NCBI GenBank assembly: GCA_016210805.1
Contig: JACQTL010000179.1
Coordinates: 1-29,514, forward strand
Source of the DNA: Actinomycetota bacterium
GTDB lineage: Bacteria > Actinomycetota > UBA4738 > G016210805
Reading direction: 5' to 3'
DNA: 29,514 bases
How positions within the stretch are numbered: position 1 is the first letter of the stretch; every line of letters begins with the position of its first letter. A model generated the notes under the pieces. That model ran no database searches. It worked only from the letters and a program-made list of their open reading frames with translations, and was not told the origin of the DNA. The translations under genes were made by a program, and so were the position numbers. Positions 1 through 29,514 of this stretch are shown here, piece after piece.

Positions 1-229
1 CCACCAGAGCGGCCAGCTCGGCCCTGTCGACGGTGATCTCGAACCGCTCCTCGCCGTCCACCAGGACGACGGGGACCCGGATCCCGTAGGCCCGCTCGAG
101 CTCGTCGTCGCCGTCGATCAGGACCTCGCGGAACTCGAAGCGATGCCGGGCCCGGACGTCCAGCACGGCCTCCCGGGCCTCGTCGCAGAGGCCGCACCGC
201 TCCCGCGAGAACATCACCACCGACGCCAT
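1..229 (-). CDS. Glutaredoxin-like protein (DUF836 type), 3' end cut by the window edge
   Basis: Absent from the ORF track. Hand translation from ATG 229 gives MASVVMFSRERCGLCDEAREAV...ELERAYGIRVPVVLVDGEERFEITVD, with a CGLC motif and a cis-Pro-type VPV motif. A -10-like TACCAT lies at 240-245 on the minus strand. Confidence 0.9.
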   Translation of the reverse strand, partial: MASVVMFSRERCGLCDEAREAVLDVRARHRFEFREVLIDGDDELERAYGIRVPVVLVDGEERFEITVDRAELAALV

Positions 230-304
230 GGGGCCCCCGATGGTAGCCGAGCCCAAGGGGGCGCCGCCGTGCCATGTCCCCCCGCGACCGGGTAGAAAGG
301 GGCC

Positions 305-901
305 GTGCCGACGGGGGGAAGCCACGACGGGGGGAAGGACCACGACCAGTCCGACCTGTTCCTGCACGGAAGGCTGCGGGCCGGAGACCGGGAAGCCTTC
401 GAGGAGCTGTACCGGCGCTACGCCCGGCCGGCCTACGGGCTGGCGTACCGGGTGACCGGGCACGACCTGCTCGCTCAGGAGGTCGTGCACGACGCGTTCC
501 TGGCCCTGTGGAGGGCCCCGGAGGCCTACGACCCGGCCCGGGGGGCGTTCCGGACGTTCCTCCTGTCCCTGGTCCACCACCGGGCCGTGGACACGGTCCG
601 GCGGGAGGAGCGCCTCCGCCGCCGCACGGAGCGGGCCCTGAACCTCGAGCCCACCAGGGACGAAGATGTAGCGGAGGGCGTCGTCGAGGAGGCCTGGCTG
701 GCCGGGCGCAGGGAACAGGTCCGCCGGGCCGTCTCCACGTTGCCCCCCGACCAACGGACCGTGCTCGAGATGGCCTACTTCGGGGGGTACACGCAGGCCA
801 GGATCGCCGAGGAGCTCGGCGTCCCGCTCGGCACGGTCAAGACCAGGACGCTCGCGGCGCTCAGGAAGCTCCGCCGGGCGCTCTACGAACGGGAGGCATG
901 A
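305..901 (+). CDS. sigK: ECF sigma-70 factor, SigK-like
   Basis: Region 2 (AQEVVHDAFLALWR, HHRAVDTVRR) and region 4 (YFGGYTQARIAEELGVPLGTVKTR). ATGA overlap with the downstream anti-sigma gene. Confidence 0.88.
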   Translation: MPTGGSHDGGKDHDQSDLFLHGRLRAGDREAFEELYRRYARPAYGLAYRVTGHDLLAQEVVHDAFLALWRAPEAYDPARGAFRTFLLSLVHHRAVDTVRREERLRRRTERALNLEPTRDEDVAEGVVEEAWLAGRREQVRRAVSTLPPDQRTVLEMAYFGGYTQARIAEELGVPLGTVKTRTLAALRKLRRALYEREA

Positions 902-1626
902 CGCTGGACGCTCCGGACCACGACGGCATCGAGGAGCTCCTGGCCGGCTACGCGCTGCAGGCGCTGGAGGGCGAGGACGCGGCGCGGGCCGACCGTCTCC
1001 TCGCCGACCACGTCCCGTCCTGCGTCCGGTGCCGCGAGACCCTGGCGGACCTCCGAGGGCTCACCGGAGAGCTGGCCCTCCTGGCCCCCCCGAGGGAGCC
1101 CCCCGAGACGCTCCTCGCCGCCCTCCGCCGGGAGCTGGCCGAGCCGCCCGTGGTCCGCCGCCGGCCCGTGGCGGCGTGGGTGACCGCCGCGGCCGCCATG
1201 GTCGTCCTCGGGCTCTCCGGCTGGAACGCGATGCTCACCCAGCGGGTGACCCGGGCCGAGGAGTTCCAGTCGGCGATGTCCGAGGCCTTCTTCACCACGG
1301 CCAACCCGGCGTCCCAGACCGTCCAGGTCTCGGCCGAGGCCCAGGCCCCCACCCGCCTGTACCTGGCCTACCTGCCCGACGGCAACCGCATGTATCTCAT
1401 GGGCTCGGGGGTCCCCGATCCCCGCGAGGGCCACGTGTACTGGGTGTGGGGGTTCCGGGATGGGACCTTCGTGCCGATCGGGGCGTTCCTGCCCCACGAC
1501 GGCCTGGTCGTGCTGCGCATCGACGCCGCTCCGGGGGCCTTCGAGGGGATCGTGATCGCCGACGAGCGGGAGGGCCGGATCGGCCGCCTGCCCGGGGACG
1601 AGCGCTGGGCCACCAGGATCGGCTGA
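898..1626 (+). CDS. rskA: Anti-sigma factor, RskA-like, with zinc-binding (ZAS) N-terminus, one TM helix and an extracytoplasmic domain
   Basis: True start is ATG 898 inside track ORF 274..1626. Shows ELLAGYALQAL, HVPSCVRC (Hx3Cx2C), TM segment WVTAAAAMVVLGLSGWN and a C-terminal YWVW...GAF...GIVIADE RskA-type domain. Confidence 0.85.
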   Translation: MTLDAPDHDGIEELLAGYALQALEGEDAARADRLLADHVPSCVRCRETLADLRGLTGELALLAPPREPPETLLAALRRELAEPPVVRRRPVAAWVTAAAAMVVLGLSGWNAMLTQRVTRAEEFQSAMSEAFFTTANPASQTVQVSAEAQAPTRLYLAYLPDGNRMYLMGSGVPDPREGHVYWVWGFRDGTFVPIGAFLPHDGLVVLRIDAAPGAFEGIVIADEREGRIGRLPGDERWATRIG

Positions 1627-1634
1627 CGGGACGG

Positions 1635-3062
1635 TCAGAGGCCGCCCAGGCCCCTGGCCACCAGGAACCCGCCCATCCCCATGATCACGCCGGCGCTCCC
1701 CAGGGAGACCGCTCGGGACGCCGCGCCTCCCAGCCGGCGGCCCAGGGCGTCCCGGGTCCTCACGGCGAGGGTGGCCACCAGGGCCAGCGAGGTGGCCAGC
1801 CCCAGTCCGAAGGCGGCGATCAGCCCCAGGGCCAGGGCTACCCGGTGAGCGGCCACCCCGGCCAGGAGCACGAGCAGGGCGGTCGGCGATGGGAGGAGCC
1901 CGCCGGAGAGCGCGATCGCGGCCAGGCTCCGGCGGGACAGGAGCCCCCGCCCGGTTCCCTCGGGCGGATGCGCGTGGGGGTGGTCGTGGCCGGCGTGGTG
2001 GGGCCGCCAGGCCCGGATCCGGACCACGAGGAGCCACAGGCCGAGACCCACGGCGACCAGGCCGGCGAGCAGGCCGAGCCACGGGTAGACGCGCTCGGCG
2101 GGAACCAGCCGCTCGGCTCCCAGCACGACCGCCCCCAGCACGAGCACGGACGCGGTGTGCATCGTGGCCACGGCCAGCCCCACGGCCACGGCCTGGCCGG
2201 CCCGGCCGCCCGCCCCCACCAGGTAGGCCGCGGTGATCGTCTTGCCGTGGCCGGGGGCCAGGGCGTGGAGGGCCCCGAACCCCGCCGCCAGCAGGATCGA
2301 GAGGACCACCACGCCGGGGCCGAGCTCCGAGCGCGTGACCAGCCCGGCGAACCCGCCGGGCGCCGGTGAGGCCACCGGGGCGGGAGCCGGGGCCACCCGG
2401 TCGCCGCACGGCAGGACGGCCGAACCGTCGCGCTCCTCCTCGGAAGGCGCGAACGAGAACGTGGCCTCGGTCACGTCGGCCGGGTCCTGGAGGAGGTCCT
2501 CGGGGTACGAGCGGAGCCGGTCGCTGGGGCTCTCTACCGGCACGGTCGATCCCGAGAGGGCCACTCCCCCGGCGCCGGCCACGGAGACCTCCCGCCAGCC
2601 GATCAGCTCCGCGAAGTTGCCGTCGGAGTACCTGGCCAGCCCCCGCTCCCCCACCTCGGCCCCGTATCCGACCTCCAGGCGGATCGTGTCCAGCCCCCCC
2701 TGGCCGGGGAGGAGCTCGGCCGATGCGCAGTCGACCCGGAGCCCGACGGGGCGCCCGTCCACGGAGAGCTCCAGGTGTCGCCGGAGCTCGCCGGCCTTGG
2801 TCGTGGCCCAGGCGGCGAGCTCGCCGGGCGAGGCCTTCCCGTCGACGTCCGCGTCCAGGTACGCCATCTCCTGGAAGGCGGGGATCTCGGCGAGGTCCAG
2901 GACGTAACCCACCCGGATCTCCCCGGGGACGACGACCAGCCCGGACGAGGTGTTGACCGTGAAGTTGCCCAGGGGGTGAGCCAGGGCCGCCGGCCCCGGG
3001 GCCAGGAGCACGAGGGCCCCGGCGAGCGTGGCGGCCGCGGCGAGCCGGCGAGGGCTGATCAC
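1635..3062 (-). CDS. RcnA/NiCoT-like nickel/cobalt permease fused to a secreted N-terminal HPLGNF domain
   Basis: Start GTG 3062 overlaps the TPR stop (GTGA). Signal peptide ends ALA-HPLGNFTVN. C-terminal TM domain has GALHALAPGHGKT, a His-rich loop HHAGHDHPHAHP and SGGLLPSPTALLVLL. Confidence 0.82.
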   Translation of the reverse strand: MISPRRLAAAATLAGALVLLAPGPAALAHPLGNFTVNTSSGLVVVPGEIRVGYVLDLAEIPAFQEMAYLDADVDGKASPGELAAWATTKAGELRRHLELSVDGRPVGLRVDCASAELLPGQGGLDTIRLEVGYGAEVGERGLARYSDGNFAELIGWREVSVAGAGGVALSGSTVPVESPSDRLRSYPEDLLQDPADVTEATFSFAPSEEERDGSAVLPCGDRVAPAPAPVASPAPGGFAGLVTRSELGPGVVVLSILLAAGFGALHALAPGHGKTITAAYLVGAGGRAGQAVAVGLAVATMHTASVLVLGAVVLGAERLVPAERVYPWLGLLAGLVAVGLGLWLLVVRIRAWRPHHAGHDHPHAHPPEGTGRGLLSRRSLAAIALSGGLLPSPTALLVLLAGVAAHRVALALGLIAAFGLGLATSLALVATLAVRTRDALGRRLGGAASRAVSLGSAGVIMGMGGFLVARGLGGL

Positions 3063-4399
3063 CGGTCCGTCCCCAGCTCGGCCAGGAGGCGCGCCGCCAC
3101 GGGCGCGTGCAGCACGTGGAAGTGGGGGTTGATGGCCAGGGCCTCCGCCAGCCACCGGCGGGCCAGGGCGTGGCGCCCGGCGGCCAGGGCGATCACGCCG
3201 GCATGGTAGTGGAACGTGGCGTTCCGGTAGCCGAGGCGGAGGGCCTCCCGCGCGAGGGGGAGGGCGGCCTCGGGCCGCCCGGCCGCGTGGAGGGTCCAGG
3301 CCAGGGCGTCGGCCGCGTGCACGCTCGGCCGGCGGGCGTACTCCGCCCGGGCCCGGGACAGCGCGGACCCCAGGTCGGTCCCCCGGTCGGCGTGGAAGAG
3401 CGCGAGCTCGAGGTCGGTGTTGACGCCGTTCGCCTCGGCCAGGCGCTCCTGGACGTCCACCAGGGCGTCCATCCGCGCGGCGAGGTCCTCCCGGCCGGTG
3501 GCCAGGTACAGGTCGGCCAGGGCGATCACGTGCTCGGGCGCGGGAAGCCACTCCACCACGATCCGGTAGCCGCGGATCGCGGCGGCCCGGTGGCCCCGGG
3601 CCGCCGCCCCCCTGGCCAGCCCGGCCCGGGCCGGGACGAAGTCCGGGGCCAGGGCCAGGGCCCCCAGGTACGCCTCCCTGGCCGCGGACAGCTCGCCGGC
3701 GCCCCAGTGGAGCTCGCCTATCTGGTATCCGGCCCAGGCCGCGTCCTCCGGCGCCCCTCCGGCCGAGGAGAGCGCGAGCTCCATGGCAGCGATCGCCCCG
3801 GCCACGTCCCCCTGGAGCTCCCGGGCGTAGGCCACCCGCGCGTACGAGGACAGGTCGGGCCTCAGGTCGACCATGTCCTGATAGGCGGCGAAGGCCTCCC
3901 GGTACCGACCCAGCTCGAGGAGGGCATCCCCGATGACCCCGCGGGCCGCGGCGTCGTGGGGGTTCAGGGCCCGGGCGAGCTCGCCGTGCTCGAGGGCCGT
4001 GGCGAAGTCGTGCCGGGCCAGGGCCAGCACCCCCAGCCCGACGTGGGCGGAGGGATCGTCGTCCGGCCCGAGCTCGAGCGACCGGAGGAGGGCGACCTCT
4101 GCCTTGGAGTAGTAGGAGGGGTCCGCGGTCAGCCGGGCCTGCTGCACGTATGCCAGCCCCAGCGCCGCGTAGGATCGCCAGTCGTCGGGGACGGCCCGGA
4201 GGCGCTGCTGGAGCTGCGACACGAGCCGAGCCGCCGTCCCGGCCCCCAGCACGGGGCCGGCCTCGAGGGGTCCGGCCGGGTCCACACCGACCGGGGGGCG
4301 GACCGGGGGGGTCGGCCGGCCGGCGCCGATCGCGCCCACGCCGAACAGCGTGGCGGAGAGCGCCGCCACCGCCGCCACCCGCCTGGACCTCGTCCCCAT
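3059..4399 (-). CDS. Tetratricopeptide-repeat protein with N-terminal signal/anchor
   Basis: ATG 4399 preceded by GGAGG. Shows a hydrophobic N-terminus and repeated TPR-like helices (ALGLAYVQQAR, GDALLELGRYREAFAAYQ, FHYHAGVIALAAG). This type of gene is usually found beside DUF4331. Confidence 0.85.
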   Translation of the reverse strand: MGTRSRRVAAVAALSATLFGVGAIGAGRPTPPVRPPVGVDPAGPLEAGPVLGAGTAARLVSQLQQRLRAVPDDWRSYAALGLAYVQQARLTADPSYYSKAEVALLRSLELGPDDDPSAHVGLGVLALARHDFATALEHGELARALNPHDAAARGVIGDALLELGRYREAFAAYQDMVDLRPDLSSYARVAYARELQGDVAGAIAAMELALSSAGGAPEDAAWAGYQIGELHWGAGELSAAREAYLGALALAPDFVPARAGLARGAAARGHRAAAIRGYRIVVEWLPAPEHVIALADLYLATGREDLAARMDALVDVQERLAEANGVNTDLELALFHADRGTDLGSALSRARAEYARRPSVHAADALAWTLHAAGRPEAALPLAREALRLGYRNATFHYHAGVIALAAGRHALARRWLAEALAINPHFHVLHAPVAARLLAELGTDR

Positions 4400-4458
4400 C
4401 CCGCCTCCCGGCCGGGGGGTGGGGCGGGTCACCCCCGCCCCACCCGCTCCGCCATCCG

Positions 4459-5859
4459 CTAGATCTGGCCGTGCACCCCGGCGTCGGAGCCGGCGTGCGG
4501 CATGGCCACGTACGGGAACGAGCCCCCGAAGGGGAGGTCGTTCTCGTCCACGCCGTCGGCCAGGTCGTTCGGGTTCCCGACCAGCTCCCCCTCCACGACC
4601 TGCAGGGAGATGTCGATCACGTCGTCGACGAGCCGGCGGCCGTTCGGGTACCCGGCCACGTCGCCGCCGATCACCCCGAGGGGAGAGTGCTCCGCGCAGG
4701 GGCCCTCCTCGCAGGGCGGGATCGACATGTTCAGCCTGAGCATCTCGCCGGGCGTGATCGCGCCGACCTGCGCGTTGCCGGCCAGCGAGTTGAGCCCGTC
4801 GATCCCGGTGACGAACACGGACACCAGGTCGTCCCGAGGGGTGGCCGGCGCCGGGATCCCGTAGACGGCCTCGATCAGCCCCGGGAGCTCCGGGTCGGTC
4901 ACGTACCCCCCGAAGTTGGCCAGGTCCCCGGCTGGCTTCGATCCGTTCCACTTGTCCTTGTCGCCCACCGGGATGACCACCTCGTTCACGAGGGGCATGC
5001 CCAGCCGGGAGACCTGGACGAACGGCCCCGAGAGGTCCTGGGTGCCGTTCGCCTTCTGGACCCGGGTGCTCCGCCGGGAGGCGGTGCTCCAGATCCCGAT
5101 CACGGGGTTCTTCCCGGGGGCCTTGTTCAGCGCCAGCTGGGCCTTGGGGACCTGGATGGCCAGGGTGTTCACGTTGAACCCGGCCAGCGTGTCGTCACCC
5201 GCCTCCGAGAAGTCGGCCCCGTACAGGAGGTCGAAGACTCGGAGGTCCAGGAAGAACGGGTCGTCGGACTGGCCGGCGAACGCCCTGCTCGTGCCGTTCA
5301 TGAAGGGCCGGACCCCCGCGGACATGAGGGCCGCGTAGTTGGGCATCGACGCGGCGCCCACGTAGCTCGGGACCACGGGGGCGTCGTGGAGCAGCAGGAC
5401 CCCCGGCTGCCCCCTCCGGATCCTGGTGAGGTCGTACCTCTGCCGGATCAGGAGGTTGGGGTCGCCGAGCGACGTGACCGGCCCGTTGTTCATGATGAAC
5501 GAGCCGGGGTTCACGTGGATCGTGTCGAACGTGAACCGGTAGGTGATGTCCCACACGGCGTCGCCGTCGTTGTCGACCTTGATGTCGTAGCGGGCGTTCT
5601 CGTCGAACAGGTAGAAGTTCGGGCCTCCGGCCGGCTCCTCGAACGGGATCCAGCTGGAGATGATCGTCACGGTGTTCGGCCTGTCGGGCGAGACGAACGC
5701 GTAGACGTCGGTGTTGTCGACCCGGGGGTCGCCCGCGATGAGCGGCGCCTCCCGGTGGCTCGACGCGCCTCCGGGCGCCGGGCCGAGCCCCGCGAACAGG
5801 CCCGTCCCCAGCGCCAGCGACGCCACCGCCGCGACCGCCGCCCGGCGGGTTCGCTTCAT
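4459..5859 (-). CDS. DUF4331 family secreted protein
   Basis: Signal peptide MKRTRRAAVAAVASLALG, then SSHREAP...DNTDVYAF, GGPNFY.FD...RYDIKVDNDGDA, FAGQSDDPFFLD, QVSRLGMPLVNEV and GYPNGRRLVDDV. RBS GAGGAGAGG upstream; alternative start GTG 5868. Confidence 0.9.
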   Translation of the reverse strand: MKRTRRAAVAAVASLALGTGLFAGLGPAPGGASSHREAPLIAGDPRVDNTDVYAFVSPDRPNTVTIISSWIPFEEPAGGPNFYLFDENARYDIKVDNDGDAVWDITYRFTFDTIHVNPGSFIMNNGPVTSLGDPNLLIRQRYDLTRIRRGQPGVLLLHDAPVVPSYVGAASMPNYAALMSAGVRPFMNGTSRAFAGQSDDPFFLDLRVFDLLYGADFSEAGDDTLAGFNVNTLAIQVPKAQLALNKAPGKNPVIGIWSTASRRSTRVQKANGTQDLSGPFVQVSRLGMPLVNEVVIPVGDKDKWNGSKPAGDLANFGGYVTDPELPGLIEAVYGIPAPATPRDDLVSVFVTGIDGLNSLAGNAQVGAITPGEMLRLNMSIPPCEEGPCAEHSPLGVIGGDVAGYPNGRRLVDDVIDISLQVVEGELVGNPNDLADGVDENDLPFGGSFPYVAMPHAGSDAGVHGQI

Positions 5860-5983
5860 GGTGGTCACAGGGATCCTCTCCTCGTCTCTTCGGCTGGTCG
5901 CTGTCGCCGCCCCGCCGGCCGGACCCCCCGACCCGGCGCCGCCATCACCTCCCGCCAACACGTGCGGCGGCGATCGGGCGTAC

Positions 5984-6009
5984 TTCGCGGCGGAGGGGCG
6001 ATCGGATCA
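5984..6009 (-). promoter_or_regulatory. Candidate SigK-type ECF promoter for the DUF4331 operon (TGATCC-N16-CGAA)
   Basis: Minus strand reads TGATCC gatcgcccctccgccg CGAA. The ATCC-N16-CGAA core matches the mycobacterial SigK consensus CCATCC-N15-CCGAA as I recall it. The TGA is also the stop codon of the upstream gene, so coincidence is possible. Confidence 0.5.
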
Positions 6010-6678
6010 GCGGTGAGCGCGGGAGGCCCGGAGGAACCCCCAGAACATCACGGCGATCCCTCCGGTCAGGGTGAGGGAGAAGCCCACCAGGATGCCCTTA
6101 GCCGCGAAGGCGGAGCCGCCGGCCACGATCGTCGCGCCGAGGGCGATGAGGAGGGTTCCCCAGAACCGGTCCCGGAGCTCGCGGCGACCCCGCATCCGCC
6201 AGGCCGACCACAGCGTGCCGAGGACCAGGACGGCGTACCCCACGTAGCTGTAGAGCACCCCGAGGCGGTAGGCGTCGCTGGTCGCCCCGAGGACGTCCTT
6301 CCCCGAGGGCAGGTCCTCTCCCAGGGCCCCGACGGCGATCAGGGCGTCGGTGACCCGGGCCACCGCGAAGGCCGTGGCGAACACGAGCACCAGGAAGACG
6401 CCCCAGGCCACCTCCCGCCTGGGGACGAGCAGGAACAGCTCACCCTGGGCCAGGTAGGGAACCGTGAGGACCGCGCCGAGCAGCCAGTACGCCCGGAACT
6501 CCGCGGGGGTCCACCCCGACAGGGCTCCGAGCATGAGGGCCGCCGAGGCGCCGGCGTACATCAGGAGGGCCAGGGCCCAGAAGGCCTGGTGGGGCCGGCG
6601 GCGGGCCAGGAACTGCCGGCCGAGAAGCCCGGCGAAGGCGAGCGAGAAGAGCGCCGAGAGGAGCGGCAGGACCCACAC
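6007..6678 (-). CDS. Hypothetical polytopic membrane protein (about 6-7 TM)
   Basis: 223 aa with repeated hydrophobic segments and GC3-rich codons. Starts 1 nt after the acyl-CoA ligase stop. Confidence 0.8.
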   Translation of the reverse strand: MWVLPLLSALFSLAFAGLLGRQFLARRRPHQAFWALALLMYAGASAALMLGALSGWTPAEFRAYWLLGAVLTVPYLAQGELFLLVPRREVAWGVFLVLVFATAFAVARVTDALIAVGALGEDLPSGKDVLGATSDAYRLGVLYSYVGYAVLVLGTLWSAWRMRGRRELRDRFWGTLLIALGATIVAGGSAFAAKGILVGFSLTLTGGIAVMFWGFLRASRAHR

Positions 6679-6679
6679 G

Positions 6680-8233
6680 TCAGACCTCCTCCCCCCGGCC
6701 CAGGACCTCCTCCCCCCGCAGGGCCCGCCGGAGCAGCTTACCGGTGGCGTGCCTGGGGAGCTCGGGCACGATCTCGACCTCCCGGGGGACCTTGAACCGG
6801 GCCAGGAGCCCGGCGGCGTGGTCGATCAGCTCGTCGGGCGACGCCCGGGCCCCCGGGTGGAGGACCACCGAGACCCTGACCGCCTCGCCGGTCCGCTCGT
6901 CGGGGACCCCGATCGCGGCGGCCTCCGACACCGCCGGATGGCGGAGCAGCGCCTCCTCCACCTCCCGGGGGTACACGTTGAACCCCGAAACGATGACCAG
7001 GTCCTTCTTCCGGTCCACCAGGTACAGATAGCCGTCCTCGTCCCGGTACGCCACGTCCCCCGTGCGGAGCCAGCCGCCCTGGATCGCCCGGGCGGTCTCG
7101 TCCTCCCGGCCCCAGTACCCCAGGAACACGTTCGGGCCCCGGACCACGATCTCCCCGGGATCGCCCTCCTCGACGTCGTCGCCGTCGTCGTCCACCAGGC
7201 GGACCTCCACCCCGGGGAGGGGCAGGCCGATCGAGTCGGGCCGGGCCTCCGGGCCCAGGGCGTTGGTGGTCACGGCGGGCGCCGTCTCGGTCAGGCCGTA
7301 GCCCTCCCAGATCGTGACCCCGTATCGCTCCCGGAACCCCTCCAGGACCTCGCCGGGGAGGGGGGCGGCCCCCGACACCGCGATCCGCACGGACGACAGG
7401 TCCCGCTCCCGTCCGTCATCGAGGGCCAGCCATCCCCGGAACATGGGCGGCGCGCCGAACAGCGCCGTGATCCGGTGGCGCTCCACGAGGTCCAGGGTCC
7501 CGGCAGGGTCGAACCGGGAGCCCGGGTCGTGGGACACGAGCACCGCCGTGGCTCCGTGGCGGATCGTGATCCCCAGGACGACGTTCAGGGCGTAGATGTG
7601 GAACAGGGGCAGCACGAGGAGGACGACGTCTCGCTCCGCCCCGGCCAGGGCGGGGACGGCCTCCATCTGGTCGAGGTTCGACAGCAGGTTGCGGTGCGTG
7701 AGCATGGCGCCCTTGGGGTGGGCCGTCGTCCCGGACGTGTACTGGAGGACGGCCAGGTCGTCGTCGCCCACGGCGACCTCCGGCGCGTCCCCGGCTCGCC
7801 CCAGGGCCTCCTCGAACGACTCGGTCCCCGGAGGGACGGGTGGCCCGGTCACGACCTGGATGCGCTCGAGGCTTTGGAGCCGATCGCGGACGGCGAGCAG
7901 GGCGGACAGGTGGCTCATCCCGACGACCGCCAGCCGGGCACCGGCGTCGGCCAGGATGTAGCCGAGCTCCTCGGAGGTCAGCATCACGTTCAGCGGGACG
8001 GCCACGGCCCCGGCCCGGAAGGCCCCGTGGAGCGCGTAGACGAACTCGGGGACGTTCCCGAGGATGACGGCGACCCGGTCGCCGGGTCGCACCCCTGCGG
8101 ACGCGAAGGCCGCGGCGGCCAGCGAGGCTCGTTCGTCGAGCTCGCGGTACGTGATCGGTCGGTCCCTGAAGACGAGGGCCGGCTTGTCGGGGAGCCGGGT
8201 CGCGGTAAAGGACAGGAGATCCGAGAGGTTCAT
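6680..8233 (-). CDS. fadD: Long-chain acyl-CoA synthetase (AMP-binding family)
   Basis: YTSGTTAHPKG AMP-binding motif, EGYGLTET, LRTGD, DRKKDLVIVSGFNVYPREVEE and a C-terminal GK motif. Confidence 0.92.
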   Translation of the reverse strand: MNLSDLLSFTATRLPDKPALVFRDRPITYRELDERASLAAAAFASAGVRPGDRVAVILGNVPEFVYALHGAFRAGAVAVPLNVMLTSEELGYILADAGARLAVVGMSHLSALLAVRDRLQSLERIQVVTGPPVPPGTESFEEALGRAGDAPEVAVGDDDLAVLQYTSGTTAHPKGAMLTHRNLLSNLDQMEAVPALAGAERDVVLLVLPLFHIYALNVVLGITIRHGATAVLVSHDPGSRFDPAGTLDLVERHRITALFGAPPMFRGWLALDDGRERDLSSVRIAVSGAAPLPGEVLEGFRERYGVTIWEGYGLTETAPAVTTNALGPEARPDSIGLPLPGVEVRLVDDDGDDVEEGDPGEIVVRGPNVFLGYWGREDETARAIQGGWLRTGDVAYRDEDGYLYLVDRKKDLVIVSGFNVYPREVEEALLRHPAVSEAAAIGVPDERTGEAVRVSVVLHPGARASPDELIDHAAGLLARFKVPREVEIVPELPRHATGKLLRRALRGEEVLGRGEEV

Positions 8234-8326
8234 CGGGGCCGAAGTCTATCCGGCCCTCCCCCCGGGAGGTCCGTTCCGCGCTGATACGATTCACCAGCCC
8301 CCATCGGACCGAGAGGTCGCTCCCAG

Positions 8327-9139
8327 GTGCACGCTCCGCCCAAACTGCTGGTCAGCACGGCTCCGTTCTTCCGGCAGCCGCTCCGGGAGGCGTTCCGCGC
8401 CGTTGCGGAGAGCGGATACCGCTCGGTGGAGGTCATGGTCACCCAGGACCCCGCCACCCAGGAGCCGCACCTCCTCGCCGGCTTGGCCGGCGAGTTCGAC
8501 CTCGCGGTCGAGGCCATCCACGCCCCCTTCCTCTTGATGACCCGGCGGGTATGGGGCACCGAGCCGACCGGGAAGATCTACCGGGCGGTGCGCCTGGCCG
8601 AGGAGGTCGGGGCCTCCCTGGTCGTGATCCACCCGCCCTACCGCTGGCAGGTCCGGTTCCGCCGGTGGATCGAGAGGAGCCTGGCCGAGTTCTCGGCCAG
8701 GACCGGAGTGATGGTGGCGGTGGAGAACATGTTCCCCGTCCGGTTGGGGGGCGAGCGGGGCGGGCTCACCTTCCACGCCGGGCAGCAGATCGAGGACCTG
8801 GAGCGGTACCCCTACCTCGTGCTCGACACGAGCCATGCCGCGGTGTCGGGACTGGACATCCTGGACTTCTTCCGCCGATACCAGGAGAAGATCCTCCACG
8901 TCCACCTGTCGAACAACGCCGGGAAGGGCTGGGACTCGCACCTGCCCGTGTACGAGGGCGTGCTCCCCACCAAGGACTTCCTCGACCTGGTCCGGGGCTC
9001 GGGGTTCGCGGGCACCGTCTCCCTCGAGCTCGACCTCCGCCCCTACCTCCGCGACGAGAAGCTCACCCGCGAGGTCCTGGTCCGCAACCGCGAGTTCTGC
9101 GAGGCCCACCTGGCCCTGGCCCCCGACCCCGGCCGCTGA
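8327..9139 (+). CDS. Sugar phosphate isomerase/epimerase (xylose-isomerase-like TIM barrel)
   Basis: Metal-binding pattern AIHAP, VVIHPP, AVENM, LDTSHA, HVHLS, DSHLP and VSLE. -10-like TACGAT and RBS GAGG upstream. Confidence 0.85.
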   Translation: MHAPPKLLVSTAPFFRQPLREAFRAVAESGYRSVEVMVTQDPATQEPHLLAGLAGEFDLAVEAIHAPFLLMTRRVWGTEPTGKIYRAVRLAEEVGASLVVIHPPYRWQVRFRRWIERSLAEFSARTGVMVAVENMFPVRLGGERGGLTFHAGQQIEDLERYPYLVLDTSHAAVSGLDILDFFRRYQEKILHVHLSNNAGKGWDSHLPVYEGVLPTKDFLDLVRGSGFAGTVSLELDLRPYLRDEKLTREVLVRNREFCEAHLALAPDPGR

Positions 9140-9223
9140 CCCCTTCCTCCCGGCAACCCTTGCCATCCACGGCGCCCGGCCGCATCATCTCGCCGACGCG
9201 GCGCCATCGAGGCGAGATCGCCC

Positions 9224-9250
9224 GGAACCTTCCGGACAGCCCGAGCGTCG
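9224..9250 (+). promoter_or_regulatory. Candidate ECF-sigma promoter GGAACC-N16-CGTCG upstream of the S55 peptidase
   Basis: GGAACC at 9224-9229, a 16-nt spacer and CGTCG at 9246-9250. This is the classic GGAAC/CGTC ECF promoter layout (SigM/SigW-like). Confidence 0.5.
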
Positions 9251-9404
9251 GAGATTCGATATCCGTGTCCGGAGAGGGGTGCCCGGTGGAGACTCTCGGT
9301 GAAGGAGTGGGCTCGCGCGTGCGCGCGGGCCGTCGTTCTTTCCTGGCCGCGCTCGGCGCGGCCGTCGTGCTGGCCGGTTCCCTGAGCGCTCCCAGGCCTC
9401 GGCG

Positions 9405-11162
9405 GTGGGTAACTGCTCCGACGTACCCGACGTATTCCCGGTGGATCAGCTCTCCCCGGGCGACATGGCGGTCGGCTACACGGCCGTCCAGGGCAGGACC
9501 CCGGTCGCGTTCGACGTCGAGATCCTGGGAATCCTGGAGGATGGCATCGCGCCGGACCTCGACTTCATCATGGTCAAGGTCTCCGGGGCGGTGATCGACG
9601 AGACCGGTGGCATCGCCGCCGGGTTCTCGGGCTCGCCCGTCTACATCGGTGACGACCTGGTCGGCGCGATCGCCTACGGGTTCTTCGCGGCGGACCAGAC
9701 CGTGGGAGGGGTGACCCCCGCCGAGGACATGGTGGAGCTGTTCGGGTACCCGAAGGCCACCGGCGCCCCCTCCAGGACGGTCGGACCAAAGCGCATGCCC
9801 CTCCCCCCGGCCGTGACGGTGCCCAGGGCACTCCGCCAGGCGGCGGCTGAGGCCACGGGCCAGCCGGAGAGCTCGTTCCCGACCACGGCCGAGCGGCTGA
9901 CGGTGCCGGTCGCGATCTCCGGGCTGAACAGCCGGGCCATCGGAGAGCTCCAGCAGATCCTCGTGGAGATGAACTGGCCGGTCGCGCTGTATCGGGCCGG
10001 TTCGGCGGCAGCGCCCGTGCCGGGCGTGCCGGCCCCGCCGCCCCCGAACCCCGGGGAGCCCTTCGCCGGGGTGATCAGCTACGGGGACCTGACGTTCGCA
10101 GGGGTCGGGACGACCACGGCCGTCTGCGGGAACCTGGCCGTGGCCTTCGGTCACCCGTTCTTCTTCGAGGGGCCGACGACCCTGGGGATGAACGCGGCCG
10201 ACGTGCTCACCGTGGTCAAGGATCCCAGCAGCCTCTTCGGCCCCTTCAAGGTCGCCAGCGTCGCCGAGAACCTCGGCGTGGTGGACCAGGACCGCCTGGC
10301 CGGGATCCGCGGGATCGGGGGGAGCATCCCCACCCTGGTCGGAGTGGAGTCCTCCGTCACGAACCCCGACCTGGCCAGGTCGAGGGACGGGGAGACCACG
10401 GTGGTCGTGCAGGAGGCCGTGCCCTTCGTGGCGGCCTTCCACGCCCTGCTGAACCTGGACGTCGCCTTCGACCGGATCGGGGACGGCACCACACGTCTGG
10501 GGTGGACAGTCACCGGCGAACGGGAGAGCGGAGGGGAGTTCTCGCTCACCAGGGAGGACATGTACTACTCCGGGTTCGACGCCTCGTTCGTGAGCATCTT
10601 CGACCTGTACATCGCGCTGCTCCGGATCCAGAACAACTCCTTCGAGGACGTCGAGTTCACGTCGGTCGACATCGACGGGAACATCACGCAGAAGGAGCTC
10701 CAGGCCACCATCACGAAGGTGCAGACGGCCAGCTCCCTCCAACCCAACCTACGCCAGAGGGAGTTCATCAAGGTCCAGCGGGGGACGCGGTTCACGATCC
10801 GGGTGTTCCTCGACCCCGCCGAGCCGGGCCCGCTCCAGACCGTCACGTTCACCATGAAGGTCACGAAGCAGGCCCCCAAGAGCGGCAAGCTGAAGATCGA
10901 GGGCGGAGGGCGGAGCGGCTACTACTACTACGGCGTCTCCGGGGCCACCGCGCCGACCGAGCGGTCCCCCGCCAACGGGGACTTCGAGGAGGGCCCCTCG
11001 TCGCTCGATGACCTGCTCGCCGAGATCGCTGGCGGGACCCACGCATTCGACCTCATCGCCACGCTCTTCCCCAAGAAGGTGACGGCCAGGCGGAACCGGG
11101 TGCTCCCCCAGGACACCATCGTCCTCGGAGAGCAGCAGGTCCGCATCATCGTCGTCGGCTAG
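9405..11162 (+). CDS. SpoIVB-like serine peptidase (S55 domain); its N-terminal signal peptide lies in another frame (9286-9393)
   Basis: GYTAVQG...FDVEILGIL, GIAAGFSGSPVYIGDDLVGAIAYG (G-x-SGSP catalytic Ser motif), AFGHPFF and QDRLAGIRG. The upstream frame encodes GRRSFLAALGAAVVLAGSLSAP. Confidence 0.85.
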   Translation: MGNCSDVPDVFPVDQLSPGDMAVGYTAVQGRTPVAFDVEILGILEDGIAPDLDFIMVKVSGAVIDETGGIAAGFSGSPVYIGDDLVGAIAYGFFAADQTVGGVTPAEDMVELFGYPKATGAPSRTVGPKRMPLPPAVTVPRALRQAAAEATGQPESSFPTTAERLTVPVAISGLNSRAIGELQQILVEMNWPVALYRAGSAAAPVPGVPAPPPPNPGEPFAGVISYGDLTFAGVGTTTAVCGNLAVAFGHPFFFEGPTTLGMNAADVLTVVKDPSSLFGPFKVASVAENLGVVDQDRLAGIRGIGGSIPTLVGVESSVTNPDLARSRDGETTVVVQEAVPFVAAFHALLNLDVAFDRIGDGTTRLGWTVTGERESGGEFSLTREDMYYSGFDASFVSIFDLYIALLRIQNNSFEDVEFTSVDIDGNITQKELQATITKVQTASSLQPNLRQREFIKVQRGTRFTIRVFLDPAEPGPLQTVTFTMKVTKQAPKSGKLKIEGGGRSGYYYYGVSGATAPTERSPANGDFEEGPSSLDDLLAEIAGGTHAFDLIATLFPKKVTARRNRVLPQDTIVLGEQQVRIIVVG

Positions 11163-11542
11163 AAGCCGCACGTACGGGACCCGGGGCCTGGCGTGTTCGA
11201 GCCTCGACCGGGCGGTCGCCCTCTCACGGCGCGCTCGGCTTCATGGCGGACGGGCCCCGTCCCGTTCCCGCACGTTGAGGAGGCGTCGGGAGAGATCCGG
11301 TACCGCCGTCCGTTCAACGTGCTCCACGGGACCCTCCCGCCCGCCAGCGCCGGCGCGCCCGCACCGCCCGAACGTCCGACGCGGGACCGAGCCCGTGCAT
11401 TCGCCACGCACGGCCTGTGCCTCGGGTGTCCGACCACGGTTGCGACGCGAGGGGGTCCGGCGGAGATGCAGGCGCAGACGCGGCGGAGCGCCGGAGGCGC
11501 GAAGCCGCGGCGAGAACATCGCAGCGTAGGAGCCCCCTCGCG
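11162..11542. other. Highly structured intergenic element (three hairpin domains); possible ncRNA or MITE/REP-like repeat
   Basis: Inverted repeats: GAAGCCG/CGGCTTC (11162-11168 / 11236-11242), a rod-like hairpin at 11244-11346, and a perfect 10-bp pair CGCGAGGGGG/CCCCCTCGCG (11446-11455 / 11533-11542). Confidence 0.5.
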
Positions 11543-11612
11543 GCGCACCCAGGCGATCCCTCCGCAGGTGCGGAGTCGGAGGACTCTCCCGGGCACTGCA
11601 CCCGGCGCGGGT

Positions 11613-11621
11613 TGCTAGCCT
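11613..11621 (+). promoter_or_regulatory. Extended -10 element (TGCTAGCCT) placed for a leaderless transcript starting at GTG 11628
   Basis: TGn-TAnnnT pattern ending 6 nt before the GTG; no Shine-Dalgarno present. Confidence 0.5.
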
Positions 11622-11627
11622 GCGGGG

Positions 11628-11771
11628 GTGCGGCGGTGGACGTTGGTCACGCTGGTGGTGCTGTTCGTCGTGCTGGTGGGCGCGGCGATCTGGCAGCTCG
11701 TGCTGCTCGACCGGTACGAGCCCGCCTCCGGGCCGCCCGCGACGGTGACCCCTACCTCGCCTGCACCGTGA
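11628..11771 (+). CDS. Small single-pass membrane protein (47 aa)
   Basis: Below the track length cut-off. Translation MRRWTLVTLVVLFVVLVGAAIWQLVLLDRYEPASGPPATVTPTSPAP has a basic N-terminus, a 20+ aa hydrophobic helix, a Pro/Thr tail and GC3-rich codons. Confidence 0.7.
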   Translation: MRRWTLVTLVVLFVVLVGAAIWQLVLLDRYEPASGPPATVTPTSPAP

Positions 11772-13407
11772 CCACGCCGGCCAGCAGCCGGTCGCTCCCC
11801 GTCCGGTAGGCCCGCAGGGCGTAGTAGATGGGGCCGCTCGCCGGAGCTGATGCGTCCGTGAAGCTGCGGGTCCCCGGCGGCAGCGACGTCGCTACGACCG
11901 TCGCCGCGTTCTCGTTCGCGACGTCGATCGGCGCCGTCGACCGGAGGACCTCGTAGCGGCCCACCCCGGCCATGGCCTCCGGGTCCGTGTCGTCGTCGTA
12001 CGTGTCCCAGGAGAGCACCACGCCGGCTCCCGTCACGGAGGCCGTCAGGTCGATGGCTGGGTTGATCACGGTCATCTCCCAGAACGAGGCGGTGATCCCG
12101 TTGGCCTCGGCCACGGCGACGGCGTCCTCGAACTTCGCCCAGTCCTCGTACGGCTTCACGTAGTCCAGCGTGAAGACGTCGAACGTGGGACCGGTCGGGT
12201 GGTTGCGGAGCAGGTTGGCGAAGGCGGCCTGGCCGGCCCGGTAAGCCAGGTCGGCCTCGGAGAGACGTGCGCCCCCGGGCGCGTAGGTGAAGCTCTCGAA
12301 CATCACCCCGTTGACGATCCCGGCGACCTCCTTGTACAGGTCGTAGCCGTTCACCACGACCTTGATCCCGGGATGGGCGGCGGTGATCGACTCCACCAGC
12401 GGTCGCACCCCCGCCTCGAGCGACGGGTGCGTGACGAAGAACGTGTCGAGGAACACCGCATCGGCGCCCGCCGACGCCGCCTGCCCGACCTTCTCGAGGA
12501 TCACCGCCCGCCACGAAGCCGAGGCCGGGTCCGTGTAGAAGTTCCGCCCGCCGCCGTACGACTTGTAGTCGGGGTACCCGTCCGGCACCTTGACCCCCGA
12601 CGCGTCCTTGAAGTCCACGTAACGGGAGTCGAACCCGCCTGGACCGCCTCCATCGCCGGCCAGGGGGGTCGCGTCCGGTCGGGGGTCCTCGCCGAAGGAG
12701 ACGTAGCCGGCCACGGTGACCCCGGCCGCCTTCAGCTCGGCGATCTCGTCCGCATCCTGCGGATACACCGCGCCCAGGATCACGAGGTCGTACTTCGCCA
12801 GGTCCTCGGGGCGGTCGAGGTGGTTCTGGTACCAGGCCGACACGTCCTGGAGATCTCCGAGGTCGTGGGCCTTCCCGCCGATGTTGTAGGCCTCGATGTC
12901 CCACCCGCCCCAGTCGCTGTCGGGGTAGTACGTCCACCCGTCGCCGGTGCACTCGATCGTGGGGAACAGGTCCACGAAGCCCTGCTTCCGGTACTTCTTC
13001 ACGCCCTTCGTGATGTCGGCCCGGATGTGCCCGAGGCTCCCGAGCTGCTCGTAGGCGATCTTCCCGGTCGGCGACCCCGTGCGGATCAGGAAGCGGTAGC
13101 CGGAGCCGTTCCCGCTCCACGCCAGCACGTTCCGCCGGAGGTTGAGGACGAACTTCCCGAGCTTCTTGGGGACCTGGAGCCGGATCTGCAGCGGATAGGT
13201 CCCGCAGGCCTGGTACCCGACGTAGGCGAGGGTCCCGGAGGACCACACCGCCGCGGGGTCGGCCTTGGGCGTGGGAGGGAGGGTCTCGTAGACGAACTGG
13301 GGATCCTGGAACCCTCCCCCGGCCCGGCGGCCCGCCGAGGCGTCCCCGGCGGGCGTGAGGAGGGCGAGGACGAGGAGCAGGGTGAGGGCGATGGCGCGAT
13401 CCCTGAT
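11752..13407 (-). CDS. Secreted GH114/GH166 (PelA-hydrolase-like) TIM-barrel protein with C-terminal FN3-like domain, paralog 2; apparent ATC start
   Basis: Motifs YDLVIL, AGYVSFGE, GDGGGPGGFDSRYVD, GADAVFLDT, VVVNG and GVMFESF. FN3-like tail VLSW..YEVLRS..SFTD..YYALRAY. The frame is open 53 codons upstream of track start 13248, through a signal peptide, to ATC 13407, which sits 7 nt after AAAGGA. Confidence 0.72.
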   Translation of the reverse strand: MRDRAIALTLLLVLALLTPAGDASAGRRAGGGFQDPQFVYETLPPTPKADPAAVWSSGTLAYVGYQACGTYPLQIRLQVPKKLGKFVLNLRRNVLAWSGNGSGYRFLIRTGSPTGKIAYEQLGSLGHIRADITKGVKKYRKQGFVDLFPTIECTGDGWTYYPDSDWGGWDIEAYNIGGKAHDLGDLQDVSAWYQNHLDRPEDLAKYDLVILGAVYPQDADEIAELKAAGVTVAGYVSFGEDPRPDATPLAGDGGGPGGFDSRYVDFKDASGVKVPDGYPDYKSYGGGRNFYTDPASASWRAVILEKVGQAASAGADAVFLDTFFVTHPSLEAGVRPLVESITAAHPGIKVVVNGYDLYKEVAGIVNGVMFESFTYAPGGARLSEADLAYRAGQAAFANLLRNHPTGPTFDVFTLDYVKPYEDWAKFEDAVAVAEANGITASFWEMTVINPAIDLTASVTGAGVVLSWDTYDDDTDPEAMAGVGRYEVLRSTAPIDVANENAATVVATSLPPGTRSFTDASAPASGPIYYALRAYRTGSDRLLAGVVTVQAR

Positions 13408-13537
13408 GGCGGGGTCCTTTCGTCCGCCAGCGTCGCGCCTCCGCCGGAAGTCCTACGACCAAGAGGCTAGCGAGCCTCCGCCGAAAGGGGAAGCGGATCC
13501 GAGGGATACGCGGGGAAGATCCCATCGAACGTGACGT

Positions 13538-13557
13538 GGCGCCCGTTACCGGGCGCC
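13538..13557 (-). terminator. GC-rich 8-bp hairpin with GUAA tetraloop downstream of paralog 1 (possible terminator or stability hairpin)
   Basis: GGCGCCCG-GTAA-CGGGCGCC on the minus strand, 13 nt after stop 13571. No U-tract follows. Confidence 0.3.
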
Positions 13558-13570
13558 CACCCCGAGCTGT

Positions 13571-15247
13571 CTATCGGGCCCGGAACTTGAGGGTGGCGAT
13601 CAGGAGGCGCTTGGAGGCCCCCGTCCGGTAGGCCCGCAGCGCGTAGTAGACCTTCCCGGAGGCCGGCGCGCCGCGGTCGATCACCTGGCGGGTCCCCCGG
13701 GGCAGGCCGGTGGCCACGACCGTGGCCGCCCGCCAGTCGGCCCCCGTGCGGAAGGGCCGGTTCAGCCGGCGGAGCTCGTAGGAGCCGACCGAGGACATGA
13801 CCTCGGGGTCGGGATCGTCGGCGGAGACCTTCCACGTGACCTTGAACCCCCGGGCGATGGGCACCGCCTTCAGGCCCCAGGCCGGGTTCACCAGGACCAT
13901 GTCCCAGGTCCCCAGGGTCATGCCGTTCGCGGCCGCCCTCGACGCCGCCACGTCGACCTTCCCCGAGGCCGAGTACGGCTCGATCGCGTCCAGGGAGAGG
14001 AGCGAGAACCTCGGCTCCTCGGGCCAGCCCCGCACGAAGTTCGCGTCGCGGGCCAGCTCGTCGCGGATCGGGTCGAGGGCGGGGTCGATCCGCACGCCCC
14101 CGGGAGCGTAGGTGAAGCTCTCCATCATCACGCCGTTCACGAGGTTCCCCACCTCGAAGAAGGCCTGGTAGCTGTTGATCACGACGTACAGGTCCGGATG
14201 GGCCGCCCGGATCGCGCCCACGGCGGCGTGCAGGCCGGGGGCCAGCGAGGGATGGGCCAGCTCGAACCCGTCGAGGAAGACACCGTTGGCCCCGTTCGCC
14301 ACGTGGTCGGCCACCTGGGCGAGCAGGACACCCTGCCACGAGGCCGACCGGGGGTCGGTCACGTACCACCGGCAGCTCGCGCTCTCACCGTCGTAGTCGG
14401 GGAACCCGTCGGGGACCTTGGCCCCGCCCACGCTCCGGAAGTCCACGTAGCGCGAGTCGTATCCGCCGGGCCCCTGCCCGTCGCCCTTCAGCGGGTCGCT
14501 CGGCGAGCAGCGCTTGTCCAGCGTGAAGCTCACGTACCCGGCGACGACGTCGTTCCCCTTGCGGAGCGTGGCGTACTCGCTCGAGAACCACGGATAGGTC
14601 GCCGCCAGGATCACCAGGTCGTGCTTCCCGAGGTCCTTGAGCCGCGGGAAGCCGTACCGGTAATAGACGACCGCGTTCTTGAAGGCCGGCAGGGTGTGAG
14701 GGTCGGGGGCCAGGACGTAGGCCTCGACGTCCCAGTAGCCCCAGTCGCTGTCCGGATGCCAGGTCCAGCCCTCGTTGGGGGGCCCGCACAGGATCGTGGG
14801 GTAGAGGTCCACGAACCCCTGGCCCCGGTGGGCTGCCGTGATCGACGCCGTGAGGTCGAGGTACGCGTTCCCCGAGGGGAGGGGGCCCTGGAAGGCGATC
14901 GGCCCCCCGGGCCCGTCGGCCCGCACGACCAGGGTGTAGGGCGGGAAGCCGCCCCCCCAGGGCCGGACGTTGCGGCGCAGGTTCACCAGGTACGTCGAGC
15001 CGGTCGAAAGCTGGGCCGGGACCTCGAACCGGAAGGTCACCGGATAGGTGCCGCACACCTGGAACGGGCCGAACGGGTTCTGGTTGGTCAGCCAGACCTG
15101 GTGGGGGTCCGCCTTCGGGGTGGGAGCGAGGGTCTCCTGCACGAACCGAGCCGGCACGGCGGCCGTGGCCGGCGGACCGAACGCACCGACCGGGAGGGCT
15201 CCCCCGAGGAAGGCGACAACGATGAGGGTTCGAGTGGCGCGACGCAT
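13571..15247 (-). CDS. Secreted GH114/GH166 (PelA-hydrolase-like) TIM-barrel protein with C-terminal FN3-like domain, paralog 1
   Basis: Signal peptide MRRATRTLIVVAFLGGAL, then HDLVIL, AGYVSFT, GDGQGPGGYDSRYVD, GANGVFLDG, VVINS and GVMMESFTYAPGG. Collinear with paralog 2 along its whole length. Confidence 0.78.
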   Translation of the reverse strand: MRRATRTLIVVAFLGGALPVGAFGPPATAAVPARFVQETLAPTPKADPHQVWLTNQNPFGPFQVCGTYPVTFRFEVPAQLSTGSTYLVNLRRNVRPWGGGFPPYTLVVRADGPGGPIAFQGPLPSGNAYLDLTASITAAHRGQGFVDLYPTILCGPPNEGWTWHPDSDWGYWDVEAYVLAPDPHTLPAFKNAVVYYRYGFPRLKDLGKHDLVILAATYPWFSSEYATLRKGNDVVAGYVSFTLDKRCSPSDPLKGDGQGPGGYDSRYVDFRSVGGAKVPDGFPDYDGESASCRWYVTDPRSASWQGVLLAQVADHVANGANGVFLDGFELAHPSLAPGLHAAVGAIRAAHPDLYVVINSYQAFFEVGNLVNGVMMESFTYAPGGVRIDPALDPIRDELARDANFVRGWPEEPRFSLLSLDAIEPYSASGKVDVAASRAAANGMTLGTWDMVLVNPAWGLKAVPIARGFKVTWKVSADDPDPEVMSSVGSYELRRLNRPFRTGADWRAATVVATGLPRGTRQVIDRGAPASGKVYYALRAYRTGASKRLLIATLKFRAR

Positions 15248-15347
15248 CCCAGGACGCTTCGGTCATCGGCGCCGCGCCCACCGAGCTTGATCGTGCCGCC
15301 AGCGTACGGCCAGGGGCCCGCCGCGTGAAGCGGATCCGGGGAACCGT

Positions 15348-15848
15348 TCAGTAGGGCAGGACGGGGTGCTCCGCCTCCTCCAGGGCCGCCAGGAGGGCCC
15401 GGGCCTCCCGGCCGTCGAGCGCCCCGTCCACGAGCGGGAGGATCAGCTCGTCCTCCTTCGCGAGGTGAAGGCCCAGGATCGAGTACAGGCCGTACAGCAC
15501 GCGCCGGATCGCGCTGGCCTGCCACCGGGTGAGCGCCTCGCCCCGGAGCGTGCCCCGGAGGAGGTCGAGCTCCTGGGCCAGCCTGGACAGCTCCAGGTGG
15601 TCTCGGCCCATGAGCCGAACGGCGAGGTCCCCATCCACCGCCCGTTCCACGGCCGGGTAGAGGACCCGGTCCTCCGCCCGAGCGTGGGGCACCAGCTCCT
15701 CGGTCAGGAACCGGCGGATCCGGTCGATCCGCCCGGCCAGCTCCGGCACGGTCAGGGCGCCCACCGCGTCGGCCAGGGACCGGAACACCTCCACGCGCCG
15801 GAGAAGCTCCCCGTGCATCCCCCGGATCGTCGCCTCCACCTCGCGCAT
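15348..15848 (-). CDS. Hemerythrin (HHE cation-binding) domain protein
   Basis: Di-iron ligand pattern MHGEL, HARAEDRVLYP, DHLEL and HLAKEDELILP. RBS GAGGAGG. Confidence 0.88.
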   Translation of the reverse strand: MREVEATIRGMHGELLRRVEVFRSLADAVGALTVPELAGRIDRIRRFLTEELVPHARAEDRVLYPAVERAVDGDLAVRLMGRDHLELSRLAQELDLLRGTLRGEALTRWQASAIRRVLYGLYSILGLHLAKEDELILPLVDGALDGREARALLAALEEAEHPVLPY

Positions 15849-15957
15849 GGCAGCCTCCTCGGGTCGTCGACCCCACGGTAGGCGGCATGGTTCGCGACGG
15901 GACCGGCCGACCGGCCCCCGAACGAGGGGTCGCCGGGCCGGGCCGGGCCGCCGGGTC

Positions 15958-16953
15958 CTACAGCAGGACGGAGCGGCGGGACATCAGGTTCCGGTACAGC
16001 GACTGCTGGATCACGTCGCGGATCCGGTCGGTGAGCTCGAAGACCAGCATGGCGTCCTGCCAGGCGTCGTCGGGCTGGTCCTCCGTGTGGATGGGCTCGC
16101 CGAACTCCACGATCCACTTCGACGGCAGGGGGATCGCGCCGAGGGGCCCGAGCCACGGGAAGAGCGGGGTGACCGGGAAGTAGGGGAGGTCGAACAGGCG
16201 GGCCAGGATCCGGATGTCTCCGATCTTAGGGTAGATCTCCTCCGACCCCACGATGGACACGGGGATCACCGGTACCTTCGCCCGCAGCGCGAGCTCGATG
16301 AACCCGCCCCGCCCGAAGCGCTGGAGCCTGTACCGGTCGCGATAGCTCTTCCCGACCCCCTTGTAGCCCTCCGGGAACACCCCGAGGAGCTCCCCCTCCG
16401 AGAGGAGCCGGAAGGCGTCATCGGCGTTGGCCGGGGAGTTCCCGGACTTGCGGGCCAGCGGGGCGATGAACGGCATCCGGAACGCGAGATCGGCGGCCAG
16501 GAGGCGGACGTGCCGCCTGGCCGGGTGCCGGTCGAGCACGCCGAACTTCATCATCACGGCGTCCACGGGGATCGTCCCGGCGTGGTTGGCCACGAGGAGA
16601 GCCCCTCCCTCGGGGGGCACGTTCTCCATCCCCCGCCACTCGATCCGGAACCACCGGTCCATCAGCGGGCGGGCCAGCGGGAGCAGGATCCGCTCGGTCA
16701 GCTCGCGGTCGAAGCCGTACCGATCGACCTCGTAGTCGCCGGTCATCCTCCGGGCCAGGGACCGGAGGACCTCGCGCACCGCCTCGGCCGAGAACGGCCC
16801 GATGCGTTCCGGTGCGGCGGGGAGGTGGACCCGGCAGAACCCCGTGTCGCCTACGGCCCGGTTCCGGCACCTCCGTCCGCTCGCCGTGAGCGCCCTGCAC
16901 CGCCCGGGGTCCGCGCGCGACAGGGGGAGCTCGATCACCTGGGCCACGGTCAC
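15958..16953 (-). CDS. Lysophospholipid/glycerol acyltransferase (Rv0502-like) with N-terminal CCCH zinc-finger-like insert
   Basis: GTG 16953 overlaps the epimerase stop (GTGA). Motifs NHAGTIPVD (HX4D), VFPEGYKG, FGRGGF and PVSIVGSEE; family-typical DYEVDRYGFD. Confidence 0.9.
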   Translation of the reverse strand: MTVAQVIELPLSRADPGRCRALTASGRRCRNRAVGDTGFCRVHLPAAPERIGPFSAEAVREVLRSLARRMTGDYEVDRYGFDRELTERILLPLARPLMDRWFRIEWRGMENVPPEGGALLVANHAGTIPVDAVMMKFGVLDRHPARRHVRLLAADLAFRMPFIAPLARKSGNSPANADDAFRLLSEGELLGVFPEGYKGVGKSYRDRYRLQRFGRGGFIELALRAKVPVIPVSIVGSEEIYPKIGDIRILARLFDLPYFPVTPLFPWLGPLGAIPLPSKWIVEFGEPIHTEDQPDDAWQDAMLVFELTDRIRDVIQQSLYRNLMSRRSVLL

Positions 16954-18002
16954 TCCCTCCCGCCGGCCGGGGCCGGCTCCTCCGACCGACGGCGGAGGAA
17001 CTCGTAGACGTCCCGCTCCCACTCCTCCACCCGCTCCGGGGTGATCAGCCGGCGGAGGCGCCGCTTCTCCGCGAAGTCGAGCAGCGTGTCCCTTGTGGTG
17101 TGCCGGAACCGGTAGCCGAATCCGTCCTTCAGGCGGCCGTTGTCGGCCACCCGGCCGTACAGCAGGAAGCGGAGCTGGTCGGTGGCGTAGTCCACCAGCC
17201 CCACCCGGCGGAGCACGGCCCCGAGCGGGCGGACCAGGGGCAGGGGCACGGGCACCGGCGGGCGCCCGAGGGTCCGCAGCGCCTGGGACAGGTAGACGAC
17301 CCCGTCGGCGGCCACGTTGTAGATGCCCGGGTGGTGCTCCCGGACGGCGCGGTCCAGGACCTCGATCGCGTCCTCCTCGTGGATCAGCTGGATACGCGGG
17401 TCGAACCCGAGCGGGGTGGGGATCAGCGGGAGCGAGAAGTACCGCGTGAGCGTGGTCTCGATGTCGGGGCCCAGGAAGTTCGCGAAACGAAGGATCGTGA
17501 GGTCCACGTCGGGACGGCGCCGGCCGAAGTCGCGGGCGTACTGCTCGACCTCGACCGAGTCCTTCGAGTACCCGGTCCGGGGCACCGAGCGCGCGCTCAT
17601 GTCCTCGGTGAAGAGGGACGGGTCGCGGGGGTCGGCCCCGTAGACGGCCGTCGTGGACTTGACGATGACCCGCTTGACCCGCTCGGCCTTCTGGCACGCC
17701 GCGAAGAGCTGGAGCGTGCCGATCACGTTGAGCTCCTTCATCGCCGCCCGCCCGCCGACCCGGGGCGGCGTGGCCACGATGTTGGGGTGGACCACCGTGT
17801 CGACCTCCGTGGTCTGGAGGATCTTCACGACGAGCGGGTTGCGGATGTCGGCCCGGACGTACTCGGTGCGTTCCAGGTCCAGCTCGGGCTCGTCGAGGTC
17901 CACGCCGACCAGGTACTCGACGTCGGGGTCCTGCTCCAGGCGCCGGGCCAGGTGCCCACCGAGGAACCGGGAGACCCCCGTGATCAGCACTCGCCGTCCC
18001 AA
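16950..18002 (-). CDS. NAD-dependent epimerase/dehydratase (Rv0501/GalE2-like)
   Basis: TTG start; RVLITGVSRFLG, ELNVIGTLQL, KSTTAVYG and LRFANFLGP. Sits in its conserved position upstream of the acyltransferase. Confidence 0.9.
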   Translation of the reverse strand: MGRRVLITGVSRFLGGHLARRLEQDPDVEYLVGVDLDEPELDLERTEYVRADIRNPLVVKILQTTEVDTVVHPNIVATPPRVGGRAAMKELNVIGTLQLFAACQKAERVKRVIVKSTTAVYGADPRDPSLFTEDMSARSVPRTGYSKDSVEVEQYARDFGRRRPDVDLTILRFANFLGPDIETTLTRYFSLPLIPTPLGFDPRIQLIHEEDAIEVLDRAVREHHPGIYNVAADGVVYLSQALRTLGRPPVPVPLPLVRPLGAVLRRVGLVDYATDQLRFLLYGRVADNGRLKDGFGYRFRHTTRDTLLDFAEKRRLRRLITPERVEEWERDVYEFLRRRSEEPAPAGGRE

Positions 18003-18061
18003 GTGGGCTCCGCTCCCTCCCAGCTGGTCCGCGCCTCGCCCGGTCCGAGGAGGCGGCGGGC

Positions 18062-18868
18062 TCAGACCCCCGCCGGCGGGGTCAGGATAACAGCGTCCCC
18101 CCGGCCGACGGCGAGGGCCACCGCCGCGCTCCCCCCGTTGGCCACGACGGCCAGCCAGCCCGAGGAGTCCACCAGGAAGGCGAGCTCGCGCGGTCCGACG
18201 TCCGCGTACGAGGCCACCCGGCGGAGGGTGTACGGGTCCACCGTGACGGCGTCCCCCAGCCCGGCCGTGGCCAGGTGCTGGGGCCGGACGTTCAGCTGGA
18301 CGTTCCCGAAGCGATCCACGGAGAGCACCCTGGCCTCGATCCGCCCGTCCCCCACCACCGGCGCGGGCACCCCGACCCGGACCAGCCCTCCGCCCGACAC
18401 GGCGGAGCCGACCTCCTCGAGGGCGAGGCCGGCGGCCAGGTGGGCGGCCACCGGGGAGAAGACGTCCCGGCCGTGGAACGTGGCCGAGACTGGCCTGCGG
18501 AAGAGGTCGTCGTTCTCGATGACCAGGGCCTGCCTGACGCCGCCGAGGACCTCCCAGGCCAGGGACAGGAGCCCGTTGTCCGGTCCCACGAGGATCGGCC
18601 CGGCGGCCGCCTCCACCGCGATCGGCCGGCGGGCCGTCCCCACGCCGGGATCGACGACGGCGAGGACGACGGCGTCGGCCGGCAGGTAGGGCGCCGCCCG
18701 GGCCAGGGTCAGCGCGCCCGCCAGGACGTCCTGCGGCGGGATGGCGTGGGTGAGGTCGATCACGCTCGCGTCCGGCGCGATCCCCGCGACCACCGCCTTG
18801 CAGACGCCGACGAACTCGTCCTCCACCCCGAAGTCCGTGAGGAACACGATAGGCCTGGCCACGGTCAC
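18062..18868 (-). CDS. SAM hydroxide adenosyltransferase (DUF62; fluorinase/chlorinase superfamily)
   Basis: TDFG, IDLTH, VVDPGVGTARR, GPDNGLL, TFHGRD and DRFGN. The Asp/Arg/His set typical of DUF62 hydrolases is present. Confidence 0.9.
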   Translation of the reverse strand: MTVARPIVFLTDFGVEDEFVGVCKAVVAGIAPDASVIDLTHAIPPQDVLAGALTLARAAPYLPADAVVLAVVDPGVGTARRPIAVEAAAGPILVGPDNGLLSLAWEVLGGVRQALVIENDDLFRRPVSATFHGRDVFSPVAAHLAAGLALEEVGSAVSGGGLVRVGVPAPVVGDGRIEARVLSVDRFGNVQLNVRPQHLATAGLGDAVTVDPYTLRRVASYADVGPRELAFLVDSSGWLAVVANGGSAAVALAVGRGDAVILTPPAGV

Positions 18869-19653
18869 AGGTTCTCCTCGATGAAGGCGAAGACGAGCTG
18901 GCGGGCTTCCTCGGCTCGGCCCTCGGTGAGGAGGGCGACCCCGTGGGCGTCGGTGGGGAGGATCTCGACCCGCTTGGGCGACCGGGAGGCCGTGTAGAAG
19001 GCCTGGGCGTCGCGGGCGGCGGGGCCGTCGCCGGTCCCGGCCAGGACGAGCTTGGGCGCGTATACCTTGAACAGGAGATCGGGTGTGGCGGCCAGGCCCT
19101 GGTAGGTCGCCGGGGCAGACAGGGTCACGACGCCGGTGAGCGGCTGGCCCTCGATCACCGGTCGGTCTTCGGCCAGGCGACCCGCGGCCACGAGCGCCGC
19201 CGTCCCTCCGATGTCCGCCCCCACGATCACCACCCGCCTGGCCCCGCGCTCCCGGAGCAGGTCGAACGCGGCGGTCACGTCCCGCCAGGTCTGCGGCACG
19301 TCCCGGGTTCCCCCCGAGCAGCCGGCCTCACCACCGGGACAGTACCCCCGGAGGTCGAACGTGAGGACGAGGTGGCCCCGGTCGGCCAGCTCCCCGGCGG
19401 TCTCGAACCAGTCGGACTGGTCCCCGTCGAGGCCGTGCACGAGGACCACTCCCCCGGCGCCGTCCCCGAACAACCGCCCGTCGAGCTCCACGCCGTCGGA
19501 GGTCCGGAACGTCACGGCCTCCGCTCCGGCCAGGGCCCACTCCGCCCGGCCGGACTGCCGGCACGCGCCGGCCAAGAGGAGGAGCAGGAGGACGAGAGCG
19601 ACGGGGTTGGGCCGGCCGGGCCGCCGGGCGAAGGTCGCCGCGCGCCTGCGCAC
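18865..19653 (-). CDS. Exported alpha/beta hydrolase (probable lipoprotein) with G-A-D-I-G nucleophile elbow
   Basis: Signal ...LLLLLLAGAC, then FRTSDGVELDG, VLVHG, FDLRGY, GADIGG, GTGD and DAHG. GTGA overlap with DUF62. Confidence 0.82.
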   Translation of the reverse strand: MRRRAATFARRPGRPNPVALVLLLLLLAGACRQSGRAEWALAGAEAVTFRTSDGVELDGRLFGDGAGGVVLVHGLDGDQSDWFETAGELADRGHLVLTFDLRGYCPGGEAGCSGGTRDVPQTWRDVTAAFDLLRERGARRVVIVGADIGGTAALVAAGRLAEDRPVIEGQPLTGVVTLSAPATYQGLAATPDLLFKVYAPKLVLAGTGDGPAARDAQAFYTASRSPKRVEILPTDAHGVALLTEGRAEEARQLVFAFIEENL

Positions 19654-19669
19654 GGCCCTGCTACCCGGC

Positions 19670-19771
19670 CTACCGGCCCTGCTGCCGGCGCTGCCAGCGG
19701 GTCTTCTTGAGCAGCTTCTTGTGCTTCTTCTTCCGCATCTTCTTGCGGCGCTTCTTGACCAGCGACGGCAC
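19670..19771 (-). CDS. 30S ribosomal protein bS22 (AURKAIP1/COX24 domain)
   Basis: Absent from the track. GTG start gives MPSLVKKRRKKMRKKKHKKLLKKTRWQRRQQGR (33 aa), the bS22/Rv0500B pattern, in its conserved neighbourhood. Confidence 0.93.
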   Translation of the reverse strand: MPSLVKKRRKKMRKKKHKKLLKKTRWQRRQQGR

Positions 19772-19812
19772 GCGTTCGTCCTTCCCTCTTCAGCCTGGAT
19801 GGGGCGGGCCGA

Positions 19813-20703
19813 TCAGTCGGTCCCGAACAGGTTCCGGAGATCGACCCGCTTCGCCCGGAAGGCCTCATCCAGGCGAACCGAGCCCAGTCTAAGGGCCTTG
19901 GGCGCCTCTGCCACGGGCGAGATCAGCCGGAGGACCCCCTCGTCGGCGGAGTGCTCGAGGTAGCCCATCCCGATCGTGCTCCCCGCGCCATCGGACAGGC
20001 CGACCAGGAGGCGGTCCAGCTCCTCGAGCTCGAAGAGAGCCGGGAGCGCCGGCATGAACACCGTGGGCTTGACCCGGTACCGCTGGAGGGGCTCGGCGAA
20101 GTACCGGCGCATGGCCTCCTCGCGGTTCGCGGCCCGCTGCTCGACGGACGTCGGGACGACCTCCGGGTGGACGGGGAGCGCGGCGACGTCCGTGGCGAAG
20201 AACCGGTTCAGGATCCCCAGGATGGGATCGAGCTCGCCCCCCCGCTTCAGCCCGATCACCAGCTCGGGCCGGAGGAGGTCGACCTTGTGGTACTTGAGGA
20301 TCTGCCCGTACACCCCGCTGACCAGGCCCGACGTGTCCACGACCACGAACTCGGCGCCGGCCTCCCGGGCCCGGGCCAGGAGGCTGGCCGCCCCCGCCAC
20401 CACGGGGAGCAGGTGTCCCTGGGGCGAGGTGGCCCCCACGAAGTAGATCGAGTCGGCAACGGCCAGGACGGCCGGCTCGAGGTCCGCCGCCGAGCGGACG
20501 AGCTTCATCCCCACCGTGGCCGGCGGTCCCACGCTCTTCTGCCCGAGGTCCACGTCGAGGAAGGCGGTGGTCCGGCCGTGCTCCAGGGCGGCCCGGATCA
20601 TGCGCAGCGCCGTCGTGGTCTTCCCGGAGTCGAGCCCGCCGACCAGCGCGACGGTGTTCGCCCTGGTCACCGCTCGCTCGATGAGCAGCTGATAGTCGTC
20701 CAC
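19813..20703 (-). CDS. Clp1/Nol9/Grc3-family polynucleotide 5'-hydroxyl kinase
   Basis: Walker A GGLDSGKT, Walker B DVDLGQ followed by GPP, YFVGATSP, clasp-like DTSG, lid RAANR...RYF and an archaeal-Clp1-like C-terminus LVGLSD...GMGYL...LGSVRL. Confidence 0.88.
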   Translation of the reverse strand: MDDYQLLIERAVTRANTVALVGGLDSGKTTTALRMIRAALEHGRTTAFLDVDLGQKSVGPPATVGMKLVRSAADLEPAVLAVADSIYFVGATSPQGHLLPVVAGAASLLARAREAGAEFVVVDTSGLVSGVYGQILKYHKVDLLRPELVIGLKRGGELDPILGILNRFFATDVAALPVHPEVVPTSVEQRAANREEAMRRYFAEPLQRYRVKPTVFMPALPALFELEELDRLLVGLSDGAGSTIGMGYLEHSADEGVLRLISPVAEAPKALRLGSVRLDEAFRAKRVDLRNLFGTD

Positions 20704-20757
20704 TGCGCCTCCGGGTTCGGGTCCGCGGACCCCTCCCGCAGGCGTCGCCTCGTCGCG

Positions 20758-20955
20758 CTAGCCGGCTTCCGTGTACCGCTGGTTCAGGTAGTGGTGGACC
20801 TCGTCCTCCCGGAGCCTGTACCCCCGTCCCACCCGGACGGCGGGCAGCTCTCCCTGGTTGATAAGCCGGTACACGGTCATCCTGGACACCCGCATGAGCT
20901 GTGCGACCTCACTCACGGTGACGAAACGAGCCTGGTAGAAGGAGTCCCTTGCCAT
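20758..20955 (-). CDS. Excisionase-like helix-turn-helix DNA-binding protein (Rv0500A/BdtA-like)
   Basis: FVTVSEVAQLMRVSRMTVYRLINQGELPAVRVGRGYR; conserved chromosomal position upstream of bS22. Confidence 0.92.
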   Translation of the reverse strand: MARDSFYQARFVTVSEVAQLMRVSRMTVYRLINQGELPAVRVGRGYRLREDEVHHYLNQRYTEAG

Positions 20956-20964
20956 TTCGGGGCG

Positions 20965-20970
20965 ATTCTA
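20965..20970 (-). promoter_or_regulatory. Housekeeping-type -10 element (TAGAAT) for the HTH - Clp1 - bS22 run
   Basis: Near-consensus hexamer 9 nt upstream of ATG 20955, in otherwise GC-rich DNA. Confidence 0.55.
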
Positions 20971-21023
20971 CCGGGCGGGGCCCACCGGCAGACAGCCCGT
21001 ACGCCCGGGTCGCGCCCCGAACG

Positions 21024-21854
21024 TCAGGAGAGCTTCGCGGCGATGGCCTGGAAGCAGGGCCAGTAGGACTCGGGGCGGACGTTGTCGTCCATCACGATCA
21101 CGGGGCCACACCGGCCCTGGGACCGGGCCACGATCAGGGCCGGGTCGTTCACGTCAGCGATCGAGATCGTCTCCACGCCGGCCTCGATCGCCGCTCCGGC
21201 GAAGCCGTGGTCGGCGAACACGAGGTCGGGGCGGACCTCGGCGAGCATCCGCTCCATGGGCTCGGGGCTGTGGGTGTGCACGGCCGAGCCGTGCTTGACG
21301 AGGACGGCGACGCCGTGGAGGTAGCGGATCTCCCGCCGGGTTCCCCGCCGGCCGCCCCTCCAGGCCTCCCCGTCGGACGGGGTGAGCAGCTCGACCCCCC
21401 GGGCCGCGAGGAGCCGTCCGACCTCCATGTAGAGCAGGGGCAGCCCCGTGGGGTGGCCGGTGGCCAGGATCACCCGCTCGCCCCGGCGACAGGCCAGGGC
21501 CAGCCGCTCGCCGACCTCCTCGCACGCTGCCAGGACCCGCTCCGGGTCGACCTCCACGGGACCCCACCGGACCCGGCGGTCGGGCGCGAAACCGGCGGCC
21601 CGGCCGACCAGCTCCAGCGCCTCGCGGGCCGAGCAGCTCCCGGCCAGGCCGGTCATCCCGAACTGGAGGATCGGGTCGCCCTCGCACAGCCGACCGATCT
21701 TCCACAGGACGTTGTCCATCGGATGGCTGACCTCGATGCCTGCCGCCCCGCCGGACAGGAGGCCGCGGACCAGCTCGTCGCGCGGGTACGATCGCGGCGT
21801 CCACCGGTCGTCGGGGACCGGCAGCCGGCGGATGTGAGCTTCCATGGAGGACAT
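21024..21854 (-). CDS. Actinobacterial 'phosphatase' family protein (PF15698-like)
   Basis: Motifs ILATGHP, HTHSP, FADHG, ADVNDPAL and MDDNV. Start placed at ATG 21854, 7 nt after -10 TACCAT (21862-21867), so leaderless. Conserved position between acuC and the HTH gene. Confidence 0.8.
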   Translation of the reverse strand: MSSMEAHIRRLPVPDDRWTPRSYPRDELVRGLLSGGAAGIEVSHPMDNVLWKIGRLCEGDPILQFGMTGLAGSCSAREALELVGRAAGFAPDRRVRWGPVEVDPERVLAACEEVGERLALACRRGERVILATGHPTGLPLLYMEVGRLLAARGVELLTPSDGEAWRGGRRGTRREIRYLHGVAVLVKHGSAVHTHSPEPMERMLAEVRPDLVFADHGFAGAAIEAGVETISIADVNDPALIVARSQGRCGPVIVMDDNVRPESYWPCFQAIAAKLS

Positions 21855-21861
21855 CCCACCG

Positions 21862-22125
21862 ATGGTACGGGAACCGGACACGCCCGCCCCGCTCGCCTCC
21901 AGGAGGTTCGGACCCGAGCGGCGGGCCGACTTCTTCGCCCTGCACTCCACGGCCAACGGCTGCGGCTGGTGCCGCTGCGTGGCCTGGTGGGTCCCGACCT
22001 GGGACGGCTGGTCGGCACCCTCCGCGGAGGAGTCGGTCCCAACCGCCTGGCCCCTCACGACGGATCGCCCGCTGTGGTTGCATGTTCCGGCCGCCCGGGC
22101 GCGTTGCCCGGCGATCCGGAGGTAA
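21862..22125 (+). pseudogene. Probable truncated GNAT acetyltransferase remnant (N-terminal fragment)
   Basis: RRADFFALHSTANGCGWCRCVAWWVPTWDGW...SAEE resembles, from memory, the N-terminus of GxCWC-type GNATs. Protein-like sequence and GC3 bias fade after about 22032. Confidence 0.45.
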
Positions 22126-22132
22126 GGCTGAG

Positions 22133-22912
22133 ATGATCGACCTGTCGCTTCAGGGCCGCACCGCCGTGGTGACGGGCGGGAGCAAGGGCATCGGGAGGGC
22201 CGTCGCCCTCGCGCTGGCCGGAGCCGGGGCCGACGTGGCGCTCGCCGCCCGCAAGCCCGAGGACCTCGAGAAGGCCGTCGCCGAGATCGAGGGCCTCGGC
22301 CGCAGGGCCCTGGGCGTCCCCACGGACGTCGGCGACCCGGAGCAGATCCGGGCGCTGGTGGAGCGCACCGCCGCGGAGTTCGGCGGGTTCGACATCCTGG
22401 TGAACAACGCCGGAGCGGCGCCGTTCTCCGCCACCGTCGACACGATGCGCCCCGACGGCTTCGAGAAGTACTTCCGGGTGAACTTCATCTCGGCCTGGTA
22501 CGCGTGCCACTTCGCCGCCCCCGTGCTCCTCCCGCGGGGGCCGGGCGCGTGCGTGCTGAACGTCGCGTCGGTGGCCGCGCTGATGGCCACCCCCTCGCTC
22601 AGCTACTACGGGACGGCGAAGGCCGCGATGGTCAGCCTGACCAGGACCCTGGCCCAGGAGTGGGCGGCCGACGGCGTCCGGGTGAATGCCGTGGCCCCCG
22701 GGTGGATCGACACGGACATGAACGCGATGCTCCGGGCGAGCCCCGACATCGAGCGGACGATCGTCTCGCAGATCCCGATCGGCCGGTGGGGCACGGCCGA
22801 GGACGTGGCCGCCGCGGCCCTGTTCCTGTGCTCTCCGGCCGCCTCGTTCATCACGGGGGCCACGCTCGTCGTGGACGGGGGCCAGACCATCACGGGCCGC
22901 CTGGTCCCGTAG
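22133..22912 (+). CDS. Short-chain dehydrogenase/reductase (FabG-like)
   Basis: TGGSKGIG, NNAG, YGTAK, NAVAPGWIDT and VDGG. Start ATG 22133 follows GGAGG. Confidence 0.92.
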   Translation: MIDLSLQGRTAVVTGGSKGIGRAVALALAGAGADVALAARKPEDLEKAVAEIEGLGRRALGVPTDVGDPEQIRALVERTAAEFGGFDILVNNAGAAPFSATVDTMRPDGFEKYFRVNFISAWYACHFAAPVLLPRGPGACVLNVASVAALMATPSLSYYGTAKAAMVSLTRTLAQEWAADGVRVNAVAPGWIDTDMNAMLRASPDIERTIVSQIPIGRWGTAEDVAAAALFLCSPAASFITGATLVVDGGQTITGRLVP

Positions 22913-22918
22913 GGGCCG

Positions 22919-23707
22919 ATGGAGCTCCGCGGTGCGGTCGCCGTCGTCACCGGGGCCTCGGCCGGCATAGGGCGGGCCACCGCGTGGGCGCTGGCCGGAG
23001 CCGGGGCCCGCGTGGCCATGGCGGCCCGGCGGGCCGAGCGCCTCGAGGAGCTCCGGGGCGAGATCGAGGCTCGGGGCGGCGAGGCCCTGGCCGTCCGGTG
23101 CGACGTGACCGAGGTGGCCGACCTGGAGGGCCTGAGGGACGCCGTCATGGAGCGCTGGGGTCGGGTGGACGCCCTGGTGAACAACGCCGGGGTCCCCGGT
23201 TCCGGCCCGCTCGCCGACGCCTCCCTGGAGGAGGCCGAGCGGGTCATCGCCGTGAACTACCTGGGGGTCGTCCGGGCCACCAGGGTCTTCCTCCCCATCC
23301 TCCTGGACCAGGGGAGCGGGCACGTGGTGAACGTGGCCTCGGTAGCCGGTCGGTTCGGCTTGCCGGGGGCGTCGGTCTACAGCTCCACGAAGCACGCCGT
23401 GGTGGGGTTCTCCGAGTCGCTGCACTTCGAGGTGGAGCCCCGAGGCGTCAGGGTCACGGCGCTGAACCCCGGGTTCGTGCGCACCGAGGGGTTCCCCCAG
23501 AGGGGCCTGCCCGGGATCGTGGTGATGCGGCCGGAGCGCGTAGCCCGGGCGGTGCTCCGCGTGCTGCGGAGCGGCAAGGCCCCGGAGGCCACCGTTCCGG
23601 GGTGGTACAAGCCGCTCGAGATGTTCCGGCTGGCCACCCCGCCCCTCTACCGGTGGGGGCTCCGGATGGCCGACCGGGTCCGCCGCCGCCTCCCCGACGA
23701 GGGCTGA
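22919..23707 (+). CDS. Short-chain dehydrogenase/reductase
   Basis: [17 protein letters not shown] and PGFVRT. Confidence 0.92.
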
Positions 23708-23719
23708 CCCCCCCGGCCG

Positions 23720-25159
23720 CTAGGGCGTCCTCGGCCCCCCGATGCGGTGGACCTTGAGGAGGTTGGTCCGCGCGTAGCCGACCGGCGACGACGCCACCAT
23801 CACGATCACGTCCCCGTCCGCGGCCAGTCCCCTGGCCAGGAGCCCCTCCTCCATACCGGCGATCATCGCGTCGGTGTGCGGCGGGACCTCCGTGGGCCAC
23901 GGGCGGACCCCCCACTGGAGGCACAGGGCCCTGCGGACCCCGTCCACCGGGGCGAACGCGTGGATCGGGACCCGGGGCCGCTCGCCGGCCAGGAGGGCCG
24001 CCGTCCGGCCGGTCCGGGTGAAGCAGGCGATCGCGGCGGCGTCGGGGTGCTGGGCGGCCACCTCGGCGGCGGCGTGGGCGATCGCGGAGGGACCGTCGCG
24101 GTGGCGGCAGTCCGGTCCCTCGGCCTCGAACAGGCGGCCCCGCCGCTCCGCGACCCGGGCGATCCCGGCCGCGGTCCGGGCCGCCTCCACCGGGAACTCG
24201 CCGATCGCCGTCTCGCCCGAGAGCATCACGGCGTCCGCGCCGTCCAGCACCGCGTTGGCCACGTCGGAGGCCTCCGCCCGGGTCGGCCGGGAGGCGTGGA
24301 GCATCGACTCGAGCATCTGGGTGGCCACGATGGCCGGCGTCCCGGCGCCCCTGGCTCGCGTGATGAGCTCCTTCTGGAGGACGGGGATCTCCTCCATGGG
24401 GAGCTCGACGCCCAGGTCGCCCCGGGCCACCATGACCCCCTCCGCGCTCTCGACCAGTGCCCCCGCCGCCTCCACGGCCATCCGGGTCTCGATCTTGGCG
24501 ACCAGCGGCACCCGCCGGTCCCCCATGAGCGCCCTGAGCTCCTCGAGGTCCTCCACCCGGCGCACAAACGACTGGGCGACAAGGTCGACCCCCAGGTCCA
24601 GGGCCCGGGCCAGGGCCTCCCGGTCCGCGTCGGTCACGGGGGGCAGGCCGAGCCGCTCCGAGGGGGGGTTGACCCCCGAGCGGGACCGGACCGCCCCGCC
24701 CCGGACCACCTCCGTGGCCACCTCCCGGCCGCTCTCCCTGACGACCAGCTCCACCGCCCCGTCGGCCAGCAGGATCCGGTCGCCGGGTCGCACGTCCGAC
24801 CCCAGCCCGGCGTAGGAGACCGGGGCCCCGTCCCCGTCGCCGGGGCCTCCGTCCGGGCGGAGGACGAAGGACCGGCCCGGCTCGAGCTCCAGCGGCTCGA
24901 CGGACAACCGGCCCAGGCGACCCTTGGGGCCGGGGAGATCGGCCATCACCCCCAGGCTCCGGCCGAGCGCCCCCTCCGCCTCCCGGACCAGTCGCACGGC
25001 CTCGGCGTGGTCCTGGGGCGTCCCGTGGGAGAGGTTCACCCGGAACAGGGCCGCTCCGGCCTCGGCCAGGCTCCGGACCATGGCCGCGTTCCGGGTGGCC
25101 GGGCCCAGGGTGACGACCAGCTTGGTGTTCGGGCGCCCCGGTTCCTCCGGCGCGTTCAC
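23720..25159 (-). CDS. pyk: Pyruvate kinase
   Basis: [40 protein letters not shown] and [30 protein letters not shown] 25159 overlaps the acuC stop. Confidence 0.95.
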
Positions 25160-26304
25160 GGGACCAGGCCGTGAAGGGGGAAGATCGTCCGGCGGACGTC
25201 GGCCACGACGCCGGGCACGGCCACGTCGCCGCGTCCGGGTGGCGGGTCCTCCTCCGAGAGCGTCGTGGGGACGGGCGCCCGGAGCCGGCCCTCGGCCTCC
25301 TCGATCCATGCGCCGGGCAGCAGGTCGGGAACCTCCGCGCCGGCCATCTCGGCGAAGTAGATCGTCCAGGCCCTCGGCACCACCCGGGCCCACTGGTAGC
25401 CGCCGCCTCCGGTGGCCACCCACCGGCCCTCCGCGGCGTCGTGGGCCAGGCGGTGCAGCTCCACGGCCGCCTCGCGGTAGGCCCGGGTGGACAGGCGAAG
25501 GTTGGCCAGGGGGTCGGAGACGTGCGTGTCGCACCCGAGCTGTGTGACCAGCACCTCCGGCTTCCACGCGGTGACCAGCGGCGGGACCACCTCGTGGAAG
25601 GCCTGGAGCCACCCGTCGTCGCCGGTGTCGGGGGCCAGAGGGACGTTCACCTTCGTGCCCTCGGCGTCCCCCCCACCCATCTCGGGCACGAACCCGGACC
25701 CGGGGAACAGGTACCGGCCGCTCTGGTGGAGGGAGATCGTCAGTACCCGGGGGTCCTCGTAGAAGATGGCCTGGGGCCCGTCCCCGTGGTGGACGTCGAC
25801 GTCCACGTAGGCGATCCGCTCGGCCCCCTGCTCGAGGAGCCGGGCGATGGCCACGGCCGGGTCGTCGTAGACACAGAAGCCGGAGGCCCGGGAGGGCATC
25901 GCGTGGTGGAGGCCGCCGGCGGCGTTGAAGGAATGGTCGGCTCGCCCGCTCCACACCTCGTCGGCCGCGACGATCGACGCCCCGGCCACCCACGCCCCCG
26001 CCTCGTGCATGTCCGGGAAGATCGGGTTGTCGCCGGGGCCGTAGCCGTACCTTGACCAGTCCCCGCTCTCGCCGTGGCCGGCCCGCCGGGTGGCCTCGAT
26101 GAAGTCGTCGGTGTGGACCAGGCCGACCTCGTCGTCGGCGGCCTGCCGGCCGGGAACCGTGCTCACGTTCTCGCGGCCGGGGAGCCCGTACTCCTCGATC
26201 AGCCGCCAGGTGAGGAGCACGCGCTGGGGGCGCAGGGGGTGCTGCGGCCCGTGGTCGTAGATCCGGGCCTCGGGCGTCTGGACCAGGGCCACGGACCGGC
26301 TCAC
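25156..26304 (-). CDS. acuC: AcuC / histone-deacetylase-family Zn-dependent deacetylase
   Basis: [31 protein letters not shown]...DPL and GGGGY. GTG 26304 overlaps the aminotransferase stop. Confidence 0.93.
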
Positions 26305-27638
26305 GTTCCCCGGCCCTCCGCGAGCCCGGCCTCCGCGTCGGCCACCGCTCCGGCCGTGCGGAGGACGAGCTCCCCCAGCTCCTCCTCCCCGATCGTGAAC
26401 GGGGGACCAAGCATCACCAGGTCGCCGTCCGTCCCGTCGGCGCACCCCGTGCTCGGATAGACGAGCAGCCCACGCCGCCTGGCCGCGGCCACCACGCGCT
26501 CGGTGACCCGCTCGGATCGGGGGAACGGCTCGGCGGTCCCCCGGTCCGCGACGAGCTCGATCCCCGCCATCAGGCCCAGCCCCCGGACGTCGCCGGCGAT
26601 CGAGCTCCGATCGAGGGCCGTGCGGAGCTCGGCCAGGAGGCGGTCCCCCAGCGAACGGCTCCGCTCGACCAGGCCGCCGTCCCGGAGCCGGCGGAGGACG
26701 GCCCGCCCGGCGGCCGCCCCCACGGCGTGGTGGGAGAACGTGAACCCGTGGACGAACCCGCCGCTCGAGACGGTCTCGAACACCTCGCCGCTCGCCACGC
26801 ACAGGCCGAGGGGCCAGTAGCCGCCGGCGGCGCCCTTGCCGGCCACCAGGATGTCGGGGCGCACCCCCCAGTGGTCCACGGCGAACCAGGATCCGGTCCG
26901 GCCGAACCCCGTCATCACCTCGTCGGCGATCAGGAGGACGCCGTGCCTGGCGCAGACCTCCCCCACCGCCGCCCAGTAGTCGTCCGGCGGGACGGAGGCC
27001 CCGAGCGCCGCGCCGACCACGGGTTCGGCGACGAACGCCGCGACCCGCCCGGGGCCCTGCTCCAGGATCGCGATCTCCAGCGCGTCGGCGTGGGCCTTGC
27101 CGCACGCTGCCGGGTGCTGGGGGAGCGGGCAGCGGTACTCGTGAACGGCGGGGACGTGGACAGTCTTGTCGAGCCAGGGCTCGTACGGACGGCGGAGGGG
27201 CTCGCGCCCCGAGGCGTCCAGCGCGCCCCTGGTGTTCCCGTGGTAGGAGCCCTTCCGGGCCACGATCACCGACCGGTCGGTCTCGCCCCGGGCCAGGTGG
27301 TAGGCCCTGGCCAGCTTGAGGGCGGTCTCCACGGCCTCGCTCCCGCCGGACACCGGGTAGACGCGAGGCTCCTCCATCGGGAGCAGCGGGGCCAGCTCGC
27401 CGGCGTAGGCCTCCACGGCCTCCGTGGTGAAGGCCGTGCCGTGCACGTAGGCCAGCCGGCCGGCCTGCTCGGCGATCGCCGCGGCCACCTCGCCGTCCCC
27501 GTGGCCGACGTTGACGACGAGCGCTCCGCCCGCGCCGTCCAGGTAGCGGTTGCCGTCCGAGTCCTCGATCCAGGCGCCCCGGCCCCGGACCGCGGTGGGC
27601 AGGGCCGTGCCGAGGGTCCTGGGGAAGACGTGGCTCAC
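26301..27638 (-). CDS. Class III PLP-dependent aminotransferase
   Basis: YLDGAGG, SGGSEAVE, SYHGNT, FVAEP, LIADEVMTGFGRTG, AGKG (PLP lysine) and HGFT. Confidence 0.93.
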   Translation of the reverse strand: MSHVFPRTLGTALPTAVRGRGAWIEDSDGNRYLDGAGGALVVNVGHGDGEVAAAIAEQAGRLAYVHGTAFTTEAVEAYAGELAPLLPMEEPRVYPVSGGSEAVETALKLARAYHLARGETDRSVIVARKGSYHGNTRGALDASGREPLRRPYEPWLDKTVHVPAVHEYRCPLPQHPAACGKAHADALEIAILEQGPGRVAAFVAEPVVGAALGASVPPDDYWAAVGEVCARHGVLLIADEVMTGFGRTGSWFAVDHWGVRPDILVAGKGAAGGYWPLGLCVASGEVFETVSSGGFVHGFTFSHHAVGAAAGRAVLRRLRDGGLVERSRSLGDRLLAELRTALDRSSIAGDVRGLGLMAGIELVADRGTAEPFPRSERVTERVVAAARRRGLLVYPSTGCADGTDGDLVMLGPPFTIGEEELGELVLRTAGAVADAEAGLAEGRGT

Positions 27639-27644
27639 TCCGCA

Positions 27645-27690
27645 AGTCTAGTTCGCCCCCCCGGCCGCCCGCCCCCTGGCCGCCTATGCT
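27645..27690. promoter_or_regulatory. Divergent -10 elements: TAGACT (minus, 27645-27650, leaderless aminotransferase) and TATGCT (plus, 27685-27690, LuxR gene)
   Basis: TAGACT lies 6 nt before GTG 27638. TATGCT lies 13 nt before ATG 27704. Confidence 0.55.
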
Positions 27691-27703
27691 GGGTCCGACC
27701 ACG

Positions 27704-28303
27704 ATGGCGCCTGTCCGTTGGATCCATCTCGCCAGCGCGCTCCTGTGGCCCGCGGCGGCGGCCCTCGGCCTGTGGAGGGCCCGGACGCTCCGTCGGCGGC
27801 GCTCCATGCGCCGCGTCCACGCCCTCATGGTCCTCGGCCTCGCCGTGGGGGCCGAGAGCCTGATCCAGGCCCTCTCCCCCAACCACGCCTCGGGCGCCGC
27901 CCACCTGGTGGCCAACCTGATCCTGGCCCTGGCCGGAGCGGCGGCCCTGTTCGTCCTCTCCGCCTACGGCACCGAGATGGCGAACGAGGAGCGAGTGCTC
28001 TACGCGCTCTCCCGCGGGCACCTCGGCGACGGGGGCGTGGAACGGCCGGCCCGGCCGCTGTCCCCACGGGAGATCGAGGTGCTCGGGTACCTGTGCCGGG
28101 GACTGAAGACCGATGAGATCGCCGAGCGCCTCTCGCTCTCGCCCCACACCGCCTCGACCCACGTCCGGAACCTGATGCGCAAGCTCGAGGTATCGAGCCG
28201 GGTCGACGCCGTCTCCTGGGCGATCCGCCACGGCCTCTACGACCCCGTGACCGGCAAGTCCGATCCGTCCCGGTTCGCGGGGGGCTCCCCTCGAGCCGGG
28301 TAG
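27704..28303 (+). CDS. Membrane-anchored LuxR/NarL-family transcriptional regulator (3 TM + HTH)
   Basis: Three hydrophobic segments followed by LSPREIEVLGYLCRG...EIAERLSLSPHTASTHVRNLMRKL. No receiver domain. Alternative start is 27686. Confidence 0.87.
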   Translation: MAPVRWIHLASALLWPAAAALGLWRARTLRRRRSMRRVHALMVLGLAVGAESLIQALSPNHASGAAHLVANLILALAGAAALFVLSAYGTEMANEERVLYALSRGHLGDGGVERPARPLSPREIEVLGYLCRGLKTDEIAERLSLSPHTASTHVRNLMRKLEVSSRVDAVSWAIRHGLYDPVTGKSDPSRFAGGSPRAG

Positions 28304-28318
28304 CGCGCCGGCAGCCCG

Positions 28319-28388
28319 ATTACCACCGCCTCGGTAGGCGCATTACCGCGTCCCTGCGATTGGCGAAGCCCTTCCCGGCCCCTACGTT
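28319..28388 (+). promoter_or_regulatory. Candidate LuxR/NarL-type operator (TACC-N8-GGTA plus an extra ATTACC half-site) and TTGGCG-N17-TACGTT promoter of the cupredoxin gene
   Basis: TACCACC-GC-CTCGGTA at 28321-28336 (7-2-7 geometry), ATTACC at 28319-28324 and 28342-28347, -35 at 28360-28365 and -10 at 28383-28388. Confidence 0.5.
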
Positions 28389-28458
28389 CGGGGGGCGGCC
28401 GGGTGGAGGCCCGGCCGCTTCCGCGCGCCCGGCCGAGGCCGGGAGGAAGGGGAGGTCG

Positions 28459-28953
28459 ATGCTTGGACGACGACGTTCGCTCCGGCGGATGGCCGCGCTC
28501 GTGGTGGTCGCGCTGGCCCTGGCGGCCTGCGGAGGCGATGGCGACACCGCGGCGGACGGTGAGGGCGACGGGGACGAAGGGGGAGCCACGCCGATCCACG
28601 TGAGCCTCTCCGAGTGGATGGTGGCCCCGGGCGAGATGGATGGCATGGAAGGGATGGGGGACATGGGCGGCTTCACGGCCCAGGCCGGTGAGGTCACCTT
28701 CGAGGTCCACAACGACGGGACGGTCCCTCACGAGCTCGTCGTGGTGAAGAGCGACCTGGCCCCCGGCGCCCTCCCGGTGGCCGGCGGCGCCGTGGACGAG
28801 GCGCAGGTCGAGGTGATCGGCGAGGTTGAGGAGTTCGAGGCCGGGACCATAGAGACCGGCACCTTCCAGCTCGACGCCGGGAGCTACGTCCTGTTCTGCA
28901 ACATCGCCGGGCACTACGAGCAGGGGATGAGCGCCCGCCTCACCGTCGAGTAG
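28459..28953 (+). CDS. Blue-copper (cupredoxin) lipoprotein
   Basis: ATG 28459 after GGAGG; lipobox LAAC; type-1 Cu ligands HE...FCNIAGHYEQGM (His, Cys, His, Met); Met-rich insert EMDGMEGMGDMGG. Confidence 0.88.
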   Translation: MLGRRRSLRRMAALVVVALALAACGGDGDTAADGEGDGDEGGATPIHVSLSEWMVAPGEMDGMEGMGDMGGFTAQAGEVTFEVHNDGTVPHELVVVKSDLAPGALPVAGGAVDEAQVEVIGEVEEFEAGTIETGTFQLDAGSYVLFCNIAGHYEQGMSARLTVE

Positions 28954-28962
28954 GGAGGGACG

Positions 28963-29514
28963 TCACCTCGTGTAGATCCCCTGGGGGTCGAGCTCCTCGC
29001 GGATCAGCCGGAGCTCCTCGTCCGTGGGGGGAGGGGTCTCGGCGAGGTCGTCCGCCACCGTGAGCTCCCAGCCGGTGGCCTCCCGGACCTGCCCCACCGA
29101 AACGCCCGGGTGGAGGGTGGCCAGCGTCATCTCCCCCGTTGCCCGGTCGAAACGGTACGTGCCGAGGTCGGTCACCGCGGCCACGGGACCGGCGCCCAGG
29201 AACCCCCTGGCCGCGTCCCTCTCCGGGTCCCCGGAGTGCCCCGGGCTGGTCCGGAAGTCGATCCGCTCCACGAACGACCGCCTGGCCTGGGGCATCATCA
29301 CGAAGACCTTGCGGGCGTTGATGGCGATCTCGCACGCGCCCCCCGAGCCGGGGAGCCGGACCTTGGGCCTCGCGTATCCCCGGCCCCCGATCACCGTCGT
29401 GTTGATGTTCCCGAAGCGGTCGATCTGGGAGCCCTGGAGGAACCCCACGTCGATCAGGCCGGCCTGCAGGTAGTAGGCGAAGAGCTCGAACATGCTGGTC
29501 ACGGCGGTCGAGCC
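28963..29514 (-). CDS. CoA-transferase beta subunit (glutaconate/3-oxoadipate type), 5' end outside the window
   Basis: IDVGFL...QIDRFGNINTT, RLPGSGGA, FVERIDFRTSPG, VVTD-like AVTDLG and LHPGVSV..VREATGW. The frame stays open to the window edge. Confidence 0.9.
   Translation of the reverse strand, partial: GSTAVTSMFELFAYYLQAGLIDVGFLQGSQIDRFGNINTTVIGGRGYARPKVRLPGSGGACEIAINARKVFVMMPQARRSFVERIDFRTSPGHSGDPERDAARGFLGAGPVAAVTDLGTYRFDRATGEMTLATLHPGVSVGQVREATGWELTVADDLAETPPPTDEELRLIREELDPQGIYTR

Follow-up and report, generated by a model that had tools for sequence, protein, structure and literature searches.

The window, that is, the whole stretch of DNA analysed (29,514 nt), carries on its minus strand a three-gene unit which fills positions 1635–5859 and encodes a DUF4331 protein, a TPR protein and a permease. 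On the opposite strand, convergent with this operon, lie the genes of a SigK-like ECF sigma factor and of an anti-sigma factor. The features are listed in Table 1.

Table 1. Genes, domains and sequence elements in and around the three-gene unit
Feature	Position	Strand	Details and basis
ECF sigma factor, SigK-like	305–901	+	Sigma70_r2 and r4_2
RskA-type membrane anti-sigma factor	898–1626	+	RskA_C PF10099; H-x3-C-x2-C motif
Permease gene	1635–3062	−	475 aa; NicO PF03824
Permease membrane domain, six predicted TM	1635–2327	−	Residues 246–475; NicO PF03824, hydropathy
His-rich loop, six His	1968–2000	−	Residues 355–365; between hydropathy-predicted TM3 and TM4
HALAPGHGK	2241–2267	−	Residues 266–274; sequence
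Permease outer domain, starting at His29 (predicted mature residue 1)	2328–2978	−	Residues 29–245; AF2, Foldseek, VIA
Permease signal peptide (predicted), ending in ALA	2979–3062	−	Residues 1–28; sequence, hydropathy
TPR protein gene	3059–4399	−	446 aa; GGGAGG upstream; Pfam TPR families
DUF4331 gene	4459–5859	−	466 aa; PF14224
Ser33-Ser34-His35 codons, predicted mature N-terminus, Xaa-Xaa-His (ATCUN-type)	5755–5763	−	Sequence and conservation
ECF-type promoter candidate GATCCG-N16-GCGAAG	5984–6008	−	About 125 nt ahead of the DUF4331 start codon

The initial annotation had read this segment as an operon, and all of its coordinates and motifs for positions 1635–5859 agreed with the sequence. 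The stop codon of the TPR gene (TGA, 3061–3059) shares bases with the start codon of the permease gene (GTG, 3062–3060), forming the GTGA overlap that had been described. The proposed unit was also borne out by comparison: DUF4331, TPR and the fused permease were found all together in 63 of 68 informative actinobacterial loci, and the TPR gene adjoins DUF4331 in 67. On a low-GC contig the gene order is identical, the start overlaps in the same manner, and the corresponding end of the permease reads AFA↓HPMGNF (the arrow marks the predicted cleavage site). The three genes are a predicted co-transcribed envelope module, which is widely conserved. This co-occurrence is new to the present analysis, as are the promoter and two results described below, the structural match of the permease outer domain and the fold status of DUF4331.

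The genes of the sigma and the anti-sigma factor share positions 898–901. The anti-sigma factor matched PF10099 with 43.4 bits (cut-off 29.4). The best NCBIfam models for the sigma factor were PRK12519 (142 bits, cut-off 222) and SigK PRK09646 (135 bits, cut-off 226), both matches scoring below the cut-off. Of 80 loci, 30 have a homologous sigma gene at most 8 kb away, placed in one of two distinct arrangements; in the closest loci the anti-sigma gene beside it is conserved. The GATCCG-N16-GCGAAG element aligns among close relatives. Its shorter form ATCC-N16-CGAA, a two-box promoter which we take to resemble the SigK site, was present 60–400 nt upstream of the Ser-Ser-His codons in 41 of 80 loci, as compared with 0.028 matches expected per 340 bp; in the window a looser ECF promoter pattern had 2 matches against 0.44 expected. 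The position of ATCC-N16-CGAA upstream of DUF4331 fits the neighbouring SigK/RskA-like pair, and the SigK-like sigma factor probably regulates the operon. The likeness to the SigK-RskA system of Mycobacterium tuberculosis consists in the SigK-type best models of the sigma factor, the RskA_C domain of the anti-sigma factor and, presumably, the two-box promoter. The differences are that the sigma factor described here stays under the subfamily cut-offs and that DUF4331 has no relation to the known SigK regulon (mpt70/mpt83). In M. tuberculosis SigK and RskA constitute an ECF sigma/anti-sigma pair (PMC7509140).

The TPR protein matches several Pfam TPR families. Its hydropathy profile indicates one N-terminal hydrophobic segment (residues 8–26), followed by a Pro-rich linker and the TPR repeats; the protein is probably tethered to the membrane and faces outward. 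It belongs to a distinct orthologous family with 52–65% identity.

The N-terminus and the fold of DUF4331

The DUF4331 protein matched PF14224 with an E-value of 2.7e-155 (518 bits, cut-off 27), residues 33–454 aligning with profile positions 1–421. Profile position 1 corresponds to Ser33. Residues 1–32 are a predicted signal peptide, and the mature protein is predicted to start with Ser-Ser-His; in DUF4331 and in the permease we infer the cleavage sites by applying the (−3,−1) rule and by noting where conservation sets in. As had been claimed, the Ser-Ser-His codons (5763–5755) follow immediately 3′ of the codons for ...PGGA.

Just past the signal peptide A↓SSHREAP is found in 119 of 120 close homologues, the remaining one having SSHREAA. 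Among representatives of 50%-identity clusters, about 131 of 150 have [S/A/T]-S-H directly after the signal peptide or the initiator Met; those without it are mostly fragments, SNH or SQH takes its place in two, and the His is missing from about four full-length proteins. Residue −1 is Ala in 118 of 119 close homologues and in 109 of 123 representatives, and a small or aliphatic residue occupies −3. In an alignment of 134 sequences the only invariant positions of the mature protein were H3, P7 and D19. Besides the His, the entire SSHREAP heptapeptide is conserved.

ATCUN sites are known from serum albumin (Asp-Ala-His) and from the Met-Asp-His end of human Ctr1, where an uptake route has the site at its extracellular end. 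As in these proteins, the His of DUF4331 is third at a predicted free N-terminus and residue 2 (Ser34) is not Pro. In contrast to albumin and Ctr1, the site would form the tip of a folded bacterial protein of 434 residues, and the REAP segment that follows is conserved as well. The free alpha-amino group on Ser33 would need cleavage exactly before this residue.

The AF2 model of DUF4331 has a pLDDT of 95.6, and the fold searches found no solved structural relative. A literature search found no publication on DUF4331, in line with the annotation's remark that it has no known function. In the mature protein (47 kDa) numerous Asp, Asn and Arg residues are invariant. Its size and the 40–50% identity retained across distant clusters suggest a role beyond holding one ion. 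Signal-less forms of DUF4331 begin with Met-Ser-Ser-His. Some of them are encoded beside a Tat-signal mini-protein and a small cytoplasmic protein ending in KHDHHH, an arrangement suggesting export in a folded, possibly metal-preloaded state. One genome has both forms, signal-less and Sec-type.

The permease and its outer domain

The assignment of the permease to the NicO/RcnA family, with a His motif and a His-rich loop, was upheld. The match to PF03824 (33.3 bits, cut-off 27.7) is confined to residues 255–359, which correspond to positions 4–115 of the 287-position profile, and HxxxPGHGK is present in 120 of 120 homologues. The RcnA-type model PRK10019 gave 69.5 bits, under its cut-off of 195. 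The RcnA-type features (HxxxPGHxK, His-rich loop and six hydropathy peaks) are all present, and by sequence the permease is RcnA-like, not an RcnA orthologue. The reading of HALxPGHGK as a mark of RcnA/NiCoT-like transporters needs narrowing: it applies to the 6-TM RcnA type and not to the 8-TM NiCoT importers. With Escherichia coli RcnA the permease shares six TM segments, HxxxPGHxK in TM1 and, on the cytoplasmic side between TM3 and TM4, the His-rich loop; both systems include a periplasmic accessory protein. The permease differs from RcnA in its score against PRK10019 and in the extra, fused His1 domain, and the accessory proteins of the module are unrelated to RcnB.

As the initial annotation had it, the permease His codon (CAC, 2978–2976) comes straight after the codons for ...ALA. 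All 120 homologues have His1, and 119 of them read AxA↓HPLGNF, the remaining one having HPLCNF. In both exported parts the His that had been noted at the predicted mature N-terminus is invariant; by these counts the conservation of the two N-terminal His residues is far above chance expectation. Of the two, only DUF4331 has an ATCUN-type end (Xaa-Xaa-His); in the permease the His is residue 1, the histidine-brace or ‘anglerase’ arrangement.

No Pfam family matched the 217-residue outer domain, even with the E-value limit raised to 10. Its AF2 model (pLDDT 87.5) had as best PDB match 9GCE, Ang-1 with Cu (Foldseek E 1.3e-5, probability 1.00, TM 0.40/0.50). In VIA no chain other than 9GCE exceeded Z 8; it aligned over 140 of 168 residues with Z 9.0 and an rmsd of 4.2, and the next matches were two zinc proteins, ZrgA (Z 7.3) and PA4063 (Z 6.3). 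The model suggests an anglerase-like beta-sandwich, with moderate similarity to 9GCE. A profile of 120 homologues, compared with PDB sequences, retrieved no Ang-1 chain at E up to 10.

Ang-1 and Ang-2 bind Cu2+ or Ni2+ via His1 with a Kd of about 60–220 nM (PMC12537917). Anglerases and the permease alike have an invariant His1 directly behind a signal peptide and an outward-facing beta-sandwich joined to a nickel-type permease, and for both the proposed task is the capture of Cu or Ni and its delivery to the permease. The membrane parts differ: anglerases have a HupE/UreJ-2 (PF13795) permease, whereas the membrane domain described here is of the 6-TM NicO/RcnA type and matches NicO only. Compared with Ang-1, the outer domain is longer and has an EF-hand-like loop, and the accompanying DUF4331 and TPR proteins are not mentioned in the anglerase paper. 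ZrgA of Vibrio cholerae (PMC9820375) and PA4063 of Pseudomonas aeruginosa (PMC8561739) are periplasmic zinc-binding proteins of zinc-uptake operons. They are structural matches of the outer domain and, as is proposed for it, metal-binding envelope proteins paired with importers; they differ in that each is a soluble protein of its own, partnered by an ABC transporter, and in binding zinc through His-rich loops, not through His1.

Proposed function of the module

In the broad sense, the module quite probably handles a transition metal, and most likely it deals with nickel or copper outside the cell. The more specific reading that we prefer is capture and import, with nickel as the most likely cargo, to which we give a probability of about 0.45. 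DUF4331 would be exported, and cleavage of the signal peptide would bare NH2-Ser-Ser-His, an ATCUN-type site to which Ni(II) or Cu(II) could bind. The membrane-tethered TPR protein would hold DUF4331 at the cell surface. The permease would bear its own outward-facing metal-catching domain with His1 and an anglerase-like fold, and the metal could pass between the histidine tips of the two proteins and then cross the membrane via a NicO/RcnA-type channel lined by conserved His residues, with a His-rich loop on the cytoplasmic side. The neighbouring SigK-like sigma factor probably switches the module on. The contacts between the proteins and the direction of transport are what we infer from these features.

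Several observations count against capture and import. Some DUF4331 genes have no transporter nearby, and the invariant polar residues and the 434-residue size of DUF4331 exceed the needs of a one-ion carrier. The signal-less copies beside the Tat-signal mini-protein, with the folded export that they suggest, also speak against it. Among characterised proteins the membrane domain is nearest to RcnA, and the sole characterised member of the RcnA-type permeases is reportedly an exporter. ATCUN sites bind Cu(II) very tightly; passing Cu(II) from such a site to the weaker His1 and on to a secondary permease would run uphill. The relay is plausible for Ni(II) only.

A real rival, though one that we consider rather unlikely, is metal loading. 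Here DUF4331 would be the client, an extracytoplasmic metalloprotein or enzyme with Ser-Ser-His in its metal centre: the RcnA-type permease would export the metal, the His1 domain would receive it, and the TPR protein would help its insertion into the unfolded DUF4331 exported by Sec. In favour of this, the model closest to the membrane domain is that of the exporter RcnA. The flow would be downhill, by established chemistry, from the weaker His1 (Kd about 1e-7 M in Ang-1) to the tighter ATCUN site, and the size, conservation and invariant polar residues of DUF4331 are enzyme-like. The Met-Ser-Ser-His copies beside the Tat-signal mini-protein and the KHDHHH protein fit loading before folded export, and the genome with both forms of DUF4331 is likewise in favour. 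However, the nearest structural relatives of the outer domain (Ang-1, ZrgA and PA4063) are all linked to uptake, and DUF4331 offers no catalytic fold or activity that could be proposed.

Resistance, in which metal stress in the envelope would act through the ECF sigma factor, the RcnA-like permease would expel excess Ni or Co and DUF4331 would be a buffer outside the membrane like RcnB or CusF, is very unlikely. CnrH-type nickel/cobalt resistance is controlled by an ECF sigma factor, a parallel to the predicted control here, and a tight ATCUN site would suit sequestration as the similarity to RcnA would suit efflux. But one ion per 47-kDa DUF4331 makes a poor buffer, the permease-fused His1 domain looks like uptake proteins, and the Pfam-labelled neighbourhoods read around DUF4331 had no RND, CDF or P-type efflux genes. 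A role unrelated to metal is equally improbable: DUF4331 would be an envelope enzyme or structural protein, its N-terminal heptapeptide would have another use, such as providing an N-terminal Ser nucleophile, docking into the groove of the TPR protein or contributing to a Ca2+ site, and the permease would move something else. The conservation of the whole heptapeptide rather than of the His alone would agree with this, as would the DxDxDG-like loops seen both in DUF4331 (DNDGDA) and in the outer domain of the permease; TPR grooves frequently bind terminal peptides. Against it, position 1 of mature DUF4331 is Ala in some homologues, which excludes the nucleophile, while His3 is invariant; the fold searches listed no Ntn-hydrolase match, though such lists cannot exclude one; and the permease keeps the conserved membrane His but not the Cys pairs that its DsbD/CcdA-type relatives have.

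For nickel import, the preferred reading, the source genome (84% complete) lends weak support. CbiM, HupE/UreJ and HupE/UreJ-2 (PF13795) had no match in it, the permease is its only NicO match, and a Ni-SOD gene is present.

Operon architecture and the N-terminal histidines

The span 1635-5859 is filled exactly by three minus-strand genes, encoding a DUF4331 protein, a TPR protein and a permease, in high-GC DNA (about 70-78% G+C) for which the closest named homologues and loci belong to uncultured Actinomycetota. The GTG start of the permease gene lies on the stop of the TPR gene (GTGA). The Ser-Ser-His codons of DUF4331 (5763-5755) stand right behind ...PGGA, and the His codon of the permease (2978-2976) right behind ...ALA. 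The sequence observation of the initial annotation, namely both N-terminal histidines, the gene layout and the GTGA overlap, was thus confirmed from coordinates and codons.

Pfam assigned the first protein to the DUF4331 family (E 2.7e-155), the profile beginning at Ser33, and the middle protein matched several TPR families. In the permease the NicO match was confined to residues 255-359, and the best NCBIfam match, an RcnA-type model, scored 69.5 bits, far below its cut-off of 195.

Features of the DUF4331 operon and its surroundings
Feature	Position	Strand	Remarks
ECF sigma gene	305-901	+	convergent on operon
RskA-type anti-sigma gene	898-1626	+	H-x3-C-x2-C motif; convergent on operon
Permease gene	1635-3062	-	475 aa; GTG start
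TPR protein gene	3059-4399	-	446 aa; GGGAGG just before
DUF4331 gene	4459-5859	-	466 aa
Candidate promoter motif GATCCG-N16-GCGAAG	5984-6008	-	from alignment of upstream regions
Multi-pass membrane protein gene	6007-6678	-	223 aa; directly upstream of DUF4331
Acyl-CoA-synthetase-like gene	6680-8233		stop abuts start of the 223-aa membrane protein gene

Of the 120 DUF4331 homologues nearest to the window protein (59-73% identity), 119 have A↓SSHREAP directly behind a variable signal peptide (the arrow marks the predicted cleavage site); the remaining one reads SSHREAA. The motif [S/A/T]-S-H-x-[E/D]-A-P stands at the predicted mature end of about 131 out of 150 cluster representatives (50% identity), including five signal-less proteins starting with Met-Ser-Ser-His, in which the same end would result if the initiator Met were removed. 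The representatives lacking the motif are mostly fragments; two have SNH or SQH, and about four are full-length proteins without the histidine. The SSH motif is also present in 80 of 80 related genome loci, second copies included. In an alignment of 134 sequences the only invariant positions of the mature protein were H3 (His35 of the precursor), P7 and D19. A role of Ser1 as nucleophile was rejected, since Ala takes its place in some homologues. The residue just before the predicted cut (-1) is Ala in 118 of 119 close homologues and in 109 of 123 representatives; position -3 holds small or aliphatic residues, which agrees with the signal-peptidase rule.

The corresponding permease motif, AxA↓HPLGNF, was found in 119 of 120 homologues (48-59% identity), the exception reading HPLCNF, and all 120 have HxxxPGHGK followed by a His-rich loop. 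As judged from these alignments, the N-terminal histidine of both proteins is conserved beyond chance; the cleavage sites that would expose it are predictions. The signal peptide of the window DUF4331 contains TRRAAV. Tat export of this protein was considered and rejected, as just 34 of the 119 close homologues, and 15 of the 123 representatives, have an RR-type n-region; Sec export is more likely.

Structural models of the exported domains

For residues 29-245 of the permease, Pfam gave no match up to E 10. A sequence search of the PDB with the permease yielded nothing meaningful, and the permease-family profile gave marginal PDB matches only, to CcdA and EF-hand proteins. The model of the outer domain (pLDDT 87.5) had its best PDB match in 9GCE, the copper-bound Ang-1 domain of a HupE/UreJ-2 permease (Foldseek E 1.3e-5, probability 1.00). 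In the VIA comparison 9GCE was the sole chain above Z 8 (Z 9.0, rmsd 4.2 over 140 of 168 residues), followed by the zinc-uptake proteins ZrgA (Z 7.3) and PA4063 (Z 6.3); ZrgA is the nearest structural neighbour of Ang-1 (PMC12537917). [quoted passage not shown] The modelled outer domain is predicted to be tipped by His1 (His29 of the precursor) and is 9GCE-like; the permease family differs (NicO versus HupE/UreJ-2). On the strength of the model, the most fitting description of the window permease is an anglerase-like domain joined to another family of permease. The initial annotation had implied an ATCUN site (NH2-Xaa-Xaa-His) at the permease histidine; this part does not hold, as the residue is at position 1 and thus of the histidine-brace type.

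Hydropathy indicates a signal peptide and six transmembrane segments; the His-rich loop connects TM3 to TM4. If the N-terminal domain is outside, this loop would be cytoplasmic. Residues 70-81 (2820-2855, minus strand) resemble a canonical 12-residue EF-hand loop, DADVDGKASPGE, with marginal profile matches to calcium-binding proteins, and DUF4331 has a DNDGDA loop; both exported parts may contain calcium sites.

The AlphaFold2 model of DUF4331 obtained from a diverse alignment (pLDDT 95.6, pTM 0.94) predicts a beta-sandwich core with helical additions, the first ten residues being less confident (mean 84). Foldseek found no convincing solved relative in the PDB (best E 0.012). In a wide VIA search the top score, Z 7.7, fell on a generic beta-sandwich of Sas6; matches among the AFDB clusters were other DUF4331 entries only, and a sequence search of the PDB returned nothing meaningful. 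The family is very large, 6,152 clusters at 50% identity matching at E up to 0.001, and a literature search found no paper with 'DUF4331' or 'PF14224'. Distant clusters keep 40-50% identity and share a large number of invariant Asp, Asn and Arg residues, a DNDGD loop among them, which exceeds the needs of a simple one-ion carrier. A complex prediction for mature DUF4331 and the TPR protein, both supplied as alignments, scored 0.00; controls were not run, and the result counts neither way.

Metal and direction of transport

The source genome (84% complete, 413 contigs) encodes a Ni-SOD (contig C325, 4460-4840, plus strand; locus L089), and the window permease is the sole NicO-family match in this 84%-complete genome. 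CbiM, HupE/UreJ and HupE/UreJ-2, the further transporter families searched for, were not found in the same incomplete assembly. The presence of Ni-SOD, the lone NicO permease and the lack of a CbiM, HupE/UreJ or HupE/UreJ-2 match lend weak support to nickel import.

The metal-handling interpretation of the initial annotation was partly supported; the scavenger role it gave to DUF4331 is one of the two readings still in play. A simple uptake relay is argued against by the similarity of the membrane domain to its nearest model, RcnA, an exporter. ATCUN sites hold Cu(II) very tightly, so that its onward transfer to a His1 site of roughly 1e-7 M would be uphill. A relay from DUF4331 to His1 is plausible for Ni(II), not for Cu(II). 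The serious alternative would make DUF4331 the metalloprotein that receives the metal, and the permease and the TPR protein its loading machinery. The RcnA-like membrane domain and the tightness of Cu(II) at an ATCUN end speak for this reading, as do signal-less DUF4331 copies. In a metagenome contig (L086, 2538-4694) the neighbours of a signal-less Met-Ser-Ser-His DUF4331 are a protein of 97 aa whose twin-arginine signal (SRRTFL) is a textbook one and a cytoplasmic protein of 107 aa ending in KHDHHH. In Rugosimonospora (L041, 1670-3073) a signal-less copy exists alongside a Sec-type operon copy in the same genome. The Tat-signal mini-protein and the KHDHHH protein beside signal-less copies suggest that these are folded, and perhaps carry metal, when they are exported.

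In a wider proposal, which we regard as rather unlikely, DUF4331 would be a new extracytoplasmic metalloprotein, possibly an enzyme, with its cofactor at an N-terminal ATCUN-type 'hook', similar in principle to the hook by which Ni-SOD holds nickel at its N-terminus, and with two dedicated loading routes. By one route the protein would be loaded in the cytoplasm and then exported by Tat, piggy-backed on a small signal-bearing partner. By the other, that of the window, it would be exported by Sec and loaded outside via the His1 hand-over domain of the NicO-type permease and the TPR protein as assembly factor.

The system, a putative envelope metal-capture domain plus permease, is of a known kind, with two components unstudied. 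The conserved Ser-Ser-His end, presumably processed, together with the TPR partner, the permease with its histidine tip and the dedicated sigma factor, leads to a concrete hypothesis of nickel/copper acquisition or deployment by soil and groundwater bacteria. If the reading is true, the recently proposed 'anglerase' principle would reach a second permease family, and DUF4331 and its TPR partner would be two new components of bacterial metal trafficking.

Conservation and putative regulation of the operon

Eighty actinobacterial loci were found with a 29-sequence DUF4331 alignment, and their six-frame ORFs were searched with a profile for each part; the 68 loci that extend 3.3 kb or more downstream were informative. 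DUF4331, TPR and the fused permease occur together in 63 of these, most in the same order and five in another arrangement (three were pieced together manually, their ORFs being merged or frameshifted), and the TPR gene is present in 67. Contigs from outside Actinomycetota are mostly too short for gene context. One low-GC contig has DUF4331, TPR and an overlapping gene with a signal peptide and AFA↓HPMGNF. The two longer contigs are those without a transporter beside DUF4331, one having DUF4331 and TPR, the other neither TPR nor transporter. From these gene neighbourhoods DUF4331-TPR looks like the core, and the His1 permease like a frequent, not obligatory third member. In L093 (5234-6928), outside Actinomycetota, a DUF4394/FG-GAP protein precedes DUF4331-TPR.

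A gene homologous to the sigma gene of the SigK/RskA-like pair that converges on the operon lies within 8 kb in 30 of the 80 loci. Two arrangements occur: among the closest relatives this gene is convergent, and in Streptomyces it is divergent and directly upstream of DUF4331. ATCC-N16-CGAA, which appears to resemble mycobacterial SigK promoters, precedes DUF4331 in 41 of the 80 loci (0.028 expected per 340 bp); the spacer is nearly always 16 nt long, and the distance to DUF4331 is constant. The operon is probably an ECF regulon. No copy of the motif was found upstream of the sigma gene in the window, and autoregulation is therefore not supported there. The 223-aa membrane protein, which matched no Pfam or NCBIfam family, is kept upstream of DUF4331 in the six closest loci (L002, L006, L011, L022, L030, L035); since the motif lies at the 3′ end of its gene, this gene probably belongs to the upstream transcript. 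Outside Actinomycetota, an ECF sigma fragment (L090, 1-283) lies divergently upstream of a DUF4331-FlgD_ig fusion.

What the first reader, a model, noticed from the sequence alone, without database searches (positions are those of the whole stretch)
19670..20970. Archaeal/eukaryote-type Clp1 RNA kinase inserted between the HTH gene and ribosomal protein bS22
Seen: an intact 296-aa Clp1-family protein with all four catalytic motifs sits 54 nt after the HTH stop and 41 nt before bS22, same strand, behind a TAGAAT -10. Established: the HTH and bS22 genes are normally adjacent (Rv0500A/B). Clp1/Nol9 phosphorylate RNA 5'-OH in tRNA splicing and rRNA processing, and bacterial members are sparse. No RNA ligase is present in this window. 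Inference: a bacterial RNA end-healing or ribosome-maturation function co-expressed with a ribosomal protein.
Basis: partly seen in the sequence, partly recalled or inferred. Interest (0 to 1): 0.66.

Follow-up and report, generated by a model that had tools for sequence, protein, structure and literature searches.

The report
Clp1-type RNA kinase beside bS22 gene
An uncultured groundwater actinobacterium carries a genuine Clp1-family nucleic-acid 5'-end kinase gene between a small DNA-binding protein gene and the tiny ribosomal protein gene bS22; this order is old and widespread in its relatives, but it looks like inherited gene order, with no shown link between the kinase and the ribosome.

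Summary
On the minus strand lie an excisionase-type HTH gene (20758-20955), a 296-aa Clp1-family gene (19813-20703) and bS22 (19670-19771), with gaps of 54 and 41 nt. The kinase matches Pfam CLP1_P (E 1e-32). Its AlphaFold model (pLDDT 93.7) matches human and worm Clp1 best.

One correction: the clasp motif is T-S-G-L, not TxGW. The tryptophan is Leu or Met in all 146 relatives checked.

The arrangement is not a one-off:
- Clp1 occurs in 145 of 151 genomes of the order and in 110 of 301 of the phylum sample.
- bS22 follows it in about 101 of 102 order loci (median gap 19 nt) and in five further families.

A functional tie to bS22 is not supported. One family keeps Clp1 with no bS22 detected, others have bS22 elsewhere, and Streptomyces-like genomes have HTH-bS22 without Clp1.

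End-healing for ligation is unlikely. The only RNA ligase found is RtcB with archease, which needs 5'-OH, and about 30% of relatives lack it.

A hairpin that buries the Clp1 ribosome-binding site is common in the order.

The scan has reported this cluster at least five times on other genomes. The gene is already annotated in public databases. It is a new member of a known kind and a moderate lead.

The parts
21024..21854 (-). Pfam PF15698 'Phosphatase' family gene, first gene of the conserved block. The listed ORF runs to a GTG at 22058, but relatives align only from about Met69, which is 21854.
   Evidence: PF15698 E 1.9e-56. Upstream of Clp1 in most loci, but also present in Clp1-less f27. 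AF2 model pLDDT 96 has no close PDB match.
20965..20970 (-). TAGAAT, a -10-like hexamer 9 nt before the HTH ATG. This implies a leaderless or near-leaderless transcript.
   Evidence: Sequence. TANNNT lies 8-10 nt before the HTH start in 14 of 23 loci found by a motif search. TAGNAT is conserved even where the HTH ORF has decayed. No -35 element was found.
20758..20955 (-). Excisionase-type HTH gene, 65 aa (Rv0500A-like).
   Evidence: HTH_17 E 1e-17; TIGR01764 E 5e-20. Rv0500A is a DNA-binding repressor in M. tuberculosis (PMC6375644).
20706..20744 (-). Hairpin in the HTH-Clp1 spacer. Its 3' arm holds the Clp1 Shine-Dalgarno sequence GGAGG (20708-20712).
   Evidence: MFE -33.7 kcal/mol, z only -1.2. 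SD pairing probability 0.80 here. In the order the mean is 0.88, against 0.63 for control genes. A helix of 7 bp or more occurs in 56% of order loci against 14% of controls; the window has an interrupted 5-bp version.
19813..20703 (-). Clp1-family polynucleotide 5'-hydroxyl kinase homologue, 296 aa. It has a PNK domain (about residues 1-204) and a beta-rich C-terminal domain (about 205-296), and no eukaryote-type N-terminal domain.
   Evidence: CLP1_P E 1e-32. Invariant catalytic residues. AF2 pLDDT 93.7. Foldseek top hits are human CLP1 8hmy_E (E 6e-20, TM 0.74), C. elegans Clp1, Grc3 and NOL9.
19772..19812 (-). 41-nt Clp1-bS22 spacer with an SD-like GGGAAGGA. No terminator.
   Evidence: The spacer median is 19 nt in the order.
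19670..19771 (-). Ribosomal protein bS22, 33 aa, GTG start. It is the only copy found in this genome.
   Evidence: NF047430 E 2e-13. Single hit in G000.
16950..19653 (-). Downstream co-directional genes of the same syntenic block: alpha/beta hydrolase (18865-19653), DUF62 SAM hydrolase (18062-18868) and a GalE-like epimerase (16950-18002).
   Evidence: Pfam and NCBIfam. Synteny.

Best explanation
The 296-aa protein is a genuine bacterial member of the Clp1 family. It is most likely an ATP-dependent kinase that adds a phosphate to 5'-OH ends of RNA, and less well of DNA. It consists of the kinase domain plus a Clp1-like C-terminal domain.

Its gene sits in an ancient, vertically inherited actinobacterial gene block: PF15698 protein - HTH - Clp1 - bS22 - (hydrolase) - SAM hydrolase - GalE. 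Here it is probably transcribed from the HTH promoter together with bS22. It is translated separately and weakly, because its ribosome-binding site lies inside a hairpin, whereas bS22 has its own exposed site.

Inferred role: a low-abundance housekeeping enzyme that converts 5'-OH RNA ends, left by metal-independent endonucleases or toxins, into 5'-monophosphate ends. That feeds them to 5'-monophosphate-sensing decay or processing enzymes (RNase E type, RNase J) instead of to ligation.

The position beside bS22 reflects conserved gene order and shared transcription, not a demonstrated job on the ribosome.

Shown: family membership, fold, motif conservation, synteny and phyletic patterns. Inferred: kinase activity, co-transcription, translational throttling and the physiological substrate.
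For: Identity:
- CLP1_P 113.8 bits.
- Profile alignment to human CLP1 covers Walker A, D-x-G-Q, the clasp and the lid.
- Invariant G22, D25, G27, K28, D50, D52, Q55, D123, G126, R190 and R194.
- AF2 pLDDT 93.7, and Foldseek hits to Clp1, Grc3 and NOL9 at E 1e-20 to 1e-9, against SRP GTPases at 1e-5.
- A bacterial Clp1 (Thermus scotoductus) has measured RNA 5'-kinase activity (PMC6777427).

Inheritance:
- 39/41 and 145/151 genomes of the order carry it, and 110/301 of the phylum sample.
- In the Clp1 tree the high-GC clade has 100/100 support, families are monophyletic, and bS22 linkage is the majority state with two nested losses.

Operon:
- All eight genes run in the same direction.
- The Clp1-bS22 gap has a median of 19 nt in the order, and about 101 of 102 order loci with enough flank have bS22 downstream.
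- No terminator was found.
- In 103 of 128 order loci the HTH ORF has decayed, yet its TAGNAT element and 5' part persist upstream of Clp1.

Throttled translation: SD-burying hairpin.

Not ligation-healing:
- RtcB and archease lie elsewhere, on contig C47. No RtcA and no Rnl-type ligase were found.
- RtcB was not found in 12 of 41 relatives.

5'-P theme: RNase J is present. A NUDIX gene overlaps the start of distant Clp1 genes in 4 of 12 loci.
Against: - No activity was measured.
- The clasp Trp is Leu or Met throughout the clade. Pillon et al. 2018 (PMC5900568) report that the clasp Trp is needed for Grc3 activity in vitro. Substrate binding may therefore differ.
- B. subtilis RNase J is reported to accept 5'-OH as well as 5'-P ends (PMC4652760), so a kinase may not be needed for that enzyme.
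- No transcript bridging Clp1 and bS22 was found. Soil metatranscriptome contigs covered only the conserved bS22 and HTH pieces.
- The hairpin in this window is an interrupted variant and is not significant against shuffles (z -1.2). Covariation in the family is limited.
- The genome is a MAG that is 84% complete, so absences are soft.
Confidence: 0.5

Rival explanations
1. A ribosome or rRNA maturation factor that works like eukaryotic Grc3/Nol9. Clp1 would phosphorylate a 5'-OH made by an unknown endonuclease in pre-rRNA. It would be co-expressed with bS22 because both act on the small subunit.
For: - Clp1 lies directly upstream of bS22 in about 101 of 102 order loci and in families f9, f11, f16, f18 and f52.
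- The fold also matches Grc3 and NOL9.
- Databases label the family 'polynucleotide 5'-kinase involved in rRNA processing', by transfer from eukaryotes.
Against: - f14 genomes (98-99% complete) keep Clp1 with no bS22 detected.
- f24 and f63 keep Clp1 with bS22 elsewhere.
- f27 and Corynebacterium have bS22 without Clp1.
- The whole neighbourhood, including unrelated metabolic genes, is equally syntenic.
- No Las1-like nuclease lies in the block.
- Clp1 translation appears throttled, unlike that of bS22.
Confidence: 0.15
2. The RNA-repair end-healing half of a heal-and-seal pathway. Clp1 would make the 5'-P end, the neighbouring PF15698 'phosphatase' would remove the 3'-P, and a ligase would seal.
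For: The PF15698 gene and Clp1 are neighbours in most loci, and directly adjacent in f14. T4 Pnk and bacterial Pnkp set the precedent for a kinase-phosphatase pairing (my own knowledge).
Against: - PF15698 sits at the same place in Clp1-less f27 genomes, so it is not tied to Clp1.
- Its activity is unverified: no PDB relative and no paper found.
- No Rnl-type RNA ligase was found in the genome.
- The ligase that is present, RtcB, needs 5'-OH and would be blocked by Clp1 (established biochemistry). It was not found in 12 of 41 relatives.
Confidence: 0.07
3. A DNA 5'-OH kinase for DNA break repair. It would prepare ends for an ATP-dependent DNA ligase.
For: Archaeal and Thermus Clp1 also phosphorylate DNA, less efficiently (PMC6777427). 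An ATP-dependent DNA ligase domain is present on contig C147. Loss of the clasp Trp, described as important for RNA specificity, could relax the preference for RNA.
Against: There is no physical or phyletic link to DNA repair genes in any locus examined. The family members characterised so far prefer RNA.
Confidence: 0.1
4. A catalytically diverged P-loop NTPase that binds ATP but is not a polynucleotide kinase, as in yeast Clp1. It might act as a scaffold or switch.
For: The clasp Trp is absent in all 146 sequences. To my own knowledge yeast Clp1 binds ATP without kinase activity.
Against: The catalytic Asp and Gln of Walker B, the P-loop Lys, and both lid arginines are invariant across sequences down to 28% identity. 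That pattern is expected of an active enzyme. Ts-Clp1 is active and, from an OCR-garbled figure, also appears to lack the Trp (T-D-G-Y, uncertain reading).
Confidence: 0.08

Closest known systems
Thermus scotoductus Ts-Clp1 (Saito et al. 2019, PMC6777427)
   Same: A short bacterial Clp1 with a CLP1_P kinase domain and no eukaryote-type N-terminal domain. It is the only bacterial member with measured RNA 5'-OH kinase activity.
   Different: Ts-Clp1 is 240 aa, and its lid is less conserved (Lys for one Arg). The protein here is 296 aa, has a Clp1-like C-terminal beta domain and keeps both lid arginines. That survey found Clp1 in 0.9% of complete bacterial genomes and in 0 of 244 Actinobacteria, and called it 'not lineage specific'. 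Here it is near-universal in an order and syntenic.
Pyrococcus horikoshii / P. furiosus Clp1 (archaeal PNK)
   Same: A stand-alone prokaryotic Clp1 kinase that acts on RNA and DNA 5'-OH ends.
   Different: The archaeal proteins are about 355-360 aa, with an archaeal C-terminal domain and often a longer N-terminus. Their biological context is tRNA-intron-rich archaea.
Human and C. elegans Clp1 (PDB 8hmy_E, 4ohv)
   Same: Best structural matches (E 6e-20 and 4e-19, TM 0.72-0.74 over about 300 columns). Walker A, D-x-G-Q and the lid arginines align.
   Different: About 20% identity. The eukaryotic proteins have an extra N-terminal domain of about 100 aa, a clasp T-x-G-W with Trp, and work inside the TSEN and CF IIm complexes.
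Grc3/Nol9 with Las1 (eukaryotic ITS2 pre-rRNA processing)
   Same: The same kinase family. A link to ribosome biogenesis is what the bS22 neighbourhood hints at.
   Different: No Las1-like HEPN nuclease is nearby. Grc3 and Nol9 are more than 600 aa and depend on Las1. The phyletic patterns found here argue against an obligatory ribosome link.
T4 Pnk and bacterial Pnkp-Hen1 end-healing systems
   Same: Possible functional analogy: a 5'-kinase next to a phosphoesterase.
   Different: A different kinase fold family. Those enzymes fuse kinase, phosphatase and often ligase domains. Here the 'phosphatase' neighbour is independent of Clp1, and no matching ligase was found.

Membership tests
Clp1 family polynucleotide 5'-hydroxyl kinases (Pfam CLP1_P, PF16575) | Match to the family profile above the curated cut-off | tested here: met
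   113.8 bits against a cut-off of 26.6, residues 22-203, profile positions 1-187 of 188. Whole-genome hit.
Clp1 family polynucleotide 5'-hydroxyl kinases (Pfam CLP1_P, PF16575) | Walker A / P-loop GxxxxGK[T/S] | tested here: met
   G22-G-L-D-S-G27-K28-T29. G22, G27 and K28 are invariant in 146 sequences. It aligns with human GPTDVGKS.
Clp1 family polynucleotide 5'-hydroxyl kinases (Pfam CLP1_P, PF16575) | Walker B [D/E]hhQ with the catalytic Asp and conserved Gln | tested here: met
   D52-L-G-Q55. D52 is invariant and Q55 is present in 141 of 146. It aligns with human D-V-G-Q.
Clp1 family polynucleotide 5'-hydroxyl kinases (Pfam CLP1_P, PF16575) | Clasp motif [T/S/L]xGW, with a Trp that stacks on the RNA base | tested here: not met
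   The motif is T124-S-G126-L127. T/S and G are conserved, but the Trp position is L (119), M (20) or other, and never W. This is a variant clasp. I still file the protein in the family on profile score, fold and the other motifs, and flag this departure.
Clp1 family polynucleotide 5'-hydroxyl kinases (Pfam CLP1_P, PF16575) | Lid arginines | tested here: met
   R190 and R194 are invariant in 146 sequences and align with the human R-R-E-C-R lid.
Clp1 family polynucleotide 5'-hydroxyl kinases (Pfam CLP1_P, PF16575) | Clp1 fold: PNK domain plus C-terminal domain | tested here: met
   AF2 pLDDT 93.7, pTM 0.91. The top 23 Foldseek PDB hits are all Clp1, Grc3 or NOL9, with TM up to 0.74 over about 300 columns. 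The eukaryotic N-terminal domain is absent.
Clp1 family polynucleotide 5'-hydroxyl kinases (Pfam CLP1_P, PF16575) | ATP-dependent phosphorylation of polynucleotide 5'-OH ends | not testable with these tools
   Needs a biochemical assay.
Ribosomal protein bS22 (NCBIfam NF047430) | Profile match above the cut-off, and the size and composition of the 33-aa basic peptide | tested here: met
   50.1 bits against a cut-off of 34. Single copy in the genome.
Excisionase-family HTH (TIGR01764 / Pfam HTH_17; Rv0500A-like) | Profile match above the cut-off | tested here: met
   71.5 bits against 28.8, and 64.5 bits against 27. Orthology to Rv0500A is inferred from position only.
Heal-and-seal RNA repair system | A 5'-P-dependent RNA ligase together with the kinase and a 3'-end phosphoesterase | tested here: not met
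   No PF09414 ligase was found in the genome, which is 84% complete. Only RtcB with archease was found, and these use 5'-OH. The PF15698 gene is not Clp1-specific.

The most novel reading that the evidence does not exclude
In deep-branching, mostly uncultured Actinomycetota, Clp1 is a dedicated small-subunit or rRNA-maturation kinase. It would be a bacterial counterpart of Grc3/Nol9, working with a still unidentified endonuclease and kept in one operon with bS22 for that reason. Lineages such as f14 would have lost bS22 secondarily.
Probability: 0.12. Interest if true: 0.75.

Novelty: new member of a known kind. Interest (0 to 1): 0.35.

Why it matters
Bacterial Clp1 kinases have been treated as rare, scattered curiosities with no known role. 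The published survey found them in 0.9% of complete bacterial genomes and in no Actinobacteria.

Here the gene is near-universal, vertically inherited and fixed in position across many lineages of uncultured Actinomycetota. That implies a conserved housekeeping role for 5'-OH RNA end phosphorylation in bacteria.

Defining that role would fill a gap in how bacteria deal with 5'-OH RNA ends left by toxins and metal-independent RNases. The fixed place beside bS22 gives a cheap, testable hypothesis about ribosome biogenesis. The comparative data collected here argue against an obligatory link.

Tried and rejected
1. Clp1 and the DUF62 SAM hydrolase as a functional pair. They stay neighbours even where bS22 is lost. 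But the SAM hydrolase is far more widespread (180 of 301 genomes, including Clp1-less f19 at 24 of 24) and is missing in 6 of 17 f4 genomes. Rejected: this is positional synteny only.

2. Clp1 as a partner or antagonist of RtcB. RtcB was not found in 12 of 41 Clp1-bearing relatives, several of them 94-97% complete. It is not a general dependency.

3. The PF15698 'phosphatase' as a Clp1-specific partner. It is present at the same position in Clp1-less f27 genomes. Its high-confidence model has no informative PDB match (best TM 0.45, to the ribosomal protein uS2 fold, which is probably generic). No paper was found, and the protein atlas returned only its own family.

4. tRNA introns. ARAGORN in intron mode gave 33 'introns' of up to 2.6 kb in this 70% GC genome. 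Normal mode found no tRNA in the window where intron mode had called one, so these are false positives. Uninformative.

5. RNA evidence for co-transcription. No run holds this organism's RNA. Soil metatranscriptome contigs matched only the conserved bS22 and HTH parts of relatives. Inconclusive.

6. RNAalifold on a MAFFT alignment of the Clp1 leaders gave no consensus structure, because the loops vary in length. I replaced it with SD-anchored counts and control genes.

7. Rfam gave only two sub-threshold chance hits in 19500-21200.

8. Naming the order. Public records say only 'Actinomycetota bacterium' or 'Actinomycetes bacterium', and one distant family is Candidatus Solincola. No cultured carrier was identified.

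9. No phylogeny rooted against named archaeal and bacterial Clp1 was built, because no named outgroup sequences were obtainable. 'Archaeal/eukaryote-type' therefore means family membership only.
Full report
**1. What is in the window**

On the minus strand a run of co-directional genes lies between 16950 and about 21854. In order:
- A PF15698 'Phosphatase'-family gene, 21024-21854. The listed ORF extends to 22058, but relatives align only from Met69.
- A 65-aa excisionase-type HTH gene, 20758-20955.
- A 296-aa Clp1-like gene, 19813-20703.
- The 33-aa ribosomal protein gene bS22, 19670-19771.
- An alpha/beta hydrolase, a DUF62 SAM hydrolase, a GalE-like epimerase and an acyltransferase.

TAGAAT lies 9 nt before the HTH ATG, which implies a leaderless or near-leaderless transcript. 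The consensus scan found neither a complete sigma-70 promoter nor an intrinsic terminator in 18000-22300.

The window comes from a MAG with 2.84 Mb, 413 contigs and 84% completeness. The MAG was assembled from a groundwater metagenome. Public records of relatives are labelled only 'Actinomycetota bacterium'.

**2. Is it a Clp1?**

- The protein scores 113.8 bits on Pfam CLP1_P, against a cut-off of 26.6, over the whole model.
- A profile of 44 relatives aligns to human CLP1 (E 3e-21) and to C. elegans Clp1, NOL9 and Grc3.
- The alignment places G22..G27-K28-T29 on the P-loop, D52-L-G-Q55 on the [D/E]hhQ Walker B, T124-S-G-L127 on the clasp, and R190/R194 on the lid.
- The motif definitions come from Pillon et al. 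2018 (PMC5900568) and Saito et al. 2019 (PMC6777427).
- Across 146 relatives, down to 28% identity, the P-loop Gly and Lys, D50, D52, D123, G126 and both arginines are invariant.
- The clasp Trp is never present. That position is Leu (119) or Met (20). So 'all four catalytic motifs' needs this correction.
- The active Thermus enzyme appears to have Tyr there. That reading comes from an OCR-garbled figure and is uncertain.
- An AlphaFold2 model is confident (pLDDT 93.7, pTM 0.91).
- Its 23 best PDB matches are all Clp1, Grc3 or NOL9. Human CLP1 scores E 6e-20 and TM 0.74 over about 300 columns. The next fold class, SRP GTPases, scores E 1e-5 and TM about 0.35.
- The protein therefore has the kinase domain and a Clp1-like C-terminal beta domain, and lacks the eukaryotic N-terminal domain.
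- Public databases already call close relatives 'polynucleotide 5'-hydroxyl-kinase GRC3/NOL9', 'Clp1/GlmU family protein' or 'polynucleotide 5'-kinase involved in rRNA processing'.

**3. Is the arrangement a one-off?**

No.
- CLP1_P was found in 39 of 41 relatives and in 145 of 151 genomes of the order (99 of 100 high-quality ones).
- It was found above the cut-off in 110 of 301 genomes sampled across the phylum.
- The only published survey found Clp1 in 0.9% of complete bacterial genomes and in 0 of 244 Actinobacteria. It concluded the gene is not lineage-specific (PMC6777427).
- Among 106 distinct Clp1 genes of the order, bS22 follows on the same strand in essentially every locus with enough flank. 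A motif search found 97, and tblastn added 4 of the remaining 5. The median gap is 19 nt, and 90 gaps are 60 nt or less.
- The same block, PF15698 - HTH - Clp1 - bS22 - SAM hydrolase - GalE, occurs in families f9, f11, f16, f18 and f52, where Clp1 is only 43-51% identical.
- In a maximum-likelihood tree these high-GC Clp1s form one clade (100/100 support). Families are monophyletic. bS22 linkage is the majority state with two nested losses: f14, and f24/f51/f63.
- Streptomyces-like genomes (f27, 7-10 Mb) have no Clp1. They carry PF15698 - HTH - bS22 - GalE at the corresponding place.
I could not decide whether it was inserted early or lost later in the large-genome lineages.

**4. Does the neighbourhood mean a shared function?**

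The comparative data argue against an obligatory link with bS22.
- Two f14 genomes (98-99% complete) keep Clp1, directly after the PF15698 gene, but gave no bS22 hit anywhere.
- f24 and f63 genomes keep Clp1 while bS22 lies hundreds of kilobases away or on another contig.
- f27 and the Corynebacterium control have bS22 without Clp1.
- The PF15698 gene is not Clp1-specific either.
- The SAM hydrolase, which stays next to Clp1 even where bS22 is gone, is much more widespread than Clp1 and is missing from several Clp1-bearing genomes.
- The block as a whole, including plainly unrelated metabolic genes, is simply very stable.

**5. Expression signals**

Three observations fit one transcript with differential translation.
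- The Clp1-bS22 spacers are too short for a promoter and carry only a ribosome-binding site.
- In 103 of 128 order loci no HTH ORF is recognisable. Instead there is a spacer of about 190-270 nt that keeps a TAGNAT hexamer and a conserved GAGGCACGGTTCGAACGCGTGA element. It aligns, with indels, to the promoter and 5' half of the intact HTH gene of this window (z 2-8 against shuffles). The promoter has been kept while the HTH decayed, as expected if it drives Clp1-bS22.
- The Clp1 Shine-Dalgarno sequence is buried in a hairpin formed with an upstream CCUCC-type anti-SD.
  - In the order the mean SD pairing probability is 0.88, against 0.63 for SD-bearing control ORFs of this genome.
  - 56% have a contiguous helix of 7 bp or more, against 14% of controls.
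  - 76 of 103 distinct leaders pair the SD adenine with an upstream U in a helix of about 9 bp.
  - Covariation is limited, because the core is the SD itself.
  - In this window the helix is an interrupted variant (CGCCU-G-CGGG / CCCG-G-AGGCG, 20706-20744; pairing probability 0.80) and is not significant against shuffles.
  - An earlier follow-up on another genome reported the same hairpin. I confirm it as a tendency of the family.

Direct RNA evidence could not be obtained. The metatranscriptome contigs that share words with this stretch cover only the conserved bS22 and HTH pieces of relatives, and none bridges a junction.

**6. What does it do?**

- RNA or DNA 5'-OH kinase activity is the family's only known chemistry, and it has been shown for a bacterial member.
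- End-healing for ligation is unlikely.
  - The genome has archease and RtcB on another contig. RtcB joins 3'-P or cyclic-P ends to 5'-OH ends, so a 5'-kinase would block it, not feed it.
  - No RtcA and no Rnl-type ligase were found.
  - RtcB was not found in 12 of 41 Clp1-bearing relatives.
- RNase J is present. However, B. subtilis RNase J is reported to accept 5'-OH ends as well (PMC4652760). The more plausible beneficiaries of 5'-phosphorylation are therefore 5'-monophosphate-sensing enzymes of the RNase E type. This is inference.
- A weak supporting hint: in the distant low-GC Clp1 clade a NUDIX hydrolase gene overlaps the Clp1 start in 4 of 12 loci. NUDIX is the family that includes RppH, which also makes 5'-monophosphate RNA ends.
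- A DNA-repair role cannot be excluded. An ATP-dependent DNA ligase is present, and the clasp variant may relax RNA specificity.

I therefore commit to the following reading. It is a low-abundance RNA 5'-OH kinase that channels cleaved RNA into 5'-P-dependent decay or processing. It is transcribed with bS22, and not shown to act on the ribosome. The enzymatic identity is likely (about 0.85). The physiological role is only moderately likely (about 0.3-0.35).

**7. Novelty**

- The enzyme family, its bacterial members and this gene's annotation are all known.
- What I did not find described, in the one survey read and four searches of the paper library, is the near-universal, syntenic occurrence in uncultured Actinomycetota, the W-to-L/M clasp variant, the SD hairpin and the erosion of the HTH.
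- This scan has already reported the same cluster on other genomes at least five times, with the same verdict.
- I class it as a new member of a known kind, of moderate interest.

**8. Unpublished genomes**

- G005, G030, G055, G101, G154, G198 and G265 are unpublished. They contribute to the tallies.
- They supply three rows (L005, L018, L167) in the synteny tables and the tree.
- No conclusion rests on them alone.
- They were not used in the alignments sent for structure prediction.

Noticed in passing
window 20704-20985, compared with L025, L023, L031 and other order loci: The HTH gene is intact in this window. In 103 of 128 loci of the same order no HTH ORF is recognisable. A spacer of about 190-270 nt keeps the TAGNAT hexamer and a GAGGCACGGTTCGAACGCGTGA element that aligns, with frameshifting indels, to the 5' half of the HTH gene. 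It looks like an eroded regulator gene whose promoter survives.
   Followed up: partly
L051:2248-2694, L060:993-1433, L061:995-1429, L065:989-1426: In a distant low-GC clade of Clp1 (28-38% identity, small genomes of the same phylum), a NUDIX hydrolase gene sits directly upstream of Clp1 and overlaps its start in 4 of 12 loci. Other loci have Sir2 or radical-SAM neighbours. None has bS22 nearby.
   Followed up: partly
window 21024-22058 (-): The PF15698 'Phosphatase' protein has invariant His/Asp motifs (G-H-P, H-T-H, D-H-G, D..D, D-D). Its AlphaFold model is very confident (pLDDT 96), yet it has no sequence hit in the PDB and only weak fold hits (TM 0.45 or less, to ribosomal protein uS2). 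I found no paper citing the family. Its true start is probably Met69 (21854), not the GTG at 22058.
   Followed up: partly
G254 and G314 (family f14); loci L163-L166: Large (4-6.5 Mb, 74% GC) genomes keep PF15698 - Clp1 - SAM hydrolase - GalE, with Clp1 starting 6-9 nt after the PF15698 gene. No HTH lies there and no bS22 hit was found anywhere in two genomes that are 98-99% complete. This may be a lineage that lost bS22.
   Followed up: partly
G000 contig C47: 5287-5697 and 6863-7036: An archease gene lies about 1.2 kb upstream of an RtcB gene that is cut off by the contig end. This RNA ligation pair is unlinked to the Clp1 locus.
   Followed up: no
window 18865-19653 and 18062-18868 (-): The alpha/beta hydrolase between bS22 and the SAM hydrolase is present in only part of the order. 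Many loci go directly from bS22 to the SAM hydrolase. It starts 16 nt after the bS22 stop and overlaps the SAM hydrolase start.
   Followed up: no
G000 whole genome: ARAGORN in intron mode intron-containing tRNAs, with introns up to 2.6 kb, in this high-GC MAG. These calls should not be used as evidence for tRNA splicing.
   Followed up: yes

Follow-up and report, generated by a model that had tools for sequence, protein, structure and literature searches.

According to the accessible part of Dong et al. 2022 (PMC9734109), Eggerthella lenta (Coriobacteriia) possesses the LuxR-type activators DadR, HcdR and CadR with 10-12 transmembrane (TM) helices, which were genetically proven to activate the adjoining gene or operon in answer to an extracellular small molecule. 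The regulator described here resembles the DadR family, as far as it is presented there, in combining an N-terminal membrane domain with a C-terminal LuxR/GerE helix-turn-helix (HTH) without a receiver, in its occurrence in Actinomycetota and in the location of its gene beside the presumed target. It differs in having three instead of 10-12 TM helices and in a membrane domain without relatives beyond proteins of about 200 aa. The conserved histidine triad of the 3-TM family is absent from the same part of the DadR description, which reports molybdenum- or flavin-dependent reductases as targets and organic substrates as signals, whereas the 3-TM family is associated with cupredoxin or oxidase genes and probably with a metal or redox signal. 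Furthermore, that part of the publication defines no operator for the E. lenta proteins, whereas the loci of the 3-TM family contain a conserved tandem candidate operator.

NarL binds 7-2-7 sites (PMC4549865), and NarL, DosR/DevR, LiaR and VraR share their HTH fold with the 3-TM regulator and, presumably, also the underlying TAC...GTA inverted-repeat logic (PMC4549865). The tandem arrangement, in which the proximal site lies at the -35 element, likewise resembles the NarL/FixJ family; however, the response regulators of this family possess a receiver, a phospho-acceptor aspartate and a cognate kinase, whereas the 3-TM regulator has none of these and carries an integral membrane input domain instead. 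In the transmembrane transcription regulators ToxR/CadC/TcpP and BcrR (PMC10269533, PMC3968067) one protein also senses outside and binds DNA inside while residing in the membrane. BcrR furthermore has several TM helices and controls the adjoining operon, but its HTH is N-terminal and of the XRE type and its signal is bacitracin; ToxR and CadC cross the membrane once and combine an OmpR-type winged helix at the N-terminus with a folded domain in the periplasm. Compared with ToxR, CadC and BcrR the 3-TM regulator shows reversed polarity, with the TM helices at the N-terminus and the HTH at the C-terminus, and has essentially no extracytoplasmic domain.

Extracytoplasmic copper sensing has so far been assigned to two-component kinases (PMC3140484, PMC10100754) or to the BlaR-like PetP (PMC7896320). 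In the cyanobacterial PetR/PetP system a membrane component ties copper to the transcription of plastocyanin (bioRxiv 10.1101/2020.07.31.226407; PMC7896320), which would be similar to the present locus if its signal were copper. However, PetR/PetP is a two-protein system of the BlaI/BlaR type, in which a membrane protease degrades a soluble repressor, whereas the regulator described here is one polypeptide with a LuxR HTH and no protease. CopRS and CusRS resemble the proposed system in coupling extracytoplasmic copper sensing to the transcription of an envelope copper protein (PMC3140484, PMC10100754), but they work through a phosphorelay from a histidine kinase to an OmpR-type regulator, whereas the 3-TM locus has none of these parts.

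The regulator gene (27704..28303, + strand) is located in the window, i.e. the whole analysed stretch of 29,514 nt, and encodes a protein of 199 aa with three N-terminal membrane helices and a C-terminal LuxR/GerE HTH, as predicted from the open reading frame, Pfam and an AlphaFold2 (AF2) model. The start codon at 27704 is backed by the alignment of homologues (MAPVRW versus MSAVRW and MSLVRL). The HTH (28055..28222, + strand; residues 118-173), which contains the recognition helix T-H-V-R-N, was identified by Pfam (GerE, PF00196; E 2.6e-19, 69 bits versus a cut-off of 23.5), Foldseek and alignment. No receiver domain (REC, PF00072) was matched in the Pfam and NCBIfam searches of the regulator, and in the AF2 model (pLDDT 85; helices 3-26, 32-57 and 65-102, HTH 121-175) residues 1-102 form three hydrophobic helices in the place in which response regulators carry the REC domain. 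An earlier note on this DNA had claimed such a direct fusion of a LuxR HTH to three TM helices without a receiver, and all three analyses agree with it. Foldseek aligned the structure of the HTH with the NarL-DNA complex 1je8 (TMt 0.86, rmsd 1.1 A) as well as with LiaR, VraR and GerE (TMt 0.8-0.9; 40% identity to LiaR and VraR), and the search of the regulator model against the PDB returned matches for the HTH only and none for the membrane domain. Thus, a DNA-binding domain and a predicted transmembrane region are joined in one polypeptide, by which transmembrane transcription regulators are defined (PMC10269533).

All TM segments were assigned on the + strand from the alignment of homologues, hydropathy and the AF2 model, TM2 and TM3 being clearly hydrophobic. 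TM1 (27719..27775; residues 6-24) includes the conserved residues H8 (27725-27727), W15 and W24 and has a marginal hydropathy of 1.35, compared with 1.66 for TM2 (27815..27874; residues 38-57) and 2.35 for TM3 (27899..28009; residues 66-88), the latter being one long helix that runs on to residue 102. The loop between TM1 and TM2 (27782..27814, + strand; residues 27-37) contains seven arginines and no acidic residues, which according to the positive-inside rule makes this loop probably cytoplasmic and suggests an N-out/C-in topology. Hence, the HTH is predicted to be cytoplasmic and the N-terminus to lie outside. The loop of residues 58-65 is free of charged residues. Together with the start of TM3 (27884..27904, + strand) it carries H61 (27884-27886) and H67 (27902-27904) within the motif S-P-x-H-P-x-G-x-A-H. 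Based on this topology H8, H61 and H67 are probably located at the outer membrane face, where they may form one joint site; should the marginal TM1 fail to span the membrane, H8 would not lie on that face. The juxtamembrane extension of TM3 is conserved as well (E-E-R-V-L-Y-A-L-S), and TM3 together with this extension is likely the signal-transmitting helix.

The histidines that the earlier note had placed at WIHL, VHALM, an NH loop and AHLV were recovered as H8, H39 (27818-27820), H61 and H67, respectively. Its expectation that they are conserved was borne out for H61 and H67 (23/23 homologous sequences each) and for H8 (21/21 sequences reaching the N-terminus, with a tyrosine in one more distant member), but not for H39, which is a histidine in 2/23 homologues and replaced by tyrosine in 17/23. 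Conservation in the membrane domain extends further to P62, W15 and W24, and there is no conserved methionine or cysteine. The sensor domain is very small, comprising about 90 aa with outer loops that are 5-8 residues long.

This membrane domain appears to define a family of its own. An exhaustive HMMER search with residues 1-112 detected four clusters among 1.84 billion protein clusters, all of 126-207 aa, no Pfam or NCBIfam model covering the domain was found, and the ESM Atlas returned no usable features or matches for the same residues. Matches of the N-terminus to DUF5368, DUF2499, DUF998 and the MAB_1171c family remained far below the cut-off and were treated as hydrophobic noise. An origin in the sensor kinase that belongs to the related canonical two-component clade was also considered and discarded for lack of similarity (E 23). 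Since no paper on a 3-TM LuxR family was found in the literature either, the earlier description of the regulator as undescribed is justified for the 3-TM family, which is new here, but not for the general architecture, as membrane-spanning LuxR activators are already known from the DadR family published in 2022 (PMC9734109).

The gene downstream (28459..28953, + strand) is predicted to encode a lipoprotein cupredoxin of 164 aa based on the open reading frame, AF2 and Foldseek. Its sequence includes a lipobox (LAAC) with Cys24 (28528-28530, + strand), a methionine-rich insert (residues 59-71; 28633-28671, + strand) and the putative type-1 copper ligands H91 (28729-28731), C147 (28897-28899), H152 (28912-28914) and M157 (28927-28929), all on the + strand, which align with the ligand columns of auracyanin 6kol. 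These four ligands and the lipobox cysteine are invariant in 11 homologues, and a type-1 copper site is therefore predicted. The cupredoxin fold is supported by the AF2 model (core pLDDT >94) and by Foldseek, with auracyanin 6kol as the best match (E 4.5e-8, TMt 0.71; 24% identity only) followed by azurins and rusticyanin. Intact type-1 ligands, a methionine-rich loop and the lipoprotein nature, all of which had been noticed before, could be assigned to individual residues. The protein resembles auracyanin and azurin in its fold and in the His/Cys/His/Met site, and auracyanin also in its presumed membrane anchor. Within the target family the loop between the cysteine and histidine ligands ranges from 4 to 24 residues, and inserts rich in methionine, histidine and acidic residues recur at differing positions. 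Segments of this kind are typical of Cu(I)-handling proteins.

A methionine-rich segment is also found in copper-stress cupredoxins such as CopI (PMC7558416). The CopI equivalog models of NCBIfam (NF051440 / NF047895) were rejected as an assignment, scoring 20.5 vs 280 bits and 12.8 vs 200, with only the C-terminal ligand loop matching. The Pfam model SoxE matched above its cut-off (26.6 bits versus 21), whereas the sulfocyanin model TIGR03094 remained far below (19.9 vs 168.4 bits), so that orthology to sulfocyanin was rejected and the target is, as judged from these profiles, a generic cupredoxin relative.

Directly after the stop codon of the regulator gene we identified two candidate operator sites on the + strand. 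Site 1 (28321..28336) reads TACC-N8-GGTA, a perfect 7-2-7 palindrome with its centre at about -66.5; this motif occurs once in the window compared with 0.05 occurrences expected by chance. Site 2 (28344..28359; TACC-N8-GCGA) has its centre at about -43.5 and directly adjoins the -35 element; its left half belongs to an ATTACC at 28342-28347, and given a transcription start near 28395 its TACC begins at about -51. The right half of site 2 is degenerate, reading GGTA in one homologous locus (L167) and GGGA in most loci. The full operator may thus be written as a tandem 7-2-7 site, TACC-N8-GGTA-N6/7-TACC-N8-GnnA, with centres 22-23 bp apart.

Both sites were recognised by their conservation across loci. 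For this comparison 19 non-identical homologous loci were used, 20 loci being scanned for the operator with L005 and L081 as near-duplicates; all homologues originate from metagenome-assembled genomes or metagenome contigs of related Actinomycetota, and the loci are not fully independent. In 14 of the 20 scanned loci TACC..GGTA..TACC is matched perfectly (12/12 positions) and occupies the same place between the two genes. Across the 19 non-identical loci the consensus is maintained amid flanking sequence that has diverged, and the tandem operator is kept in essentially all of them across differing genomic contexts. The palindrome proposed about 66 nt and the ATTACC proposed about 50 nt upstream of the transcription start in the earlier note hence agree in position with the present analysis, and the palindrome proved to be the first of two conserved tandem sites. 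No further 7-2-7 site (<=1 mismatch) that might serve autoregulation was detected within 200 nt upstream of the regulator gene in 18 loci.

The candidate promoter (28360..28388, + strand), which had likewise been suggested before, consists of TTGGCG (-35, 28360-28365), a 17-nt spacer and TACGTT (-10, 28383-28388). Scanning positions 27550-29050 for promoters and terminators by strict E. coli-type criteria yielded nothing, as expected for high-GC DNA, and the promoter was therefore called from its conservation: among the homologues whose promoter can be recognised, most have a -10-like TAnnnT 39-40 nt past the second TACC. In four homologues (L172, L084, L082 and L168) the start codon follows 6-7 nt after the -10 element. 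Their transcripts are thus presumably leaderless, which would fix the transcription start and place the site centres near -43.5 and -65.5.

The association with cupredoxins was found to be persistent. In 17 of the 19 non-identical loci the downstream gene on the same strand encodes a cupredoxin, which is a lipoprotein cupredoxin in 11 loci and a longer Met/Asp/His-rich cupredoxin ending in C-x6-H-x4-M in six; the latter come first in COX2-COX1(-COX3) operons in every case in which the contig reaches far enough. In one locus the direct downstream gene is COX2 itself, and in the remaining one (L001) an unrelated secreted protein is encoded there with the operator retained. A sulfite-oxidase-like molybdenum enzyme is encoded after the cupredoxin in L168/L169. 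The partner type switches at least three times on the regulator tree and the association persists. The pairing proposed in the earlier note thus recurs with a cupredoxin-type gene in 17-18/19 loci. Those refuting conditions of the earlier note that are accessible to sequence analysis all turned out in favour of its reading. Based on this comparative evidence the 3-TM regulator very probably controls the adjoining gene through the conserved double DNA site, and we infer that the operator would be bound by this regulator and by no other protein.

We give an even chance to the reading that the 3-TM regulator, the tandem operator and the cupredoxin target constitute a self-contained copper-responsive activation module. 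Being a membrane regulator without a REC domain and with conserved histidines, the protein may detect copper or redox state by itself, with no phosphorelay involved. It would act as a transmembrane one-component factor with three membrane helices, an external N-terminus and a NarL-type HTH in the cytoplasm, and would bind, probably as two dimers, to the tandem 7-2-7 operator that directly follows the regulator gene. Of the two sites, the one nearer to the promoter borders a putatively weak -35 element in a class-II-like position at about -43.5, from which the regulator would most likely activate the downstream gene. We infer activation rather than repression, although a site overlapping the -35 element is compatible with repression too. 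The product would be a membrane-anchored, auracyanin-like blue-copper lipoprotein with a methionine-rich insert, or in other lineages a methionine-rich cupredoxin heading a COX2-COX1-COX3 oxidase operon. The most likely input would be extracytoplasmic copper bound to the histidine triad at the outer face, so that copper supply would set the output of copper-dependent or copper-handling respiratory proteins.

In its most specific form, i.e. a first LuxR-family metallosensor, 3-TM and phosphorelay-free, that binds extracytoplasmic Cu(II) at H8/H61/H67 and directly activates, from the membrane, a cupredoxin-dependent respiratory or copper-handling branch, this reading is less likely than not. The lipoprotein cupredoxin induced in this way might in turn act back on the sensor, both lying at one membrane face. 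The signal may be copper, redox state or heme. Cu(I) is not an obvious ligand, since the membrane domain lacks conserved methionine or cysteine, and three histidines could equally well coordinate Zn(II) or Ni(II), take up protons or serve as an axial ligand of heme.

It is possible, if unlikely, that the same module operates with a membrane domain that responds to O2/NO, to the quinone pool or to redox state. Its conserved histidines (e.g. H8 and H67, within the monomer or across a dimer) would then serve as ligands of heme b or form part of a quinone site, and the module would switch on an alternative cupredoxin-dependent respiratory branch. Heme is held through single histidine residues in 3-TM subunits such as SdhC/SdhD. 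The operator fronts a cupredoxin-COX2-COX1(-COX3) operon or COX2 in 7/19 loci, and these oxidase-linked loci together with the molybdenum oxidoreductase locus fit an O2/redox signal as well as copper. The similarity of the target to auracyanin, an electron carrier, the conservation of tryptophan and histidine but not of methionine or cysteine in the membrane domain, and C131 of the HTH, which is invariant within the 3-TM family and specific to it, also agree with redox sensing. However, H61 and H67 occupy a short outer loop rich in proline and glycine and the opening turn of TM3, which points to an exposed site and not to a buried cofactor pocket, no heme or quinone motif of a known type was apparent, and the Met/His-rich inserts in nearly all targets suit copper handling and not electron transfer alone.

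Somewhat less credible still is a membrane domain that only tethers the HTH, the signal coming from a partner protein or the HTH being freed by regulated proteolysis. The partner could be the copper-loaded or apo form of the lipoprotein cupredoxin, or the oxidase, acting as co-sensor at the outer face. The target lipoprotein would be anchored at the same membrane face as the histidine triad, the sensor domain is of minimal size, and partner-dependent control is known in transmembrane regulators, e.g. TcpP/TcpH (PMC11323476). On the other hand, the conserved residues H8, H61, P62, H67, W15 and W24 exceed the needs of a passive anchor, the L001 regulator keeps the operator although an unrelated protein has replaced the cupredoxin, and no conserved protease or anti-factor gene was detected near the loci.

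Canonical REC-GerE regulators of a closely related actinobacterial clade share the recognition helix T-H-V-R-N and 47% identity over the HTH, and the same TACC-based tandem operator follows just after their own gene in 29/149 loci; in the same genome as the present locus, a contig encoding a canonical kinase-regulator pair (C231) contains the tandem half-sites twice. The operator might thus mainly be used by such a canonical NarL-type regulator with the 3-TM protein doing something else, which seems highly improbable given that in essentially all 19 loci and in varied contexts the operator accompanies the 3-TM gene and that its inter-site spacer is 6-7 nt compared with 8 nt in most canonical-clade sites. 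Furthermore, the 3-TM gene is present in 3/201 genomes of the order, so that the site appears to follow this gene and not a widespread regulator. It is just as improbable that the outward histidines sense protons and tune a respiratory or periplasmic copper protein to the external pH: three conserved histidines at the predicted membrane-water interface without other conserved metal ligands would suit such a role, and histidine-based acid sensors exist among other sensors, but the conserved targets (cupredoxins, oxidase operons) are not specifically related to pH and no acid-resistance genes were found near the loci.

In a search of sequencing runs the DNA of the locus was detected in groundwater and soil DNA metagenomes only, with no RNA run among the matches. 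Bacterial one-component metallosensors fall into at least 12 structural families according to a recent review of metal sensors, the accessible part of which does not mention LuxR/GerE (PMC11672702). If the proposed function as a copper-responsive module is true, a protein of 200 aa that reads copper or redox state outside and binds its own operator would be among the simplest transmembrane signalling devices, and the membrane-LuxR design of the 12-TM regulators in gut Coriobacteriia would have a minimal 3-TM form. The system is unusually tractable, as comparative genomics has delimited its operator, promoter and target together with three candidate ligand residues, and if metal-responsive it may serve as a compact biosensor part. 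For uncultured groundwater and soil Actinomycetota it would provide a first handle on the control of cupredoxin-linked terminal oxidases and, if copper sensing holds true, an actinobacterial 'copper switch'.

The regulator gene (27704-28303, plus strand) encodes a protein of 199 aa which the earlier note had described as three transmembrane (TM) helices joined to a LuxR helix-turn-helix (HTH) without a receiver domain, and Pfam, the AF2 model and hydropathy analysis agree with this description. Pfam scores residues 118-173 as a GerE/LuxR HTH at 69 bits (E 2.6e-19; cut-off 23.5) and detects no receiver (REC) domain, so that the protein is not a response regulator; every NCBIfam match is to the C-terminal HTH of NarL-type regulators. 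The AF2 model, built with 23 homologues as input (pLDDT 85.4, pTM 0.61), places helices at residues 3-26, 32-57 and 65-102 ahead of a four-helix HTH. The best Foldseek match of this HTH was the NarL-DNA complex 1je8 (TMt 0.86, rmsd 1.1 A), followed by LiaR, VraR and GerE, and nothing outside the HTH was matched. Kyte-Doolittle values are clear for TM2 (1.66) and TM3 (2.35) and marginal for TM1 (1.35). The loop 27-37 carries seven Arg and no acidic residue, and the loop 58-65 is uncharged. Based on the positive-inside rule and the necessarily cytoplasmic HTH we infer an N-out/C-in topology, which would place H8, H61 and H67 at the outer face.

A word-indexed search retrieved 22 further full-length relatives (51-71% identity), all from metagenomes or MAGs of Actinomycetota; their source organisms are uncultured and related to one another, with one binned as Chloroflexota, and the homologues are only partly independent. 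Three of the four TM and loop histidines originally highlighted proved to be conserved: H61 and H67 are invariant in all 23 sequences and H8 is kept in all 21 that extend to the N-terminus, whereas position 39 is occupied by His in only two of the 23 and by Tyr in 17. Tyr replaces H8 in the more distant member P0039, which retains H61 and H67. Further conserved residues are W15, G22, W24, P62 and the juxtamembrane E96-R97-V98...L102-S103. The first HTH helix ends with Cys131 (28094-28096), which all 23 family members share and which is Ala in the canonical REC-GerE relatives; it could be a redox-sensitive cytoplasmic residue. An exhaustive HMMER search of 1.84 billion cluster representatives with the membrane domain (residues 1-112) returned only four clusters, all of 126-207 aa, and the domain was present in 3 of 201 genomes of the same order; it thus constitutes a family of very few members, in each of which it is fused to this HTH.

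The downstream target gene (ATG at 28459, plus strand) encodes a protein of 164 aa with the lipobox LAAC (Cys24), a Met-rich stretch at residues 59-71 and the putative ligands His91, Cys147, His152 and Met157. By sequence, its similarity to cupredoxin families is weak (Pfam SoxE 26.6 bits, Copper-bind under the cut-off), as is that to auracyanin (PDB 6kol, E 0.016), with the ligand columns aligned. Its AF2 model (core pLDDT >94) matches 6kol at E 4.5e-8 and TMt 0.71, with azurins, the EfeO cupredoxin domain and rusticyanin as other structural matches, which bears out the earlier identification of a blue-copper lipoprotein. All 11 lipoprotein cupredoxin homologues retain the lipobox Cys and the four ligands. 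Met/His/acid-rich inserts differ in position among the target homologues: that of the window's protein separates the first two strands, others lie within the Cys-His ligand loop, and those of the oxidase-linked cupredoxins are long and central. The Cys-to-His loop comprises four residues in the window (28897-28929) and L167, and about 24 residues rich in Glu, Met and His in L163, L165 and L083, an unusual length for a type-1 copper site. The varied positions suggest repeated independent acquisition of such inserts.

Homologous loci were drawn from species-representative genomes, metagenome contigs and exact-protein look-ups, 19 remaining once duplicates were collapsed. The pairing with a cupredoxin gene noted in the window recurred directly downstream of the regulator in 17 of these. 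In 11 loci (the window, L002, L006, L082, L083, L084, L163, L165, L167, L168 and L172) the same-strand neighbour encodes a homologous lipoprotein cupredoxin of 146-177 aa. In six (L003, L004, L005/L081, L085, L161 and L170) its product is longer (233-323 aa), has a TM helix at the N-terminus and an extended insert rich in Met, Asp and His, and ends in a C-x6-H-x4-M cupredoxin motif; COX2 and COX1 come next, and COX3 as well if the sequence extends that far. COX2 itself is the neighbour in L175, and L001 retains the operator with a secreted PA-domain/LVIVD-repeat protein of >650 aa in the cupredoxin's place. No other neighbourhood gene was conserved among the compared loci. The partner type switches at least three times on the maximum-likelihood tree of the regulator, with the L001 regulator nested among cupredoxin-paired relatives, so that the association is a general one with cupredoxin and copper-oxidase genes and has survived rearrangements. 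In L168, as in L169, a 501-aa sulfite-oxidase-like molybdopterin oxidoreductase (PF00174; L168:5358-6863) lies 135 nt after the cupredoxin gene on the same strand, and a CsoR-family metal repressor gene (L168:1496-1786) about 2 kb upstream; this arrangement is a hint that the cupredoxin of some lineages may act as an electron acceptor.

The motif TACC-N8-GGTA (28321-28336), of which the window holds a single copy where 0.05 would be expected, was conserved in the homologous loci, whose alignment revealed it as the opening half of a longer tandem element. The additional ATTACC mentioned in the earlier note is the left arm of a second 7-2-7 site (28344-28359). The full element in the intergenic alignment reads TACC-N8-GGTA, 6 nt (7 in the window), TACC-N8-G(G/C/T)(G/T)A, then T(G/T)G, with a degenerate right arm in site 2 (GCGA in the window, GGTA in L167, GGGA in most loci). 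All 12 fixed bases of TACC..GGTA..TACC are matched in 14 of 20 scanned loci (L005 and L081 being near-duplicates), and the consensus holds over 19 non-identical loci with diverged flanking DNA. The sub-clade of L001 (4299-4445), L163 and L165 possesses a third 7-2-7 site, which overlaps the regulator stop codon and precedes site 1 by 32-33 nt. Since no 7-2-7 site (at most one mismatch) was found in the 200 nt upstream of any regulator gene, the tandem element belongs to the downstream gene.

Site 2 runs into the candidate -35 TTGGCG (28360-28365), and the candidate -10 TACGTT (28383-28388), a TAnnnT hexamer, has conserved spacing: in most loci it lies 39-40 nt beyond the second TACC. In L172 (3360-3435), L084 (1602-1678), L082 (1335-1412) and L168 (4669-4746) the start codon, supported by protein alignment, follows the -10 hexamer after 6-7 nt, implying leaderless cupredoxin mRNAs. 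Leaderless transcripts are common in Actinobacteria. They would independently fix the predicted transcription start and thereby position the site centres at about -43.5 and -65.5 in these four loci and at about -43.5 and -66.5 in the window, some two helical turns from each other. The window's target gene differs in having a leader of some 65 nt, which includes a GGAAGGGGAGG Shine-Dalgarno region. A weak -35 overlaid by a proximal site at about -43.5 is the classical arrangement for an activator, and is also compatible with repression.

The 7-2-7 geometry is that known for NarL (PMC4549865; PDB 1je8). Canonical REC-GerE loci, fetched through HTH similarity alone (n=149, among L007-L160), share 47% HTH identity and the T-H-V-R-N recognition segment with the regulator, and in 29 of them a tandem TACC-N8-GGTA-N8-TACC starts 30-50 nt past the regulator stop codon; most canonical-clade sites have an inter-site spacer of 8 nt, against 6-7 nt in the 3-TM family. 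The organism's own genome (2.84 Mb, 84% complete) holds four tandem-pattern matches, with none in the reversed control and an estimated 0.5 or so expected by chance for its size and composition. Besides the window site, two (C231:7174-7201 and 7612-7639) lie just downstream of a canonical histidine kinase and a NarL-type response regulator ending ...THVRNILxKLxVHSKLEAV..., flank a 111-aa ORF and precede a polytopic membrane protein. The fourth (C132:9524-9551), which is flanked by the end of a ligA-like gene and, on the opposite strand, the start of a PAS histidine-kinase gene, may be fortuitous. The canonical pair, found in many genomes as panB-kinase-regulator, looks together with its tandem element like an uncharacterised conserved actinobacterial regulon with the same half-site. 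The TACC half-site thus tracks the HTH clade regardless of the input domain, which provides indirect but independent support for the regulator's HTH reading TACC. In L003, the regulator (P0017) carries T-H-I-R-H in place of T-H-V-R-N and both left half-sites are TCCC (4632-4680), a single case that may represent protein-DNA covariation fitting direct readout.

From these comparative and predictive data a regulatory link between the regulator and the adjacent gene is highly probable, and action by activation is fairly likely. The best-supported model, to which we give an even chance, is a transmembrane one-component regulator that would bind the tandem operator at the membrane and control, probably activate, the adjacent cupredoxin gene. 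Copper is a plausible, if tentative, signal: the targets invariably require or handle copper, their homologues repeatedly carry Met/His/acid-rich inserts at differing positions, and the sole conserved outer-face polar residues are the three His, in an H-P-x-G-x-A-H loop plus H8; however, the sensor lacks conserved Met or Cys. The oxidase-operon link and the molybdopterin oxidoreductase of L168/L169 would suit sensing of O2, redox state or heme as well as copper, but we consider such a signal unlikely. Somewhat less probable still is a partner protein as the true sensor, which the small membrane domain would allow. Sensing of pH by the outer-face histidines, or use of the operator by a canonical regulator of the clade sharing its half-site, seems very improbable.

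The closest characterised proteins to the 3-TM family are DadR, HcdR and CadR of Eggerthella lenta, membrane-spanning LuxR activators with 10-12 TM helices whose genes adjoin their targets and whose activating role was established genetically (PMC9734109). The overall design is alike, but the membrane domain differs, having three helices and a His triad, and showed no detectable homology to longer proteins. Transmembrane transcription regulators are widespread, 27% of them with three or more TM segments (PMC10269533), and the membrane-LuxR architecture is no longer unprecedented. LuxR/GerE proteins go unmentioned in the accessible portion of a 2024 review of metallosensor families (PMC11672702). 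The PetR/PetP plastocyanin copper switch (10.1101/2020.07.31.226407) or CopRS/CusRS may be functional parallels, although their mechanism is unlike that of the 3-TM regulator. The family adds an operator fully defined by comparative genomics, and its regulator-operator-cupredoxin module is well defined and easy to test.
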